Shown here: positions 1 to 64,000 of the stretch, piece by piece | Numbering within the stretch: the stretch's first letter is position 1 | Layout: each line of letters opens with the position of its first letter | DNA from: Rebecca billardiae RCC1528 | Lineage: Eukaryota > Protista > Haptophyta | Assembly (NCBI GenBank): GCA_965240325.2 | Contig: OZ251231.1 | Location: 1,736,001-1,800,000 of the forward strand | Length of the DNA stretch: 64,000 nt | Direction of reading: 5' to 3' | Program-made: the position numbers and the translations under genes | Notes under the pieces: generated by a model | What the model was told of the DNA's origin: nothing | Database searches by the model: none | What the model saw: the letters and a program-made list of their open reading frames with translations, nothing else

Positions 1-381
1 ACCGCGCAGCCAACATTGCTCCTCAGATCCACGGCTTGTAGGGTCAGATGGACCATCGCCAGGCATGCATCGTCGCAATGCATGCCCCAGAGGGCAGTAT
101 GACCGTCAGAACGGTGATCCTGGCCGCTACCTGCCCATCCTTCTCATGCGCAACCTCACCGGCGCCCCGGTCGTACGGGGTCGTGGACGTGGACGTGAGA
201 GTGGTCGAAAAGTCGGAAGGGAAGCTGTCACTCACGCACACGCGCTCGTACGGCGACGCCGACCGGCGTGTGGCATGCCCCCCGGTCCCGGACGTGCCAC
301 ACGCGCCTTGGAGTGCGTTGGGACGGGCATTCACGCCCGCCGTGGCTTCCCTTCCGAAGTGGGAAACTTCATCTGCCCCCC

Positions 382-384
<3 letters not shown>

Positions 385-466
<82 letters not shown>
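385..466. repeat. (TA)41 microsatellite
   Basis: Perfect TA dinucleotide tract read directly. Confidence 0.98.
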
Positions 467-467
<1 letters not shown>

Positions 468-831
468 CGACTTAACAGAGTCTGTTCGACGTGAGAACAT
501 TCCGGGGCCGGTGGCCCGGCGGTCGTCGCGGTATACAGTAGACGTAGTAGTCGAATATCCTGCCTCCCAGCTTCCGAGGAAGGCTCGTTTCAGGGGTCGT
601 CACAGAATTATAATCGTGGTCAGCTGACGAGACGATGCACTGCGGAGTGCAGCGAGTTGGCCGAATGGCCGCACATCCGTCTTCGGAGACCACGCTGCGA
701 CGGAGCCTGGCACCGGTGTCCAGTGCCACGGCTGACCGAGGCAGCCGGCTCCCAGCGCGGGGCCAGTGCCCGAAACGTCCGTGACGAAGCTGGACTAGGC
801 GCGGGACGAGCTGGCGCTCCACGCCCCGTGC

Positions 832-1446
832 CTAGTCCTCGTCATCCTGGTAGTGCTCGGCGATGACCTCCTTGAGTACCACCGAGATCTCAGTGTGCTC
901 ATCGCCCCACAGCGTGTCCTTGACCAATCTGCACGACACGCGCATGCCGACCATCTCCAGGGCGCCGCGGATGACGCCGCAGAGCAGATTGGAGAAGGCG
1001 AGGTTGGAGCAGTGCTCAGGGAGCTCGACGAACTCCGAAAGCGGGTTCTCTGCGAGCGTCAGCCGAAAGGCCGCATCTGGTGCCGACTGCTGCGACCCGT
1101 CTGCAGGCGGCGACATGGCAGCACTGGCGTGGTGGCACTCAGCCGTGACGCCAAGGAACATGCGGAACGCGACCTTCGCGATGACTTCTCCAGTCTCCTT
1201 GAAGTCGCGGCAGCTCGTCACGTTCGACTTGGCGAGGAACTCGTCGATCATGCGCATCCCAATGTTGTACCCCATCTTCTCGAGCTGCACGGACGTCTGC
1301 TCCACGTCGCCATCAGCGTCTTTGAGCAGCTGCGCGACGATAGCGCCGTACATGAGCGTAAAGAGCTCGCCGCTGACCTTCTCGATCTTGTTGAAGGCCA
1401 CATCCCCCAGCCGCTGGTATGGCGGCGCCGCCCCGGGAGGGGGCAT
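832..1446 (-). CDS. BET3: TRAPP complex subunit Bet3/TRAPPC3 (~204 aa)
   Basis: KVSGELFTLMYGAIVAQLLKD...QLEKMGYNIGMRMIDEFLAKS...CRDFKETGEVIAKVAFRMFLG...ENPLSEFVELP...SNLLCGVIRGALEMV are Bet3 hallmarks. Start placed at ATG 1446 (MPPPGAAP); the ORF-track extension to 1842 is probably non-coding. Confidence 0.95.
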   Translation of the reverse strand: MPPPGAAPPYQRLGDVAFNKIEKVSGELFTLMYGAIVAQLLKDADGDVEQTSVQLEKMGYNIGMRMIDEFLAKSNVTSCRDFKETGEVIAKVAFRMFLGVTAECHHASAAMSPPADGSQQSAPDAAFRLTLAENPLSEFVELPEHCSNLAFSNLLCGVIRGALEMVGMRVSCRLVKDTLWGDEHTEISVVLKEVIAEHYQDDED

Positions 1447-3291
1447 CAGTCGCTGCAGCGCCGCAGCGTCCGCGCAATGCCCGCCCGAGTCGACCAAGGA
1501 AGGCCAGCGGCGCGGCCGGACTGCTTCTATGGTATCCGGACCAGATTGTCCAGTTCGGTCGCATGGACGCGGCGACGCGCCGACTACGGGCCCACGCTGC
1601 GACTGGTGCGCGCAGCGTTCTCGGCTCTTCGCGCGAGCGGGCCATGCTCGGCCGGGGGGAGGGGGCGTGCGAGTGCTGCAGGTGACGAACACACTCATGC
1701 GCGTCAAATGAATCCAGACGTGTTTCAAACAGCACTCCATTCTAATTCTATCCGATGCAGCCTCGGCGCGGTGGTGGGAGCGAAGCGGGGAGGGCGGGTG
1801 CTCGCGGGCATGCACGGTGACACTTACCAAGCGTCCACGCACGGTCCATGCGTGGCCGTCAATGGCGTCTCACCAACATCCACCACGGGACCAGTCTTCG
1901 GGCGGGTGCGCCTTCTCCTTTGCCCCGTTCCTCAAGTTCACCCCGGGACACTTTGACCATCGACGAGATGTGCAGCGCGGCGCCCCTCGCCCTTGACACT
2001 CCGTGGCCGGGCGCCGCTTGGCTGCCTGCGCCCCCAATCAAGGGCCACACGCACGAGCTGCATTGTCAGCAATTGGCCAGTGCTCCGCACGAGGACGCCA
2101 CATTGTTGGAATGCAGCCAACACCCCCGTGCCAGCCGCAGCACAGCCCGCGCGGGCTTTTCACCTGGTGCTGTCTCCGGTACAGCATTGGGCAGTAAACC
2201 CACGCAACAGCAGCAGCCTTCGACTATTCGCCGGCTGCGGCCTGTCAGGTGGCGTGGCCGGTTTATCATCGGAGTGACATGCACTCACACACGCGCGTTT
2301 CCCTGCGCTCACCATCCCCCCTCTCCCGGTGTGCCTCGCGGCGGCCCACGGCCCCGCCACCAAGCGCAGCAGCGCACAGGCTGACCAGCGCCAGGACGGC
2401 CACGACAGCATCTGGCCCGCGCTTCGCTCGTCCGTCGCACCGTCCCACATCACGCTGCCGGCGAGCATCACGAACACGCGGAGCTCGGCGGCGGCAGCCA
2501 GGACGGCCGGGCGTTGTGACAGTTTCAGACAGCATTGTCAGTCAGACTCACACAACCGTGTATGTAGTCAGTGCCGTCGCACACGTGTTGCCTGCTGCTG
2601 CCTGCAGACTTTTTTTGGCTTATGAGCGTCACCGATGTAGCAGATGAACATGCATATATATATATATGATTTACAGCAGCGTCATCATCATGACATCATC
2701 ATCGGCCATTAATAATAAGACCGGCCGATTTCGGCCGACAGTACATAGTAGCTGCGAGTATACCGGTCGACAGGTACGGCACGGCAGAGTGGAATCAGTC
2801 TGATGACGCGGCTCGGCGGCTATACACCGTCATCAGTCTGATCGAATATCGATGCTGATGCGCCGGTCTAAACCACGTCGTCGTCGACGTCATCACCGAC
2901 TAGGCGACTACTACCGACTAGTACCGAGTCTCGGACCGCAGCCCTGACGGCGCCGCACAGCCACAGTGCCCTCGGCCGCGCATCAGGCTGATTCTGTGAT
3001 CAGGGCCAGGCGGTCCATCGGCTGTCACTCTAGAGTCTAGTCAGCAGACATCGTGATCGGCTCCGCGGAGTCCGCCGAATCTGATGGCGAATAAGCATCA
3101 TTCATCGTCATCATGATCATCAATAATTATTAAGAATGTCAGTATAAACGAATCGCGGTCTACTATAATCGGACGACTGACGTCTGAGATGGATCAACGC
3201 CGGCGCCGCAGACGTGAGACGAGGACATTGCCGCCCGGCCGCTGCCACTGGTGCCGTGCAGGGTGCAGGGTTCTGCCGTGTTGACGCACTT

Positions 3292-4976
3292 TCAGCGGTG
3301 CGAGCTGACGTGGATCACAGCCGACTCGGCCGCGAGCGCGGCCAAGCAGAATGCGGCGAGCGGCAGTGTGCCCGGCGTGCCCGTGAGCGCGACGAGCCCG
3401 ACCATCATCAAGATGGGCGCGTGGACGGCGAGGTGGCCGTTCCAGAACGAGTCCTCGTCCAGCTTGGGGCCGGACACCTGTGCGCCCGCGAGCTCGCCGA
3501 CGCGCAATGCCTTCAGGATCACGCGCGCCTTGGCCGAGTGGCCGACGTCGTCAAACGCCTTGCTGGCGTCGCGCCCCGCCAGCTCGAGCAGCACCTGCTT
3601 GCCACCCGGGTGCTTCGCCGCGTACGACGTCACGTCGTACACGGTGCCGCCGATCGCGAGCCACGCCGACTCTGGCGTGGCGTGCTCCGCGAGCTGCGCA
3701 AGGGTGATCTTGCCCTGGGCGGCCTCGGCGGCAGCGGCGGCGCTAGAAAGGGCGGCCTCGTGCTCACGCCGTGCCGCCTCCTCCGCCTGCACCTGCTGCA
3801 CGTCGAGCGACGTCGCCTGCGCGCCGATGTACTGCGCGCGGCCCGCCTTGCGCGAGCCGAACGCGGCGTCCCAGAGCCCGCCCGCCGCCGAGAAGGTGAA
3901 GTTGCACCGCTTCGAGCCCTCGTGGTGGAGGTCGTGGTGGTGCGGCATCTGCGAGAAGGGCAGGAAGCGCTGCAGGTTGTGCGCCACATTGAAGTAGCAC
4001 GACACGCCCGAGTGCTTCTCCAGCGACTCCATGATGCGCAGGAAGTGGATGAGGTAGTAGCCGCTGAAGTCGAGCGGGATCAGCAGCTGCGCAAACGTGT
4101 GGCCGTAGATCGCGTTCATGAAGTTGTCGAAGGCGTGCGCCTGGTACGTGTTGCGCGAGAGCGGGTGCGTGGCCTGGTGGTGCACGCCATGGATGTGCGC
4201 CCACTTCCATGGCACCACGTGCCCCGCGCGGTGCGCCCAGTACATCGTGAACGAGAGGCAGTACTGGTGCGCGAGCACGAGCGCGAGCCGCGCCGCCCAT
4301 GAGCGCGTCGACGCGCCCGCGGCCGGGTAGAAGGCGGGGATGAGGAGGTAGAGCGTGAGCGCGAGCAGCGCATCAAGTGTGAGCGTCGCGCGGTCGTGCA
4401 GCGTCTGCGCGCGCAGGTCCTTCAGCTCGCGGCCCGTCAGGTCGCACTTCTCGCGCAGCGCGTGCTCGAGCGGCGGCTGCGTGCGGTACTGCGGCTTGGT
4501 GAAGTAGACGTACTCGAGCCACGCGTTGTAGCCGCGGCTGAAGAGCGACATGGCGAGCATCCATGCACCGATTTCGACGAGTGACTGCGACCCCACCGAG
4601 GGCGTGAAGTGACCTCCTGGGTTGAGCGCGCCGAGCGCGATCATGCCAACGCGCGAGCCAAACTCGATGGCCGTGTTCACCACGTCGCCGGAGAAGAGGA
4701 GGGAGCTGAAGTGGCGGCCCTGAAGCTCCTGCTCGTCGTGAAGCGTACGCGTTGGGCTGGCGCTCGCGCTGCGGGGCGGCGACCACGTTGGGCAGGAGCG
4801 CGCGCGCGGCGGCGGAGCGCGGTCAGCACCGGCGCATGCGTGCGCGTGCGCTCGGCAACACGCGCCGCAGCGGCTCACCTGCTCACGCGCGGGAGGCTGT
4901 CCTTGTTCTTGGATCGGAGGCGGACAACCGCCTGCTGCTGCGGATCGGAGATCGTCGCGATCGTCGTCTGCGACAT
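3292..4976 (-). CDS. Fatty-acid hydroxylase/sterol desaturase family protein with C-terminal cytochrome b5 domain; exons 4976-4879 and 4768-3292
   Basis: His boxes YWAHRAGH, HIHGVHH, EKHSG, HHHDLHH, then b5 motif AWLAIGGTVYDVTSYAAKHPGGKQVL...DASKAFDDVGHS and a hydrophobic tail. The GTGAG...CGCAG intron 4878-4769 is phase-2 compatible. Confidence 0.88.
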
Positions 4977-5366
4977 GGAGCTTGGAGGTGTGCGGGCGCG
5001 GGTGTGTCTCGGGCGGGAGTTTGCGGTCGCTCGCGGTGTGCGTGCGTTGCGTGAGCTCCTACTACTGAGCTCGTCGTCAGCTCGAGGCGCTGGGCTTTGC
5101 TTCCCCGGTAGGTTGGGCACACGAACCTGCCGGAGATTTCGCGCCTTGAATCAGCGCAGGTTGAAGGTGAAATCTGCGCTCGCACGGTTGGAACTTGGAA
5201 GGTTCCGAAGAGAGGCGCCGCCGTGCAGGCTGGTATTTTCGTCTGCTGATACCAATAGCTACCACAGTTTACTATGTTTTAACGTGCACACAGTAAGCAG
5301 TAGCAGTATTCGTGCTCAGCTGTAACGACGTACGTAACCGAGCCGGTACGATGCCCCGTCACTGGC

Positions 5367-7859
5367 TCACTGCGAGGGCAAGACCAGCGGCTGCAGCACG
5401 GCTTTCTCCACGCCCGCCACGACGACACGCGCGGTGAGCCGCGTGCCCGCGCCGCTCTGGTCGACGCCCTGGTCGCAGAAGCTCAGCTCGTACTCACCGC
5501 GCACGCTCACGCCGTCGCCTGCCTCGTCGTACAGCTGCAGTGCGCGCGCCGACGCGTCGAAGCGGAGCGTCGCCGCCTCGGCCGGCCCGAGCGACACGCG
5601 CTGGAAGTCGAAGAGCTGGTACGCCACGGCGCTCGCCGCCTCGGCAGCCGGGAGGCGCGTCGGCGAGAAGAAGGCGGTGATGACTGTGTCACCTCGCACC
5701 GCGCCCGTGTTGGCGACGACGAGCTCAAACGTGCGCACGCGGTCGGGGTGCCGGTTGTCGAGGCTCGCCTTGCGCACGTCCGCGCCACGCGCCGCCCAGT
5801 GCAGTGAGAAGCTGGTGTAGCTCAGCCCGAAGCCGAACGGCCACAGCACATGCTTGGCAGGGTCGCCGCCGTGGTACCGGTACGTGCGGCCGAGCGCGTT
5901 GCCCGCGTGCGGCGCGACGTGGAAGTCGAGCATCCCGACGGCGCGCGTGTACGAGCGGCGGTACACGGTGACGGGCAGCTTGCCGAAGCGGTTGGCGTGG
6001 CGCACGTCGCCGAACAGCGCCTGCGCGATCGTCTCCGAGCCGTAGAAGCCCGGGTAGAACCCCTCGACGATCGCGGCCGGCCCTCCTCGGATGGCCTCGG
6101 CCGCGACCGCGCCACCGTTGATCAGCACGACGACGACGCGCGCGCAGGCGCGCAGCACGGCGCGGATGAGCGCGGGCTGCGCGCCGGGGAGGCCGAGCTC
6201 GGCGCGGTCTCGCCCCTCCTCCTCCACGCTCGAGTCGAGCCCGACGAAGAGGATGGCCTGATCCGCGCGCCGCGCCGCCTCGACCGCCGCGCGCAGCCCG
6301 CGCCTATCTGTGGAGCGCACGCTGGGCAGCCCGGGCGCGTGGAGCACTGGCCCGCGCGCGAGCGCGCGCACGGCCTCGAGCGGGGTGGCGACGCACGCAA
6401 AGTACCACTCGGGCCGCTGCTCGCCCGTGCCCGCCGCGGTGTGGTTCCCCGGGCACACCTGCCCGAAGTACTTGCCGAGGAGGACCTCGCGCGCGCTCGA
6501 GAGGGGGCCGATCACAGCCGTGGTCGCGGCCTCGGCCGCGCTCAGTGGCAGCACGCGCGGCGAGGCGCGGTCGGGCTCGGCGCCGCTGCGGTACGCGAGG
6601 GCTGGGTTCTGCAGCAGCACGAGCGACTGCGCCGACAGCTCGCGCGCGAGCCGCTCGTGCTCCGGCGCGCGCACGGCCGTCGGCGGGATGCGCCACAGCG
6701 GCTGGTCGTCAATCGGGTCGAAGAGGCCGAGCCGAAAGCGCACACGGAGCGCGCGCGCGACGGCGGCGTCGAGCTGCCCGCGGGTGAGCGCGCCGGTGCG
6801 CACCGCGCGCGCCGCCTCGTCCATGTACGGCGAGCCCGTGCCCCACGGCTCGCCCTGCGGCCAGTCCGCGCTGTCCACATCGCAACCGGCCGCGAGCGCG
6901 CGCGACACCGCGCACGTCGCGTTCGCGCAGAAGCGATGGGCCTTGTAAATGTCAGCGACCGCCCCCGAGTCGCTCGTGACGTAGCCGTCGAAGCGCCAGG
7001 TGGAGCGCAGCACGGTGCGGAGTAGCCACGCGCTCGCGCACGCGGGCGTGCCGTTCACCGCGTTGTACGAGCACATCACGCCCGCCGCGCCGCCCTGCTC
7101 GACGCCCAGCCGGAAGGGGCGGAGATATGTGGAGGCCGCGTCCCGGCGCGTCAGCACCGCGTTGGCCGTGTGCCGCGTGACGGTGCCGTTGGCGGGGTCG
7201 AAGGTGCCGTTCGCGTCCCAGTGGCCCTCTAGGCTGTTCGCGTCGAAGTGCTTCAGCGTCGCCACCGCCTGCAGGAAGCGGCGCTCGAGCGGCGAGCGCT
7301 GCAGCCCAAGCGAGTACTCGACGCCGAACAGGCCGGCAAGCAGCGGGTCTTCGGACGCAGTCTCCATGTTGCGCCCCCAGCGCGGGTCCCGCGTGACCGC
7401 GACGTTGGGCGACCAGCAATCGAGGCCGATGTGCGGCAGGTTCCCGTCGTGGTCCTCGCCCACGCCCTGCAGCCAGAGCGAGCGGAGCTCGACCCCGATG
7501 GCCGCGCCCATCGCGCGCCAGCCCGTGCGGTTGAACGTCGCGCCGAGCGCGCCCGGCGTGGGGAAGGACGTCGGGCACCGCGTGAAGTTCGAGCCACAGC
7601 GCGCCTGCACGCCGTGCACGCAGTTGCCGCCCCAGTCGTACTCGGGCACGCCGAGGCGCGGGATGGCGCCCCGCGGGCTCGCGCGCGCGGTCAGGAGGAC
7701 CGGCTTCTCCTCCTCGCGCAGCCGGCCGACGAGGTCGGCGACGCGCGCATCGAGACCGAGCTTCGGATCGCAGAACGGGAACTCCTCGCGATCCGACGGC
7801 CTCGAGCACGCGCGCGGGATCGTGCCCGCCGACGCGGCGGCGAGCAGCACGGCGAGCAT
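5367..7859 (-). CDS. Secreted glycoside hydrolase family 3 beta-xylosidase-like protein with C-terminal Fn3-like domain
   Basis: Signal peptide MLAVLLAAASAG; WSPNV..RDPRWGR.MET.SEDP, LKHF, VMCSYNAVNG, FDGYVTSD (nucleophile region), EEEGRDR, PFGFGLSYTSF. Confidence 0.93.
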   Translation of the reverse strand: MLAVLLAAASAGTIPRACSRPSDREEFPFCDPKLGLDARVADLVGRLREEEKPVLLTARASPRGAIPRLGVPEYDWGGNCVHGVQARCGSNFTRCPTSFPTPGALGATFNRTGWRAMGAAIGVELRSLWLQGVGEDHDGNLPHIGLDCWSPNVAVTRDPRWGRNMETASEDPLLAGLFGVEYSLGLQRSPLERRFLQAVATLKHFDANSLEGHWDANGTFDPANGTVTRHTANAVLTRRDAASTYLRPFRLGVEQGGAAGVMCSYNAVNGTPACASAWLLRTVLRSTWRFDGYVTSDSGAVADIYKAHRFCANATCAVSRALAAGCDVDSADWPQGEPWGTGSPYMDEAARAVRTGALTRGQLDAAVARALRVRFRLGLFDPIDDQPLWRIPPTAVRAPEHERLARELSAQSLVLLQNPALAYRSGAEPDRASPRVLPLSAAEAATTAVIGPLSSAREVLLGKYFGQVCPGNHTAAGTGEQRPEWYFACVATPLEAVRALARGPVLHAPGLPSVRSTDRRGLRAAVEAARRADQAILFVGLDSSVEEEGRDRAELGLPGAQPALIRAVLRACARVVVVLINGGAVAAEAIRGGPAAIVEGFYPGFYGSETIAQALFGDVRHANRFGKLPVTVYRRSYTRAVGMLDFHVAPHAGNALGRTYRYHGGDPAKHVLWPFGFGLSYTSFSLHWAARGADVRKASLDNRHPDRVRTFELVVANTGAVRGDTVITAFFSPTRLPAAEAASAVAYQLFDFQRVSLGPAEAATLRFDASARALQLYDEAGDGVSVRGEYELSFCDQGVDQSGAGTRLTARVVVAGVEKAVLQPLVLPSQ

Positions 7860-7988
7860 GAACGGGCGGGCCTTCGCGAGTTCGCGTCCACTCGGAGTCC
7901 CCGGCCGTCCGCGCCACTCCAGCTTCTCAAAGCTCTGGCGCCGATCGCCGATTATTCTCGCCGACGACAGGACCACCGCGGCACAAGC

Positions 7989-8741
7989 ATGTCGCTCAGC
8001 CTGATGCGCGCCATTGGCGTGCGCGCGTGCGGGGGGCGAATCCCGTTTCCACGCATCGCCGCTCGCGCGCTATGCACGCACGAGCGCAGCGCGCCCGACC
8101 CGGAGCAGCTCGCCGCAGCCCTCGCCTCCGACCCAGACCTTGCAGAGAAGGTTCTCGCCACGCTGCCCGAGGGAGCGCGCAAAAGGATCGGGCTGGCATG
8201 GGCCATGACGGCGCTCGAGGACGAGTTCTCCAAAGCGGACGTGAATAAGGACGGTACGCTGTCGTACGAGGAGTTCTCCAGATGGGGTCGTGAGGTCGTC
8301 CAGTCCGGGCCATCACCGGACACCACGCCGCCCAGCAACACGCAGCTGTGGCACCACTTCCTGCGTTGCACCGTCCCCTTCACTGCGTTTGGCATGGTGG
8401 ACAACGGGCTGATGGTGATCACGGGCGAGGCGATCGACAGCACGCTCGGCGCGCTGCTGGGCATCAGCACGCTCGCCGCGGCGGCGCTGGGTAACGCGGC
8501 GAGTAATGGGATTGGGATGGGCGCGCACGGCGCCATCGAGCGCATGGTCGCGCGGCTGGGCATCCCGGACCCGCACCTGACGCTCGCACAGATGCGCTCC
8601 CCGACCACCATGATGGTCAAGACGAGCGGCGGCATTTTCGGCGTGTGCGTTGGCTGCCTGATCGGCATGTTCCCGCTACTCTTTATGAACAAGCAGCGGG
8701 AGGGCGCGGAGGCCGACGACGGGGACGGGGGCAAGGCCTAG
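7989..8741 (+). CDS. TMEM65: TMEM65-like mitochondrial membrane protein with one EF-hand (250 aa)
   Basis: Arg-rich presequence-like N-terminus; EF loop DVNKDGTLSYEEF (8238-8276); TMEM65 motif VPFTAFGMVDNGLMVITGEAIDSTLG..LGISTLAAAALGN...GVCVGCLIGMFPLLF. Confidence 0.88.
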   Translation: MSLSLMRAIGVRACGGRIPFPRIAARALCTHERSAPDPEQLAAALASDPDLAEKVLATLPEGARKRIGLAWAMTALEDEFSKADVNKDGTLSYEEFSRWGREVVQSGPSPDTTPPSNTQLWHHFLRCTVPFTAFGMVDNGLMVITGEAIDSTLGALLGISTLAAAALGNAASNGIGMGAHGAIERMVARLGIPDPHLTLAQMRSPTTMMVKTSGGIFGVCVGCLIGMFPLLFMNKQREGAEADDGDGGKA

Positions 8742-10364
8742 TTACTGCTGTGCTCCATACCCTGCCCGGCGCCCAGCTTCCCTCGCACCTGCCGCGCGGC
8801 TTCTGACGGCTTCCAGTCACGGTGCCACTCGTCACGGACCACCGCCAGCCGTCGTCGGGGACGGGTGTGAGGTGACTGTGTTGTCACGGACTGGCTCTGA
8901 AGTCTGAGCTGCGACGATATGGCAGGCCGGTGGCGCGGTGCGCCGGCCGGGCCCTCAGCCTCAGGCCGACGGCGACGACGACTAATACTGTACGGAGCCC
9001 CTGACAGGCTGGCTCACTATTTGCACTAGTAACGTCAATGATGGTATAGTGTCACTGTGATATATACTGTATGAGACTGACTGCATGTGAAATTCTCCGC
9101 CAAAGGATGAGCATATATTGCGCGTGGCTTGAGAGTCAGAGAGCACTCTGAGCAGTCATATCGTAGGAACGACATCACGCCTTTCAGTTGAATATCACTG
9201 ATCACTGACTTTCAGCGTACTGTGTACATATGCCATCATTCTGATCGACCTGCGCGGCGGCGCGACCAGCGGCGTCACGGACACGGTCCGCGCCGCCGAC
9301 CGGATGATGAATCCTGTCGTGGTAATCAAGCGGGTCGCGCGCGGATCGTCGGACTGCCCGCCGGCGGACGATCTGACGAGTGTCGAGTGACTACTGACGG
9401 TGCCGGCAGCCGGCGCGCCCGGGCGCCGGCCCGTCGGCCCGGCAGCGGCCGCCTGGCGCCCGGCCGCCGGGCCCGCGGGGGTCGCGCGCCCGCGGGCCCC
9501 GGGCCGCGGCGGGCCCGGCCCCGGCCCGGCGGGCGGGGGCCGCGGCGCCGGTATAGTGCCGCGCCGCGCGCGGTTTCGACAGTTCGGCCCCGGCCGGCGG
9601 GGCCGCGCCGGCGCGCGCGGCGGGCGCGGGCCGCGGCCGCGGGACCGTGTGACCCGTGGCCACTGACTGGGTGGGGCACGCGGCCCGCCGCCGTGGCCGT
9701 GTGCCGGGGCGGCGTGACGCCGGCGGGCCGGCGGCGGCTGGCACTGGCAGTGGCGTGCCGGCGTCCGGGACCGGGCCCGCGTCGCGCCGCCGAGGGCAGT
9801 GGGAGTACTGGGAGTGGGACCGGACCGACACCGTGTAGTTAGTGTCTGTACTCTGTATCATAGTAATTGTCTGTAATTAGTATATCAGTAGTCGCAGTAA
9901 TTCTTGCCGCTGACACTGTGAACTAAATCAAAATGTCATGTAGTAAGCTATAGGCACTGAGCACATATGCGCGCTCATCATTCATCATGAAACTCGTCTC
10001 GAGTTACGAGTCGAGCCCGAGCACGCAGCCGCAGGGGCGCCGCACGGTCTCTGACTCTCGTCTCTCTCTCTGACCCTTCGGCGCGGAACTTCGGACTCGG
10101 AGTCTGCGCCAGAGATGGCGATTTGCACCGGCGCGGCAGCCCCCGAGGCAGACACCTGACGTGCCATCGGACGCCACCACCGACGAGGCGGTCCGTAAGG
10201 GAGCGGCACAGGCGTGTCGCGGACGGCACTCCAGCCGCTGCAACATGCGTGCAGATCTCCTGTTGCAGCCCACGAGACATGCTCTTTCTCAGCGGTTCCT
10301 GCGCGGCGTGGAGGCAGGCAGTGGCTGCGGCACGTGCGGAGCAGCAGGCGCGAGCTAGCTCGGC

Positions 10365-10994
10365 TCATTGCGTGCCGTTGACTGGCGCTGCGCCCCCAAC
10401 GCCCTCGCCCAGGGCGTGTGCACTGCCCGCCGGGATCGGAAGCGGACCCAGCGACATAGACGGCGGCGGCATCGCAAACTGGCCAGCTGCGTAAGGCATC
10501 GGCTGCGAGCACTGCGGGAACGGCGGGATGCAGCCGGCCGCGGCGGCCGCGGCGGCTGTATGGTTCGCGTCAACCATGTCGTCCGTGTTCTCCGACGAGT
10601 CGCGCTTGCGCCGCTGCCCGCGCACCTCCGTGCCCACCTCGGTAGACATGGTCTCCTTGTAGCGCGAGAGATAGACTGAGAGCGGCTCCGCGTAGTTGTC
10701 GAAGCCGAGGTTGCGCATGGCCCAGATGAGGTCCTCGCCGTTGATCGTCTTGCGCTTCTCCTGCACGCACTTGTCGTTCGCCTCGGCGGTGATGAACGAG
10801 ATGAACTCAGACACACACTCCTGCACGGTCTCCTTTGCATCCTTGGAGATCTTTGCGGACGCGGGCATGCCCGCCTTCATGATGCGGCCGATGTTGGCGA
10901 TGGGGAGCAGGTGGTCCTGCTCGCGCACGTCGAGCCCCCCGAGATCGTCGTCGCCCAGACCTGCCCCGCCATCCCCGTTCTCCCTGTCCTCCAT
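10365..10994 (-). CDS. NFYB: Nuclear transcription factor Y subunit B (HAP3/CBF-A), histone fold
   Basis: [18 protein letters not shown]...[60 protein letters not shown]. Start at ATG 10994. Confidence 0.96.
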
Positions 10995-11080
10995 CGTGTG
11001 GCAGTGTGGCACTGCCGCGTGTTGTACGCCGCCCTTGTGTCCCCGGTCCAAGGTTGTGCCGCCCCGCCGCCCCGCAAGGA

Positions 11081-11241
11081 GACCAATGGGGTGGCAGGGC
11101 AGAGAACGGCAGGTTGCGATGACATGCGGAAGTCTCGCATCTTCTAAATCAATCGGCCAGATTAATCAACCGCTCCGAGAACTGAGGACTGCGCGCGCGT
11201 GAATTGGATGTTTCCCGGCCTGTGCCCGCACCTGATTGGCC
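11081..11241. promoter_or_regulatory. Candidate CCAAT boxes in the bidirectional NF-YB/NF-YC intergenic region
   Basis: GACCAATGG (core 11083-11087, +), ATTGG 11203-11207, CTGATTGGCC (core 11235-11239; GGCCAATCAG on -). Two match the RRCCAATSR consensus. Confidence 0.5.
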
Positions 11242-11403
11242 AGGTCGCGTGGGTGAGGTCCGCTCTACCCGTTCTGCAATACATATGACCGCTTTCGTCC
11301 CGCCCGTTCTCACTCCGTCGGAGCGACTCGCAGCTCTCCACTGACCACCCGTCTTGCGTGCCGACGACAGCAGCGGTCGGGTCCTAGAGCCGGCGCGGTG
11401 GAT

Positions 11404-12797
11404 ATGCATGCCCGTGTGGATGGTGATGGCATGGGGGACGGGGGCGATGGCGCCCCCGAGCCAATGTCAGCCATGCAGGCGCAGCAGCAGCTCGCCATTT
11501 TCTGGGAGAAGCAGAGCCGGGTGCGCGCGGCGCGCTGCTTCTGCGGCGCTCAGGGCACTGCAGCCCTGAATGCTGCGCGCACCAGAGCGCAGAGCGGGCG
11601 AGCGGGAGGGTCAGCCGGTGCGAGTGCGAGGGGGTGGATGGGATTGCCCTTCTCGCTAGGCCGCAGCCCGCACGCGCTCACACCCCGCTCTGGCTGCTCC
11701 CGCGACCGCGACGGCGACCGTGGCCGCGACCGCGCCTCCTCCGCGCAGGATCTCGCATCTGCGAGTGACTTCAAAACGCACGCGCTGCCGCTCGCGCGCA
11801 TCAAGAAGATCATGAAGTCTGACGAGGAGGTGCAGATGATCTCGGCCGAGGCGCCGGTGGTCTTCGCGAAGGCGTGCGAGCTCTTCATCAACGAGCTCAC
11901 GCTGCGCTCGTGGCTGCACACGCAGGAGAACAAGAGGCGAACGCTGCAGCGCAACGACATCGCCATGGCGGTGACCAAGTCGTCCATGTTCGACTTCCTG
12001 ATCGACATCGTGCCACGAGAAGATATCCACACGAAGGCGAAGGCCGACTCCATGCTGCAGCCCGAGCAGATGACGCAGTACTACCTGCAGATGCACCAGC
12101 AGGCCGCGGCTGCGCAAGCGGGCTACGCGAGCCTGCTCGGCTCCGGCGCGGCGCTCGACCCACAGCAGGCGCAGCAGGCCGCGCAGCAGCAGGGGCAGCA
12201 GGGGCAGCAGCAGGCCCTCGATCCTTCGATGATGCTCATCTACGCCCAGCAGGCCCAGCAGCAGGCGCAGCAGCAGGCGCAGCAGCAGCAGCAGCACGGG
12301 CAGCAGCAGGGCCAGCAGCAGCAGCAGCAGCCGCACGCGCAGCCGCAGCAGATGCAAGGCCAGCAGGTGCAGGTCGCACAGGTGGCGCAGGCCGCGGACG
12401 GCGGCGTGGCGGGGCAGTACGGCGACGCGCAGGCGTACTACCAGCAAGCACAGCAGGGCCAGCAGACAGCCGCGCAGCAGCCGCAGCTACTGCAAGGCCT
12501 GCTGCAGCAGCAGCAGGCGCTGCTGCTGATGCAGCAGGCCCAGCAGGGGCAGCAGGCGCAGGTCGACCCGTCGCGCATGCAGCAGTGGCAGCAGTCGCTG
12601 CTCAGCCAGGTCGCGCAGGCACCGCAGCAGAACGCGCAGGGCGACGGCCGCGCGCCTGTGATGGCGGAGCAAGGGGGCATGCAGATGACGTCGCAGCCGC
12701 AGGTGCGTCCGCAGCCTCGCCCGCGCTGCTGGAGCCGGGGCAGGCAACTCACGGCGCGCGCCGCCCGCGCCGTGCGCTGCGCCGCGTGCAGGGCTGA
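11404..12797 (+). CDS. NFYC: Nuclear transcription factor Y subunit C (HAP5/CBF-C) with Gln-rich tail; exons 11404-11520, 11749-12702, 12792-12797
   Basis: Removing the in-frame 228-nt GT-AG intron restores [80 protein letters not shown]....[10 protein letters not shown]. The start (11404 or 11431) and last intron are less certain. Confidence 0.93.
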
Positions 12798-13942
12798 TGA
12801 GTGCCGGGCAACGACGGCGCCGCGCCCGAGTGCGGCCGTCACGGACTGCACTGTACTTACTCACCACTGTCGATGCGATGTCTCGGCGACGTTGGATGTG
12901 GGGAGTTGGCTGTCTGGCCGCCTTCGAGGCAATCCTCCGAGCGCGCAGCCCCGTGATTTGCACGTGCGGCCCAACGGCTGCGGGCTGGCTGCACGCGACC
13001 TTCGAGCGACGACGCCGAGACAGCGGGGTCCAAGCTGGGGGCGGAGTTGGGCTTGGTCATGTCGCCGGCGGGATCATCATCTCTTTGCATCCGCTCATCC
13101 ATGAGCAGCAGCGTCGCTGGAAGACGAAGCTCTGAAGCCTCCGCATCACGCCTGATGAGTGATTGATGATGCCTGATGAGGCTGACTCAGGCTTTCGGCT
13201 GCTGATGTCGACTCCTCACTCCTGAGTCCTGCGCCTCTCACTCACGGACTCACGGAGTCTTAGACTGCCACTGGGCCCGGCGGGCAGACTGCTGACCGTG
13301 CCCGCGGGCACCGTGCCCGTGGCCGCCTGCCAGCGCCGGCCGGGCGGCCCGCGCAGGCACTCTTTATATATAGTCTTTCCGCGTGCCACGCGTCGCCGGG
13401 GCTGTCAGTGGATCAGGGCGCGGGCGGGCGCGGCCAGCCGCCGCGGGCCCCCCGCAGTGGCGCCGCGGGCGCCGGCCGCCCGGCCCGCCCGCGGCCGGGG
13501 CCGGGCCCGCGGCCGATCGGACCGGGAATCGGACCGACGGGACCGAATGCATGGCGGGGCCCACGTATTAACTATATATATATATATATATCAGCTAGAA
13601 ATACGTTCGGCGGTATCTACAGACATGCGCATGTTATGCATAGTTCAAGGCAGTGTCTCAGGTCAGCCCGCGCTGAGGTGTGAAGGCCGGGTGCGACGCC
13701 AGCACCAGTCAACTGCGACGCCGTCCGGAAGACGCGGTCCGAGCGGACGCGGCGGCTCCGCCGACACCACTGTCTGTGCCAGTGATGGTCGTGCCGCAAT
13801 GATGACAGCTCATCGCGACACGGGCTTACGAGGTCCCAGATCCGCGATAGCCGGGATCAGCCATCATCTGGAGAGGTGGCGTACAGGCGCCCTGGCCCTC
13901 GACAGCGAGGTGATCGCCGGAGAGCATGCTGGCCTTGGGTGC

Positions 13943-14086
13943 TCAGATGGCGAGGCGGTCCCCGTACTTGCGAATCACGAAGATGGCCAATCCAAAGTAG
14001 AATGTGTTGCGTGCGAGCTGCGTGGTCAGGCGCCGCTGCTCCGGGCTCGTCTCGGTCCACATCGCTCGCTTCACGGCGTCCAGCAT
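13943..14086 (-). CDS. TOM5: Mitochondrial import receptor subunit TOM5-like (47 aa)
   Basis: MLDAVKRAMWTETSPEQRRLTTQLARNTFYFGLAIFVIRKYGDRLAI follows the plant-type TOM5 pattern (short helix, E..EQ, one TM, terminal R.YGD.hxh). Confidence 0.7.
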   Translation of the reverse strand: MLDAVKRAMWTETSPEQRRLTTQLARNTFYFGLAIFVIRKYGDRLAI

Positions 14087-14442
14087 GGCGACCGATCGAC
14101 ACCACGTGTCCTCGTCTCGTGAGCAGTCGACCCAAGTTGGTGACCGACGCTTTGGCTTTTTGCCTACTTTTTTCGTGATTTCGTCTCGAGCACTTTCGCC
14201 GCGTCGGATGGAGTCAAGCGTCGCCCTCCCCAGGTCCCGACGACTCGACGAGCGGCCCCGCATGCCATGGCATGCCTCCGTACGAGCCCCATGGTGATCT
14301 CTGGCGATAGAAGCCGGCAACGGCGCAGATGAGCAGATGCCTGTCCCCCGAATCCTGATGCACATACGTCGCCAGGCCTCGTCCGTAAGTAATTCCCGCG
14401 TCCGGCGGACCGGTGCGATCACGCGCCGTGTCGCAGTCCCGA

Positions 14443-17400
14443 TTACCCCGCACGCGGCGTGTATGGACTCCTGTAGCTGACGCCGTCGCTCGTCACATCC
14501 TCGCCGCTCGGCCCCGGCGGAGGGCGCCGTGGCGATGGCGGATTCTTGCGCGGCGGCGGCGGCGGCGGCGGGCCAGGATCAGGCATGTTTGCCCGTCTGG
14601 GCGCGACGCGCGCTGGAATGATCGCCGGTGCGGGGAAGGGCGAGGCAGGCCGCGCTATTTGCGGCTGGTCGTCCGATGGCTTGGCCCCCGCCGCCCCCGC
14701 TTCTCTCCGCGCCTGCGGGGGCGTCTGCGCCCGCGAGCGCGCCGGTGACTGCGGCGCCGAGCTGCGCACGATCGGCGGCTCGTCGAGCGAGCTCGCTGCG
14801 TGATGCGCCTGCTCGACCAGCTCCATGGGCTGCGGAGGTGGCGGAGGCTTCTTGGCATCACGCGCCGTTCGCTCGTCGGCTGTGCTCGATTGCTCGCCGT
14901 ACTGCCCGGGCGGATCGAGGTCCGCGCGCGAGCCGCGCTGCTCGTGGAGCTGCCGGATCGCCCGGAGCGTGCGCAGCCAGCGCCGCACGAAGAAGGCGCA
15001 CACGCCCAGCAGCGCGCAGTGCCAGAGGATGATGAAGGTGGCGATCACGGCCTGCTGCGTGGTCGACAGCGCGGCCACGCCTCCGGAGAGCGAGGCCGCG
15101 GACGCCGTGCCCTCCACGCCGCCTAGGTCGTCGCCCTCGCAGCTGCTCGCGTCAGTCGCGTCGCCGCCGCACACGCCGCACTCGTCGATACTCTCCCCGG
15201 ACTCGGCGACGCCGTCGCAGCCGTTGCAGCTGCCGCCGTCGCCCTCGCACACGCCGCACGCGTCGAACTCGCCGAGGCAGTCGAACTCGCAGCTGCCGTC
15301 GTCGTACGTCACGGCCGAGCCGTAGTTGAGCGCAGCGGTGTCGGGGCAGCCGAGCACCGCGAGGAGAGGCGCCAGCTCGACCGTCGCGTTGAGCCGCTCC
15401 GAGAGCTCCGGCAGCGAGACGTTGGCCACCGCCTCCAGCACCAGCCGAGGCGCGAGCGAGTCCGAGACCAGCACGTCGGTGACGACCACGACGCTCGCCG
15501 CCGCGACCGCGTGGATGCTCAGCCGCTGCTGCGGGAGCCGGAGGATTGCGGCGAGGCCCTCCAGGTAGCGCGCGCGCGCGCCGCTGTCAAAGTCGTCGAT
15601 CGAGCCGCCCAGCTGCAGCTGCAGCATCACGACGGCGCCGCTGGAGGGCGGGAGCGCGGGCGGGAAGGAGGGCGGCGGCGGCAGGCGCGGCGGGCTCGGC
15701 GGCGGCTCGGATGGCGGGCTGGGTGGCGGCGGGCTGGGCGGCGGCGCTGGCGGCGGGGGCGGCGAGTAGTACGCGCAATTGCCGTCGTCGACCGACGCGG
15801 CCGGCTCGTAGTTGCGAGCGGTCGAGTCGGTGCAGCCGCCGTACGTGCAGCTGCCGTCATCCGTGGTCGCGTCGCTCACAAAGTTGAGCGCGCTCGCGTC
15901 CGTGCAGCCGGCGAGGTCGGGCTCGCAGCTGCCGTCGTCGAAGGTGGCGCTCGGCTCAAAGTTGAGCGCGGCGCTGTCCGTGCAGCCCGCATATGAGCAC
16001 GCGCCCGAGTCCGCGGTCGCGCCCGACTGGAAGTTGAACGCGGCCGAGTCGGTGCAGCCGGCCACGCCAAACGTGCACCGCTCGGCGACGCTGCCGCCGG
16101 TCGCGAGACTGTCGTAGTTGAGGGCGCTCGGCGCGGTGCAGCCCAGCCGCGGGAAGAGGCAGCCGCCGTCGTCCGACGTGGCGAGCGAGTCGAAGTTGCT
16201 CGCGCTCGAGTTGGTGCAGCCCGCGCTCGCGTCGACGCAGCTCCCGTCGTCATCGGTCGCGCTCGAGTCGAAGTTGAGCGCGCCGCTCTGGACGCAGCCG
16301 CCGTAGACGCAGCTGCCGTCGTCGAGCTGCGCGGCCGAGTCGTAGTTGTCGGCGCCAGTGCGCGCGCAGCCCTGCACGGGCGCGACGCACGAGCCGTCGT
16401 CCTGCGTCGCGGCCGAGTCGTAGTTGGCTGCGCCCGAGTCCGCGCAGCCGAGCAGCACGCACGAGCCATCGTCCGACGTCGCCGCGCTCAGGAAGTTCAC
16501 GGCGCCGCTGTCGGCGCAGCCGAGCACGGGCGCGGCGCAGCCGCCGTCGTTGAACGTGGCGGTGGAGTCGAAGTTGGTGGCCAGGCTGTCGGTGCACCCG
16601 GCGTACTCGCAGCTGGCTGTGCCCTCGGTGCCGTTCGCCGTGGGATCAAAGTTGTCCGCCGTCGAGTCGGCGCACCCATCCTCCTGCAGCGCGCGGGCGC
16701 GCGCGCGCGAGCCGCCGCCGCCGCCGCCCAGCCGCCGCCGCGCGCCGCCGCTCTGAGCGTACTCGCACGCGCCTCGCACGTGCACCGTCGCCCGCGAGTC
16801 GAAGTTGAGCGCTGTGGGCGACATGCACCCGCCGATCTGCGCGACGCAGCTGCCGTCGTCCAGCGTCGCGAACGACTCGTAGTTGGCCGCACTCGAGTTG
16901 GTGCAGCCGGGCACGGGGAAGTGGCAGCTGCCGTCGTCGCGCGTCGCGCTCGAGGCGTAGTTGGCCGCCGCGGGCGAGATGCAGCCGAGCACGCGCGGCA
17001 CGCAGCTGCCGTCGTCCACGGCGGCCGCGGCCCGGTAGTTGAGCGCGGCGGAGTCGGTGCAGCCCGCGATGGCGAACACGCAGCTCCCGTCCGAGAGCGT
17101 GGCGCTCGAGTCGTAGTTGCTCGCGCGCGACAGCGTGCAGCCCGGCGCGGGCAGCACGCAGCTGCCGTCGTCCGCGTTCGCGGTGGCGCGGAAGTTGAGC
17201 GCGGCCGAGGCGGTGCAGCCCGGGCGGCGGAAGGCGCACGAGCCGTCGTCCTCCGTCGCGCGCGAGTCGAAGTTGATCGCGAGAGCCGACACGCACCCGG
17301 GCCGCGCGCCGTACAGGCAGCTCCCGTCGTCCACCGTGTACGCCGGCTTGTAGTTGAGCGCGCTGAGGTTGGTGCAGCCGGGGAGGGCGTACACGCAGCC

Positions 17401-20400
17401 GCCGCCGAGCGGGACCGTGGCACGCGCGTCGAAGTTGAGCGCGCTCGGGTCGGTGCAGCCCAGCCGCGCGAAGCGGCACGCGCCCGAGTCGACCGTCGCG
17501 GCCGGGCGGTAGTTGAGCGCGCTCGAGTTGGTGCAGCCGACGAGAGGGTACGTGCACGGGCCGAGCACCTCCGCCACCGAGTTGAAATTGCTTGCCGCGG
17601 GGTCCCTGCAGCCGACGACGCGCGGCGGCGAGGGCGGCGGCGGCCGAGGCGGCGGCGAGGGCGGCGGCGGTGGCAGCGGGGGCTGCGAGGGCGGGGGCTT
17701 CGGCGACGGCGGTGGGAAGGGTGCCGTGCGCGGTGGCGGTGGCGGCGTCGGCGGTGGGCTGGGCGGAAGGCTTGGCGGCGGTGAAGGTGGCGGGCTCGGA
17801 GGTGGGCTCGGCGGAGGCGAGGGCGGCGGCGGCGAGGGTGGAGGGCTGGGCGGCGGGCTCGGCGGTGGTGATGGCGGCGGCGGGCTCGGCGGCGGGCGAG
17901 GTGGCGGGCTCGGCGGCGGGCTGGGCGGCGGCGGGCTGGGCGGCGGACTTGGCGGGGGCGACGGGGGCGGCGTGGGCGGCGGCGGCGGACTCGGCGGCGG
18001 GCTCGGCGGTGGCGACGGTGGCGGTGGACTCGGTGGCGGATTGGGCGGTGGGGATGGTGGCGGGAGTGGTGGCGGCGGCGGGCTCGGCGGCGGGCTTGGT
18101 GGTGGCCTTGGCGGCGCAGAAGGCGGCGGCGGGCTTGGCGGCGGCGACGGTGGCGGGCTCGGTGGCGGCGAGGGGGGTGGCGGCGAGGGGGGCGGGCTTG
18201 GCGGCGGGCTCGGCGGTGGGCTTGGCGGCGGCGGGCTCGGTGGCGGGCTCGGCGGCGGGCTCGGCGGCGGGCTGGGTGGTGGGCGTGGCGGAGGACTGGG
18301 CGGCGGGCTTGGTGGCGGCGGGCTCGGTGGCGGACTTGGCGGCGGCGAGGGTGGCGGCGTGGGCGGTGGCGGTAGTGGCGGCGGGCTCGGTGGCGGGCTC
18401 GGTGGCGGCGAGGGTGGCGGCGGGCTTGGCGGTGGGAACGGTGGCGGGCTCGGCGGAGGACTGGGCGGCGGCGAGGGTGGCGGCGGGCTCGGTGGCGGAC
18501 TTGGCGGCGGCGAGGGTGGCGGCGCGGGCGGCGGCGGCGGTGGCGGCGGGCTTGGCGGTGGGCTCGGCGGCGGTGAGGGCGGCGGCGGGCTCGGCGGCGG
18601 GCTTGGCGGCGGGCTTGGCGGTGGGCTAGGCGGTGGCGGGCTCGGGGGCGGGCTCGGTGGAGGGCTCGGAGGTGGCGACGGTGGCGCGCCTGGCGGCGGC
18701 GACGGTGGCGGCAATGGCGGTGGCGGGCTCGGCGGCGGGCTCGGCGGCGGGCTCGGCGGCGGACTTGGTGGTGGCGGGCTTGGCGGCGGGCTCGGCGGCG
18801 GGCTTGGCGGCGGGCTGGGCGGTGGCGGACTCGGCGGCGGATTCGGCGGGGGCGATGGTGGCGGGGTGGGCGGCGGCGGCAGCGGCGGCGGGCTCGGCGG
18901 CGGGCTCGGCGGTGGTGACGGGGGCGGCGGGCTTGGCGGCGGGCTCGGTGGTGGGCGAGGTGGCGAGCTCGGCGGAGGCGGGCTGGGTGGGGGGCTGGGC
19001 GGAGGGCTGGGTGGCGGGCTGGGCGGCGGCGACGGCGGCGGCGATGGAGGCGGTGGTGATGGTGGTGGTGTCGGCGGAGGTGATGGCGGCGGTGCTGGCG
19101 GTGGTCCGGGTGGTGGGCTGGGCGGCGGCGGGCTGGGCGGCGGGCTGGGCGGCGGGCTTGGTGGCGGGCTGGGCGGGCTCGGTGGCGGGCTAGGCGGCGG
19201 GCTGGGCGGCGGGGGGCTGGGCGGCGGACTGGGCGGCGGGGTGGGTGGTGGGCTGGGCGGCGGCGGGCTGGGCGGCGGCGATGGCGGCGGCGATGGCGGC
19301 GGCGACGGCGGCGGCGGGCTGGGCGGCGGGCTGGGCGGCGGGCTCGGTGGCGGGCTGGGCGGCGGCGGGCTGGGCGGCGGACTGGGCGGCGGACTGGGTG
19401 GTGGGCTTGGCGGCGGCGGGCTGGGCGGCGGCGATGGCGGTGGCAACGGCGGCGGCGAGGGCGGCGGCGGGCTCGGTGGCGGGCTGGGCGGCGGGCTCGG
19501 TGGCGGGCTGGGCGGCGGCGGGCTCGGCGGCGGGCTTGGCGGCGGGCTGGGTGGTGGGCTGGGCGGCGGCGGGCTGGGCGGCGGCGATGGCGGTGGCGAC
19601 GGCGGCGGCGACGGAGGCGGCGGGCTGGGCGGCGGGCTGGGCGGCGGGCTGGGCGGCGGGCTGGGCGGCGGTGGACTGGGCGGCGGGCTGGGCGGCGGGC
19701 TGGGTGGTGGGCTTGGCGGCGGCGGGCTGGGCGGCGGGCTGGGTGGTGGCGACGGCGGCGGCGATGGCGGCGGCGGGCTGGGTGGCGGGCTGGGCGGCGG
19801 GCTGGGCGGCGGGCTGGGCGGCGGTGGACTGGGCGGCGGGCTTGGCGGCGGGCCGGGTGGTGGGCTTGGCGGCGGCGGGCTGGGCGGCGGAGATGGCGGT
19901 GGCGACGGCGGCGGCGATGGCGGCGGCGGGCTGGGTGGCGGGCTGGGCGGCGGGCTGGGCGGCGGGCTGGGCGGCGGTGGACTGGGCGGCGGGCTGGGCG
20001 GCGGGCTGGGTGGTGGGCTTGGCGGCGGCGGGCTGGGCGGCGGCGATGGCGGCGGGCTGGGCGGCGGCGATGGCGGCGGCGGGCTGGGTGGCGGGCTGGG
20101 CGGCGGCGATGGCGGTGGCGACGGCGGCGGCGATGGCGGTGGCGGGCTCGGTGGCGGGCTGGGCGGCGGGCTGGGCGGCGGGCCCGGTGGCGGCGGGCTT
20201 GGCGGCGGGCTGGGCGGCGGGCTGGGCGGCGGTGGGCTTGGCGGCGGGCTGGGCGGCGGAGACGGTGGCGGCGAGGGCGGCGAAGGCGGAGGTGACGGTG
20301 GCGGCGTGGGTGGTGGCGAGGGTGGCGGGCTCGGTGGCGGCGGGCTCGGCGGTGGGCTCGGTGGCGGGGAGGGCGGAGGCGAGGGTGGTGGCGGGAGGGG

Positions 20401-23400
20401 TGGCGGGCTTGGCGGCGGCGAGGGCGGCAGCGAGGGCGGTGGCGGAGACGGCGGTGGGCTCGGCGGCGGCGCGGGCGGCGGTGACGGCGGCGGCTGTGGT
20501 GGCGGCGATGGGGGTGGGCTCGGCGGCGGCGGCGATGGCGGCGGGCTCGGTGGTGGCGATGGTGGCGGCGATGGCGGCGGCGGCGATGGCGGTGGGCTGG
20601 GCGGCGGCGAGGGTGGCGGCGAGGGCGGTGGCGGTGATGGCGGTGGGCTCGGAGGCGGGCTCGGAGGCGGGCTCGGAGGCGGGCTCGGTGGCGGGCGCGG
20701 TGGCGGGCTTGGAGGTGGCGAGGGCGGCGGACTCGGCGGGCTCGGAGGCGGGAACGGCTCGGCGCGCGGCGGCGGCGGTGGAGTGGGCGGCGGGCTCGGC
20801 GGAGGCGAGGGCGGCGGGCGTGGCGGCGGCGAGGGTGGCGGCGAGGGTGGCGGCGGGCTCGGTGGCGGATGTGGCGGTGGGCTCGGCGGCGGGCTCGGCG
20901 GCGGGCTCGGCGGCGGGCTCGGCGGCGGGCTGGGCGGCGGGCTGGGCGGCGGGCTCGGCGGTGGTGGGCTCGGCGGCGGGCTGGGTGGCGGGCTGGGCGG
21001 CGGGCTGGGCGGCGGGCTCGGTGGTGGCGGGCTGGGCGGCGGGCTGGGTGGAGGGCTGGGCGGCGGGCTCGGTGGTGGCGGGCTGGGCGGCGGGCTGGGC
21101 GGCGGGCTGGGCGGCGGGCTCGGAGGTGGCGGGCTGGGCGGCGGGCTCGGTGGCGGGCTGGGCGGCGGGCTCGGCGGCGGCGTGGGCGGCGGCGGGCTGG
21201 GCGGTGGGCTGGGCGGCGGCGCCGGTGGCGGGCTGGGCGGCGGGCTGGGCGGCGGGCTGGGCGGCGGCGGGCTGGGTGGCGGGCTGGGCGGCGGGGCGGG
21301 CGGTGCGCTCGGCGGCGGTGGGCTCGGCGGCGGGCTGGGCGGCGGGTTGGGCGGCGGCGGGCTTGGCGGCGGGCTTGGCGGCGGACTTGGCGGCGGGCTC
21401 GGTGGTGGCGGGCTGGGCGGCGGGCTGGGCGGAGGGCTTGGCGGCGGGCTCGGCGGTGGCGGCGAGGGCGGCGGGCCGGGCGGCGGCGCGGGCGGCGGGC
21501 TGGGCGGCGGCACGGGCGGCGGCGGGCTCCGCGACTCGCCCTGCAGGTCCACACCGGCCACGTTGTCCGCGTACACCTGCGCCACCGCGTCCGCACTCAG
21601 CGTCCCTGACCACACCCCGACTTCGTCAATCTCGCCGATCAGCCGCGCAAACCCAAACGTGGCGGAGCCGCCTCCGACGCGCACGCCCTGCCCGCCCGGC
21701 TGCGTCGTGTCGAGCGCGAGGGTCGCCGTGGCCTGCAGCGCGCCGCCGACGTACACGCGCATCCTCCCCGTCGCCTCCGCGTACGCCACGCACGCGTGCC
21801 CCCAGCTGCCGAGCGCTACCTTGGCGCCGTCGGGCGCGCACGTCACGAACGCACCGCCGCCTCCAAAGAAGCAAGGCGCGCGCTCGAACAGCACGAGCTC
21901 GAAGAGGCCGCCGGCCTGCTCGGCGCCCCACGAGAGCAGCGCCGCGTTCGCGAGCGTGGTCTGCCGGAACCACACGCACGCCGAGCGCGAGCGCGCGCCG
22001 AGCAGCTCCGCGGGCATGGCCGCCTCGTCCTCCGCGCGCGTCTCCAGTCCCGCGGGCAGCTGCAGCGCGCTGCCCACGACACCTCCGGGCTCGTAGGTGG
22101 CGTTGTGCGGCACGAGCGTGCTGAGCACGAGGGAGGTGCCGTTCACGCTGTCCGTGAGCGCGCGGTCGAAGCCCCAGTGCCGGTAGAGCACCGCGGGCGG
22201 CGCGGGCGGCAGCGGCGGCGGCGGCGCGGGCGGCGGGCTGGGCGGCGGGCTGGGCGGCGACGGCTGCGGCGGCGGGCTGGGCGGCGGCCGTGGCGGCGGG
22301 CTCGGCGGCGACGCTGGAGGCGGCGGGCTCGGCGGCGGCTGCGGCGGCGGGCTCGGCGGCGGGCGCGGTGGCGGCGGCGGGCTCGGCGGCGGGCTCGGCG
22401 GCGGCGGCGCCGGGAACTCGCCCGAGCAGTCAGCGGTCGCGTTTGCAATCTGCGCAATCTCGGCGGCCGAGATAGCGCGCGCAAAGAGACACACGTCGTC
22501 CACGCGGCCTCGGAAGCGGCCGAGCGAGCTGCTCGCCGGGTCGTACCCGAGCCAGAGCTGGCCGCTCGTCGTCGCCAGCGCGATGGTCTGCTGCGCCGTG
22601 CGCACGCCGTCCTGCCACACCTCGACGGCGCTCCCGTCGTACAGAGCGACCGCGTGCTGCCACGTGTCGATCGCGTACGCGCCCGCGCCCACCACGTCCG
22701 GCCCGCTGTCAATGTCGCCGGCGACGAAGTAGAGGACGTTGCTGAAGGTGTACAGCTGGAAGCCGGTGAGCGAGGACGAGCCGCCGTGCACGAGCAGCGG
22801 CTTCGTCGGCGCCGAAGTGCCCGTGCGCAGGAACCACAGGCTGACCGCGCGCGCGCCGCTTCCGAGAAAGTTCCCGCCCGGGTCCGCCGAATACAGGGAG
22901 CCGTCGACGCCGTTCAGCACCGCCGCGCGGCCGAGCACGGAGGTGTGCAGCGAGAAGGTGACAGTGCCCACCTGCGCGAGGTCGAGCGAGCCCTTCGAGT
23001 CCGTGAGCACCCCGTTCAGCTTCCAGTGGTGCTCCGAGCTCGTTGGCGGGCTCGGCGGCGGCCGCGGCAGGTTGGGCGGCGACGGCGGCGGCGGCGCGGG
23101 CGACGGCAGCGTGTTCTCAGCCGCGTCGATGCCGAGGCTCGCGCACAGGATGCGCGTGCCGATCTGCGCGGCGGAGAGCGCGACGTCGTCCACTGCGATG
23201 TCGTCGATCCCGCCGCTGTCCAGCGTCCCCAGCCCGAACGCGCCCGTGCCCGTGTACTCGCCGAAGACGAGCTCGGAGCCGCTCGCGCCCACCTGCAGCG
23301 CGACCGTGCGCTCATGGTCCAGCGCGCCGTCCACGTAGCTGCGGAACGTCGCGCCGTCGTACGCGAAGGCGACGTGCGCCCACGTGTCGCGCGCGAGCGG

Positions 23401-24813
23401 CAGCCCGTTCGAGTCCGAGCCGCCCGCGCGCGGGTAGCTGAGCAGCAGCTTGTTCGAGTTGGAGGTGTACGCGATGTACAGCTCGGTGGCGTAGCTCGCG
23501 ATGTCCACGACAAACTCGCTCTGCGCCGCGGCCACCCGGAGCCAGAAGGACAGCGTCCAGGTGAAGTGCGAGGCGTTGGTCGGCAGCGCGGCGCGCGGGT
23601 AGGCGAGCCGCGTCTTCGGCTCGCCCTGCGTCCACACGCCGTACCCGCCCAGCTTGCCCGGCGCGGCGAACGCCAGCGACGTCTCCTCCGTCGCGTTGGC
23701 CGCGCCCACGCCGTCGAGCGCGTCGCCGTTCAGCGGGTAGTGGTGGAGCAGCGAGGGCTCTGCGCGCACGGCGGCGGGCGGAGCGCAGCGGCGCGCGGGG
23801 CGGCGGCGCGGTGGCTCAGCGCGCGGCGTGCGCGGCCGTGCGTACGCGCGCTCAGCCACGGCGCGTGGCCGGCCACGTGCGCGCGCAACTGAGACGTGCT
23901 GGGCGCTCGCGCCGGGTGCGCGCCGCGGCTGTCCGGCGCACCTCGGCACGAAGGCGGCGGTGGCGGCGGTGGCGGCGTGGGCAGCGGGTTGCCCGCCGCA
24001 TCCAGCCCCACGCTCGCGTTCGCGATCCGCCCCGCGAGCTCCCCCGCCGAGAGCGCGACGTCGTCCACTGCGATGTCGTCGATCCCGCCATGGTCGAGCG
24101 TCCCCATGCCAAACGCGCCCGTGCCCGTGTACTCGCCGAAGACGAGCTCGGAGCCGCCCGCGCCCACCTGCAGCGCGACCGTGCGCTCGTGGTCCAGCGC
24201 GCCGTCCACGTAGCTGCGGAACGTCGCGCCGTCGTACGCGAAGGCGACGTGCGCCCACGTGTCGCGCGCGAGCGGCAGCCCGTTCGAGTCCGAGCCGCCC
24301 GCGCGCGGGTAGCTGAGCAGCAGCTTGTTCGAGTTGGAGGTGTACGCGATGTACAGCTCGGTGGCGTAGCTCGCGATGTCCACGACAAACTCGCTCTGCG
24401 CCGCGGCCACCCGGAGCCAGAAGGTCAGCGTCCAGGTGAAGTGCGAGGCGTTGGTCGGCAGCGCGGCGCGCGGGTAGGCCAGCCGCGTCTTGGGCGTCGA
24501 CTGTGTCCACAGCCCGTACCCGCCGATCAGTCCACCCGGGGCGGTGAGATTGAGCGCAGTCTCATCGGTCGCGTTGGCGTTGCCAATGCTGTCGTCCGTG
24601 TCGCCGTTCAGCGTGAAGTGGTGGATGAGCGAGCTCGCCTCTGCGCGCGCGTCGCGGCCGCGCAAGCCGCACGCCGGTGAGCAGGCGGATGCGCGCGCAC
24701 GGCGTGGCGCGGCGCGACGCGGCGCGCGCACGTTCGGTCACAGTGAACGCCGTGGCCAGGAGGAGCGCTGCGATGTGGGCAACTCGCCGCGTGCGCAGCC
24801 GGCCGGTGGCCAT
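14443..24813 (-). CDS. Giant type-I membrane surface protein (~3365 aa): signal peptide, 4 LamG/ConA-like domains, SPPP stalk, 23+1 GCT(D/N)..A.N(Y/F)...DDGSC repeats, SEA-like domain, TM; exons 24813-24732, 24640-23942, 23759-14443
   Basis: Signal MATGRLRTRRVAHIAALLLATAFTVTE; two phase-1 GT-AG introns link the three ORFs; LamG motifs (TWAHVAFAYDGATFRSYVDG, FRGRVDDVCLFARAISAAEI); Cys repeats; DACGVCEGDG motif; TM AVIATFIILWHCALLGVCAFFV. Confidence 0.85.
15775..17613 (-). repeat. 23 tandem ~26-aa GCT(D/N)xxAxN(Y/F)xxxAxxDDGSC repeats
   Basis: Counted in the translation: 11 before and 12 after an RRRL-Gly-rich linker. Confidence 0.9.
17625..21530 (-). repeat. Coding Ser-Pro3/4 (extensin-like) tandem repeat
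   Basis: (SPPP)n/(SPPPP)n over about 1300 codons; appears as GGC/GGT-rich repeats on +. Confidence 0.95.
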
Positions 24814-25050
24814 TGCTGCAGCGCTGCACACATCCGGCGTTTGAGCCGCGCCGGCGCAGATATTGGGCGCAAGCCAGTTTCGTCGGGCGGCGCAACCGCA
24901 CAGTCCGGGAGCACCGCGCCCGCCTGATTGCGGTCCGGGTACGCCGGACGCATCTGCTGCCTCCGGCCCGCACTGCAGCTTGCGTCGGGGCAGGCCGGGG
25001 AGCCCAGCTCGGCCCGACGAGAGGTGTCGCCGAAGTGCAATCGTGGCACC

Positions 25051-26165
25051 ATGCTGGCAGCGTTCGCGTCGCTGAGCGTGCTCGCTGCGACGGCGTCGAG
25101 CGCGTGCGATGTGACTGAGCTGGCAAAGTGCGCGCGCACGCACCAGAAGCCGTACCTCGCGCCCGACTTCCCGCTGCGGGCCAGCGCGGACCAGAGCGGC
25201 GACTACTGCGAGTGGGCCTCGAAGCTCTACGGATGCATTAAGGATGCCGGCTGCATGGAGCCGCACCTGGAGAAGGAGTGCGCGCGCGCGTTCGAGCTGG
25301 CGGGGTGTGACGGCGCCGACGTGTGCAAGCAGGGCCACCGCGCCCTCGCCGACATTGAGAAGAGGAAGCCGGAGCCCGCCCCCGCGAACGCGCCGGCGTC
25401 CGCGCCGGCTCCGGTCGAGCCGGAGCCGACGCCGGCGCCAGCCGCTGACGCCGACGCCGCCGCCGCCGACGCCGAGGGCGAGGCGACCGATGCGGAGCCT
25501 GACGCGTTCGACTACGAGAAGTACCCGCCGCACGCCCCCTTCTTCGGCTTCATGGGCGCCGCTGGCGCGCTCGTCTTTGCCAACCTGGGCGCCGCGTACG
25601 GCACCGCAAAGAGCGGCCGCGGCATCTCGACGATGGGCGTGCTCTACCCCAACCTCGTGATGAAGCACATCATCCCCGTCGTGATGGCGGGCGTGCTTGG
25701 CATCTACGGCCTCATCATCGCCGTCATCATCGGCAACGGCGTCACCGGCTTCAAAAACAACGAACCTGTCTACACGGGTGAGTGCACACGCCATGCCGAC
25801 CGCGGCGCGCGCCTGCCTGGTTTGGCTGCGCGCACGCGCCGGCCGCGCGCCGCGCTGTGCCCCTTGCGCGGATGGTGCGCCACCCGTGCCAGCGCCCGTG
25901 GGCGTTCTCCGCGCTGACCCGCTCCGACGCGCCGCGCCCGGCCTCGTGCGCAGCGTTCAAGGGCTTCGCCCACCTCGGCGGCGGTCTCGCGTGCGGCCTG
26001 AGCGGGCTTGCGGCCGGCCTGGCGATCGGCATCGTCGGCGACTACGGCGTGCGCTCGGCGGCCGAGCAGCCAAAGCTGTACGTCGGCATGGTGCTCGTGC
26101 TCATCTTCTCGGAGGCGCTTGGGCTGTACGGACTCATCGTCGGATTGATCCTCACGAGCAAGTAG
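25051..26165 (+). CDS. ATP6V0C: V-type H+-ATPase proteolipid subunit c with N-terminal signal peptide and Cys-rich extension (~312 aa); exons 25051-25777 and 25954-26165
   Basis: [28 protein letters not shown]...[24 protein letters not shown]...[66 protein letters not shown], with the essential Glu kept. The phase-1 GTGAG..CGCAG intron joins the frames; Kozak-like GCACCATG at 25051. Confidence 0.92.
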
Positions 26166-26921
26166 GTGTTGTCTCGCCGGCGGCCGCGGGGAGTGGCCGA
26201 CTCGTCTGTGGAGCGTGACGGAGCGGATGCATGGGGGAGTGCGAGCACGGCGACCAAGACCGCTGCTGCTGATCGCGCGAGCCGCGGTCGGCGCACGGCG
26301 GTGCCGACGCGTGGGCCACCGCTGATGCCGACGGCACTTCGCCGGCAGCGGGCCGTCGACGTTGGGGAGGGCAGCGGCCTGCCCGGCCTGGTGTGCCGGG
26401 CAGCGCCGCGTGCGGACCTGTTGTCGACCCAGACGCGGATGTGATGTCGATCGACGACGGTGGGCGCGGCGCGCCACGACGAGCGCCTCCGCGCGGCATC
26501 TCGTGTTGGCAGTCGACCGTTCAGATGGTACATACATGGTACACACATGCTGTTAGATGTGGATCTGGGACGTGGTCGGGTTGACGCCCGGCGGCGTGTT
26601 ATCGCCGCAGTCTCCTGAGCCCGTACCCTGAGCGGAACGTCGCGGGATAGAGTTGCTACTAGTAGTAAGTGCAATCATCATGGCGGGCCTGTCATTCATC
26701 ACGTCCACCTTCAACCTGCGCTGTGCCGTGGGAATCCAGTCGAACGGTGCCGCTTGATGAAGCTCGCGGCACGTGTGCGAAACCCAAATTGTCACCGGAT
26801 CCGCCGGACCACCACAGAAAACCAGAAACGGCCGGCGCCGGCAAAAAGCCCAGGCGTCATGGCCTTTCGCGTCGCCCGCATGGCGGCGACTGCCTGATAG
26901 GCTTGACAGGTGCAAGTGTAA

Positions 26922-27740
26922 ATGGACATGGACAGTCGCCCGCCCTCGCGGGAGGTCCAAGGCTATCTCGAGCGCCTAACGATCGCAAACGAGGCCAAGT
27001 CTATCCCATGCTATTCTGGCCGCTCGTACGGGATCGCCGAAGCCTCGCAGTACGCACAGCGACCCCGCGATGTGCGCAGCCTCTCCATCCACGTGCCTGG
27101 AGAGCGCCAGCTCTACGGCCTGCAGTATGGCGCCATGCTCGCCGAGGCAGCGCACCAAGCCACCGTGGACGGCACGCCCGAGGCGCTCAAGTGGCCGACG
27201 CCGCGCGGCACGCGAGCCCGCGACCTGGAGGGCTACACAGGGCATGTGCCGCGCATGGCCGGTGCTATTGGCCTCACGACCGCCGAGCGCGTCCGTGCCT
27301 CCGACCGGCTGCTGGCCGAGCACTACCAGTCGCACCCAGAAGAGCGCCCTCGCGAAGAGCCCGCCTCGCAACCACATGCCGGCTTTCCCGTGCGCGTGCC
27401 GCCTGCGCGCGGGCTGGCAGCAGACCGTGAGGCGATGGTGCGCGCTCAGCGCGCGCGCGCCGAGTCAGAGGCAGCTCGTCAGCGGCTTGCGACGCCGGTT
27501 GTCGTCAGCCGCCCACCGAGTTCGGTGGAGCGCAAGGCGCCAAACGGGCAGCCGGGCGGCAGCTGGGCAGCTGCGACCGCTTCGGCTCCACAGATCCTGG
27601 CGCACACTTCCACTCGTCTTCACTTTGACAGCGACTCTCACGGCCTGGCTGGACCGCGCGTCGTTGAGCGCACTGTGCTGGTGTCCTCCCGCGGGTTATT
27701 CTTGCCGACGTCGACGTCGGGGGCGGCCGCGATGAAATGA
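26922..27740 (+). CDS. Hypothetical protein with GYTGHVP motif, FAM166/ciliary microtubule-inner-protein-like
   Basis: Coding-like codon usage; SIPCYSG and EGYTGHVPRMAGAIGLT resemble the (P)GY(T/S)G(H/Y)(V/I)P motif. 5' end uncertain. Confidence 0.55.
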   Translation: MDMDSRPPSREVQGYLERLTIANEAKSIPCYSGRSYGIAEASQYAQRPRDVRSLSIHVPGERQLYGLQYGAMLAEAAHQATVDGTPEALKWPTPRGTRARDLEGYTGHVPRMAGAIGLTTAERVRASDRLLAEHYQSHPEERPREEPASQPHAGFPVRVPPARGLAADREAMVRAQRARAESEAARQRLATPVVVSRPPSSVERKAPNGQPGGSWAAATASAPQILAHTSTRLHFDSDSHGLAGPRVVERTVLVSSRGLFLPTSTSGAAAMK

Positions 27741-28417
27741 CGACGCGATGTTACCGTATCGTGCGAATCGGCGCGCTGCAGCTTTCGACGACTACTCGAC
27801 CTCGTGAGTGTGACTGAGCAGACAGTCTGATGCGAGTCTGCGCGGGGCCAGTACTGAGAGTACGATGAATATAATATATTATTGGCCGCGGGCGCGGCGC
27901 CGCCGCGCCGGTGCCCGGTCACGGGTCAGCCCGGGCCGCTCGAATCTGTCTATATATATATACTCTGCGGATTCTGACGAAAGTCATTACAAACTACAAT
28001 GACGAGTTACTTATGAGCCTCACGTCTGAGTACCGCCGTGGAGATCGACGACGCCAGTGCCCGGCCGAATAATCATCACACGAACGTAGCTTACGTGATG
28101 GCGATGATGATCATGATGCGGGCCGGGATGGCAGCACGATCCGAACAGTCAATTCTGACAGACTATGATGCAAAGTGCTACGGTAGCAGCGTGATGGGAG
28201 CTTCGCGTCCCTGACGCTTCGGCCAGCCGCAGCCTTGTACCCTCCGCCGCACGACTCACGCGTCGCCAGCCGTACGCCATCGCTCCGGTTCTCTCCCCCC
28301 CCCCCCCCGGGGGGGGGGGATAGGGGGGCGCCTGCCAGCAGGCAGCATCGGGGGGGCCCGCGGCCGCAGCTTCGCTGCAGGCGGGCGTCTCCGCGGCAGC
28401 CTTGCGGCGGGCAGCCT

Positions 28418-30414
28418 TTACGCGCTGCCATCCTCCGAGCGCGGCCTCTTGAGCGAGTCCATGTAGTTGTGCGCGACCGTCGAGCCGATCACCTTGCGCT
28501 GCTTCCGCCAGTTCTTGGCCGTCTTCGAGATCTTGGCATCCATGGCCTGCAGGCGAGCGGGGCGGGCAGCAGGCGGCGGCGGCGCGCGTGAGCACGTGTG
28601 CGCCGCGCCCCAATGAGCGCACGCGTGCCCCGGGGAGCGACCGAGCGAGCGCGGCGCGGGCCTCGCACGCGCGAGGGCGCACCTTGCGGTACTCCTCCAT
28701 CGACATGCTCTCCATCCCGGGCACGTGGTACTGCGACGCGAAGCCCCGCAGCTCCTCTTTGCCCGAGGGCGGCTTCTTGTCGTACGGCAGACCCGGGACG
28801 GGCGGCCGCGTGGCCGCGGCGCCGCCTTCGCCGCGCACCGCGTCCCGCATCGCTGACACACCCTTCCCAAGCAGTTCGTCCGCGGACTTGCCTTCGAAGG
28901 CCAGCCGCTCGGGCTCGACGTCCTCGGGGTCGATGCCCCCGAACACGGTCGACTGCGCTGCCACCGGCTGCGGTGCCGCCGCAGGCGCCGCCGCCGGCAC
29001 GGCGGCGGGTGCTGCGCCGGGCGGCGCGACCGGCGCGCCGACCGCCGCGGCCGAGGGCACGGGCGGCGCGGCAGGCCGCGGCACGGATGGCGGCGACGGC
29101 GACGGGGGCAGCTCCACTCGGCGCGGGACGTATGGAGGCGCGCCGAGCTGCGCGCGCACGGCGTCGATCGCGCCGTTCAGCCTGCGTCCGCGTCATCCAC
29201 CCGCGCGAGCAGCGCGCGAGCAGCGTGCGCACGCCACGGCGCAGGGAGGCAGCATGGGCGGCCGAGGGGTGAGCGGGGTGGTGGGTGGTCTGGGGTGGGC
29301 CCAGAGTGCGCACGGCGGCGGGTACGAGCGCGGGTATATCGCGCGCGCACGCGCGCGCACGAGCGCGGGAGAGGGGGGCGGGCGCGCACCCTGCCGCCGC
29401 AGCGCCGGATGGCCGAGCGCCGAACGGCTGCCGCAGCCAAGCCAGCAGCTCAGCCTCAGCGGCGGCTGCCGCCGCCGCCTGGCTCCCGCCGGCCGCGGGC
29501 GCCGCGGGCGCCGCGGCGGGTGCAGCCGGCGCCACGGCAGCGGCCACGGGCGCGGGCGCCGCGGGCTGCGAGATCGCCACCGGCGGCGGCGGCACCGCGG
29601 GCGCGGCGGGCGGAGGCATCTGCACTGGCGGCGGCGGCGGCGGCGGCGGCGCGAGCGCGACCGGCGGAGGCGGCGGCGGCGCGACGGGCTGCTGTGCGGG
29701 CGGCGGCGGAGGGAGCGGCGTCGGCACCGCCTTTCGCGGCGGCGTGGCCGAGGGTACCGGCCCGCCGTAGAACGGCTTGTGCCCCGGGGGCGGCTCGAGC
29801 ACGCGCTCCTCCTCGGGCGTGCCGCCCGTGCGGCGCGTCTCCATCCAGACGTCGAACGCGTCGCCGCCCTCCTCCTGCAACCGCTGCGCGGCCGGCGGCA
29901 GCTCGTACCCGCGGTCGGAGCCGCCGACCAGGCGCTCGGAGAAGGGCACGTGCCCCGGCGGCGGGACGAGTGGCTTGTCGTCGACCTCGGGCTTGCGCCG
30001 CAGGCTCTCCATCCACGCGTCCATCGCCTGGTCGCCGCGCAGCACCACCTCCTCTCCGTTCACCACCTTCTTCTGCCGCCACGAGTTGCCAGAAAAGGGC
30101 GAGGCGGGCGCGGCGGTGTCGGTGGCGCCCCGCTCGGCGAAGGGCACGTGGCCCGGGGGCGGGGTGAGCGCCTTCTCCTCCGCGGGCGTGCCCCCCGTCT
30201 TCAGCTGGTCGAGGTAGCTCGGGCCGCTGTCGCTGTCGTCAAAGTCGAGGTCCGGCACCCCCGCACGCGCGACGATCGTCCGAGCGGCGGCGGCGGGCAG
30301 GTGCGAGCGAGCGTGCGCGCGCGGCCCACGCGCGCACATCGGCGCGGCCGGCGGCGCGGTGGCGGCCCACGCGAGCGCCGCGTGCACCGACAGGCTGATG
30401 GCGAGGCCACCCAT
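28418..30414 (-). CDS. Putative plastid-targeted, disordered repeat protein (~550 aa); exons 30414-29390, 29181-28683, 28546-28418
   Basis: Signal peptide plus Arg/Ala-rich transit-like segment; three PPPGH(V/K)PF repeats; two phase-compatible GT-AG introns give the C-terminus VPGMESMSMEEYRKAMDAKI...HNYMDSLKR. Confidence 0.72.
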
Positions 30415-30724
30415 GGTCCAGACGTGGGACGCGCCCGCCCTGCCGGTCGATCACCCGATCAAGCGGCCCAAGCCACGCGCCGCCCGCGGCTCTTGGCTGT
30501 CTTGGGTCTGGAGATCTCGGCCGTCCGGCCGGAAACCGTACAATAGCGGAAGCAAAGGCGCGGATTATTAGAAGATCTCGGGCATCGAGATTTTCAATTT
30601 TCGCGGGGCTTCGGGCAGCCATCGTGCTCGGTGACCAACGACAACACAAGTCAGCCGGTTTGAGCTTTGGGCAACTTGGGCGCCGGCCTGGGCAGCTCCA
30701 CTTACTCGCTGCTCGGCCGCGCCG

Positions 30725-33700
30725 ATGGGGATCGGCGACGGCTTCCGCTTCCAGGAGCGGCGCGGGCGACTGGACTGGCGGCGGCTCGCCAAGCTCGACG
30801 TCGAGCGCATCGCGCGCGAGACCGACATCGACGCCCTCGAGAGCTGCATCGAGACGATCACGTACTCGGCGGTCGGCGCGGACGACCTCGACTACTTCAC
30901 GGACGAGCACTTCGTCCGGCTGTTCCGCACGTCGCAGCTGCTGATCGAGTACCTGCTGCACGTGCAGAACGAGCTGTACGCGCGCAACGCGCAGCTCGAG
31001 GACGCGCTCGCGCGCGCCGAGGCGGACGCGGCCACGGCGACCGACGCGCTCGGCCGTCAGGAGGAGAGCGGTCGGTCGGTGCGGCGCGAGCTGAAGCGGT
31101 GCAAGCGCACGCTCGCGGCGTACGAGCTCGCCATCGCGCGCAACCCGTTCGCCGCCTCCGCGCTCACCGACATCCAGAAGCAGCAGCTCACCGCCGGCTC
31201 GGGCAGGCACGAGTGCGCCGTCTGCCACAAGCTGTTTTTGTCCGACGAGTTTTTGAGCGCGCACATCGAGCGGCGGCACGCGCGCGAGGCGGCGCTGGTC
31301 CTGGCGGACGGCGGCGAGGCGGAGGCGGGCGGCGCGGGCGGCTCGGCCGAGCTGCTCGGCTCGCTCACCGACGTGGAGCGCGTCGAGGAGCGGCTGCGCG
31401 TGCGGCTGCAGGCCGAGGGCGAGTCGGTGCGCGCGCGCGGCGAGGCCGACCTCAAGGCTCTCGAGGAGTCGCTGAGCGTGCGCTTCAAGGCGCGGCTCGA
31501 GGCGGAGACGGAGCAGATCGAGTCGCTCAAGGCGGCGCACGCGTCCGAGCTCGACGCGCTCCGCGCCGAGCACGCCGCGCTCGAGGCCGACCGCGCCGAG
31601 ATGCGCGCCGAGATCGAGCGGCTGCAGCACTCTGTCAGTCGGAGTCTGGCGGAGGGCGGACACGGCGGGCGGACGGGCCGGGAGGGCGGCGAGGGGCGGG
31701 GCCGCGGCGCGAGGGTGGCGCTCGGCGAGCTCGAGGACGACGCGGACGCCGCGTCCTCGCCGCCGCCGACCCGCCCGCCCGCGGTCGCCCCGCCGGCGGG
31801 CGGCGCGGGCGGCGCGGGCGGCGCGGGCGGCTCTCAAGTGCCGCTGCTGCTGCTGCAGACGCAGAAGCTGCAGGCGCTGATCGATGAGGAGCGCCAGAGC
31901 CGCGCGCTGCTGGAGGAGAAGCTGCACCGCCTCGAGATGCGCGACGGCGCCGCGGACGCCGCCGCCGCGGAGCGCACGGCGCTCGCGGCCGAGCTCGCGC
32001 AGGCGCAGAGCGTGGCGCTGCGCGAGATGCTCTCCCAGCAGCGCATGCTCCGAGGCGAGCTGGATGCGCTGTCAGCGCAGCCGCTGTCGGCGCCGCCGCC
32101 GCCGCCGCCGCGCGAGCCCGCCCGCCCGCCCGTGCGCCACGCGCAGGCCGTGCCCGCCGCGCAGGCCGCCGCACACGAGCGCCCGGCGGCGGGCGCGCAC
32201 GGCCGCCCCGCGCCGGAGCAGCCGACGGCGCAGCCCGCGCCGGCGCTGGGCGAGGTGAAGCAGCGGCCGGACGCGGTGGCGCCCTCCGCGAGCCGCCCGC
32301 CCGCGCGGCACGAGCCTGCCCTGCCAGACCGCGCGACGCCGCCGCCGCCGCCGCCGCCCGGCAAGCCGCCGTCCGCTGCCGCGACGCCGCCGCCACCGCC
32401 GCCGCCGCAGCAGCAGCAGCCGCCGCCGCCGCCGCCGCCGCCGGGCAAGCCAGGGGCGGCGGCGACGCCACCGCCTCAGCAGCAGCCGCCGCCGCCGCCG
32501 CCGCCGGGCAAGCCGCCCCCTGCGTCCGCCGCGCCGCAGCCTTACCAGCCCGCGGCCGCGCCGCCGCCTCCGCCGCTGTCGGCTGCGAGCTCGGAGCCCG
32601 CGCCCCAGGCAGCGCGCGTGGCTGAGTCCGCGCCGCCGCAGCAGGCGGCCGCCGCACCGCCCGCGCCGCCGCAGCGGGTGGCGGCCGCGCCGCCCGCGCC
32701 GCCGCAGCAGGCGGCCGCTGCGCCGCCCACGCCGCCGCAGCGGGCGGCCGCCGCGCCGCCCAGTCCGCCGCAGCGGGCGGCCGCGTCGGCGCCACCGCTC
32801 AAGCAGACAGCGCTGCAGCCGCACTCCTCCGTGCAGGCGGGCTCGGTCGCCGAGCTCGCGCGCGCCGCGCCGCCCGACGCCGCCGGCGGGAGCACTGCCG
32901 CGCCCAGTGCGGAGGCAGATGCCGCGCGCACCGCCGCGCCCGCGCGCGCGCCCGCGTCAAGCGCGCGGCCCTCGGAGCCGCGCGCGCCGCCGAGCGCGCC
33001 GCCGAGCGCGCCGCTGGCGCCGCTGGCGTCGGCGCCGGCGCGCGCGCCCGCGGCCGCTCAGGCGCTGCGCCCGCACCACTCCGTGCAGGCGGGATCGATC
33101 GCGGAGCTCGCGCAGGCGGCGGGCGCGCGCGACGCCGCGCGCCCGCCCGCGCAGTCGCACGAGGCCGCGCCGCCGCCGCCGCCCGCTGCCTCGGACGGCG
33201 CGGGTGCGAGCGCGGCGCACACTGCGTCGACGTCGCGCGCGCCCTCGCGCGCGAGCGAGCAGGGCGCGCGCGCCGACGCGGAGGGCGCGCGCGGCGCGAG
33301 CGACTTTGGCTCGGCGCTCAGCTCGCGTGCGGCCTCGGTCGACGGCGGCGCCGCGCACGCCGCCGCCGAGCCGAGTGCCGCGCCCACCGACGCAGTGCCG
33401 GCGGGCGGCGCGCCGTCCGCGCCCGCGCGCCGCGCGCCGCTGCGCGCGTCGGAGCTCCAACTGTGGCGCCACTTCGACCACTCGAACGCCGAGCTCGAGG
33501 TGCGCGCGCCGGGGCGGCGCCGCTCGCCGCGGACGGCGGGTGCAGCCGCGCGCCGCGCACCGCCGTCCTCCGCCCAGCGCCGCGCGCGCACGCGCCCACC
33601 GCGCGTCGTGAGCTCACGGCGTCCCTCGGCATGCGCGCTCCGCACGCGCGCCGCGGCCGCACGCGCGCCGCGGCCGTGATGCGCGCTCCGCACGCGCGCC

Positions 33701-36690
33701 GCGGCCGTGCGCGCGCGCGCCTTCCGCCCGTGCGCCGCGCTTGGCGCCGCAGACGGAGCGAGAGGCGTGCGAGACGGACCTGGCGGAGAGGCTGGGCGAC
33801 CTGGACGTGCCGCCGGGCACGGCGCGCCTCTCTGCCGCGCAGCTGTCCGCGCTGCAGCAGGTGCGTGCGGTGGGGCGCGCTGCCGCTGCCGGCCCCTGCC
33901 GCGCGCGCGCCCAGGGCGTGCGTGTGCGCGCGGCGGGGTCCAGTGCGCGAAGGCTGGCCGCGCGCACGCCGCGCACACAGCGGCTGTCCCACGCCCAACG
34001 CCCACCGCCCCCACCGCCCGGCTCATGCGCGCGTTTGCCTGCTGCCCTCTGCGCACGCCGCTGTCTGACTGGCTGACTGACTGGCTGTCTGACTGGCTGA
34101 CTGACTGGCTGACTGACTGGCTGACTGACTGGCTGACTGACTGGCTGACGGACTGGCTGGCGGGCTGGCTGGCTGTCAGGCGATGCGCGAGGAGCAGGAG
34201 AGCTTCGCGAACGCAGACGCCTTCCACGCGGCGCAGGCGAGGGTGCGCTCTGACCTCGAGGTGTGTGCGTGTGCGTGTGTGCGTGTGTGCGCGTGTGCGT
34301 GTGCGCGTGTGTGCGCGTGTGCGTGTGCGCGTGTGTGTGCATGTGCGTGCCCGCGCGTGTGTGCGCGTGTGCGCGTGTGCGTGTGCGTGTGCATGCGTGC
34401 CCTTGCGTGCGTGCGCACGGTGCTCTCGCCGTCTCTGCATCGCTCGCGGCGCGACATCACGCGCGCCGTGCGAGTGACCCAAGCCTTGCTGCCGCGCGCT
34501 GCGCCGTGAGCGATGTGCGCGCCTCGATGCTGCGCTGCCGTGCCGTGCCGTGCTGTGCCGCGCTTGGCGTCGCGCTGCGGGCGCGCGGGCGGAGCGCGTG
34601 CTGAGACGCGGAGGGCACGCGCCGCGCCTCGCGCTCCCTCGCTCGCCCCCGCCGCGCAGGCGGCTGTGCAGGCGGCGATGGCGGGGCGCGCGCTCGCGCC
34701 ACCCGCCGCACCCGCGCAGCGGCCGCAGCCCTCGGCGCCGGCGCCGGCGCGCGCGGCCGTGTCGGCTGCGCCGAGGCCGGCCGCAGCAGCGGAGCAGGTG
34801 GCGGCCCCAAGCAGCGGCGCGGCGCCGGCGCCGCGCGCGGCCGGCACGGCGCAGCTGCCTCAGGCGAGCGGACCGCCGCCCAGCTCGGCGCAGTCAACGC
34901 CATCGCTGCGGCCGGCCGCGCCGCCGCCCGGCGACGGCGCCGCGCACGGCGCACGTGAACTGGAGCTGCCACCGAGCCGCTCCGACCCAGCACTCAGCCA
35001 GGCGCTGGGGAGTGCGTTTGGGGCGGGCGGCGCGGCGGGCGCGAGGGCGGCGCTCGAGGACGGCTCTCAGCGGCTGGCGTCGCCTGGCGCGACCGCGCCG
35101 TCCGTTGCATCGCCCGCGCTCGCCTCCGCCCGCGCCGCGCCTGAGCCATCGCGCGGCGGCGGTGGCGGCGGTGGCGTTGGCGGCGGGGCGGTGCTCGGGC
35201 CCCTGGAAGATGAGGCTGACGACGACGACGACGACGCCCACGACGACGATGCTCGCGCAGCCCTCCCGCGCGCGAGCGGCGCGAGCGGCGGCGCCGCGCC
35301 CGCGCGCGCCGAGCCCGACGCGGACGCCTTCCTGGGCGGCGCGCGCGGCGCAGACGAGCACGGAAAGCCGCCGAGCGTCGGGAGCGCCAACACGTCCCGA
35401 CCGATCGGGGGCTCTGTGCCGGCGTCCGGCTTGGCTCTGCGCGCGCGCGCCGGGAGTGGCGGCAGCAGCGCGGACGCGGAGGCGGACGCGCCGCCCGCGC
35501 GCTCGGCTGCGGCGACGCCAAGCCCGCGCGGCTCGCCCGCGCTGCCGCCGGCGGCGGGCGCGGCGCTGTCCGACTGTGCAACTCTGCCGGCCGCGCGCTC
35601 GGCGGCCGCGACACCCAGCTCGCTCGCGTCGCCGGCGGTGCCGCCGGCGGCGGGCGCGGCGAGCATGCCAGCCGTGGCGCTCGGCGCGGCCGCGGCCGCC
35701 GCGCCCGCCACCGCGGGCGCGCGCAGAGCGAGGGCGCCCAGCCCGCCGCAGAGCGACAGCGACGCGGACTCGGAGCCGCGGCCGCGCGGCCGCGCGGCCG
35801 GCCAGCCGCCAGACTTCTCAGACGACGACTTGGACTCCGAGCCCGAAGGCGGCGCGGAGGACCTCGCGGCGCCGAGCGGGTACCAGCCCTCGTCCGCGCC
35901 GGCCGCGCGCGCGCCGCCGACCGCCTCCTCCTCGGCGAGCAGCCTGGGGCGGCAGACGGCCGGCTCGGCGGCGGCGGCGGGCGGGCGGCTGTCCTCGGCC
36001 GCGCCCACGCCCGCGCACGTTCTCCCCCTCACGCCCGTCTCGGCGGACACGCCGATCGCGCCCGCGCGCGGCGCGGAGGGCGCGCGCTCGGCAGCGCACG
36101 CCGCGCCGCCCGCCCTCTCCGGCCGCGCTGCGGGCTGCACGACCTCCGCCTCCGCCGCGTCGCTGGGCGTGCAGTCGATCGGCTCACACGGCTCGCAGCT
36201 GGGCGACGAGCTCCCTACGCCGCCGCGCAGGCTCGTGCAGCCGACCACGCCGCCGCGCTCGGGCGAGCGCGGCGCGGCCGGCGGGCTTGGCGCGGCCGGC
36301 GCGGCGCCCGCGTCGGCGCTGCCGCCACGCCCGACCACGGCGCGCGGCGACGCGGCCGGCGCGGCGCCCGCGTCGGCGCTGCCGCCACGCCCGACCACGG
36401 CGCGTGGCGATGGCGCCGCGCTGCCGCCACGCCCGACCACGGCCCGAGGCGCCGCCGCCGCGCCGCCGCCGCCGTCTGAGCGGCCGACCACGGCCAACCC
36501 GCGAGGGCCAGGCGCCGACGCCGCGCCGGCGCGCCCGGCGTCTGCGGGCGCGCCGCCGAGCCAGCCGGCCGCAGGCGCACCCCCCGCCGCGGGCGCGGCG
36601 GCGGGCGCCGCAGGCGGCGACGGTGCGGCGGCCGACGACGCCATGGTGATCGAGGAGCTGAGCGACTTTGAAGACGACTTTGACTTCTAG
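30725..36690 (+). CDS. DZIP1: DZIP1/Iguana-like ciliary zinc-finger protein (~1664 aa); exons 30725-33499, 33753-33860, 34180-34260, 34660-36690
   Basis: FRFQERRGRLDWRRLAKLDVERIARETDIDAL...FVRLFRTSQLLIEYLLHVQ (Dzip-like N domain), C2H2 finger CAVCHKLFLSDEFLSAHIERRH, coiled coil. Three phase-0 introns join the ORFs; the low-complexity C-terminal model is less certain. Confidence 0.82.
34061..34179 (+). repeat. Intronic (CTGA/CTGG)n repeat ending at a splice acceptor
   Basis: Units of CTGACTGACTGG running up to TGTCAG at 34179. Confidence 0.9.
34261..34417 (+). repeat. Intronic alternating purine-pyrimidine (GT/GC)n tract starting at a splice donor
   Basis: GTGTGTGCGTGTGCGTGTGT... read directly. 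Confidence 0.9.
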
Positions 36691-37296
36691 GCACGAGGCA
36701 CGAGGCAGCGCGCCGCGCGCCGGTCGAGGACGATGGCGCGGTGCGCGTGTGGAGCAGTGCGTGTGAGCGAGCACGTCTGCAGCCGCGCGGAGAACGCCCG
36801 GCGCCGCCCTGGCAGCCCGCCAATACCGCAATACTCTCGGGAGCAGGCTGCGGGCCGCGGCGACTGCGAGGCGGAGCGGCGACGGAGTCGATTTGTCGAA
36901 CAATGAGCACGCCTACGAGTACGACGATCATCACGAATCAGAGACTGAGACTCACGACCGCCCGGCTGCTACAATGATCGTCGTCGCGATCGTCAGCAGC
37001 AGCATGGCAGTGCGCGACGACGCATATTATGGCGACCCTTAAAAATATATATATATATATATTTCACACGGTAGGCCGTACAGTCCGTACACCGCCCGTA
37101 CAGTCGTTGCCCCCGCTATGTACGACGACGACGCATAATTCGTCACGACCGCGTCACTTCGTCGTCGTCTCATCATCCGCCATGCATCGGCATCGGGCAT
37201 CGGCATCATCGATGATCAACATATCGTGATATCATCATATGCTTATTATTCATCATGATGGTCGCGATCATATCAACACTGCGCTGTCATCACTCA

Positions 37297-38628
37297 TCAG
37301 TGCGCCGCCAGGAGCACGGCGAGGAGCAGGCCCACGCCCGCGAGCAGCCCGACGAGCCCGGCGAAGAAGAGCGGGTTGTCGAAGAGCATGCTCTCCACCA
37401 GCGTGCGCGCGATCACGAGCATCACCGCCACCATGCCGAGCGCGGTCTGCCACACGTCCGCGCGGTACGCGCCCACGACCGCGTGCGTCGAGAGGCACAC
37501 GAGCAGCGAGAGGAAGTGGCGCTCGAGGCGCGAGGGCTGGTCGGCGCAGCGCCCGCGGCTGCCGGGCTGCGCGCCGCTGCACGCCTCGGGGAACCACAGC
37601 GCGCGCCACAGCGCGAGGCCCGCCAGCCAGAAGTTGAGCTGGTGAAGAAGTTTCTCGGCATCTTCCATAGGCAGCGTGAGGCTCTGCACAGGCGACACGG
37701 ACGCATCCGGCGCGGCGCCGCCCGCGGACCGGCGGCGCGAGGGCGGGAGCAAGCGCAGCGCGAGCTCGACGGCGCTGGTCGAGGTCGCGACGAGCGCGAA
37801 GCCGAGCGCGGGCGCGCGCGAGAACGTCCACGTGCCCAGGCACGCCGTCGCCCAGCCCGCCTGCGCGAGCAGCGACAGCTGCACAACAAGCTCCACTCCC
37901 GGGGGCTCGGCGCCGCCACCGCGGCGCGCGTGCGCGAGGGCGAGGATGGCGGCGAGCGAGGTGGCGCCCGCGGCGAAGCAGCAGCCCGAGACCACCGAGA
38001 CGAGCATGCTGTCCGACAGGCTGCGCACCAGCCGCAGCACGTGCACGTACTGCGCGCCGAGGAACGCGCAGAACGGCACGACCACGTGCGCGCCGATCGG
38101 CGCGCGCGCCGCGCGCTGCAGCGCGGCGAGGGCGGCGCTGCCGACGACGGCGGCGAGCTCGAGCAGGTAGTACTGCTTCGCCGCGGGCGAGAGCGCCGTG
38201 AGCGCCCACGAAGCCCAGCCCGCCGCGCACAGGCTCGCCGCCTGCATGCACGCTGAGAGGACGCCCAGCACCGCGCGGCCCGACGCGCGCGACACGTCGT
38301 GCACGATGCGCTCGAGCGCGAGGAGCGCAGCCAGCACGGCGCCGGCCGAGATCGCGCGGCGGTGCGTCCCGGGCATCGTCCGAGGCAGCGCGCCGAAGAT
38401 CACAAGCGCGAACGAGCTCGACGCCATCGCGATCGCCAGGTAGACCGCGACGACGACAGGCAGCGATGGCGCTGCCGAGGGCGCGCGCTCGTGTCGGGCC
38501 GCCGCGGCGGCGGAAGCGAGCGTGCTCGCGCCCGGGACGGTGGAGGGTGACGACCCCGAGCGGTGCAGCGCGGGGGGGCGCACCTCCGAGCCGGCGAGCA
38601 CCGCGAGCACGCACGCCGCGGCGAGCAT
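37297..38628 (-). CDS. Hypothetical multi-pass membrane protein (~443 aa)
   Basis: GCCATG start, signal-like N-terminus, many hydrophobic segments, high GC3; no family recognised. Confidence 0.6.
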   Translation of the reverse strand: MLAAACVLAVLAGSEVRPPALHRSGSSPSTVPGASTLASAAAAARHERAPSAAPSLPVVVAVYLAIAMASSSFALVIFGALPRTMPGTHRRAISAGAVLAALLALERIVHDVSRASGRAVLGVLSACMQAASLCAAGWASWALTALSPAAKQYYLLELAAVVGSAALAALQRAARAPIGAHVVVPFCAFLGAQYVHVLRLVRSLSDSMLVSVVSGCCFAAGATSLAAILALAHARRGGGAEPPGVELVVQLSLLAQAGWATACLGTWTFSRAPALGFALVATSTSAVELALRLLPPSRRRSAGGAAPDASVSPVQSLTLPMEDAEKLLHQLNFWLAGLALWRALWFPEACSGAQPGSRGRCADQPSRLERHFLSLLVCLSTHAVVGAYRADVWQTALGMVAVMLVIARTLVESMLFDNPLFFAGLVGLLAGVGLLLAVLLAAH

Positions 38629-38805
38629 GGCGGCGCGCGCGGCGATCGTTCGCGGTCCCGATCGGCGCTGCTCCGGTGCGTGGGCGATCGGCCGATCGCA
38701 ACCGGCAAATACACCGCCCAAATAAACTGTGGCCAAGGGCCGTACTGTGGCTACGCTCCTGCGAGGGCCGCTCCTGGTGACGTGATCGTTCCACAGCTGG
38801 CCGGC

Positions 38806-39897
38806 ATGGTGGCCGGGCGCAAGTGCGATGAGGCTGGCTGTGTGACGCAACCATTCTTTGGCATGCCGGGTGCTGCGCGCGGCAGCCGGTGCGCCGCGCA
38901 CAAGCTGGCCGGCATGATCGACATGGTGAGCTGCAGGTGCGATGAGGCTGACTGCACAAAGAGGCCATCATTCGGCATGCCGGGTGCTGCGCGCGGCAGC
39001 CGGTGCGCCGCGCACAAGCTGGCCGGCATGGTCGACGTGGTGAGCCGCAAGTGCGATGAGGCTGGCTGCACAACGTGGCCAGCCTTTGGCATGCCGGGTG
39101 CTGCGCGCGGCAGCCGGTGCGCGGCGCACAAGCTGGCCGGCATGGTCGACGTGGTGAGCCGCAAGTGCGATGAGGCTGGCTGCACAACGTGGCCAGCCTT
39201 TGGCATGCCGGGTGCTGCGCGCGGCAGCCGGTGCGCCGCGCACAAGCTGGCCGGCATGGTCGACGTGGTGGTCCGCAAGTGCGATGAGGCTGACTGCACA
39301 AAGAGGCCATCATTTGGCATGCCGGGTGCTGTGCGCGGCAGCCGGTGCGCCGCGCACAAGCTGGCCGGCATGGTCGACGTGGTGAACCGCAGGTGCGATG
39401 AGGCTGGCTGCACAAAGAAGCCATCCTTTGGCATGCCGGGTGACGCGCGCGGCAGCCGGTGTGCAGCGCACAAGCTCACAGGCATGCTTTCGCTGTCGCA
39501 TGGCAACAAGGGCGTTCACATGGCCAAATGCTCTGCCTCAACGATGCCCACCCAGATCGGGCCCAGCAAGCGCCCCCGCGCACAGCACTGCGATGCCGAT
39601 GGACCGACACGCGCTGCGCGTGCAAGGACCAGCGTTGGCCGGCTTCCTGCCAATGCAACGGCGGCTGAGCTAGAAGTCGAGCCGACTTTGTTTCCAATGC
39701 TACCCATTGTCGTGGCCATGGGCGGCGAAGAATTCATCCCCTCGGCCTCTGCTGGTTTGATGCCGCCGCCATTGTCTGCGGTGGAGGGGCCAGTGTCACA
39801 GGTGCTCCCGGCGCTGCCGGAGGTGGAGCTCCCTGTGGTTACTGCTGGGCAGATCGAGTTTCGGCTATTTTCCGCCGCCGGCGGTAGCTCTGAGTAA
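38806..39897 (+). CDS. EsV-1-7 cysteine-rich repeat protein (6 repeats of 38 aa)
   Basis: Six 114-bp units C-x4-C...P.FGMPG....RC..HK..GMVDVV, the EsV-1-7 motif pattern. 5' end uncertain: CCACAG just upstream could be an acceptor. Confidence 0.75.
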   Translation: MVAGRKCDEAGCVTQPFFGMPGAARGSRCAAHKLAGMIDMVSCRCDEADCTKRPSFGMPGAARGSRCAAHKLAGMVDVVSRKCDEAGCTTWPAFGMPGAARGSRCAAHKLAGMVDVVSRKCDEAGCTTWPAFGMPGAARGSRCAAHKLAGMVDVVVRKCDEADCTKRPSFGMPGAVRGSRCAAHKLAGMVDVVNRRCDEAGCTKKPSFGMPGDARGSRCAAHKLTGMLSLSHGNKGVHMAKCSASTMPTQIGPSKRPRAQHCDADGPTRAARARTSVGRLPANATAAELEVEPTLFPMLPIVVAMGGEEFIPSASAGLMPPPLSAVEGPVSQVLPALPEVELPVVTAGQIEFRLFSAAGGSSE

Positions 39898-40050
39898 CTA
39901 CACGCCTGGATCGACAGTTGATTAAGTGATTGGCGGATGAGCTATCGACGTGTCGTCATCATGAAGTGATCATGATCCACCACCGACGACTGCGCGCTGC
40001 TTGAATCGGCTCGGGATGCTGACAGCAGGATGATAATCGCATATATATAT

Positions 40051-43000
40051 GGCGGGCCGTAGGTCCGCCCCTTGTAGTGCCCGGGAAAAAGATAAGAAAA
40101 AGAAAAAGAAAAAGAAACTCAAGAAAAGAAAATCGCTTCGCTCACTACCGGGCGCCCTCGCAGCTCCCACTGGGGACGCTCGGCCGAAAAAGGGTTGCCC
40201 ATGGCGCGGAGCGCATGGGCGGCGCGCGTCAAATCCAACGCCGGCGTGGACATCGCGCGAGGATCCCTAGACGGGTTTTCGCCTGATTCGCGTTTGCTGC
40301 CCTCGTCGTCTCGCGTGCAGGTCGAACGGGGGCTAAATCGACACGTTTGGAGCGGTACGCTCGGCGCGTCGACACGATCGCGCGACCTGGGGCGATCCTC
40401 GCCCGACGTGCACGTCGAAAGCTCGCACCGGCCATAGCATCATGCGCTGCGCACGATGACCGCCTCGCGCGATCCACCGTCGCGCGTCGGGCTCGGTGCG
40501 AGAAAGCCCTCATCACGAGGCGTCTCGCGGGCGGGAAGCGCCATCGCACGCGACGCAAGGCCTTCTGAACTCGATCGCCGGAATCCGCGCACCGGACTCA
40601 GTCATTGCTCGCGGTCCGGTCCCTCAGCCGAAGCCCACGTCCGGCCTGCATGGCGTCGACGGTGACCAATGCGACGGAAGCGCAGCGCCAACGGCGTACG
40701 ACGCGCAGCGGACGCACCTCCCGGGTCTGTCGCCGTGGCAGCAACCGCGTCATCGCGAGTTGGCGACCCTCGCCGCAGCGCGACACAGACAAGCCCGTGA
40801 TGCCATCCGCAGAGCGATGAAACGTCGAGCATGCAACATCGACGCGCCATGGCCTCGTCCATGGCGCAGGCGCTGCGGGACGAGGCGGAAGTCGTCACGC
40901 CGGTGACGGATGCGCTGCGATTCGTGTGCTCGCGTGAGCAGCGCTTGCCCATTCTCGATCGCGAGTGCACACGCTGTCGCTGTGCGCGCGCGCGTGCACG
41001 ACCAACAGCTCCTCGTGCCGCCGAGCACGTGAGCGCCAGACCTGTCGAAGATGCGAAGAGCGACGACCGCGTGAACGTCAACGCGCTCGTGCTCAGCGTG
41101 GTGGCCGTGTACGACGTCAACGCGACGTGCGCCGAGCCCACGGCGGCGAGGCGCTCGATTACGCCATCGCGGTCGATATGCGGCACATACAACGCGTACC
41201 CGCGCTCGCGCGGAGCAACGGGCTACCCGCCCCGCCCCGCGTGCTGCACATTCCCTCTTGGGTGTGGGCCTTGCTGATGCGCATACAATACTCTAAGAGT
41301 ACAGACCGTGAAACGTGTGTACATCACGTCGGGGAGCCAACTTCACGTGTCACTGGTCCTTGCACTCGACTGTCCGTCACCCACGGCCACGAGCGAATGT
41401 TTATGTGGAAAGACGCGAACCCGCAAAGGCTACATTGCGACAGCACTGGCACGGCCCGCCGACCCCCCCGCCCGCCAGGGCACAGTTTATATTATTCAAA
41501 CAGACTCGGCTCCAGCGCTCCGGTTGACCCCCCTATTAAGCTCCGTTATGGCGGGCCGTAGGCCCGCCCCTGCGGGCCGTAGGTCCGCCCCTTGTAGTGC
41601 CCGGGAAAAAGATAAGAAAAAGAAAAGGAAAAAAGAAAATCGCCTCGCAGAGAAAAGAAAATCGCCTCGCTCACTACCGGGCGCCCTCGCAGCTCCCACT
41701 GGGGACGCTGGGCCGAAAAGTGGTTCGCCCATGGCGCGGAGCGCATAGGCGGCGCGCGCCAAATCCAACGCCGGCGTGGACATCGCGCGAGGATTCCCTA
41801 GACGGGTTTTCGCCCGATTCGCGTTTGCTGCCCTCGTCGTCTCGCGTGCAGGTCGAACGGGGACTAAATCGACACGTTTGGAGCGGTACGCTCGGCGCGT
41901 CGACACGATCGCGCGACCTGGGGCGATCCTCGCCCGACGTGCACGTCGAAAGCTCGCACCGGCCATAGCATCATGCGCTGCGCACGATGACCGCCTCGCG
42001 CGATCCACCGTCGCGCGTCGGGCTCGGTGCGAGAAAGCCCTCATCACGAGGCGTCTCGCGGGCGGGAAGCGCCATCGCACGCGACGCAAGGCCTTCTGAA
42101 CTCGATCGCCGGAATCCGCGCACCGGACTCAGTCATTGCTCGCGGTCCGGTCCCTCAGCCGAAGCCCACGTCCGGCCTGCATGGCGTCGACGGTGACCAA
42201 TGCGACGGAAGCGCAGCGCCAACGGCGTACGACGCGCAGCGGACGCACCTCCCGGGTCTGTCGCCGTGGCAGCAACCGCGTCGTCGCGAGTTGGCGACCC
42301 TCGCCGCAGCGCGACACAGACAAGCCCGTGATGCCATCCGCAGAGAGATGAAACGTCGAGCATGCAACATCGCCGCGCCATGGCCTCGTCCATGGCGCAG
42401 GCGCTGCGGGACGAGGCGGAAGTCGTCACGCCGGTGACGGATGCGCTGCGATTCGTGTGCTCGCGTGAGCAGCGCTTGCCCACTCTCGATCGCGAGTGCA
42501 CACGCTGTCGCTGTGCGCGCGCGCGCGCACAACCAACAGCTCCTCGTGCCGCCGAGCACGCGAGCGCCAGACCTGTCGAAGATGCGAAGAGCGACGACCG
42601 CGTGAACGTCAACGCGCTCGTGCTCAGCGTGGTGGCCGTGTACGACGTCAACGCGACCTGCGCCGAGCCCACGGCGGCGAGGCGCTCGATTACGCCATCG
42701 CGGTCGATATGCGGCACATACAGCGCGTACCCGCGCTCGCGCGGAGCAACGGGCTACCCGCCCCGCCCCGCGTGCTGCACATTCCCTCGTGGGTGTGGGC
42801 CTCGCTGATGCGCATACAATACTCTAAGAGTACAGACCGTGAAACGTGTGTGCATCACGTCGGGGAGCCAACTTCACGTGTCACTGGTCCTTGCACTCGA
42901 CTGTCCGTCACCCACGGCCACGAGCGAATGTGAAAAGACGCGAACCCGCAAAGGCTACATTGCGACAGCACTGGCACGGCCCGCCGACCCCCCCGCCCGC

Positions 43001-46000
43001 CAGGGCACAGTTTTATATGGCGGGCCGTAGGTCCGCCCCTTGTAGTGCCCGGGAAAAAGATAAGAAAAAGAAAATGAAAAAAGAAAATCGCCTCGCAGAG
43101 AAAAGAAAATCGCTTCGCTCACTACCGGGCGCCCTCGCAGCTCCCACTGGGGACGCTCGGCCGAAAAGTGGTTCGCCCATGGCGCGGAGCGCGTGGGCCG
43201 CGCGCGCCAAATCCAACGCCGGCGCGGACATCGCGCGAGGATTCCCTAGACGGGTTTTCGCCCGATTCGCGATTGCTGCCCTCGTCGTCTCGCGTGCAGG
43301 TCGAACGGGGGCTAAATCGATGCGTTTGGAGCGGTACGCTCGGCGCGTCGACACGATCGTGAGACCTGGGGCGATCCTCGCCCGACGTGCACGTCGAAAG
43401 CTCGCACCGGCCATAGTATCAAGCGCTGCGCACGATGACCACCTCGCGCGATCCACCGTCGCGCGTCGGGCTCGGTGCGAGAAAGCCCTCATCACGAGGC
43501 GTCTCGCGGGCGGGAAGCGCCATCGCACGCGACGCAAGATTTGGCGCGGCCTTCTGAACTCGATCGCCGGAATCCGCGCACCGGACTCAGTCATTGCTCG
43601 CGGTCCGGTCCCTCAGCCGAAGCCCACGTCCGGCCTGCATGGCGTCGACGGTGACCAATGCGACGGAAGCGCAGCGCCAACGGCGTACGACGCGCAGCGG
43701 ACGCACCTCCCGGGTCTGTCACCGTGGCAGCAACCGCGTCATCGCGACTTGGCGACCCTCGCCGCAGCGCGACACAGACAAGCCCGTGATGCCATCCGCA
43801 GAGAGATGAAACGTCGAGCATGCAACATCGCCGCGCCATGGCCTCGTCCATGGCGCAGGCGCTGCGGGACGAGGCGGAAGTCGTCACGCCGGTGACGGAT
43901 GCGCTGCGATTCGTGTGCCCGCGTGAGCAGCGCTTGCCCACTCTCGATCGCGAGTGGCACACGCTGTCGCTGTGCGCGCGCGCGCGCACAACCAACAGCT
44001 CCTCGTGCCGCCGAGCACGCGAGCGCCAGACCTGTTGAACATGCGAAGAGCGACGACCGCGTGAACGTCAACGCGCTCGTGCTCAGCGTGGTGGCCGTGT
44101 ACGACGTCAACGCGACCTGCGCCGAGCCCATCGTGCCTGGAGCCGACATCGACAAGCATCCTCGCGACGACCGCTCTCGGCTGGCGGCAGGAGGACATGC
44201 ACATGATCTACTCTGGCGGCTTCGTCGGCGGCGAGCGCGTACCCGCGCTCGCGCGGAGCAACGGGCTACCCGCCCCGCCCCGCGTGCTGCACATTCCCTC
44301 GTGGGTGTGGGCCTCGCTGATGCGCATACAATACTCTAAGAGTACAGTCTACAGACCGTGAAACGTGTGTACATCACGTCGGCCGGAGCCATCAACTTCA
44401 CGTGTCACTGGTCCTTGGCCTTGCACTCGACTGTCCGTCACCCACGGCCACGAGCGAATGTGGAAAGACGCGAACCCGCAAAGGATACATTGCGACAGCA
44501 CTGGCACGGCCCGCCGCCCCCCCCCCGCCCGCCAGGGCACAGTTTATATACGTCTTGGCCCTGAGCCGATCGGCGTCTAGGCGGTCGGCTTCTGTCGGCG
44601 TAGTATGGCGGGCCGTAGGTCCGCCCCTTGTAGTGCCCGGGAAAAAGATAAGAAAAGAAGAGGGAAAAGAAAATCGCCTCGCAAAGAAAAGAAAATCGCC
44701 TCGCTCACTGCCGGGTCGCTTCGCTCACTACCGGGCGCCCTCGCAGCTCCCACTGGGGACGCTGGGCCGAAAAGTGGTTCGCCCATGGCGCGGAGCGCGT
44801 GGGCCGCGCGCGCCGAATCCAACGCCGGCGCGGACATCGCGCGAGGATTCCCTAGACGGGTTTTCGCCCGATTCGCGATTGCTGCCCTCGTCGTCTCGCG
44901 TGCAGGTCGAACGGGGTCGACGCGTTTGGAGCGGTACGCTCGGCGCGTCGACACGATCGTGAGACCTGGGGCGATCCTCGCCCGACGTGCACGTCGGAAG
45001 CTCGCACCGGCCATAGCATCATGCGCTGCGCACGATGACCGCCTCGCGCGATCCACCGTCGCGCGTCGGGCTCGGTGCGAGAAAGCCCTCGTCACGAGGC
45101 GTCTCGCGGGCGGGAAGCGCCATCGCACGCGACGCAAGGCCTTCTGAACTCGATCGCCGGAATCCGCGCACCGGACTCAGTCATTGCTCGCGGTCCGGTC
45201 CCTCAGCCGAAGCCCACGTCCGGCCTGCATGGCGTCGACGGTGACCAATGCGACGGAAGCGCAGCGCCAACGGCGTACGACGCGCAGCGGACGCACCTCC
45301 CGGGTCTGTCGCCGTGGCAGCAACCGCGTCATCGCGAGTTGGCGACCCTCGCCGCAGCGCGACACAGACAAGCCCGTGATGCCATCCGCAGAGAGATGAA
45401 TCGTCGAGCATGCAACATCGACGCGCCATCCTCGTCCATGGCGCAGGCGCTGCGGGACGAGGCGGAAGTCGTCACGCCGGTGACGGATGCGCTGCGACTC
45501 GTGTGCTCGCGTGAGCAGCGCTTGCCCACTCTCGATCGCGAGTGGCACACGCTGTCGCTGTGCGCGCGCGCGCGCACAACCAACAGCTCCTCCTGCCGCC
45601 GAGCACGCGAGCGCCAGACCTGTCGAAGAGGCGAAGAGCGACGACCGCGTGAACGTCAACGCGCTCGTGCTCAGCGTGGTGGCCGTGTACGACGTCAACG
45701 CGACCTGCGCCGAGCCCACGGCGGCGAGGCGCTCGATTACGCCATCGCGGTCGAGATGCGGCACATACAACGCGTACCCGCGCTCGCGCGGAGCAACGGG
45801 CTACCCGCCCCGCCCCGCGTGCTGCACATTCCCTCGTGGGTGTGGGCCTCGCTGATGCGCATACAATACTCTAAGAGTACAGACCGTGAAACGTGTGTAC
45901 ATCACGTCGGGGAGCCAACTTCACGTGTCACTGGTCCTTGCACTCGACTGTCCGTCACCCACGACCACGAGCGAATGTGGAACTACGGACGCCGTCGGAC

Positions 46001-46074
46001 GCGAACCCGCAAAGGATACATTGCGACAGCACTGGCACGGCCCGCCGACCCCCCCGCCCGCCAGGGCACAGTTT
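40051..46074 (+). mobile_element. Head-to-tail array of four non-autonomous Helitron2-like elements (40051-41488, 41550-43013, 43019-44545, 44607-46074)
   Basis: Four highly similar ~1.44-1.53 kb units. Each starts GGCGGGCCGTAGG(T/C)CCGCC (terminal hairpin) and carries the inverted copy ACGGCCCGCC about 28 nt before the end CAGGGCACAGTTT. Flanked by TA tracts; no intact transposase. The repeat is certain, the class is inferred. Confidence 0.7.
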
Positions 46075-46099
46075 ATTATTATTATTATTATTATTATAT

Positions 46100-46192
<93 letters not shown>
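46073..46192. repeat. (TTA)n followed by (TA)n microsatellite
   Basis: TTA repeats 46073-46096 and TA tract 46107-46192. Confidence 0.97.
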
Positions 46193-46195
<3 letters not shown>

Positions 46196-46460
46196 GCAGT
46201 TGCTCGAAATCTCGAATTTGCGCATTGCGGCGAGTCCTTTACTCCTTATATGGCTTATCGATTAATTAGTCCCGGTCGGCGTTGCTGCCCGCGTCGCATC
46301 CTGGACGGCTGATATAATGCCGATGCGGGGGTGTGACCTAGACCTAGTCGTCAGCACCTCACGCGTTTATCACGCGCCCCCCCTTTATTGCCCCCACCTC
46401 GCAATCTACTCTCATGTGCTGGGTCTACCGAGTGAGTTATACGAAAACCCGAGTCACGAC

Positions 46461-48520
46461 TCACGGCAGCAGTGCGCCAAGCCACGCGCCAAGGCCTCGG
46501 AACGGCGCCAGCAGCCCGTCGAGACACCCGCCCACCGCGTCGGCTGCGGCGGCGGCGCGCGGCGGCAGCCGACGGCGGCAGCCCCGGCCGAGCGCCCACG
46601 CCAGGGCGAGGGCAGGCTCGGCTGCGAGCAGCTTGAGCGCCTGCGCTTGGAGCGCGGCGAGGAGCACCGCGCGCGCCGAGCCGTGCGCAGCCTCGCTCGG
46701 GCTGAGCAGCCGCACCAGCCACGCGCACGCGCCGAGCGCCGCGGCCGCGTGCGCCGCCCACGCCACCGCCAGCCGCCAGCGGCGCGGCTGCGACCACCAC
46801 AGCTGCGCACTTGCAAGCTCGGATCGGCGGATGCGCGTGTAGCGCTCGATGCGCCGCGCGCCGGCGTGGCCGGCACACGCGTCGCGCCGGCCGCGCGCGC
46901 GGCGTGTCGCGTGCTGCTGCGCGTGTGCGCGCAGCAGCAGCGCACATGCCACGTCGGGCTCCGCCATCAGCCGCGGCGGCGGCGCGAGCGCGCGGCTGCC
47001 GCCCGCGCTTCCGCCGCCGCCGCCTGGGCCCGGCCCCCGGGCGGCGGCGCGCAGCGGCACCACCCAGACGAGCGGCAGCGGCTGCTTGGCGAGATGTCCA
47101 GCCGCCTCGCGGCGCACGCCGTAAAAGCACACCGCGCCGAGGTCCCCGCGCATCGGCTCCCCGGCGTACACCGCCGCAGCGCGCACGAAGCGCAGAGCGG
47201 GGCAGCCGCGTGGCGGCGCGCCGCCGCCGTCCGCGCCGGCGCGCGCCGCCCGCTCGGGCGAGACGGCGGCGCCGCCGCTGAGGCCCACGGCGGTGATGGC
47301 GGAAGGCGAGAGCACACCCTCGGCGCCGCCGGCCGTGGGCGAGCTCAGCGACGCCGGGAGCTCGGAGCCCGCGCTCAGCGCCGCCGGCCGCACGCTCGCG
47401 GCCTCGCCCGCCTCAACAGCGATCGCGCGCACCACCCCTGGCGACACGTACTCGTCGTCGTCGCCGTCGCCGCCCGCGCCGGGCGCGGCGCGCGGCGGCG
47501 GCGTGCAGCTCTCGGCGGCGGCGGATGCGGCGTCGGTCGAGCTGCGCGGCGTGTACGCCGGCGCGGGCGCGGGCGGCGAGGCGGGCGAGGGCGGCACCTC
47601 TGTGCACACGCTCACGCGCCCCGAGCCCGGCTTGGTCGGGCTCTCCGCCGCGCCGCCGTGCGACGGATCGCAGCAGGCGCCACGCGCGCAGGCGTCGGCG
47701 CCGCCGGCACTGCGCCGCACCGTGGCTAGGCTGCTCGTCCGCGCGCCCGCGGCCGCGGCCGCGCCGTCCGTGGAGGACCGGTGTGAGTAGCTTGAGAGAC
47801 TCGAGAGGCTCGAGTGCTCCGAGCCGCGGCTGTCGCGCCGCGCGCCGAGCTGTGCGGCCCGGCCCGGCACGGTGCGCCACGCGCGCGCCGCGCCGCCGCT
47901 CGGCGGCGCGGGCGGCGGCGGCCCCGGCGGCGGCGGCGGCGGCGGCGGCTGCGCGGGCGCGCGCGAGGCGCCCTCGCCATCGGTGCTCGAGCTCAGGAAG
48001 TGCGCACCGGCGGCCCAGCCGCCCGGCCCACGGCCGCCACCGCTGCCGGCCTCCGCGGCAGCGCCGCACGCCGACGCGGCCGCGCTGCGCGCAGCACTGA
48101 CTGCGCGCATCGCGTCACCACACGACGCGCGGCGCGGCGGCACCAGCGGCGCCGCGCGCGCTTGAGGCGCGCCCGTCGTGGCGCAGCCGGTGCTCGGCTC
48201 GTCGGCACGGAGCGGCGCCACGGCCTCGAAGCTCGCAGCCGCGTCGCCGCGCCCGCGCCCGCCGCCTCCGCCGCCGCACCTCTTCCCCTCCCGGTCTGCG
48301 CCCGCCGGGGCGGCGGCGGCGGCGGCGGCGCGTCGCGGCGTGCGCTGCAGAGCACCTGCCGAGGCGGCGCGGGCTCGGCTTGCCGCCCGCCCGCCGCCCA
48401 CGTCCGCAAGCTCGGCGGGCGTGGGCGCGCCCTCGCACAGCGCGCGCACGTGCGGCAGCAGGTGCCCGCTCGCATCCGTGAGCGCAGGCAGCGTGGCCTC
48501 ACGCCGCCTGAAGCCGCTGC

Positions 48521-48560
<40 letters not shown>

Positions 48561-48769
48561 TTCTGTCGCCTCGTCCGCGTGGGCGAAGAAGCCGACACAT
48601 TCGCCGCGCGCGCCGGGCACGGAGATGAGCGCGCGCGCGGGGACCAGCAGCGGCGGGTGCTCGGGCGTCGCCTCAGCCGCCGCGCCGCCAAAGCCGGGGC
48701 CGCGCGCCCTGCGGCGTCCGCGCTCGGGCGAGGCAGGCGGCGCGGCCGCGGCGGCCGCAGCTTCCTCCT

Positions 48770-48803
<34 letters not shown>

Positions 48804-51046
48804 GGCCGGCGGGCAGACGTAGAGCAAGCGCCGAGCGCCGAGCTGGGGCGTGGCCGGCTGCGCGGCGCCGAGGCGCGCCGGAGGCGTCGGCGACGCGTGC
48901 GCTCGGCGCGCACGCGCCGCCTCCGCCGCCTCCGCCTCCGCCTCGGCCACGCCGACGCTGACGCGCATCGGCGGCGCGCCGTCAGACGTGGCGCGCTCAG
49001 CCAGGCAACCGCCCTGCCCGCCGCCGCCCTCCGCGTCCGCGCCCGAGTCACGGCGCATGTGGCTCGCCGCCGTCGCGAGCAGCCGCGCCTTGAGCTCGCG
49101 CAGCGCGGTGCGCCGGTTCGCCCAGCCGAACGCGCCGCGCAGCGCCGCGGCCGGGGGCCATGCGAGCACGAGAGCGAGCAACGCGACGTCGAGCAGCGGC
49201 GGCCGCAGCCGCTCGGCGCCGACGCCGCCGGCACCGTCGTCGCCGCCCGCCGCGCCCGCCATGCCGGTGGCGCGCAGCAGCAGCAGCAGGGCGAGCAGCT
49301 CGACGAGCGCGCCATTGAGCAGCGCCGCGGCGCGCTGCTTGGCCGTGCGCGGCTCGCCCGGCAGCCGCGCCGCGGCACGGACGAGCGAGGAGAACACTGC
49401 GAGCGCGCCGAGCGCGCCGCCGAGCGCGCCTCCCGCCGCCGCGCGCCGCGCCCACGCCGGCACCCGCGTCGCCGCGTCCGCGCGAGCGTCGGCCGCGCGC
49501 GCCGCACACAGCGCCAGCCCGAACGCGCCGAGCAGCGCGCTCACGACGAGCACGGCCGTGAGCGCGGACGGCTGCGGCGGCTCTGAGATCACAGTGCCGA
49601 GCTCGAGCGACCCGGGCCCCTCCTCCGAGGCCGAGCCATCCGCCGGCGGCGCCGACGCCGGGCGCGCCACAGCGACAAAGTCGGTCAGGTGGTCGCACGC
49701 GCACACGAGCACGCCGCCGCCGCCGCCGTCGGCGGCGTCGGCGGCGGTGGCGGTGGTGCCGCCGCCGGCCAGCGCGGCGGCGTCGCTCACGGCCGCGCAA
49801 CCGTCGCCCGACCAGCGCGCGGCACTCTCGTTCCAGAACGCGCAGCCGAGATCGCAATCTCCCGCGCCGCAGCCCGCCCCACCCGCCGTCGGGAGCGGGA
49901 TCGCAATCTGGACGAGCGAGCTCAGCCCCGAGATCGGCAGACTCTGATTGCCGTGCCACAGCTCGGCAGAGACCAGCCCGCCGTGCGCGGCGGCGCCAGC
50001 GCCGAGCGCGGCCGACGCCGCGGCGGGCCGCGCGAGCATGAGCTCCTCCCAGAGGACGACGGACTGGAGGAGCGCGGCCGAGGGCGCGCCGAGCCCGCCC
50101 GCGCCGAGCGCGCCCGCCGCGCCGAGCTGCGCCCACGCGGAGGCGGGCACGCTGAGGGCCGCGCCCGTGAGCGCGTCGCCCGGCTGCGAGGGCGCGCGCA
50201 CGGTCCACGCGGCTCCGCCAGCGTCGAGGCGCGCGAGCAGCTCGGCGGGGTGCACGCGCAGCACGCCCACGCGCAGCGCGCCCAGCGCCGTGTGCACCCG
50301 CGCGCTCGCCGCGTCCGCGCCTTCCCCGCCGCCCTCCGCGCCGCCCAGCCGCGCGCCCAGCTCGCGGATGAGCGCGTGCACAGATGCGTGCACATCGCCG
50401 GCCGCGCGCGCCAGCGCGCCGTCGTCGGCCGCGCCGCTCGCGTTCACGCCGCCGCTCGCGCCGAGCAGGCTCGTGAGCCGCTCCGCCGCGGCCACCACGC
50501 CTTCGACGGTGGCCCCCGCCGGCCCCAGCGTCGCCGAGCCCTCGCGCGCGCCCGCGCCGCCGCCGTCCACCAAGGCGCACGCCGCGGCGAGGTGCATCGT
50601 CGCGCTCGGGTCAAAGTTGGGCGCGGCCGAGTCGGCGCAGCCCGCGTGCAGCCGCTGCGGCGCCGACTCGACCGACACGCCCAGCGCCGCGCTCAGCTCG
50701 GCGTTGCTCAGCTGGCCCAGCGCCGCCATCACCGCGGCGGCCGCGTCCTCCGCCAACGCCGGCGGCTCCGCCGCGCCGTCTGCCAGAGACGGCTGCGGAG
50801 GCGTGACGGCAAAGATGAGCGCCACGGACGCGCCGCGCACGGCGGCGAGCTCGACGCTGCCCGTCGGCACTCCGAGCACCGCCGCCACGCCCGCCTCGAG
50901 CGCGCTCGCCACGCCCGCTCCGCCGTACTCGTCCACGTCGCCGGCGGCGCCGAGCTCAAAGTACACGGCGCCGGCGCCGGCCGTGCCTGAGTCGGCGCCG
51001 GCCGCCTGCGTGCCCTCGGGCGGCGGCGAGGCGCCCGGAGGCGTCG

Positions 51047-51085
<39 letters not shown>

Positions 51086-51183
51086 GGTGCGGCGGAAGCG
51101 ACGGCATCGGCGGCGTGGAGGGCGGCGGGCTCGGCGGCGGGCTCGGCGGCGGGCTGGGCGGCGGCTGGGCCGGCGGCGACAAG

Positions 51184-51221
<38 letters not shown>

Positions 51222-51776
51222 GTGTGGCGGCAGGGCCGGCATCGGCGGCGGCGCCTGCGGCGAGCTCGGCGGCGGCTCCGGCGAGCACAGCCAGGCCATG
51301 GCCAGGAGCACCCCCTTCTGCTGGTCCGACGGCCGCACCGCGCGCTCGAAGCCGACGGCGCAGCAGTAGCAGCCGCCATCCGGGTACCATGTGAGTACCA
51401 TCGACTCACACACGCCCACGAGCGCCTCAGCACACGCCTGGCCGCCGGGCGTGGGCGAGCCGACCGTCGGCGGCGGGCGCGAGCCGCCCCGCCCCTCGGC
51501 GACGCACGTGTGGTCGAGCGAGCGAAGAGGATCCCAGGGGATGGCGGAGATGGCGGTGCCGCCGCCGCACGGCGGCGGCGGCGGCGGCGGCGGCGGGCTG
51601 CGCGGGGGCGATGGCGGCGGCGAGCGTGGCGGCGACGACGGTGGTGGCGGTGGCGGCGGCGGCGGCGGCGGCGGCGGATGCGGCGGCAGGGACGGCATCG
51701 GCGGCGGCGACGGTGGTGGGCTCGGTGGCTGCGAGGGTGGCGGGCGCGGCGGTGGTGGCGATGGGGGCCGCGACGG

Positions 51777-51807
<31 letters not shown>

Positions 51808-52360
51808 GGCGGGTGCGGCGGCAGGGACGGCGTCGGAGGTGGCGATGGCGGTGGGCTGGGTGGCGGTGACGGCGGCTGACTTGGCGGCGGCATCGATGGT
51901 GGTGTCGACGGCGGCAACGATGGAGGCGGCGGCGGTGGCGGTGGCGGCGGCGGTGGCGGGTGCGGCGGCAGGGACGGCGTCGGAGGTGGCGATGGCGGTG
52001 GGCTGGGTGGCGGTGACGGCGGCGGACTTGGCGGCGGCATCGATGGTGGTGTCGACGGCGGCAACGATGGAGGCGGCGGCGGTGGCGGTGGCGGCGGCGG
52101 TGGCGGGTGCGGCGGCAGGGACGGCGTCGGAGGTGGCGATGGCGGTGGGCTGGGTGGCCGTGACGGCGGCTGACTTGGCGGCGGCATCGATGGTGGTGTC
52201 GACGGCGGCAACGATGGAGGCGGTGGAGGCGGCGGTGGCGGCGGCGGTGGCGGGTGCGGCGGCAGGGACGGTGTTGGCGGAGGCGACGGTGGTGGGCTCG
52301 GTGGCTGCGAGGGTGGCGGGCGTGGAGGCGGCGGCGGCAGCGGTGCCGAAGGCGGCAGCG

Positions 52361-52393
<33 letters not shown>

Positions 52394-52953
52394 GTGGCGG
52401 GTGCGGCGGCAGGGACGGCGTCGGAGGTGGCGATGGCGGTGGGCTGGGTGGCGGTGACGGCGGCTGACTTGGCGGCGGCATCGATGGTGGTGTCGACGGC
52501 GGCAACGATGGAGGCGGCGGCGGTGGCGGTGGCGGCGGCGGTGGCGGGTGCGGCGGCAGGGACGGCGTCGGAGGTGGCGATGGCGGTGGGCTGGGTGGCG
52601 GTGACGGCGGCGGACTTGGCGGCGGCATCGATGGTGGTGTCGACGGCGGCAACGATGGAGGCGGCGGCGGTGGCGGTGGCGGCGGCGGTGGCGGGTGCGG
52701 CGGCAGGGACGGCGTCGGAGGTGGCGATGGCGGTGGGCTGGGTGGCGGTGACGGCGGCTGACTTGGCGGCGGCATCGATGGTGGTGTCGACGGCGGCAAC
52801 GATGGAGGCGGCGGCGGCGGCGGTGGCGGCGGCGGTGGCGGGTGCGGCGGCAGGGACGGTGTTGGCGGTGGCGACGGTGGTGGGCTCGGTGGCTGCGAGG
52901 GCGGCGGACGTGGAGGCGGCGGCGGCGGCGGTGCCGAAGGAGGCAGCGACGGT

Positions 52954-52984
<31 letters not shown>

Positions 52985-54162
52985 GCGGGTGCGGCGGCAG
53001 GGATGGTGTTGGCGGCGGCGACGGTGGCGGCGAGGGTGGTGGGCTTGGCGGCAGAGGCGGTGGGCTTGGTGGTGGCGACGGTGGCGGTGATGACGGGGGA
53101 AGCGATGGGGGCGGGGGCGGGGGCGGGGGCGGCGGGGGCGGCGGATGCGGCGGCAGGGATGGTGTTGGCGGCGGCGACGGTGGCGGCGAGGGTGGTGGTG
53201 GAGGCGGTGGGCTTGGTGGCGGCGGGCTTGGAGGCGGGAGCGGTGGCGGGCTCGGTGGCGGTGGCGGTGGCGGGCTTGGCGGTGGCGGGCTCGGCGGAGG
53301 GCTTGGAGGTGGGCTTGGAGGGGGTGGTGGCGGTGGGCTGGGGGGTGGAGGGCTTGGTGGCGGAGCTGGCGGTGGAGATGGCGGAGGTGGCGGCGGTGGG
53401 CTCGGCGGTGGTGGGCTTGGCGGCGGCTTTGGTGGCGGTGAAGGCGGAGGCGGCGGTGGTGGGCTCGCTGGCGGTGGACTGGGTGGCGGGCTCGGCGGTG
53501 GTGACGGTGGCGGCGGCGGTGGTGGGCTTGGTGGCGGTGGACTGGGTGGCGGGCTCGGCGGTGGTGACGGTGGCGGCGGCGGTGGTGGGCTTGGTGGCGG
53601 TGGGCTCGGCGGCGGGCTGGGTGGCGGCGACGGTGGCGGCGGCGGTGGTGGGCTTGGTGGCGGTGGACTGGGTGGCGGACTCGGCGGTGGTGACGGTGGC
53701 GGCGGCGGTGGTGTGCTTGGTGGTGGTGGGCTCGGCGGCGGGCTGGGTGGCGGCGACGGTGGCGGAGGCGGTGGTGTGCTTGGTGGCGGTGGGCTCGGCG
53801 GCGGGCTGGGTGGCGGCGACGGTGGTGGTGGTGGCGGAGGGCTTGGTGGCGGTGGACTTGGTGGCGGGCTGGGCGGTGGCGATGGCGGCGGAGGCGGTGG
53901 TGGGCTTGGTGGCGGTGGGCTCGGCGGCGGGCTGGGTGGTGGAGACGGCGGCGGCGGCGGCGGTAAGCTGGGTGGTGGTGGCGACGGCGGCGGCGATGGT
54001 GGTGGTGGCGGCGGCGAGCTTGGCGGTGGCGGGCTCGGTGGCGGGCTCGGCGGCGGCGATGGTGGTGGTGGCGGCGGCGAGCTCGGCGGCGGCGGTGATG
54101 GTGGCGGTGATGGCGCTGGGGGCGGGGGCACCGACGGCGGCGGAGGGCTCGGCGGCGGGCTT

Positions 54163-54193
<31 letters not shown>

Positions 54194-57032
54194 AGCTCGG
54201 CGGTGGCGGCGACGGCGGCGGCGATGGTGGTGGTGGCGGTGGCGGGCTCGGCGGTGGCGGGCTCGGTGGCGGGCTCGGTGGCGGCGACGGCGGCGGCGGA
54301 GGCGGCGAGCTGGGCGGTGGCGGCGACGGCGGCGGCGATGGTGGTGGTGGCGGTGGCGGGCTCGGCGGTGGCGGGCTCGGTGGCGGGCTCGGTGGCGGCG
54401 ACGGCGGTGGCGGTGGTGGCGGGCTCGGCGGCGGTGACGGTGGCGACGGCGGATCGTGCGGCGGTGGCGAAGGTGGCGGCAGCGGCGAGCACACCCACTC
54501 CGACGCCCACAGCGATGCAAACGGGCGCGGGTAGAGTGTGAACGGGTCCGGGCAGCAGTAGCACTCGCCCGTGTCCGCCCAGAAGCTGAACACCGAGCAC
54601 GCGCTGTACAGCGCGGCAGCGCACTCGTCCTCGTCACGCGCGCCCACCACGTCAGGCACACTCGACAGGCGGCGCGGCCGGGGAGGCCCGCCCTTGTCGT
54701 CGAAGACGCACGAGTAGCCCGTCGGAGGACCGCCCGAGTACGCAGTCGCCTGAACTGCGCCATTGCCGTTGCAAGGCGGAGGTGGCGCGGGTGGCAACGA
54801 CGGCGGTGGCGGGCTCGGTGGCGGGGATGGCGGTGGTGGCGATGGCGGCGGCAATGGCGGCGGCGGTGGCGGCGGACCTGGCGGCGGTGGCGGGCTTGGC
54901 GGCGGGCTCGGTGGCGGCGACGGTGGCGGAGGGGGCGGCAAGCTGGGTGGTGGCGGTGAGGGCGGTGGCGATGGCGGCGGTGGCGGAGGCGGAGACGGCG
55001 GCGGTGGGCTTGGTGGCGGGCTCGGTGGCGGTGATGGCGGCGGCGGTGGCGGCGAGCTCGGCGGCGGCGGAGATGGAGGCGGTGATGGCGGTGGGGGCGG
55101 CGGCGGAGACGGCGGCGGAGGGCTCGGCGGCGGGCTTGGCGGAGGCGATGGTGGTGGTGGCGGCGGCGAGCTCGGCGGTGGCGGGCTTGGCGGCGGGCTC
55201 GGTGGCGGCGACGGTGGCGGAGGGGGCGGCAAGCTGGGTGGTGGCGGTGAGGGCGGTGGCGAAGGCGGCGGTGGCGGAGGCGGAGACGGCGGCGGTGGGC
55301 TTGGTGGCGGGCTCGGTGGCGGTGATGGCGGTGGCGGTGGCGGCGAGCTCGGCGGCGGCGGAGATGGAGGCGGTAATGGCGGTGGGGGCGGCGGCGGAGA
55401 CGGCGGCGGAGGGCTAGGCGGAGGGCTTGGCGGAGGCGATGGTGGTGGCGGCGGCGGCGAGCTCGGCGGCGGCGGTGATGGTGGCGGTGATGGCGGTGGC
55501 GGTGGCGGCGGAGACGGTGGCGGTGGGCTCGGCGGCGGGCTCGGTGGCGGCGACGGCGGTGGCGGCGGCGGCGAGCTCGGCGGTGGTGGCGAGGGCGGTG
55601 GGCTTGGTGGCGGCGGCGGTGGCGGAGACGGCGGCGGTGGGCTCGGTGGCGGGCTCGGCGGTGGCGACGGCGGCGGCGGAGGCGGCGAGCTGGGCGGTGG
55701 CGGCGACGGCGGCGGCGATGGTGGTGGTGGCGGTGGCGGGCTCGGCGGTGGCGGGCTCGGTGGCGGGCTCGGTGGCGGCGACGGCGGTGGCGGTGGTGGC
55801 GGGCTCGGCGGCGGTGACGGTGGCGACGGCGGATCGTGCGGCGGTGGCGAAGGTGGCGGCAGCGGCGAGCACACCCACTCCGACGCCCACAGCGATGCAA
55901 ACGGGCGCGGGTAGAGCGTGAACGGGTCCAGGCAGCAGTAGCACTCACCCGTGTCCGCCCAGAAGCTGAACACCGAGCACGCGCTGTACAGCGCGGCAGC
56001 GCACTCGTCCTCGTCACGCGCGCCCACCACGTCAGGCACACTCGACAGGCGGCGCGGCCGGGGAGGCCCGCCCTTGTCGTCGAAGACGCACGAGTAGCCC
56101 GTCGGAGGGCCGCCCGAGTACGCAGTCGCCTGAACCGCGCCGTTGCCGTTGCAAGGCGGAGGTGGCGCAGGTGGCAACGACGGCGGTGGCGGGCTCGGTG
56201 GCGGGGATGGCGGTGGTGGCGACGGCGGCGGCAATGGTGGTGGCGGTGGCGGCGGACTTGGCGGTGGCGGGCTTGGCGGCGGGCTCGGTGGCGGCGACGG
56301 TGGCGGAGGGGGCGGCATGCTGGGTGGTGGCGGTGAGGGCGGTGGCGATGGCGGCGGTGGCGGAGGCGGAGACGGCGGCGGTGGGCTTGGTGGCGGGCTC
56401 GGTGGCGGTGATGGCGGTGGCGGTGGCGGTGAGCTCGGCGGCGGCGGAGATGGAGGCGGTGATGGCGGTGGAGGCGGCGGCAGAGATGGCGGCGGAGGGC
56501 TCGGCGGCGGGCTTGGCGGAGGCGATGGTGGTGGTGGCGGCGGCGAGCTCGGCGGTGGCGGGCTTGGCGGCGGGCTCGGTGGCGGCGACGGTGGCGGACG
56601 GGGCGGCAAGCTGGGTGGTGGCGGTGAGGGCGGTGGCGAAGGCGGCGGTGGCGGAGGCGGAGACGGCGGCGGTGGGCTTGGTGGCGGGCTCGGTGGCGTT
56701 GATGGCGGTGGCGGCGGCGGCGAGCTCGGCGGCGGCGGAGATGGAGGCGGTGATGGCGGTGGGGGCGGCGGCGGAGACGGCGGCGGAGGGCTAGGCGGAG
56801 GGCTTGGCGGAGGCGATGGTGGTGGTGGCGGCGGCGAGCTCGGCGGCGGCGGCGATGGTGGCGGTGATGGCGGTGGCGGTGGCGGCGGAGACGGTGGCGG
56901 TGGGCTCGGCGGCGGGCTCGGTGGCGGCGACGGCGGTGGCGGCGGCGGCGAGCTCGGCGGTGGTGGCGAGGGCGGTGGGCTTGGTGGCGGTGGCGGTGGC
57001 GGAGACGGCGGTGGTGGGCTCGGTGGCGGGCT

Positions 57033-57064
<32 letters not shown>

Positions 57065-60000
57065 AGCTGGGCGGCGGTGGTGACGGCGGCGGCGATGGTG
57101 GTGGTGGCGGTGGCGGGCTCGGCGGTGGCAGGCTCGGTGGCGGGCTCGGTGGCGGCGACGGCGGTGGCGGTGGTGGCGGGCTCGGCGGCGGTGACGGTGG
57201 CGACGGCGGATCGTGCGGCGGTGGCGAAGGTGGCGGCAGCGGCGAGCACACCCACTCCGACTCCCACAGCGATGCAAACGGGCGCGGGTAGAGCGTGAAA
57301 GGGTCCGGGCAGCAGTAGCACTCGCCCGTGTCCGCCCAGAAGCTGAACACCGAGCACGCGCTGTACAGCGCGGCAGCGCACTCGTCCTCGTCACGCGCAC
57401 CCACCACATCAGGCACACTCGACAGGCGGCGCGGCCGGGGAGGCCCGCCCTTGTCGTCGAAGACGCACGAGTAGCCCGTCGGAGGGCCGCCCGAGTACGC
57501 AGTCGCCTGAACTGCGCCATTGCCGTTGCAAGGCGGAGGTGGCGCGGGTGGCAAGGACGGCGGTGGCGGGCTCGGTGGCGGGAATGGCGGTGGTGGCGAC
57601 GGCGGCGGCGATGGCGGCGGCGGTGGCGGTGGCGGCGACGGCGGTGGCGGGCTTGGCGGCGGCGATGGTGGCGGGCTCGGCGGTGGTGGCGGTGGCGGCG
57701 ATGGCGGTGGCGGGCTTGGCGGTGGCGATGGCGGCGGGCTCGGCGGTGGTGGCGGTGGAGGCGATGGTGGCGGGCTGGGTGGCGGAGACGGCGGAGGGCT
57801 CGGCGGCGGTGGCGGCGGTGGCGATGGTGGCGGCGGACTGGATGGTGGGCTTGGAGGCGGCGACGGCGGCGGAGGCGGTGGCGAGCTGGGCGGTGGTGGC
57901 GACGGCGGTGGCGAAGGTGGCGGTGGTGGCGGCGGACTTGGCGGTGGCGGAGACGGCGGAGGGCTCGGTGGTAGGGTTGGCGGCGGCGATGGTGGCGGAT
58001 TCGGCAGTGGCGGCGGTGGCGGTGATGGTGGCGGTGGGCTGGGCGGTGGCGACGGCGGCGGGCTCGGCGGTGGTGGCGGTGGCGGTGATGGTGGTGGCGG
58101 GCTGGGCGGTGGCGACGGCGGCGGGCTCGGCGGTGGTGGCGGTGGCGGTGAAGGTGGCGGTGGGCTCGGCGGTGGCGGCGGTGGCGGCGACGGCGGTGGC
58201 CGGCTCGGCGGCGGCGATGGCAGTGGACTCGGCGGTGGTGGTGGCGGCGGGCTCGGAGGTGGCGATGGCGGTGGGCTCGGCGGCGGTGGCGGTGGTGGCG
58301 ATGGCGGTGGCGGACTCGGCGGTGGCGATGGCGGTGGGCTCGGCGGCGGTGGCGGTGGCGGAGACGGCGGCGGTGGGCTGGGCGGTGGCGACGGCGGCGG
58401 GCTCGGGGGTGGTGGCGGTGGAGGCGATGGTGGCGGCGGGCTCGGCGGCGGTGGCGGTGGCGGTGATGGTGGTGGCGGGCTCGGCGGAGGTGATGGTGGC
58501 GGGCTTGGCGGTGGCGGCGGTGGCGATGACGGCGGCGGTGGGCTCGGTGGCGGTGGCGGTGGCGGCGATGGCGGTGGCGGCGATGGCGGTGGCGACGGCG
58601 GCGGGCTCGGAGGTGGCGGCGGTGGAGGCGATGGTGGCGGTGGGCTCGGCGGTGGTGGCGGTGGCGGTGACGGCGGCGGTGGGCTTGGCGGCGGCGGCGG
58701 TGGCGGCGACGGCGGTGGCGGGCTGGGCGGTGGCGACGGCGGCGGGCTCGGCGGTGGCGGCGGTGGCGGCGATGGCGGTGGCGGGCTGGGCGGCGGCGAC
58801 GGCGGCGGGCTCGGCGGTGGCGGCGGTGGCGGCGATGGCGGTGGCGGGCTGGGCGGCGGCGACGGCGGTGGGCTGGGCGGCGGTGGCGGTGGCGGCGACG
58901 GCGGTGGCGGGCTAGGAGGTGGCGACGGCGGTGGGCTTGGCGGCGGCGGCGGTGGCGGCGACGGTGGTGGCGGGCTGGGCGGTGGCGACGGCGGCGGGCT
59001 CGGCGGTGGCGGCGATGGCGGCGGCGGGCTCGGCGGCGGCGGCGGTGGAGGCGATGGTGGCGGTGGGCTAGGAGGTGGCGACGGCGGCGGGCTCGGCGGT
59101 GGTGGCGGTGGCGGTGACGGCGGCGGTGGGCTCGGCGGCGGCGGCGGTGGAGGCGATGGTGGCGGTGGGCTTGGAGGTGGCGACGGCGGCGGGCTCGGCG
59201 GTGGTGGCGGTGGCGGTGACGGCGGCGGTGGGCTTGGCGGCGGCGGCGGTGGCGGCGACGGCGGTGGCGGGCTGGGCGGTGGCGACGGCGGCGGGCTCGG
59301 CGGTGGCGGCGGTGGCGGCGATGGCGGTGGCGGGCTGGGCGGCGGCGACGGCGGCGGGCTTGGCGGTGGCGGCGGTGGCGATGACGGCGGCGGTGGGCTC
59401 GGTGGCGGTGGCGGTGGCGGCGATGGCGGTGGCGGCGATGGCGGTGGCGACGGCGGCGGGCTCGGAGGTGGCGGCGGTGGAGGCGATGGTGGCGGTGGGC
59501 TCGGCGGTGGTGGCGGTGGCGGTGACGGCGGCGGTGGGCTTGGCGGCGGCGGCGGTGGCGGCGAGGGCGGTGGCGGGCTGGGCGGTGGCGACGGCGGCGG
59601 GCTCGACGGTGGCGGCGGTGGCGGCGATGGCGGTGGCGGGCTGGGCGGCGGCGACGGCGGCGGGCTCGGCGGTGGCGGCGGTGGCGGCGATGGCGGTGGC
59701 GGGCTGGGCGGCGGCGACGGCGGTGGGCTGGGCGGCGGTGGCGGTGGCGGCGACGGCGGTGGCGGGCTAGGAGGTGGCGACGGCGGTGGGCTTGGCGGCG
59801 GCGGCGGTGGCGGCGACGGTGGTGGCGGGCTGGGCGGTGGCGACGGCGGCGGGCTCGGCGGTGGCGGCGATGGCGGCGGCGGGCTCGGCGGCGGCGGCGG
59901 TGGAGGCGATGGTGGCGGTGGGCTAGGAGGTGGCGACGGCGGCGGGCTCGGCGGTGGTGGCGGTGGCGGTGACGGCGGCGGTGGGCTCGGCGGCGGCGGC

Positions 60001-62591
60001 GGTGGAGGCGATGGTGGCGGTGGGCTTGGAGGTGGCGACGGCGGCGGGCTCGGCGGTGGTGGCGGTGGCGGTGACGGCGGCGGTGGGCTTGGCGGCGGCG
60101 GCGGTGGCGGCGACGGCGGTGGCGGGCTGGGCGGTGGCGACGGCGGCGGGCTCGGCGGTGGCGGCGGTGGCGGCGATGGCGGTGGCGGGCTGGGCGGCGG
60201 CGACGGCGGCGGGCTCGGCGGTGGCGGCGGTGGCGGCGATGGCGGTGGCGGGCTGGGCGGCGGCGACGGCGGTGGGCTGGGCGGCGGTAGCGGTGGCGGC
60301 GACGGCGGTGGCGGCGGTGGCGGTGACGGCGGCGGTGGGCTTGGCGGCGGCGGCGGTGGCGGCGACGGTGGTGGCGGGCTGGGCGGTGGCGACGGCGGCG
60401 GGCTCGGCGGTGGCGGCGGTGGCGGCGATGGCGGCGGCGGGCTCGGCGGCGGCGGCGGTGGAGGCGATGGTGGCGGTGGGCTAGGAGGTGGCGACGGCGG
60501 CGGGCTCGGCGGTGGTGGCGGTGGCGGTGACGGCGGCGGTGGGCTCGGCGGCGGCGGCGGTGGAGGCGATGGTGGCGGTGGGCTTGGAGGTGGCGACGGC
60601 GGCGGGCTCGGCGGTGGTGGCGGTGGCGGTGACGGCGGCGGTGGGCTTGGCGGCGGCGGCGGTGGCGGCGACGGCGGTGGCGGGCTGGGCGGTGGCGACG
60701 GCGGCGGGCTCGGCGGTGGCGGCGGTGGCGGCGATGGCGGTGGCGGGCTGGGCGGCGGCGACGGCGGTGGGCTGGGCGGCGGCGGCGGTGGCGGCGACGG
60801 CGGTGGCGGGCTAGGAGGTGGCGACGGCGGCGGGCTCGGCGGTGGTGGCGGTGGCGGTGACGGCGGCGGTGGGCTTGGCGGCGGCGGCGGTGGCGGCGAC
60901 GGTGGTGGCGGGCTGGGCGGCGGCGACGGCGGCGGGCTTGGCGGTGGCGGCGGTGGCGGCGATGGCGGCGGCGGGCTCGGCGGCGGCGGAGGTGGAGGCG
61001 ATGGTGGCGGTGGGCTTGGAGGTGGCGACGGTGGCGGGCTCGGCGGTGGTGGCGGTGGCGGTGACGGCGGCGGTGGGCTTGGCGGCGGCGGCGGTGGCGG
61101 CGACGGTGGTGGCGGGCTGGGCGGTGGCGACGGCGGCGGGCTCGGCGGTGGCGGCGGTGGCGGAGATGGCGGTGGCGGGCTGGGCGGCGGCGACGGCGGT
61201 GGGCTGGGCGGCGGTGGCGGTGGCGGCGACGGCGGTGGCGGGCTAGGAGGTGGCGACGGCGGCGGGCTCGGCGGTAGTGGCGGTGGCGGTGACGGCGGCG
61301 GTGGGCTCGGCGGTGGCGGCGGTGGCGGCGATGGCGGCGGCGGGCTCGGCGGCGGCGGCGGTGGAGGCGATGGTGGCGGAGGGCTTGGAGGTGGCGACGG
61401 CGGCGGGCTCGGCGGTGGTGGCGGTGGCGGTGACGGCGGCGGTGGGCTTGGCGGCGGCGGCGGTGGAGGCGATGGTGGCGGTGGGCTGGGCGGTGGCGAC
61501 GGCGGCGGGCTTGGCGGTGGTGGCGGTGGCGGTGACGGCGGCGGTGGGCTTGGCGGCGGAGGCGGTGGCGGGCTGGGCGGTGGCGGGCTGGGCGGTGGCG
61601 ACGGCGGCGGGCTCGGCGGTGGCGGCGGTGGCGGCGATGGCGGTGGCGGGCTGGGCGGCGGCGATGGCGGTGGGCTCGGCGGCGGTGGCGGTGGCGGCGA
61701 TGGCGGTGGCGGCGATGGCGGTGGCGAAGGCGGCTGGCTCGGCGGTGGCGGCGGTGGCGGCAACGGCGGCGGCGGGCTCGGCGGCGGCGGCGGTGGAGGC
61801 GATGGTGGCGGTGGGCTGGGCGGTGGCGACGGCGGCGGGCTCGGCGGTGGTGGCGGTGGCGGTGATGGTGGCGGTGGGCTTGGCGGCGGCGGCGGTGCTG
61901 GCGACGGCGGTGGGGGGTTCGGCGGCGGCGAAGGCGGCGGGCCTGGCGGTGGCGGTGGTGGTGGCGACGGCGGCGGTGGGGTGGGCGGCGTTGACGGCGG
62001 TGGGCTCGGCGGCGGTGGCGGTGGCAGCGACGGCGGTGGCGGGCTCGGAGGTGGCGACGGTGGCGGGCTCGGCGGTGGTGGCGGTAGCGGTGACGGCGGC
62101 GGTGGGCTCGGCGGCGGTGGCGGTGGAGGCGACGGTGGCGGTGGGCTGGGCGGCGGCGCCGGCGGCGGGCTCGGCGGTGGTGGCGATGGCGGCGATGGCA
62201 GTGTTGGGCTGGGCGGCGGCGCGGCCGGCGGGTCCGGCGGCGGTGGGCTCGGTGGCGGCGGCGGCAGCGGTGGAGGCAGGAACGGCGGCGGCGGCGGTGA
62301 GATCGGTGGCTCTGGCGGTGGCGGGCTCGGCGGCGGCGGCGGTGGCGAGGGCCGATCGCACTCGCTGCACGCGGCCGTGGCCGCCCCGTTCGAGCACACG
62401 CCCACGCCGCCTCCGCCGCCGTCATCGTCGTCCCCACTCAGCCGACGCAGCCCCGCGGCAGCCTGCTCGGCTGCGCCGATCTCGTCACCCCGAGTGTGAG
62501 CAGCCGAGTGCTGCGCGCGTGCTGAGGGGCGCAGGCGGCGCCGTGTCCTCCGATCTTCTTCTCCTCCAGGCTCGTACTCGGATGGGCACCA

Positions 62592-62664
<73 letters not shown>

Positions 62665-63896
62665 TCGTCGTCGTCGTCGTCGTCGTCATCCCCAGTCAGC
62701 CGCCGCGCGCGCTCGCGCCCGCGCGCGCGGCCGCGGTCGCTCGGCCGCTGTCTTTCCAGCAGCCGGCGCCGCCGGTCCTCCTCGTCGCCCTCCTCGCCGA
62801 GGCAGCTGGCCTCGGCGCCGGAGAGGAGCTCGATCGCGTCGCAGGTGTACGGCTGCGACGCGTCGTTCCCGACGAACACGTTGCACCGCAGCCGCGCCAG
62901 CCCGTCCGACACCACCACCGCGCCGCCCCCGTGCACGGCGGAGTTCTCGCGGAAGGTTGAGCCATAGACGGTCAGAACCGAGGCGACCGATGCGACGGCG
63001 CCGCCGTACGTGTGCGCGGCGTTGTGCTCGAAGGCGCAGCGCGCGAGCACGACGGGGCAGCTACTGGTCACGTACAGCGCCGCGCCCGAGTACTCCACGT
63101 CGTGCTGCGCGAACGTCGAGTCGGAGAGCATCACAGCAGACTGGCAGGCGTACGCGCCGGCGCCACGCTCGCTGTCCCAGACCGCGCTCGGCAGGCCGGC
63201 GAACGCGCAGTGCGAGCACGTCCACGTGGACTGGAAGAGGTACCACGCGCCGCCCTTCTGGCCGGCGCCCGACGCGCTGAAGCTCGCCGCGTGCACCTCG
63301 ACCGTCGAGTACACGGCGTACACCGCGCCGCCCGACCAGGCGGCCACGTTGTCGTCGAACCGAGTGTTTCGCACGGTCACTGACGACGCGTACACGCACG
63401 CGGCGGCGCCCTGCGTGGCGCTGTTCCCGCGGAACTCGGAATCGACGAGGCTCGCCGTTGACTCGTACAAGAAGACACCGCCGCCGTCGGACACGCCGCC
63501 GTTGTCGTAGAAGGTGCAGTTGTGCACGCTGACACTCGAGAGCCACGATTTGAACGCGCCGTGCGAGGTCGCGTCGCGCAGGCTGAGGCTGCGCAGCGAG
63601 AGGCCCGCGACCTGATTGGCTTTGAGCAGGCGAGACGAGAGCCCCGGGCCAGGCGTGAGCACCGCCGGCGCGCTCGAGCTCGCGCTCGCGATCGTCACGT
63701 CGTCCACGTGCACCCACAGCGTCGCGCTCACGCTGAACGTGGCCGGCGCGAGGAGCAGCGTGTCGCAGGCCTGCAGGTCGGAGAAGGCGGCGGTGAGCTC
63801 GGCATCGGTGGTGACGTTCACTGTGCGGCAGGCCATCGCGGCCCCGCTCCCGACCAGCGGGAGGAGAGCCGCGACGAGTGCTGTGCGCGCGCCCAT
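46461..63896 (-). CDS. Giant polycystin-1/adhesion-receptor-like protein (~5811 aa): signal peptide, pectin-lyase-like beta-helix, poly-Asp, SPPP stalk with Cys-rich modules, SEA-like domain, GAIN/GPS, multiple TMs
   Basis: Signal MGARTALVAALLPLVGSGAAMA; FxxN..GGA repeats; GPS CAFWNESAARWSGDGC...CACDHLTDF; TM segments with PRTAKQRAAALL and C-terminal ..KLLAAEPALAL resembling PKD1-family TM regions. One uninterrupted ORF, though in-frame introns are possible. Confidence 0.82.
51575..62350 (-). repeat. Coding Ser/Pro tandem repeat stalk with three near-identical embedded Cys-rich modules (~1.38 kb period)
   Basis: (SPPP/SPPPP/SPPPPPP)n; modules at about 57241-57530, 55864-56153 and 54484-54773. 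Confidence 0.93.
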
Positions 63897-64000
63897 GGTC
63901 AATGCGACGGGCCACTTGGCCCAGCACGACCACTCAGCTTGAAGCACACGCACGAGCTGCTGTTTGGCGCGGCTGCTGGGCGGAAGCCCGCGTTTATTTT

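Follow-up and report, generated by a model that had tools for sequence, protein, structure and literature searches.

Subunit c of the V-ATPase is among the most conserved and most minimal of eukaryotic membrane proteins, and V-ATPase diversification is usually credited to isoforms of subunit a and to separate accessory proteins. The 64,000-nucleotide stretch of DNA analyzed here (the window; G+C content, 73.6%) contains a gene that raises the question of whether subunit c itself can carry an additional domain and, if so, what that domain would do on a rotor. The initial annotation had counted about 158 in-frame codons before the sequence YPPHAPFFG, at which the proteolipid proper begins, and had divided them into a signal-like start, a domain with 8 Cys residues and an acidic Pro/Ala linker. 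This description was borne out: 157 codons precede Y158, and the three segments correspond to residues 1 to 18, 19 to 93 and 94 to 152. An intron at 25778 to 25953 had gone unmentioned. The gene consists of two exons, 25051 to 25777 and 25954 to 26165 on the plus strand, and the spliced coding sequence of 939 nt, including the stop codon, specifies 312 amino acids (the fusion protein). The ATG at 25051 lies in the context caccATGc, the frame is free of stops up to the GT donor at 25778 (GTGAGT), and the AG acceptor at 25952 to 25953 restores the frame (tac acg g/cg ttc aag), which ends with a TAG. The features of the gene are as follows:

25051 to 25777, plus strand: exon 1 (727 nt), with the start codon, the signal-like peptide, the 8-Cys domain, the linker, TM1-TM2 and the start of the lumenal loop; overlain by a contig from a relative (run X1, record 1).
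25051 to 25104, plus strand: signal-like peptide, residues 1 to 18; assigned from hydropathy and from small residues at -3/-1 before C19, with a putative cleavage site.
25105 to 25329, plus strand: 8-Cys domain, residues 19 to 93; 8 Cys invariant in alignment A3; predicted small helical bundle.
25330 to 25506, plus strand: acidic Pro/Ala-rich linker, residues 94 to 152; net charge of about -9; length and sequence differ among orthologs.
25507 to 25536, plus strand: juxtamembrane motif, residues 153 to 162, where the linker meets the core; the same in P0002 and P0005 as in the window.
25778 to 25953, plus strand: intron of 176 nt, GT..AG, phase 1, in the TM2-TM3 lumenal loop.
25954 to 26165, plus strand: exon 2, with TM3-TM4 of the c core, the Glu codon at 26112 to 26114 and the stop codon TAG at 26163 to 26165.

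The extension has the composition of coding DNA. G+C contents by codon position are 0.65/0.51/0.905 in the extension and 0.58/0.44/0.92 in the core, with the second position lowest in both; at the third position, values are 0.905 to 0.906 in the extension and 0.91 to 0.92 in the core. The other two frames of the extension contain 2 and 6 stops. Since the codon-position pattern is that of the core and the other frames are interrupted, the extension is not a chance open reading frame. The absence of any Met shortly before the core was also confirmed, the only in-frame Met residues after M1 being M69 of the Cys domain and M167 of TM1 in the stretch up to the core. GTGCG donor candidates inside the extension (25104, 25128 and 25278) were considered and found without support; joining 25104 to the AG at 25520 to 25521 gives an out-of-frame product, and the transcript of a relative is contiguous there. 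The extension is a genuine protein-coding part of the c-subunit gene, in a single reading frame. Run ERR14847151 contains a Logan contig (L001) with an identical copy of the locus. The sole database protein for this gene from the same organism, P0001 (288 amino acids; window positions 25051 to 25917; L001:602-1468), is a prokaryote-style model translated through the intron, with a separate second call for exon 2. Neither a second copy of the Cys domain nor one of the c core was found in the 64-kb window.

If extension and core form one protein, they should be found on one mRNA, and transcript data of a related organism allowed this to be examined. Logan contigs of run X1 (share, 0.07) were compared with the window over 24700 to 26700. 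Record 1, a 1,362-nt contig that is about 90% identical, matches 25034 to 25318, 25416 to 25775 and 25953 to 26166. The intron is absent from it (177 letters are skipped, with one letter between), and the contig therefore represents spliced RNA, which argues that run X1, only provisionally classed as RNA, is indeed of this type. The aligned or replaced blocks show length differences of +3, -18 and +12 nt relative to the window; all of these are multiples of three, and thus the reading frame is kept across the whole extension. The 18 nt are missing from a replacement stretch in the linker. Among the listed substitutions in the domain (23 of 31), none affects a Cys codon and about half of the affected codons are silent; this was counted manually, and the last Cys lies inside a replaced block and outside the count. 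Hence, extension and core are on one spliced mRNA in the relative. A transcript that bypasses the extension, which the initial annotation had named as evidence against the fusion, was not seen in this run, in which the relative's contig runs contiguously through the extension.

The same run answered the question, also raised in the initial annotation, of whether a second, canonical c paralog exists. Records 3 and 4 are two further c-type contigs that match the core alone, with about 81% DNA identity to the fused core. Record 3 matches 25524 to 25745 and 25980 to 26163, and record 4 matches 25542 to 25737. The loop in record 3 has the same length as that in the window, with 58 letters in place of 58 exonic ones, and its unmatched letters before 25524 contain ATG CCC GAG CTC GAT CCG CTT TG, a canonical short N-terminus. 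In the relative, c paralogs of the canonical, bare type are thus expressed in addition to the fused gene. Their presence beside the fused gene implies that the duplication that separated fused and canonical forms predates the split of the two organisms.

The part of the protein that follows the extension has the features of a V-type subunit c. PF00137 matches both hairpins, residues 168 to 227 with 46.9 bits and exon 2 residues 7 to 66 with 66.5 bits (cutoff, 24), and TIGR01100, the equivalog model of eukaryotic V-type c, gives 102.4 bits for exon 1 alone and 150.6 bits for the full-length ortholog P0005 (cutoff, 61.45). Hydropathy analysis revealed four hydrophobic segments 3' of the extension. 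The proton-carrying Glu, described earlier as intact, is indeed present as E296 (codon 26112 to 26114); the Glu of the ortholog aligns with that of solved c subunits, and we take its position to be that of E137 in TM4 of yeast Vma3. The core matches solved c subunits with E values of 2.7e-57 to 4e-45 and c'' with E values of 6e-19 to 1.6e-16, and by this sequence comparison it belongs with c rather than with c''. There are substitutions peculiar to the fused clade in the two cytoplasmic loops, which read AKSGRGIS and GDY/FGVRS in place of SGVG/SGTG and GDAGVR in solved c subunits, and IFSE is a further substitution in the core. Judged from its sequence, the core is still a canonical c under strong constraint. 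From the conservation of 91 to 97% among the cores of orthologs, we infer that the fusion protein probably joins the rotating V0 ring.

The extension starts with a signal-like peptide that reaches a Kyte-Doolittle maximum of 2.19 over 11 residues and ends in TASSA before C19. The N-termini of the orthologs P0002 and P0005 are hydrophobic and signal-like as well, with sequences that differ from that in the window. The Cys residues of the domain that follows are C19, C27, C53, C62, C68, C77, C86 and C92, which gives a spacing of C-x7-C-x25-C-x8-C-x5-C-x8-C-x8-C-x5-C without CC or CXC. AlphaFold2, run on an alignment of four sequences of the Cys domain and thus covering this domain alone, produced a model of moderate confidence (mean pLDDT, 73; pTM, 0.61) with four helices, at domain residues 6 to 15, 31 to 50, 56 to 69 and 74 to 77. 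In this model, C53 and C62 are on the second helix and C77 is on the third, with C68 and C86 just outside the third. The repeated i/i+9 Cys pairs would suit helices stapled by disulfides, if the residues pair in this way. HRAL, which had been singled out as a motif of the domain, did not survive the comparison: it is absent from all three orthologs.

A structure and fold search for the domain, which the initial annotation had proposed, yielded the small helical model described above and no fold match. The best Foldseek hit in the PDB had an E value of 3.0, and the best VIA-align hit had a Z score of 5.0, to unrelated helical proteins; these are generic resemblances to helical hairpins or TPR-like folds. 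No Pfam family was found for residues 1 to 158 at an E value of ≤1 and no PDB sequence match for the domain at an E value of ≤10. The ESM Atlas offered no neighbor by features, the matches in shape or features being generic (TM scores of 0.46 to 0.60 to TPR/PPR-like pieces), and a word search with the four-sequence domain alignment found no stand-alone relatives of 45 to 140 amino acids. Characteristic Cys patterns are CC and CXC in nonspecific lipid transfer proteins (nsLTP) and C-x2-C … C-x5-C in saposins. An identity of the domain as nsLTP/8CM, CFEM or saposin type was considered and rejected; the Cys patterns differ and there is no Pfam match. Foldseek did return nsLTP chains with E values of 3.5 to 4.8 and TM scores of about 0.23 to 0.27, but these weak nsLTP rows and those of RGM are not meaningful. 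The domain thus represents an orphan fold family, and the fusion is its only known setting to date. Bipartite plastid targeting was also rejected as an explanation of the extension, in which the signal peptide is followed by a conserved 8-Cys domain and not by a stretch resembling a transit peptide; moreover, the core is that of a vacuolar-type c. N-glycosylation sequons are absent. A dibasic KR at residues 104 and 105, directly after the domain, is found in the window copy alone, and the extensions of P0002, P0003 and P0005 are without any dibasic site.

If the extension has a function, it should be retained in related genes, and its absence from all orthologs had been named beforehand as a result that would speak against it. 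The extension is in fact kept. An exhaustive HMMER search with residues 1 to 105 against 1.84 billion cluster representatives gave three matches, P0002, P0003 and P0004, of which P0004 was dismissed as spurious, a repetitive protein with a match limited to 22 residues around CKQxHR. P0002 (243 amino acids) and P0003 (156 amino acids) are both from one JGI metagenome. P0002 has a signal peptide, the same 8 Cys, a shorter linker, the juxtamembrane motif and the c core; the called protein runs into an intron at the exact site of that in the window, after which the DNA (L002) has an exon 2 that is 97% identical to that of the window. P0003 comprises the domain and part of the linker only; its linker is interrupted by a GT donor, and the contig stops short of a core. 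P0005 was reached by a word search that started from the front part of P0002; it is a full-length spliced model of 286 amino acids with the same architecture, listed at NCBI as 'hypothetical protein T492DRAFT_1104693 [Pavlovales sp. CCMP2436]'. The search of haptophytes for the same fusion that had been suggested was therefore successful. The gene for P0005 has a single intron of 144 nt (L004) at the same site and in the same phase as that in the window, and the phase-1 intron site is common to the three complete genes (window, L002 and L004). The P0003 gene (L003:1092-1625), with 72% identity to P0002 across the front part, has the donor CCCGG/GTGCGT in the linker where L002 reads on; thus, domain and core are separated by an intron in at least one member of the family.

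All 8 Cys are invariant in the four sequences from the window, P0002, P0003 and P0005 (alignment A3). The identity between the window protein and P0005 is 91% in the core, 39% in the domain, 37% in the linker (few alignable columns, because lengths differ) and 29% in the signal peptide. This pattern fits a hard-constrained rotor core with a structurally constrained, faster-evolving lumenal domain and a spacer. On this comparison, the fusion is conserved in several Pavlovales-type genes; its distribution beyond these four was judged from HMMER searches with single sequences and from word searches. A word-index protein search with window residues 1 to 165 returned P0001 alone, and metagenome scans with domain patterns and with a degenerate DNA pattern for the juxtamembrane motif were empty. 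No synteny was detected by tblastx between the flanks of the window and L002, L003 or L004. The G+C content of the window and the source of P0005, its closest named ortholog, point to a haptophyte of the order Pavlovales, most likely Diacronema or a near relative, as the origin of the window.

The sequence itself is already public: at NCBI, it is an unnamed hypothetical protein, and the copy in the JGI metagenome is called 'ATP synthase proteolipid subunit.' No paper on a signal peptide or a lumenal domain in a V-type c subunit, and none on a Pavlovales V-ATPase, came up in full-text literature searches. Studies of coccolithophores regard subunit c as a small protein of the usual kind (von Dassow et al. 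2009, PMC2784329, citing Corstjens et al. 2001 for Pleurochrysis). The fusion gene would thus represent a lineage-restricted isoform of a universal rotor subunit that is joined to an orphan domain, as far as can be judged from the sequences compared.

How would such a protein fit into a V-ATPase? Both termini of subunit c face the lumen and TM1 lines the interior of the ring, as known from structures and topology of yeast and mammalian V0, while the cytoplasmic loops (AKSGxG; GDAGVR...QQPxLFVG) face the central rotor. Since the N-terminus is lumenal, a lumenal extension is topologically coherent, and since a long N-terminal domain on that side must be translocated, a signal peptide is needed; a signal-like start is present in every ortholog. 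We consider it reasonably probable that the gene encodes a Pavlovales c paralog whose lumen-facing N-terminus is extended by a cleavable signal peptide, a helical domain of about 75 residues with four disulfides and a flexible tether and that works as a minority member of the V0 ring. The signal peptide would bring the N-terminus into the lumen of the endoplasmic reticulum (ER) and would then be removed, the Cys domain would fold and oxidize in the lumen, and the four c helices would insert in the normal topology. The protein would enter the V0 ring alongside canonical c and c'', probably at a minority of positions; canonical paralogs are present, and a full set of nine or ten tethered domains would be expected to crowd the inner rim. 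Possible crowding, if the domain were on every ring position, and the loop substitutions of the fused clade are among the points that weigh on this explanation. The domain would hang on a flexible acidic Pro/Ala tether of 35 to 60 residues at the lumenal mouth of the ring and turn with the rotor. There, it could bind a lumenal partner, mark or sort one pump population, or be a built-in counterpart of the lumenal caps formed by Ac45/ATP6AP2/Voa1. For a compartment-specific isoform, the initial annotation had given scale-forming vesicles as an example; Pavlovales are not known to calcify or to form plate scales.

With canonical c subunits (yeast Vma3, human ATP6V0C and plant VHA-c), the fusion protein shares two PF00137 hairpins with four TM helices, the Glu in TM4 and largely also the motifs of the cytoplasmic loops, and its core has about 70% alignable identity to plant c. 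It differs from them by the SGRG, GDYGVR and IFSE substitutions and by its N-terminus: solved c subunits align from about residue 5 to 10, with tails of a few residues, compared with 157 residues in the fusion protein. A precedent for an N-terminally extended minority ring member is c'' (Vma16/ATP6V0B), a proteolipid paralog with extra N-terminal material; it occupies a single ring position, and c' and c'' fill a minority of positions in fungi. However, the extra piece of c'' is a fifth TM helix, whereas that of the fusion protein is a signal peptide plus a soluble lumenal domain. ATP6AP1/Ac45, ATP6AP2 and yeast Voa1 have the same order of signal peptide, lumenal domain and TM helix as the fusion protein, and published V0 structures have their lumenal domain under the c-ring and their TM helix associated with the ring. 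The fusion would place a lumenal domain at this position as well. In these accessory proteins the helix belongs to a separate protein, whereas in the fusion protein it is TM1 of c itself. The proposal that the domain is an Ac45-like factor was not upheld as far as relationship is concerned: there is no sequence similarity to Ac45/ATP6AP1 (Pfam was empty at an E value of ≤1 and there was no PDB sequence match), and the predicted structure of the domain is a small bundle of helices with disulfides, whereas the lumenal domain of Ac45 is beta-rich. Yeast proteolipids with engineered N-terminal or tandem fusions reportedly tolerate material on the lumenal termini of c in a working ring; these are laboratory constructs, whereas the fusion gene is natural and conserved.

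Different fates of the extension are conceivable, and they are not equally probable. It is highly improbable that the extension is an artefact of the gene model, i.e., an upstream open reading frame, a 5' leader or part of a neighboring gene, with the real c starting downstream or on another 5' exon. Such an error might be suspected given that canonical c subunits are bare and that P0001, the organism's only database model, is itself wrong in reading through the intron. But the frame is free of stops and offers no usable Met ahead of the core, the third codon positions of the extension are of the coding type, the spliced contig of the relative is contiguous and in frame, and the same complete fusion is present in two independent orthologous genes, one of them annotated at full length. 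Improbable, though to a lesser degree, is a co-option of the c-like core, which would tie the lumenal domain to the membrane through its four helices and have no part in the V-ATPase rotor. The substitutions in both cytoplasmic loops would agree with a release from the rotor, and canonical paralogs are available for housekeeping. On the other hand, the core is 91 to 97% identical between distant orthologs and has its Glu intact, and its TIGR01100 score is far above the equivalog cutoff; so strong a constraint is more readily explained by ring packing and proton transport than by anchoring alone.

A processing of the fusion protein deserves more attention, although we regard it as rather unlikely. 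After entry into the ER, the protein could be cut in the linker or at the juxtamembrane motif to give a free lumenal or secreted Cys-rich protein and an ordinary c of about 16 kDa; the c core would then be a carrier and membrane anchor, or the extension would be an isoform-specific pro-piece. The KR directly after the domain in the window copy could be a site for this cut, the linker is long, variable and disordered in appearance, and crowding would speak against many intact copies per ring. A precedent comes from F-type ATP synthases: isoforms of subunit c that differ only in their N-terminal pieces are known, for example in Trypanosoma brucei (PMC3542316). However, the extensions of P0002, P0003 and P0005 contain neither the KR nor any other dibasic site. 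The one conserved candidate for a processing motif is the juxtamembrane motif, which is equally explicable as structural. Returning to the minority ring member, we hold only tentatively, and with somewhat more doubt than confidence, that the domain stays on the mature pump, in which case one or a few ring positions would carry a tethered four-disulfide lumenal domain as a natural appendage of the rotor. If this is true, the rotor ring itself can bear a lumenal function, and the tethered domain could replace an Ac45/Voa1-type role or set a compartment-specific pump via the proteolipid rather than via subunit a. The protein would also be a ready-made model for the lumenal mass that is tolerated by a rotating ring, and it could reveal how algae without recognizable Ac45/Voa1-type proteins cap or sort their pumps.

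The genes on either side of the fusion gene were also inspected. Downstream is an open reading frame on the plus strand, 26922 to 27740 (272 amino acids), that is also called on L001; it has no Pfam family, and it has no counterpart beside the orthologs. Upstream, a giant gene on the minus strand, 14443 to 24813, is divergent from the fusion gene, with a likely start at about 24813, some 240 bp from the ATG at 25051. Its open reading frame of 3,355 amino acids has repeated Laminin_G_3 (concanavalin-like) modules, the first of which was confirmed as PF13385, and an extensin-like (S/x)PPP repeat of about 1,700 residues. The translation further shows numerous 'GCT-S-A-NF/Y' modules with Cys, as well as a TM helix and a tail rich in Pro. 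Between 23730 to 24731 and the N-terminal part of the open reading frame 14443 to 24510 (minus strand), there are adjacent, near-identical stretches of about 190 amino acids with Laminin_G_3 (…NASHFTWTL-FWLRVAAAQSEFVVDIASYATELYIAYTSNSNKLLL…) in different frames. This arrangement suggests that an exon or module was recently duplicated in tandem or that the two stretches are joined by an intron.
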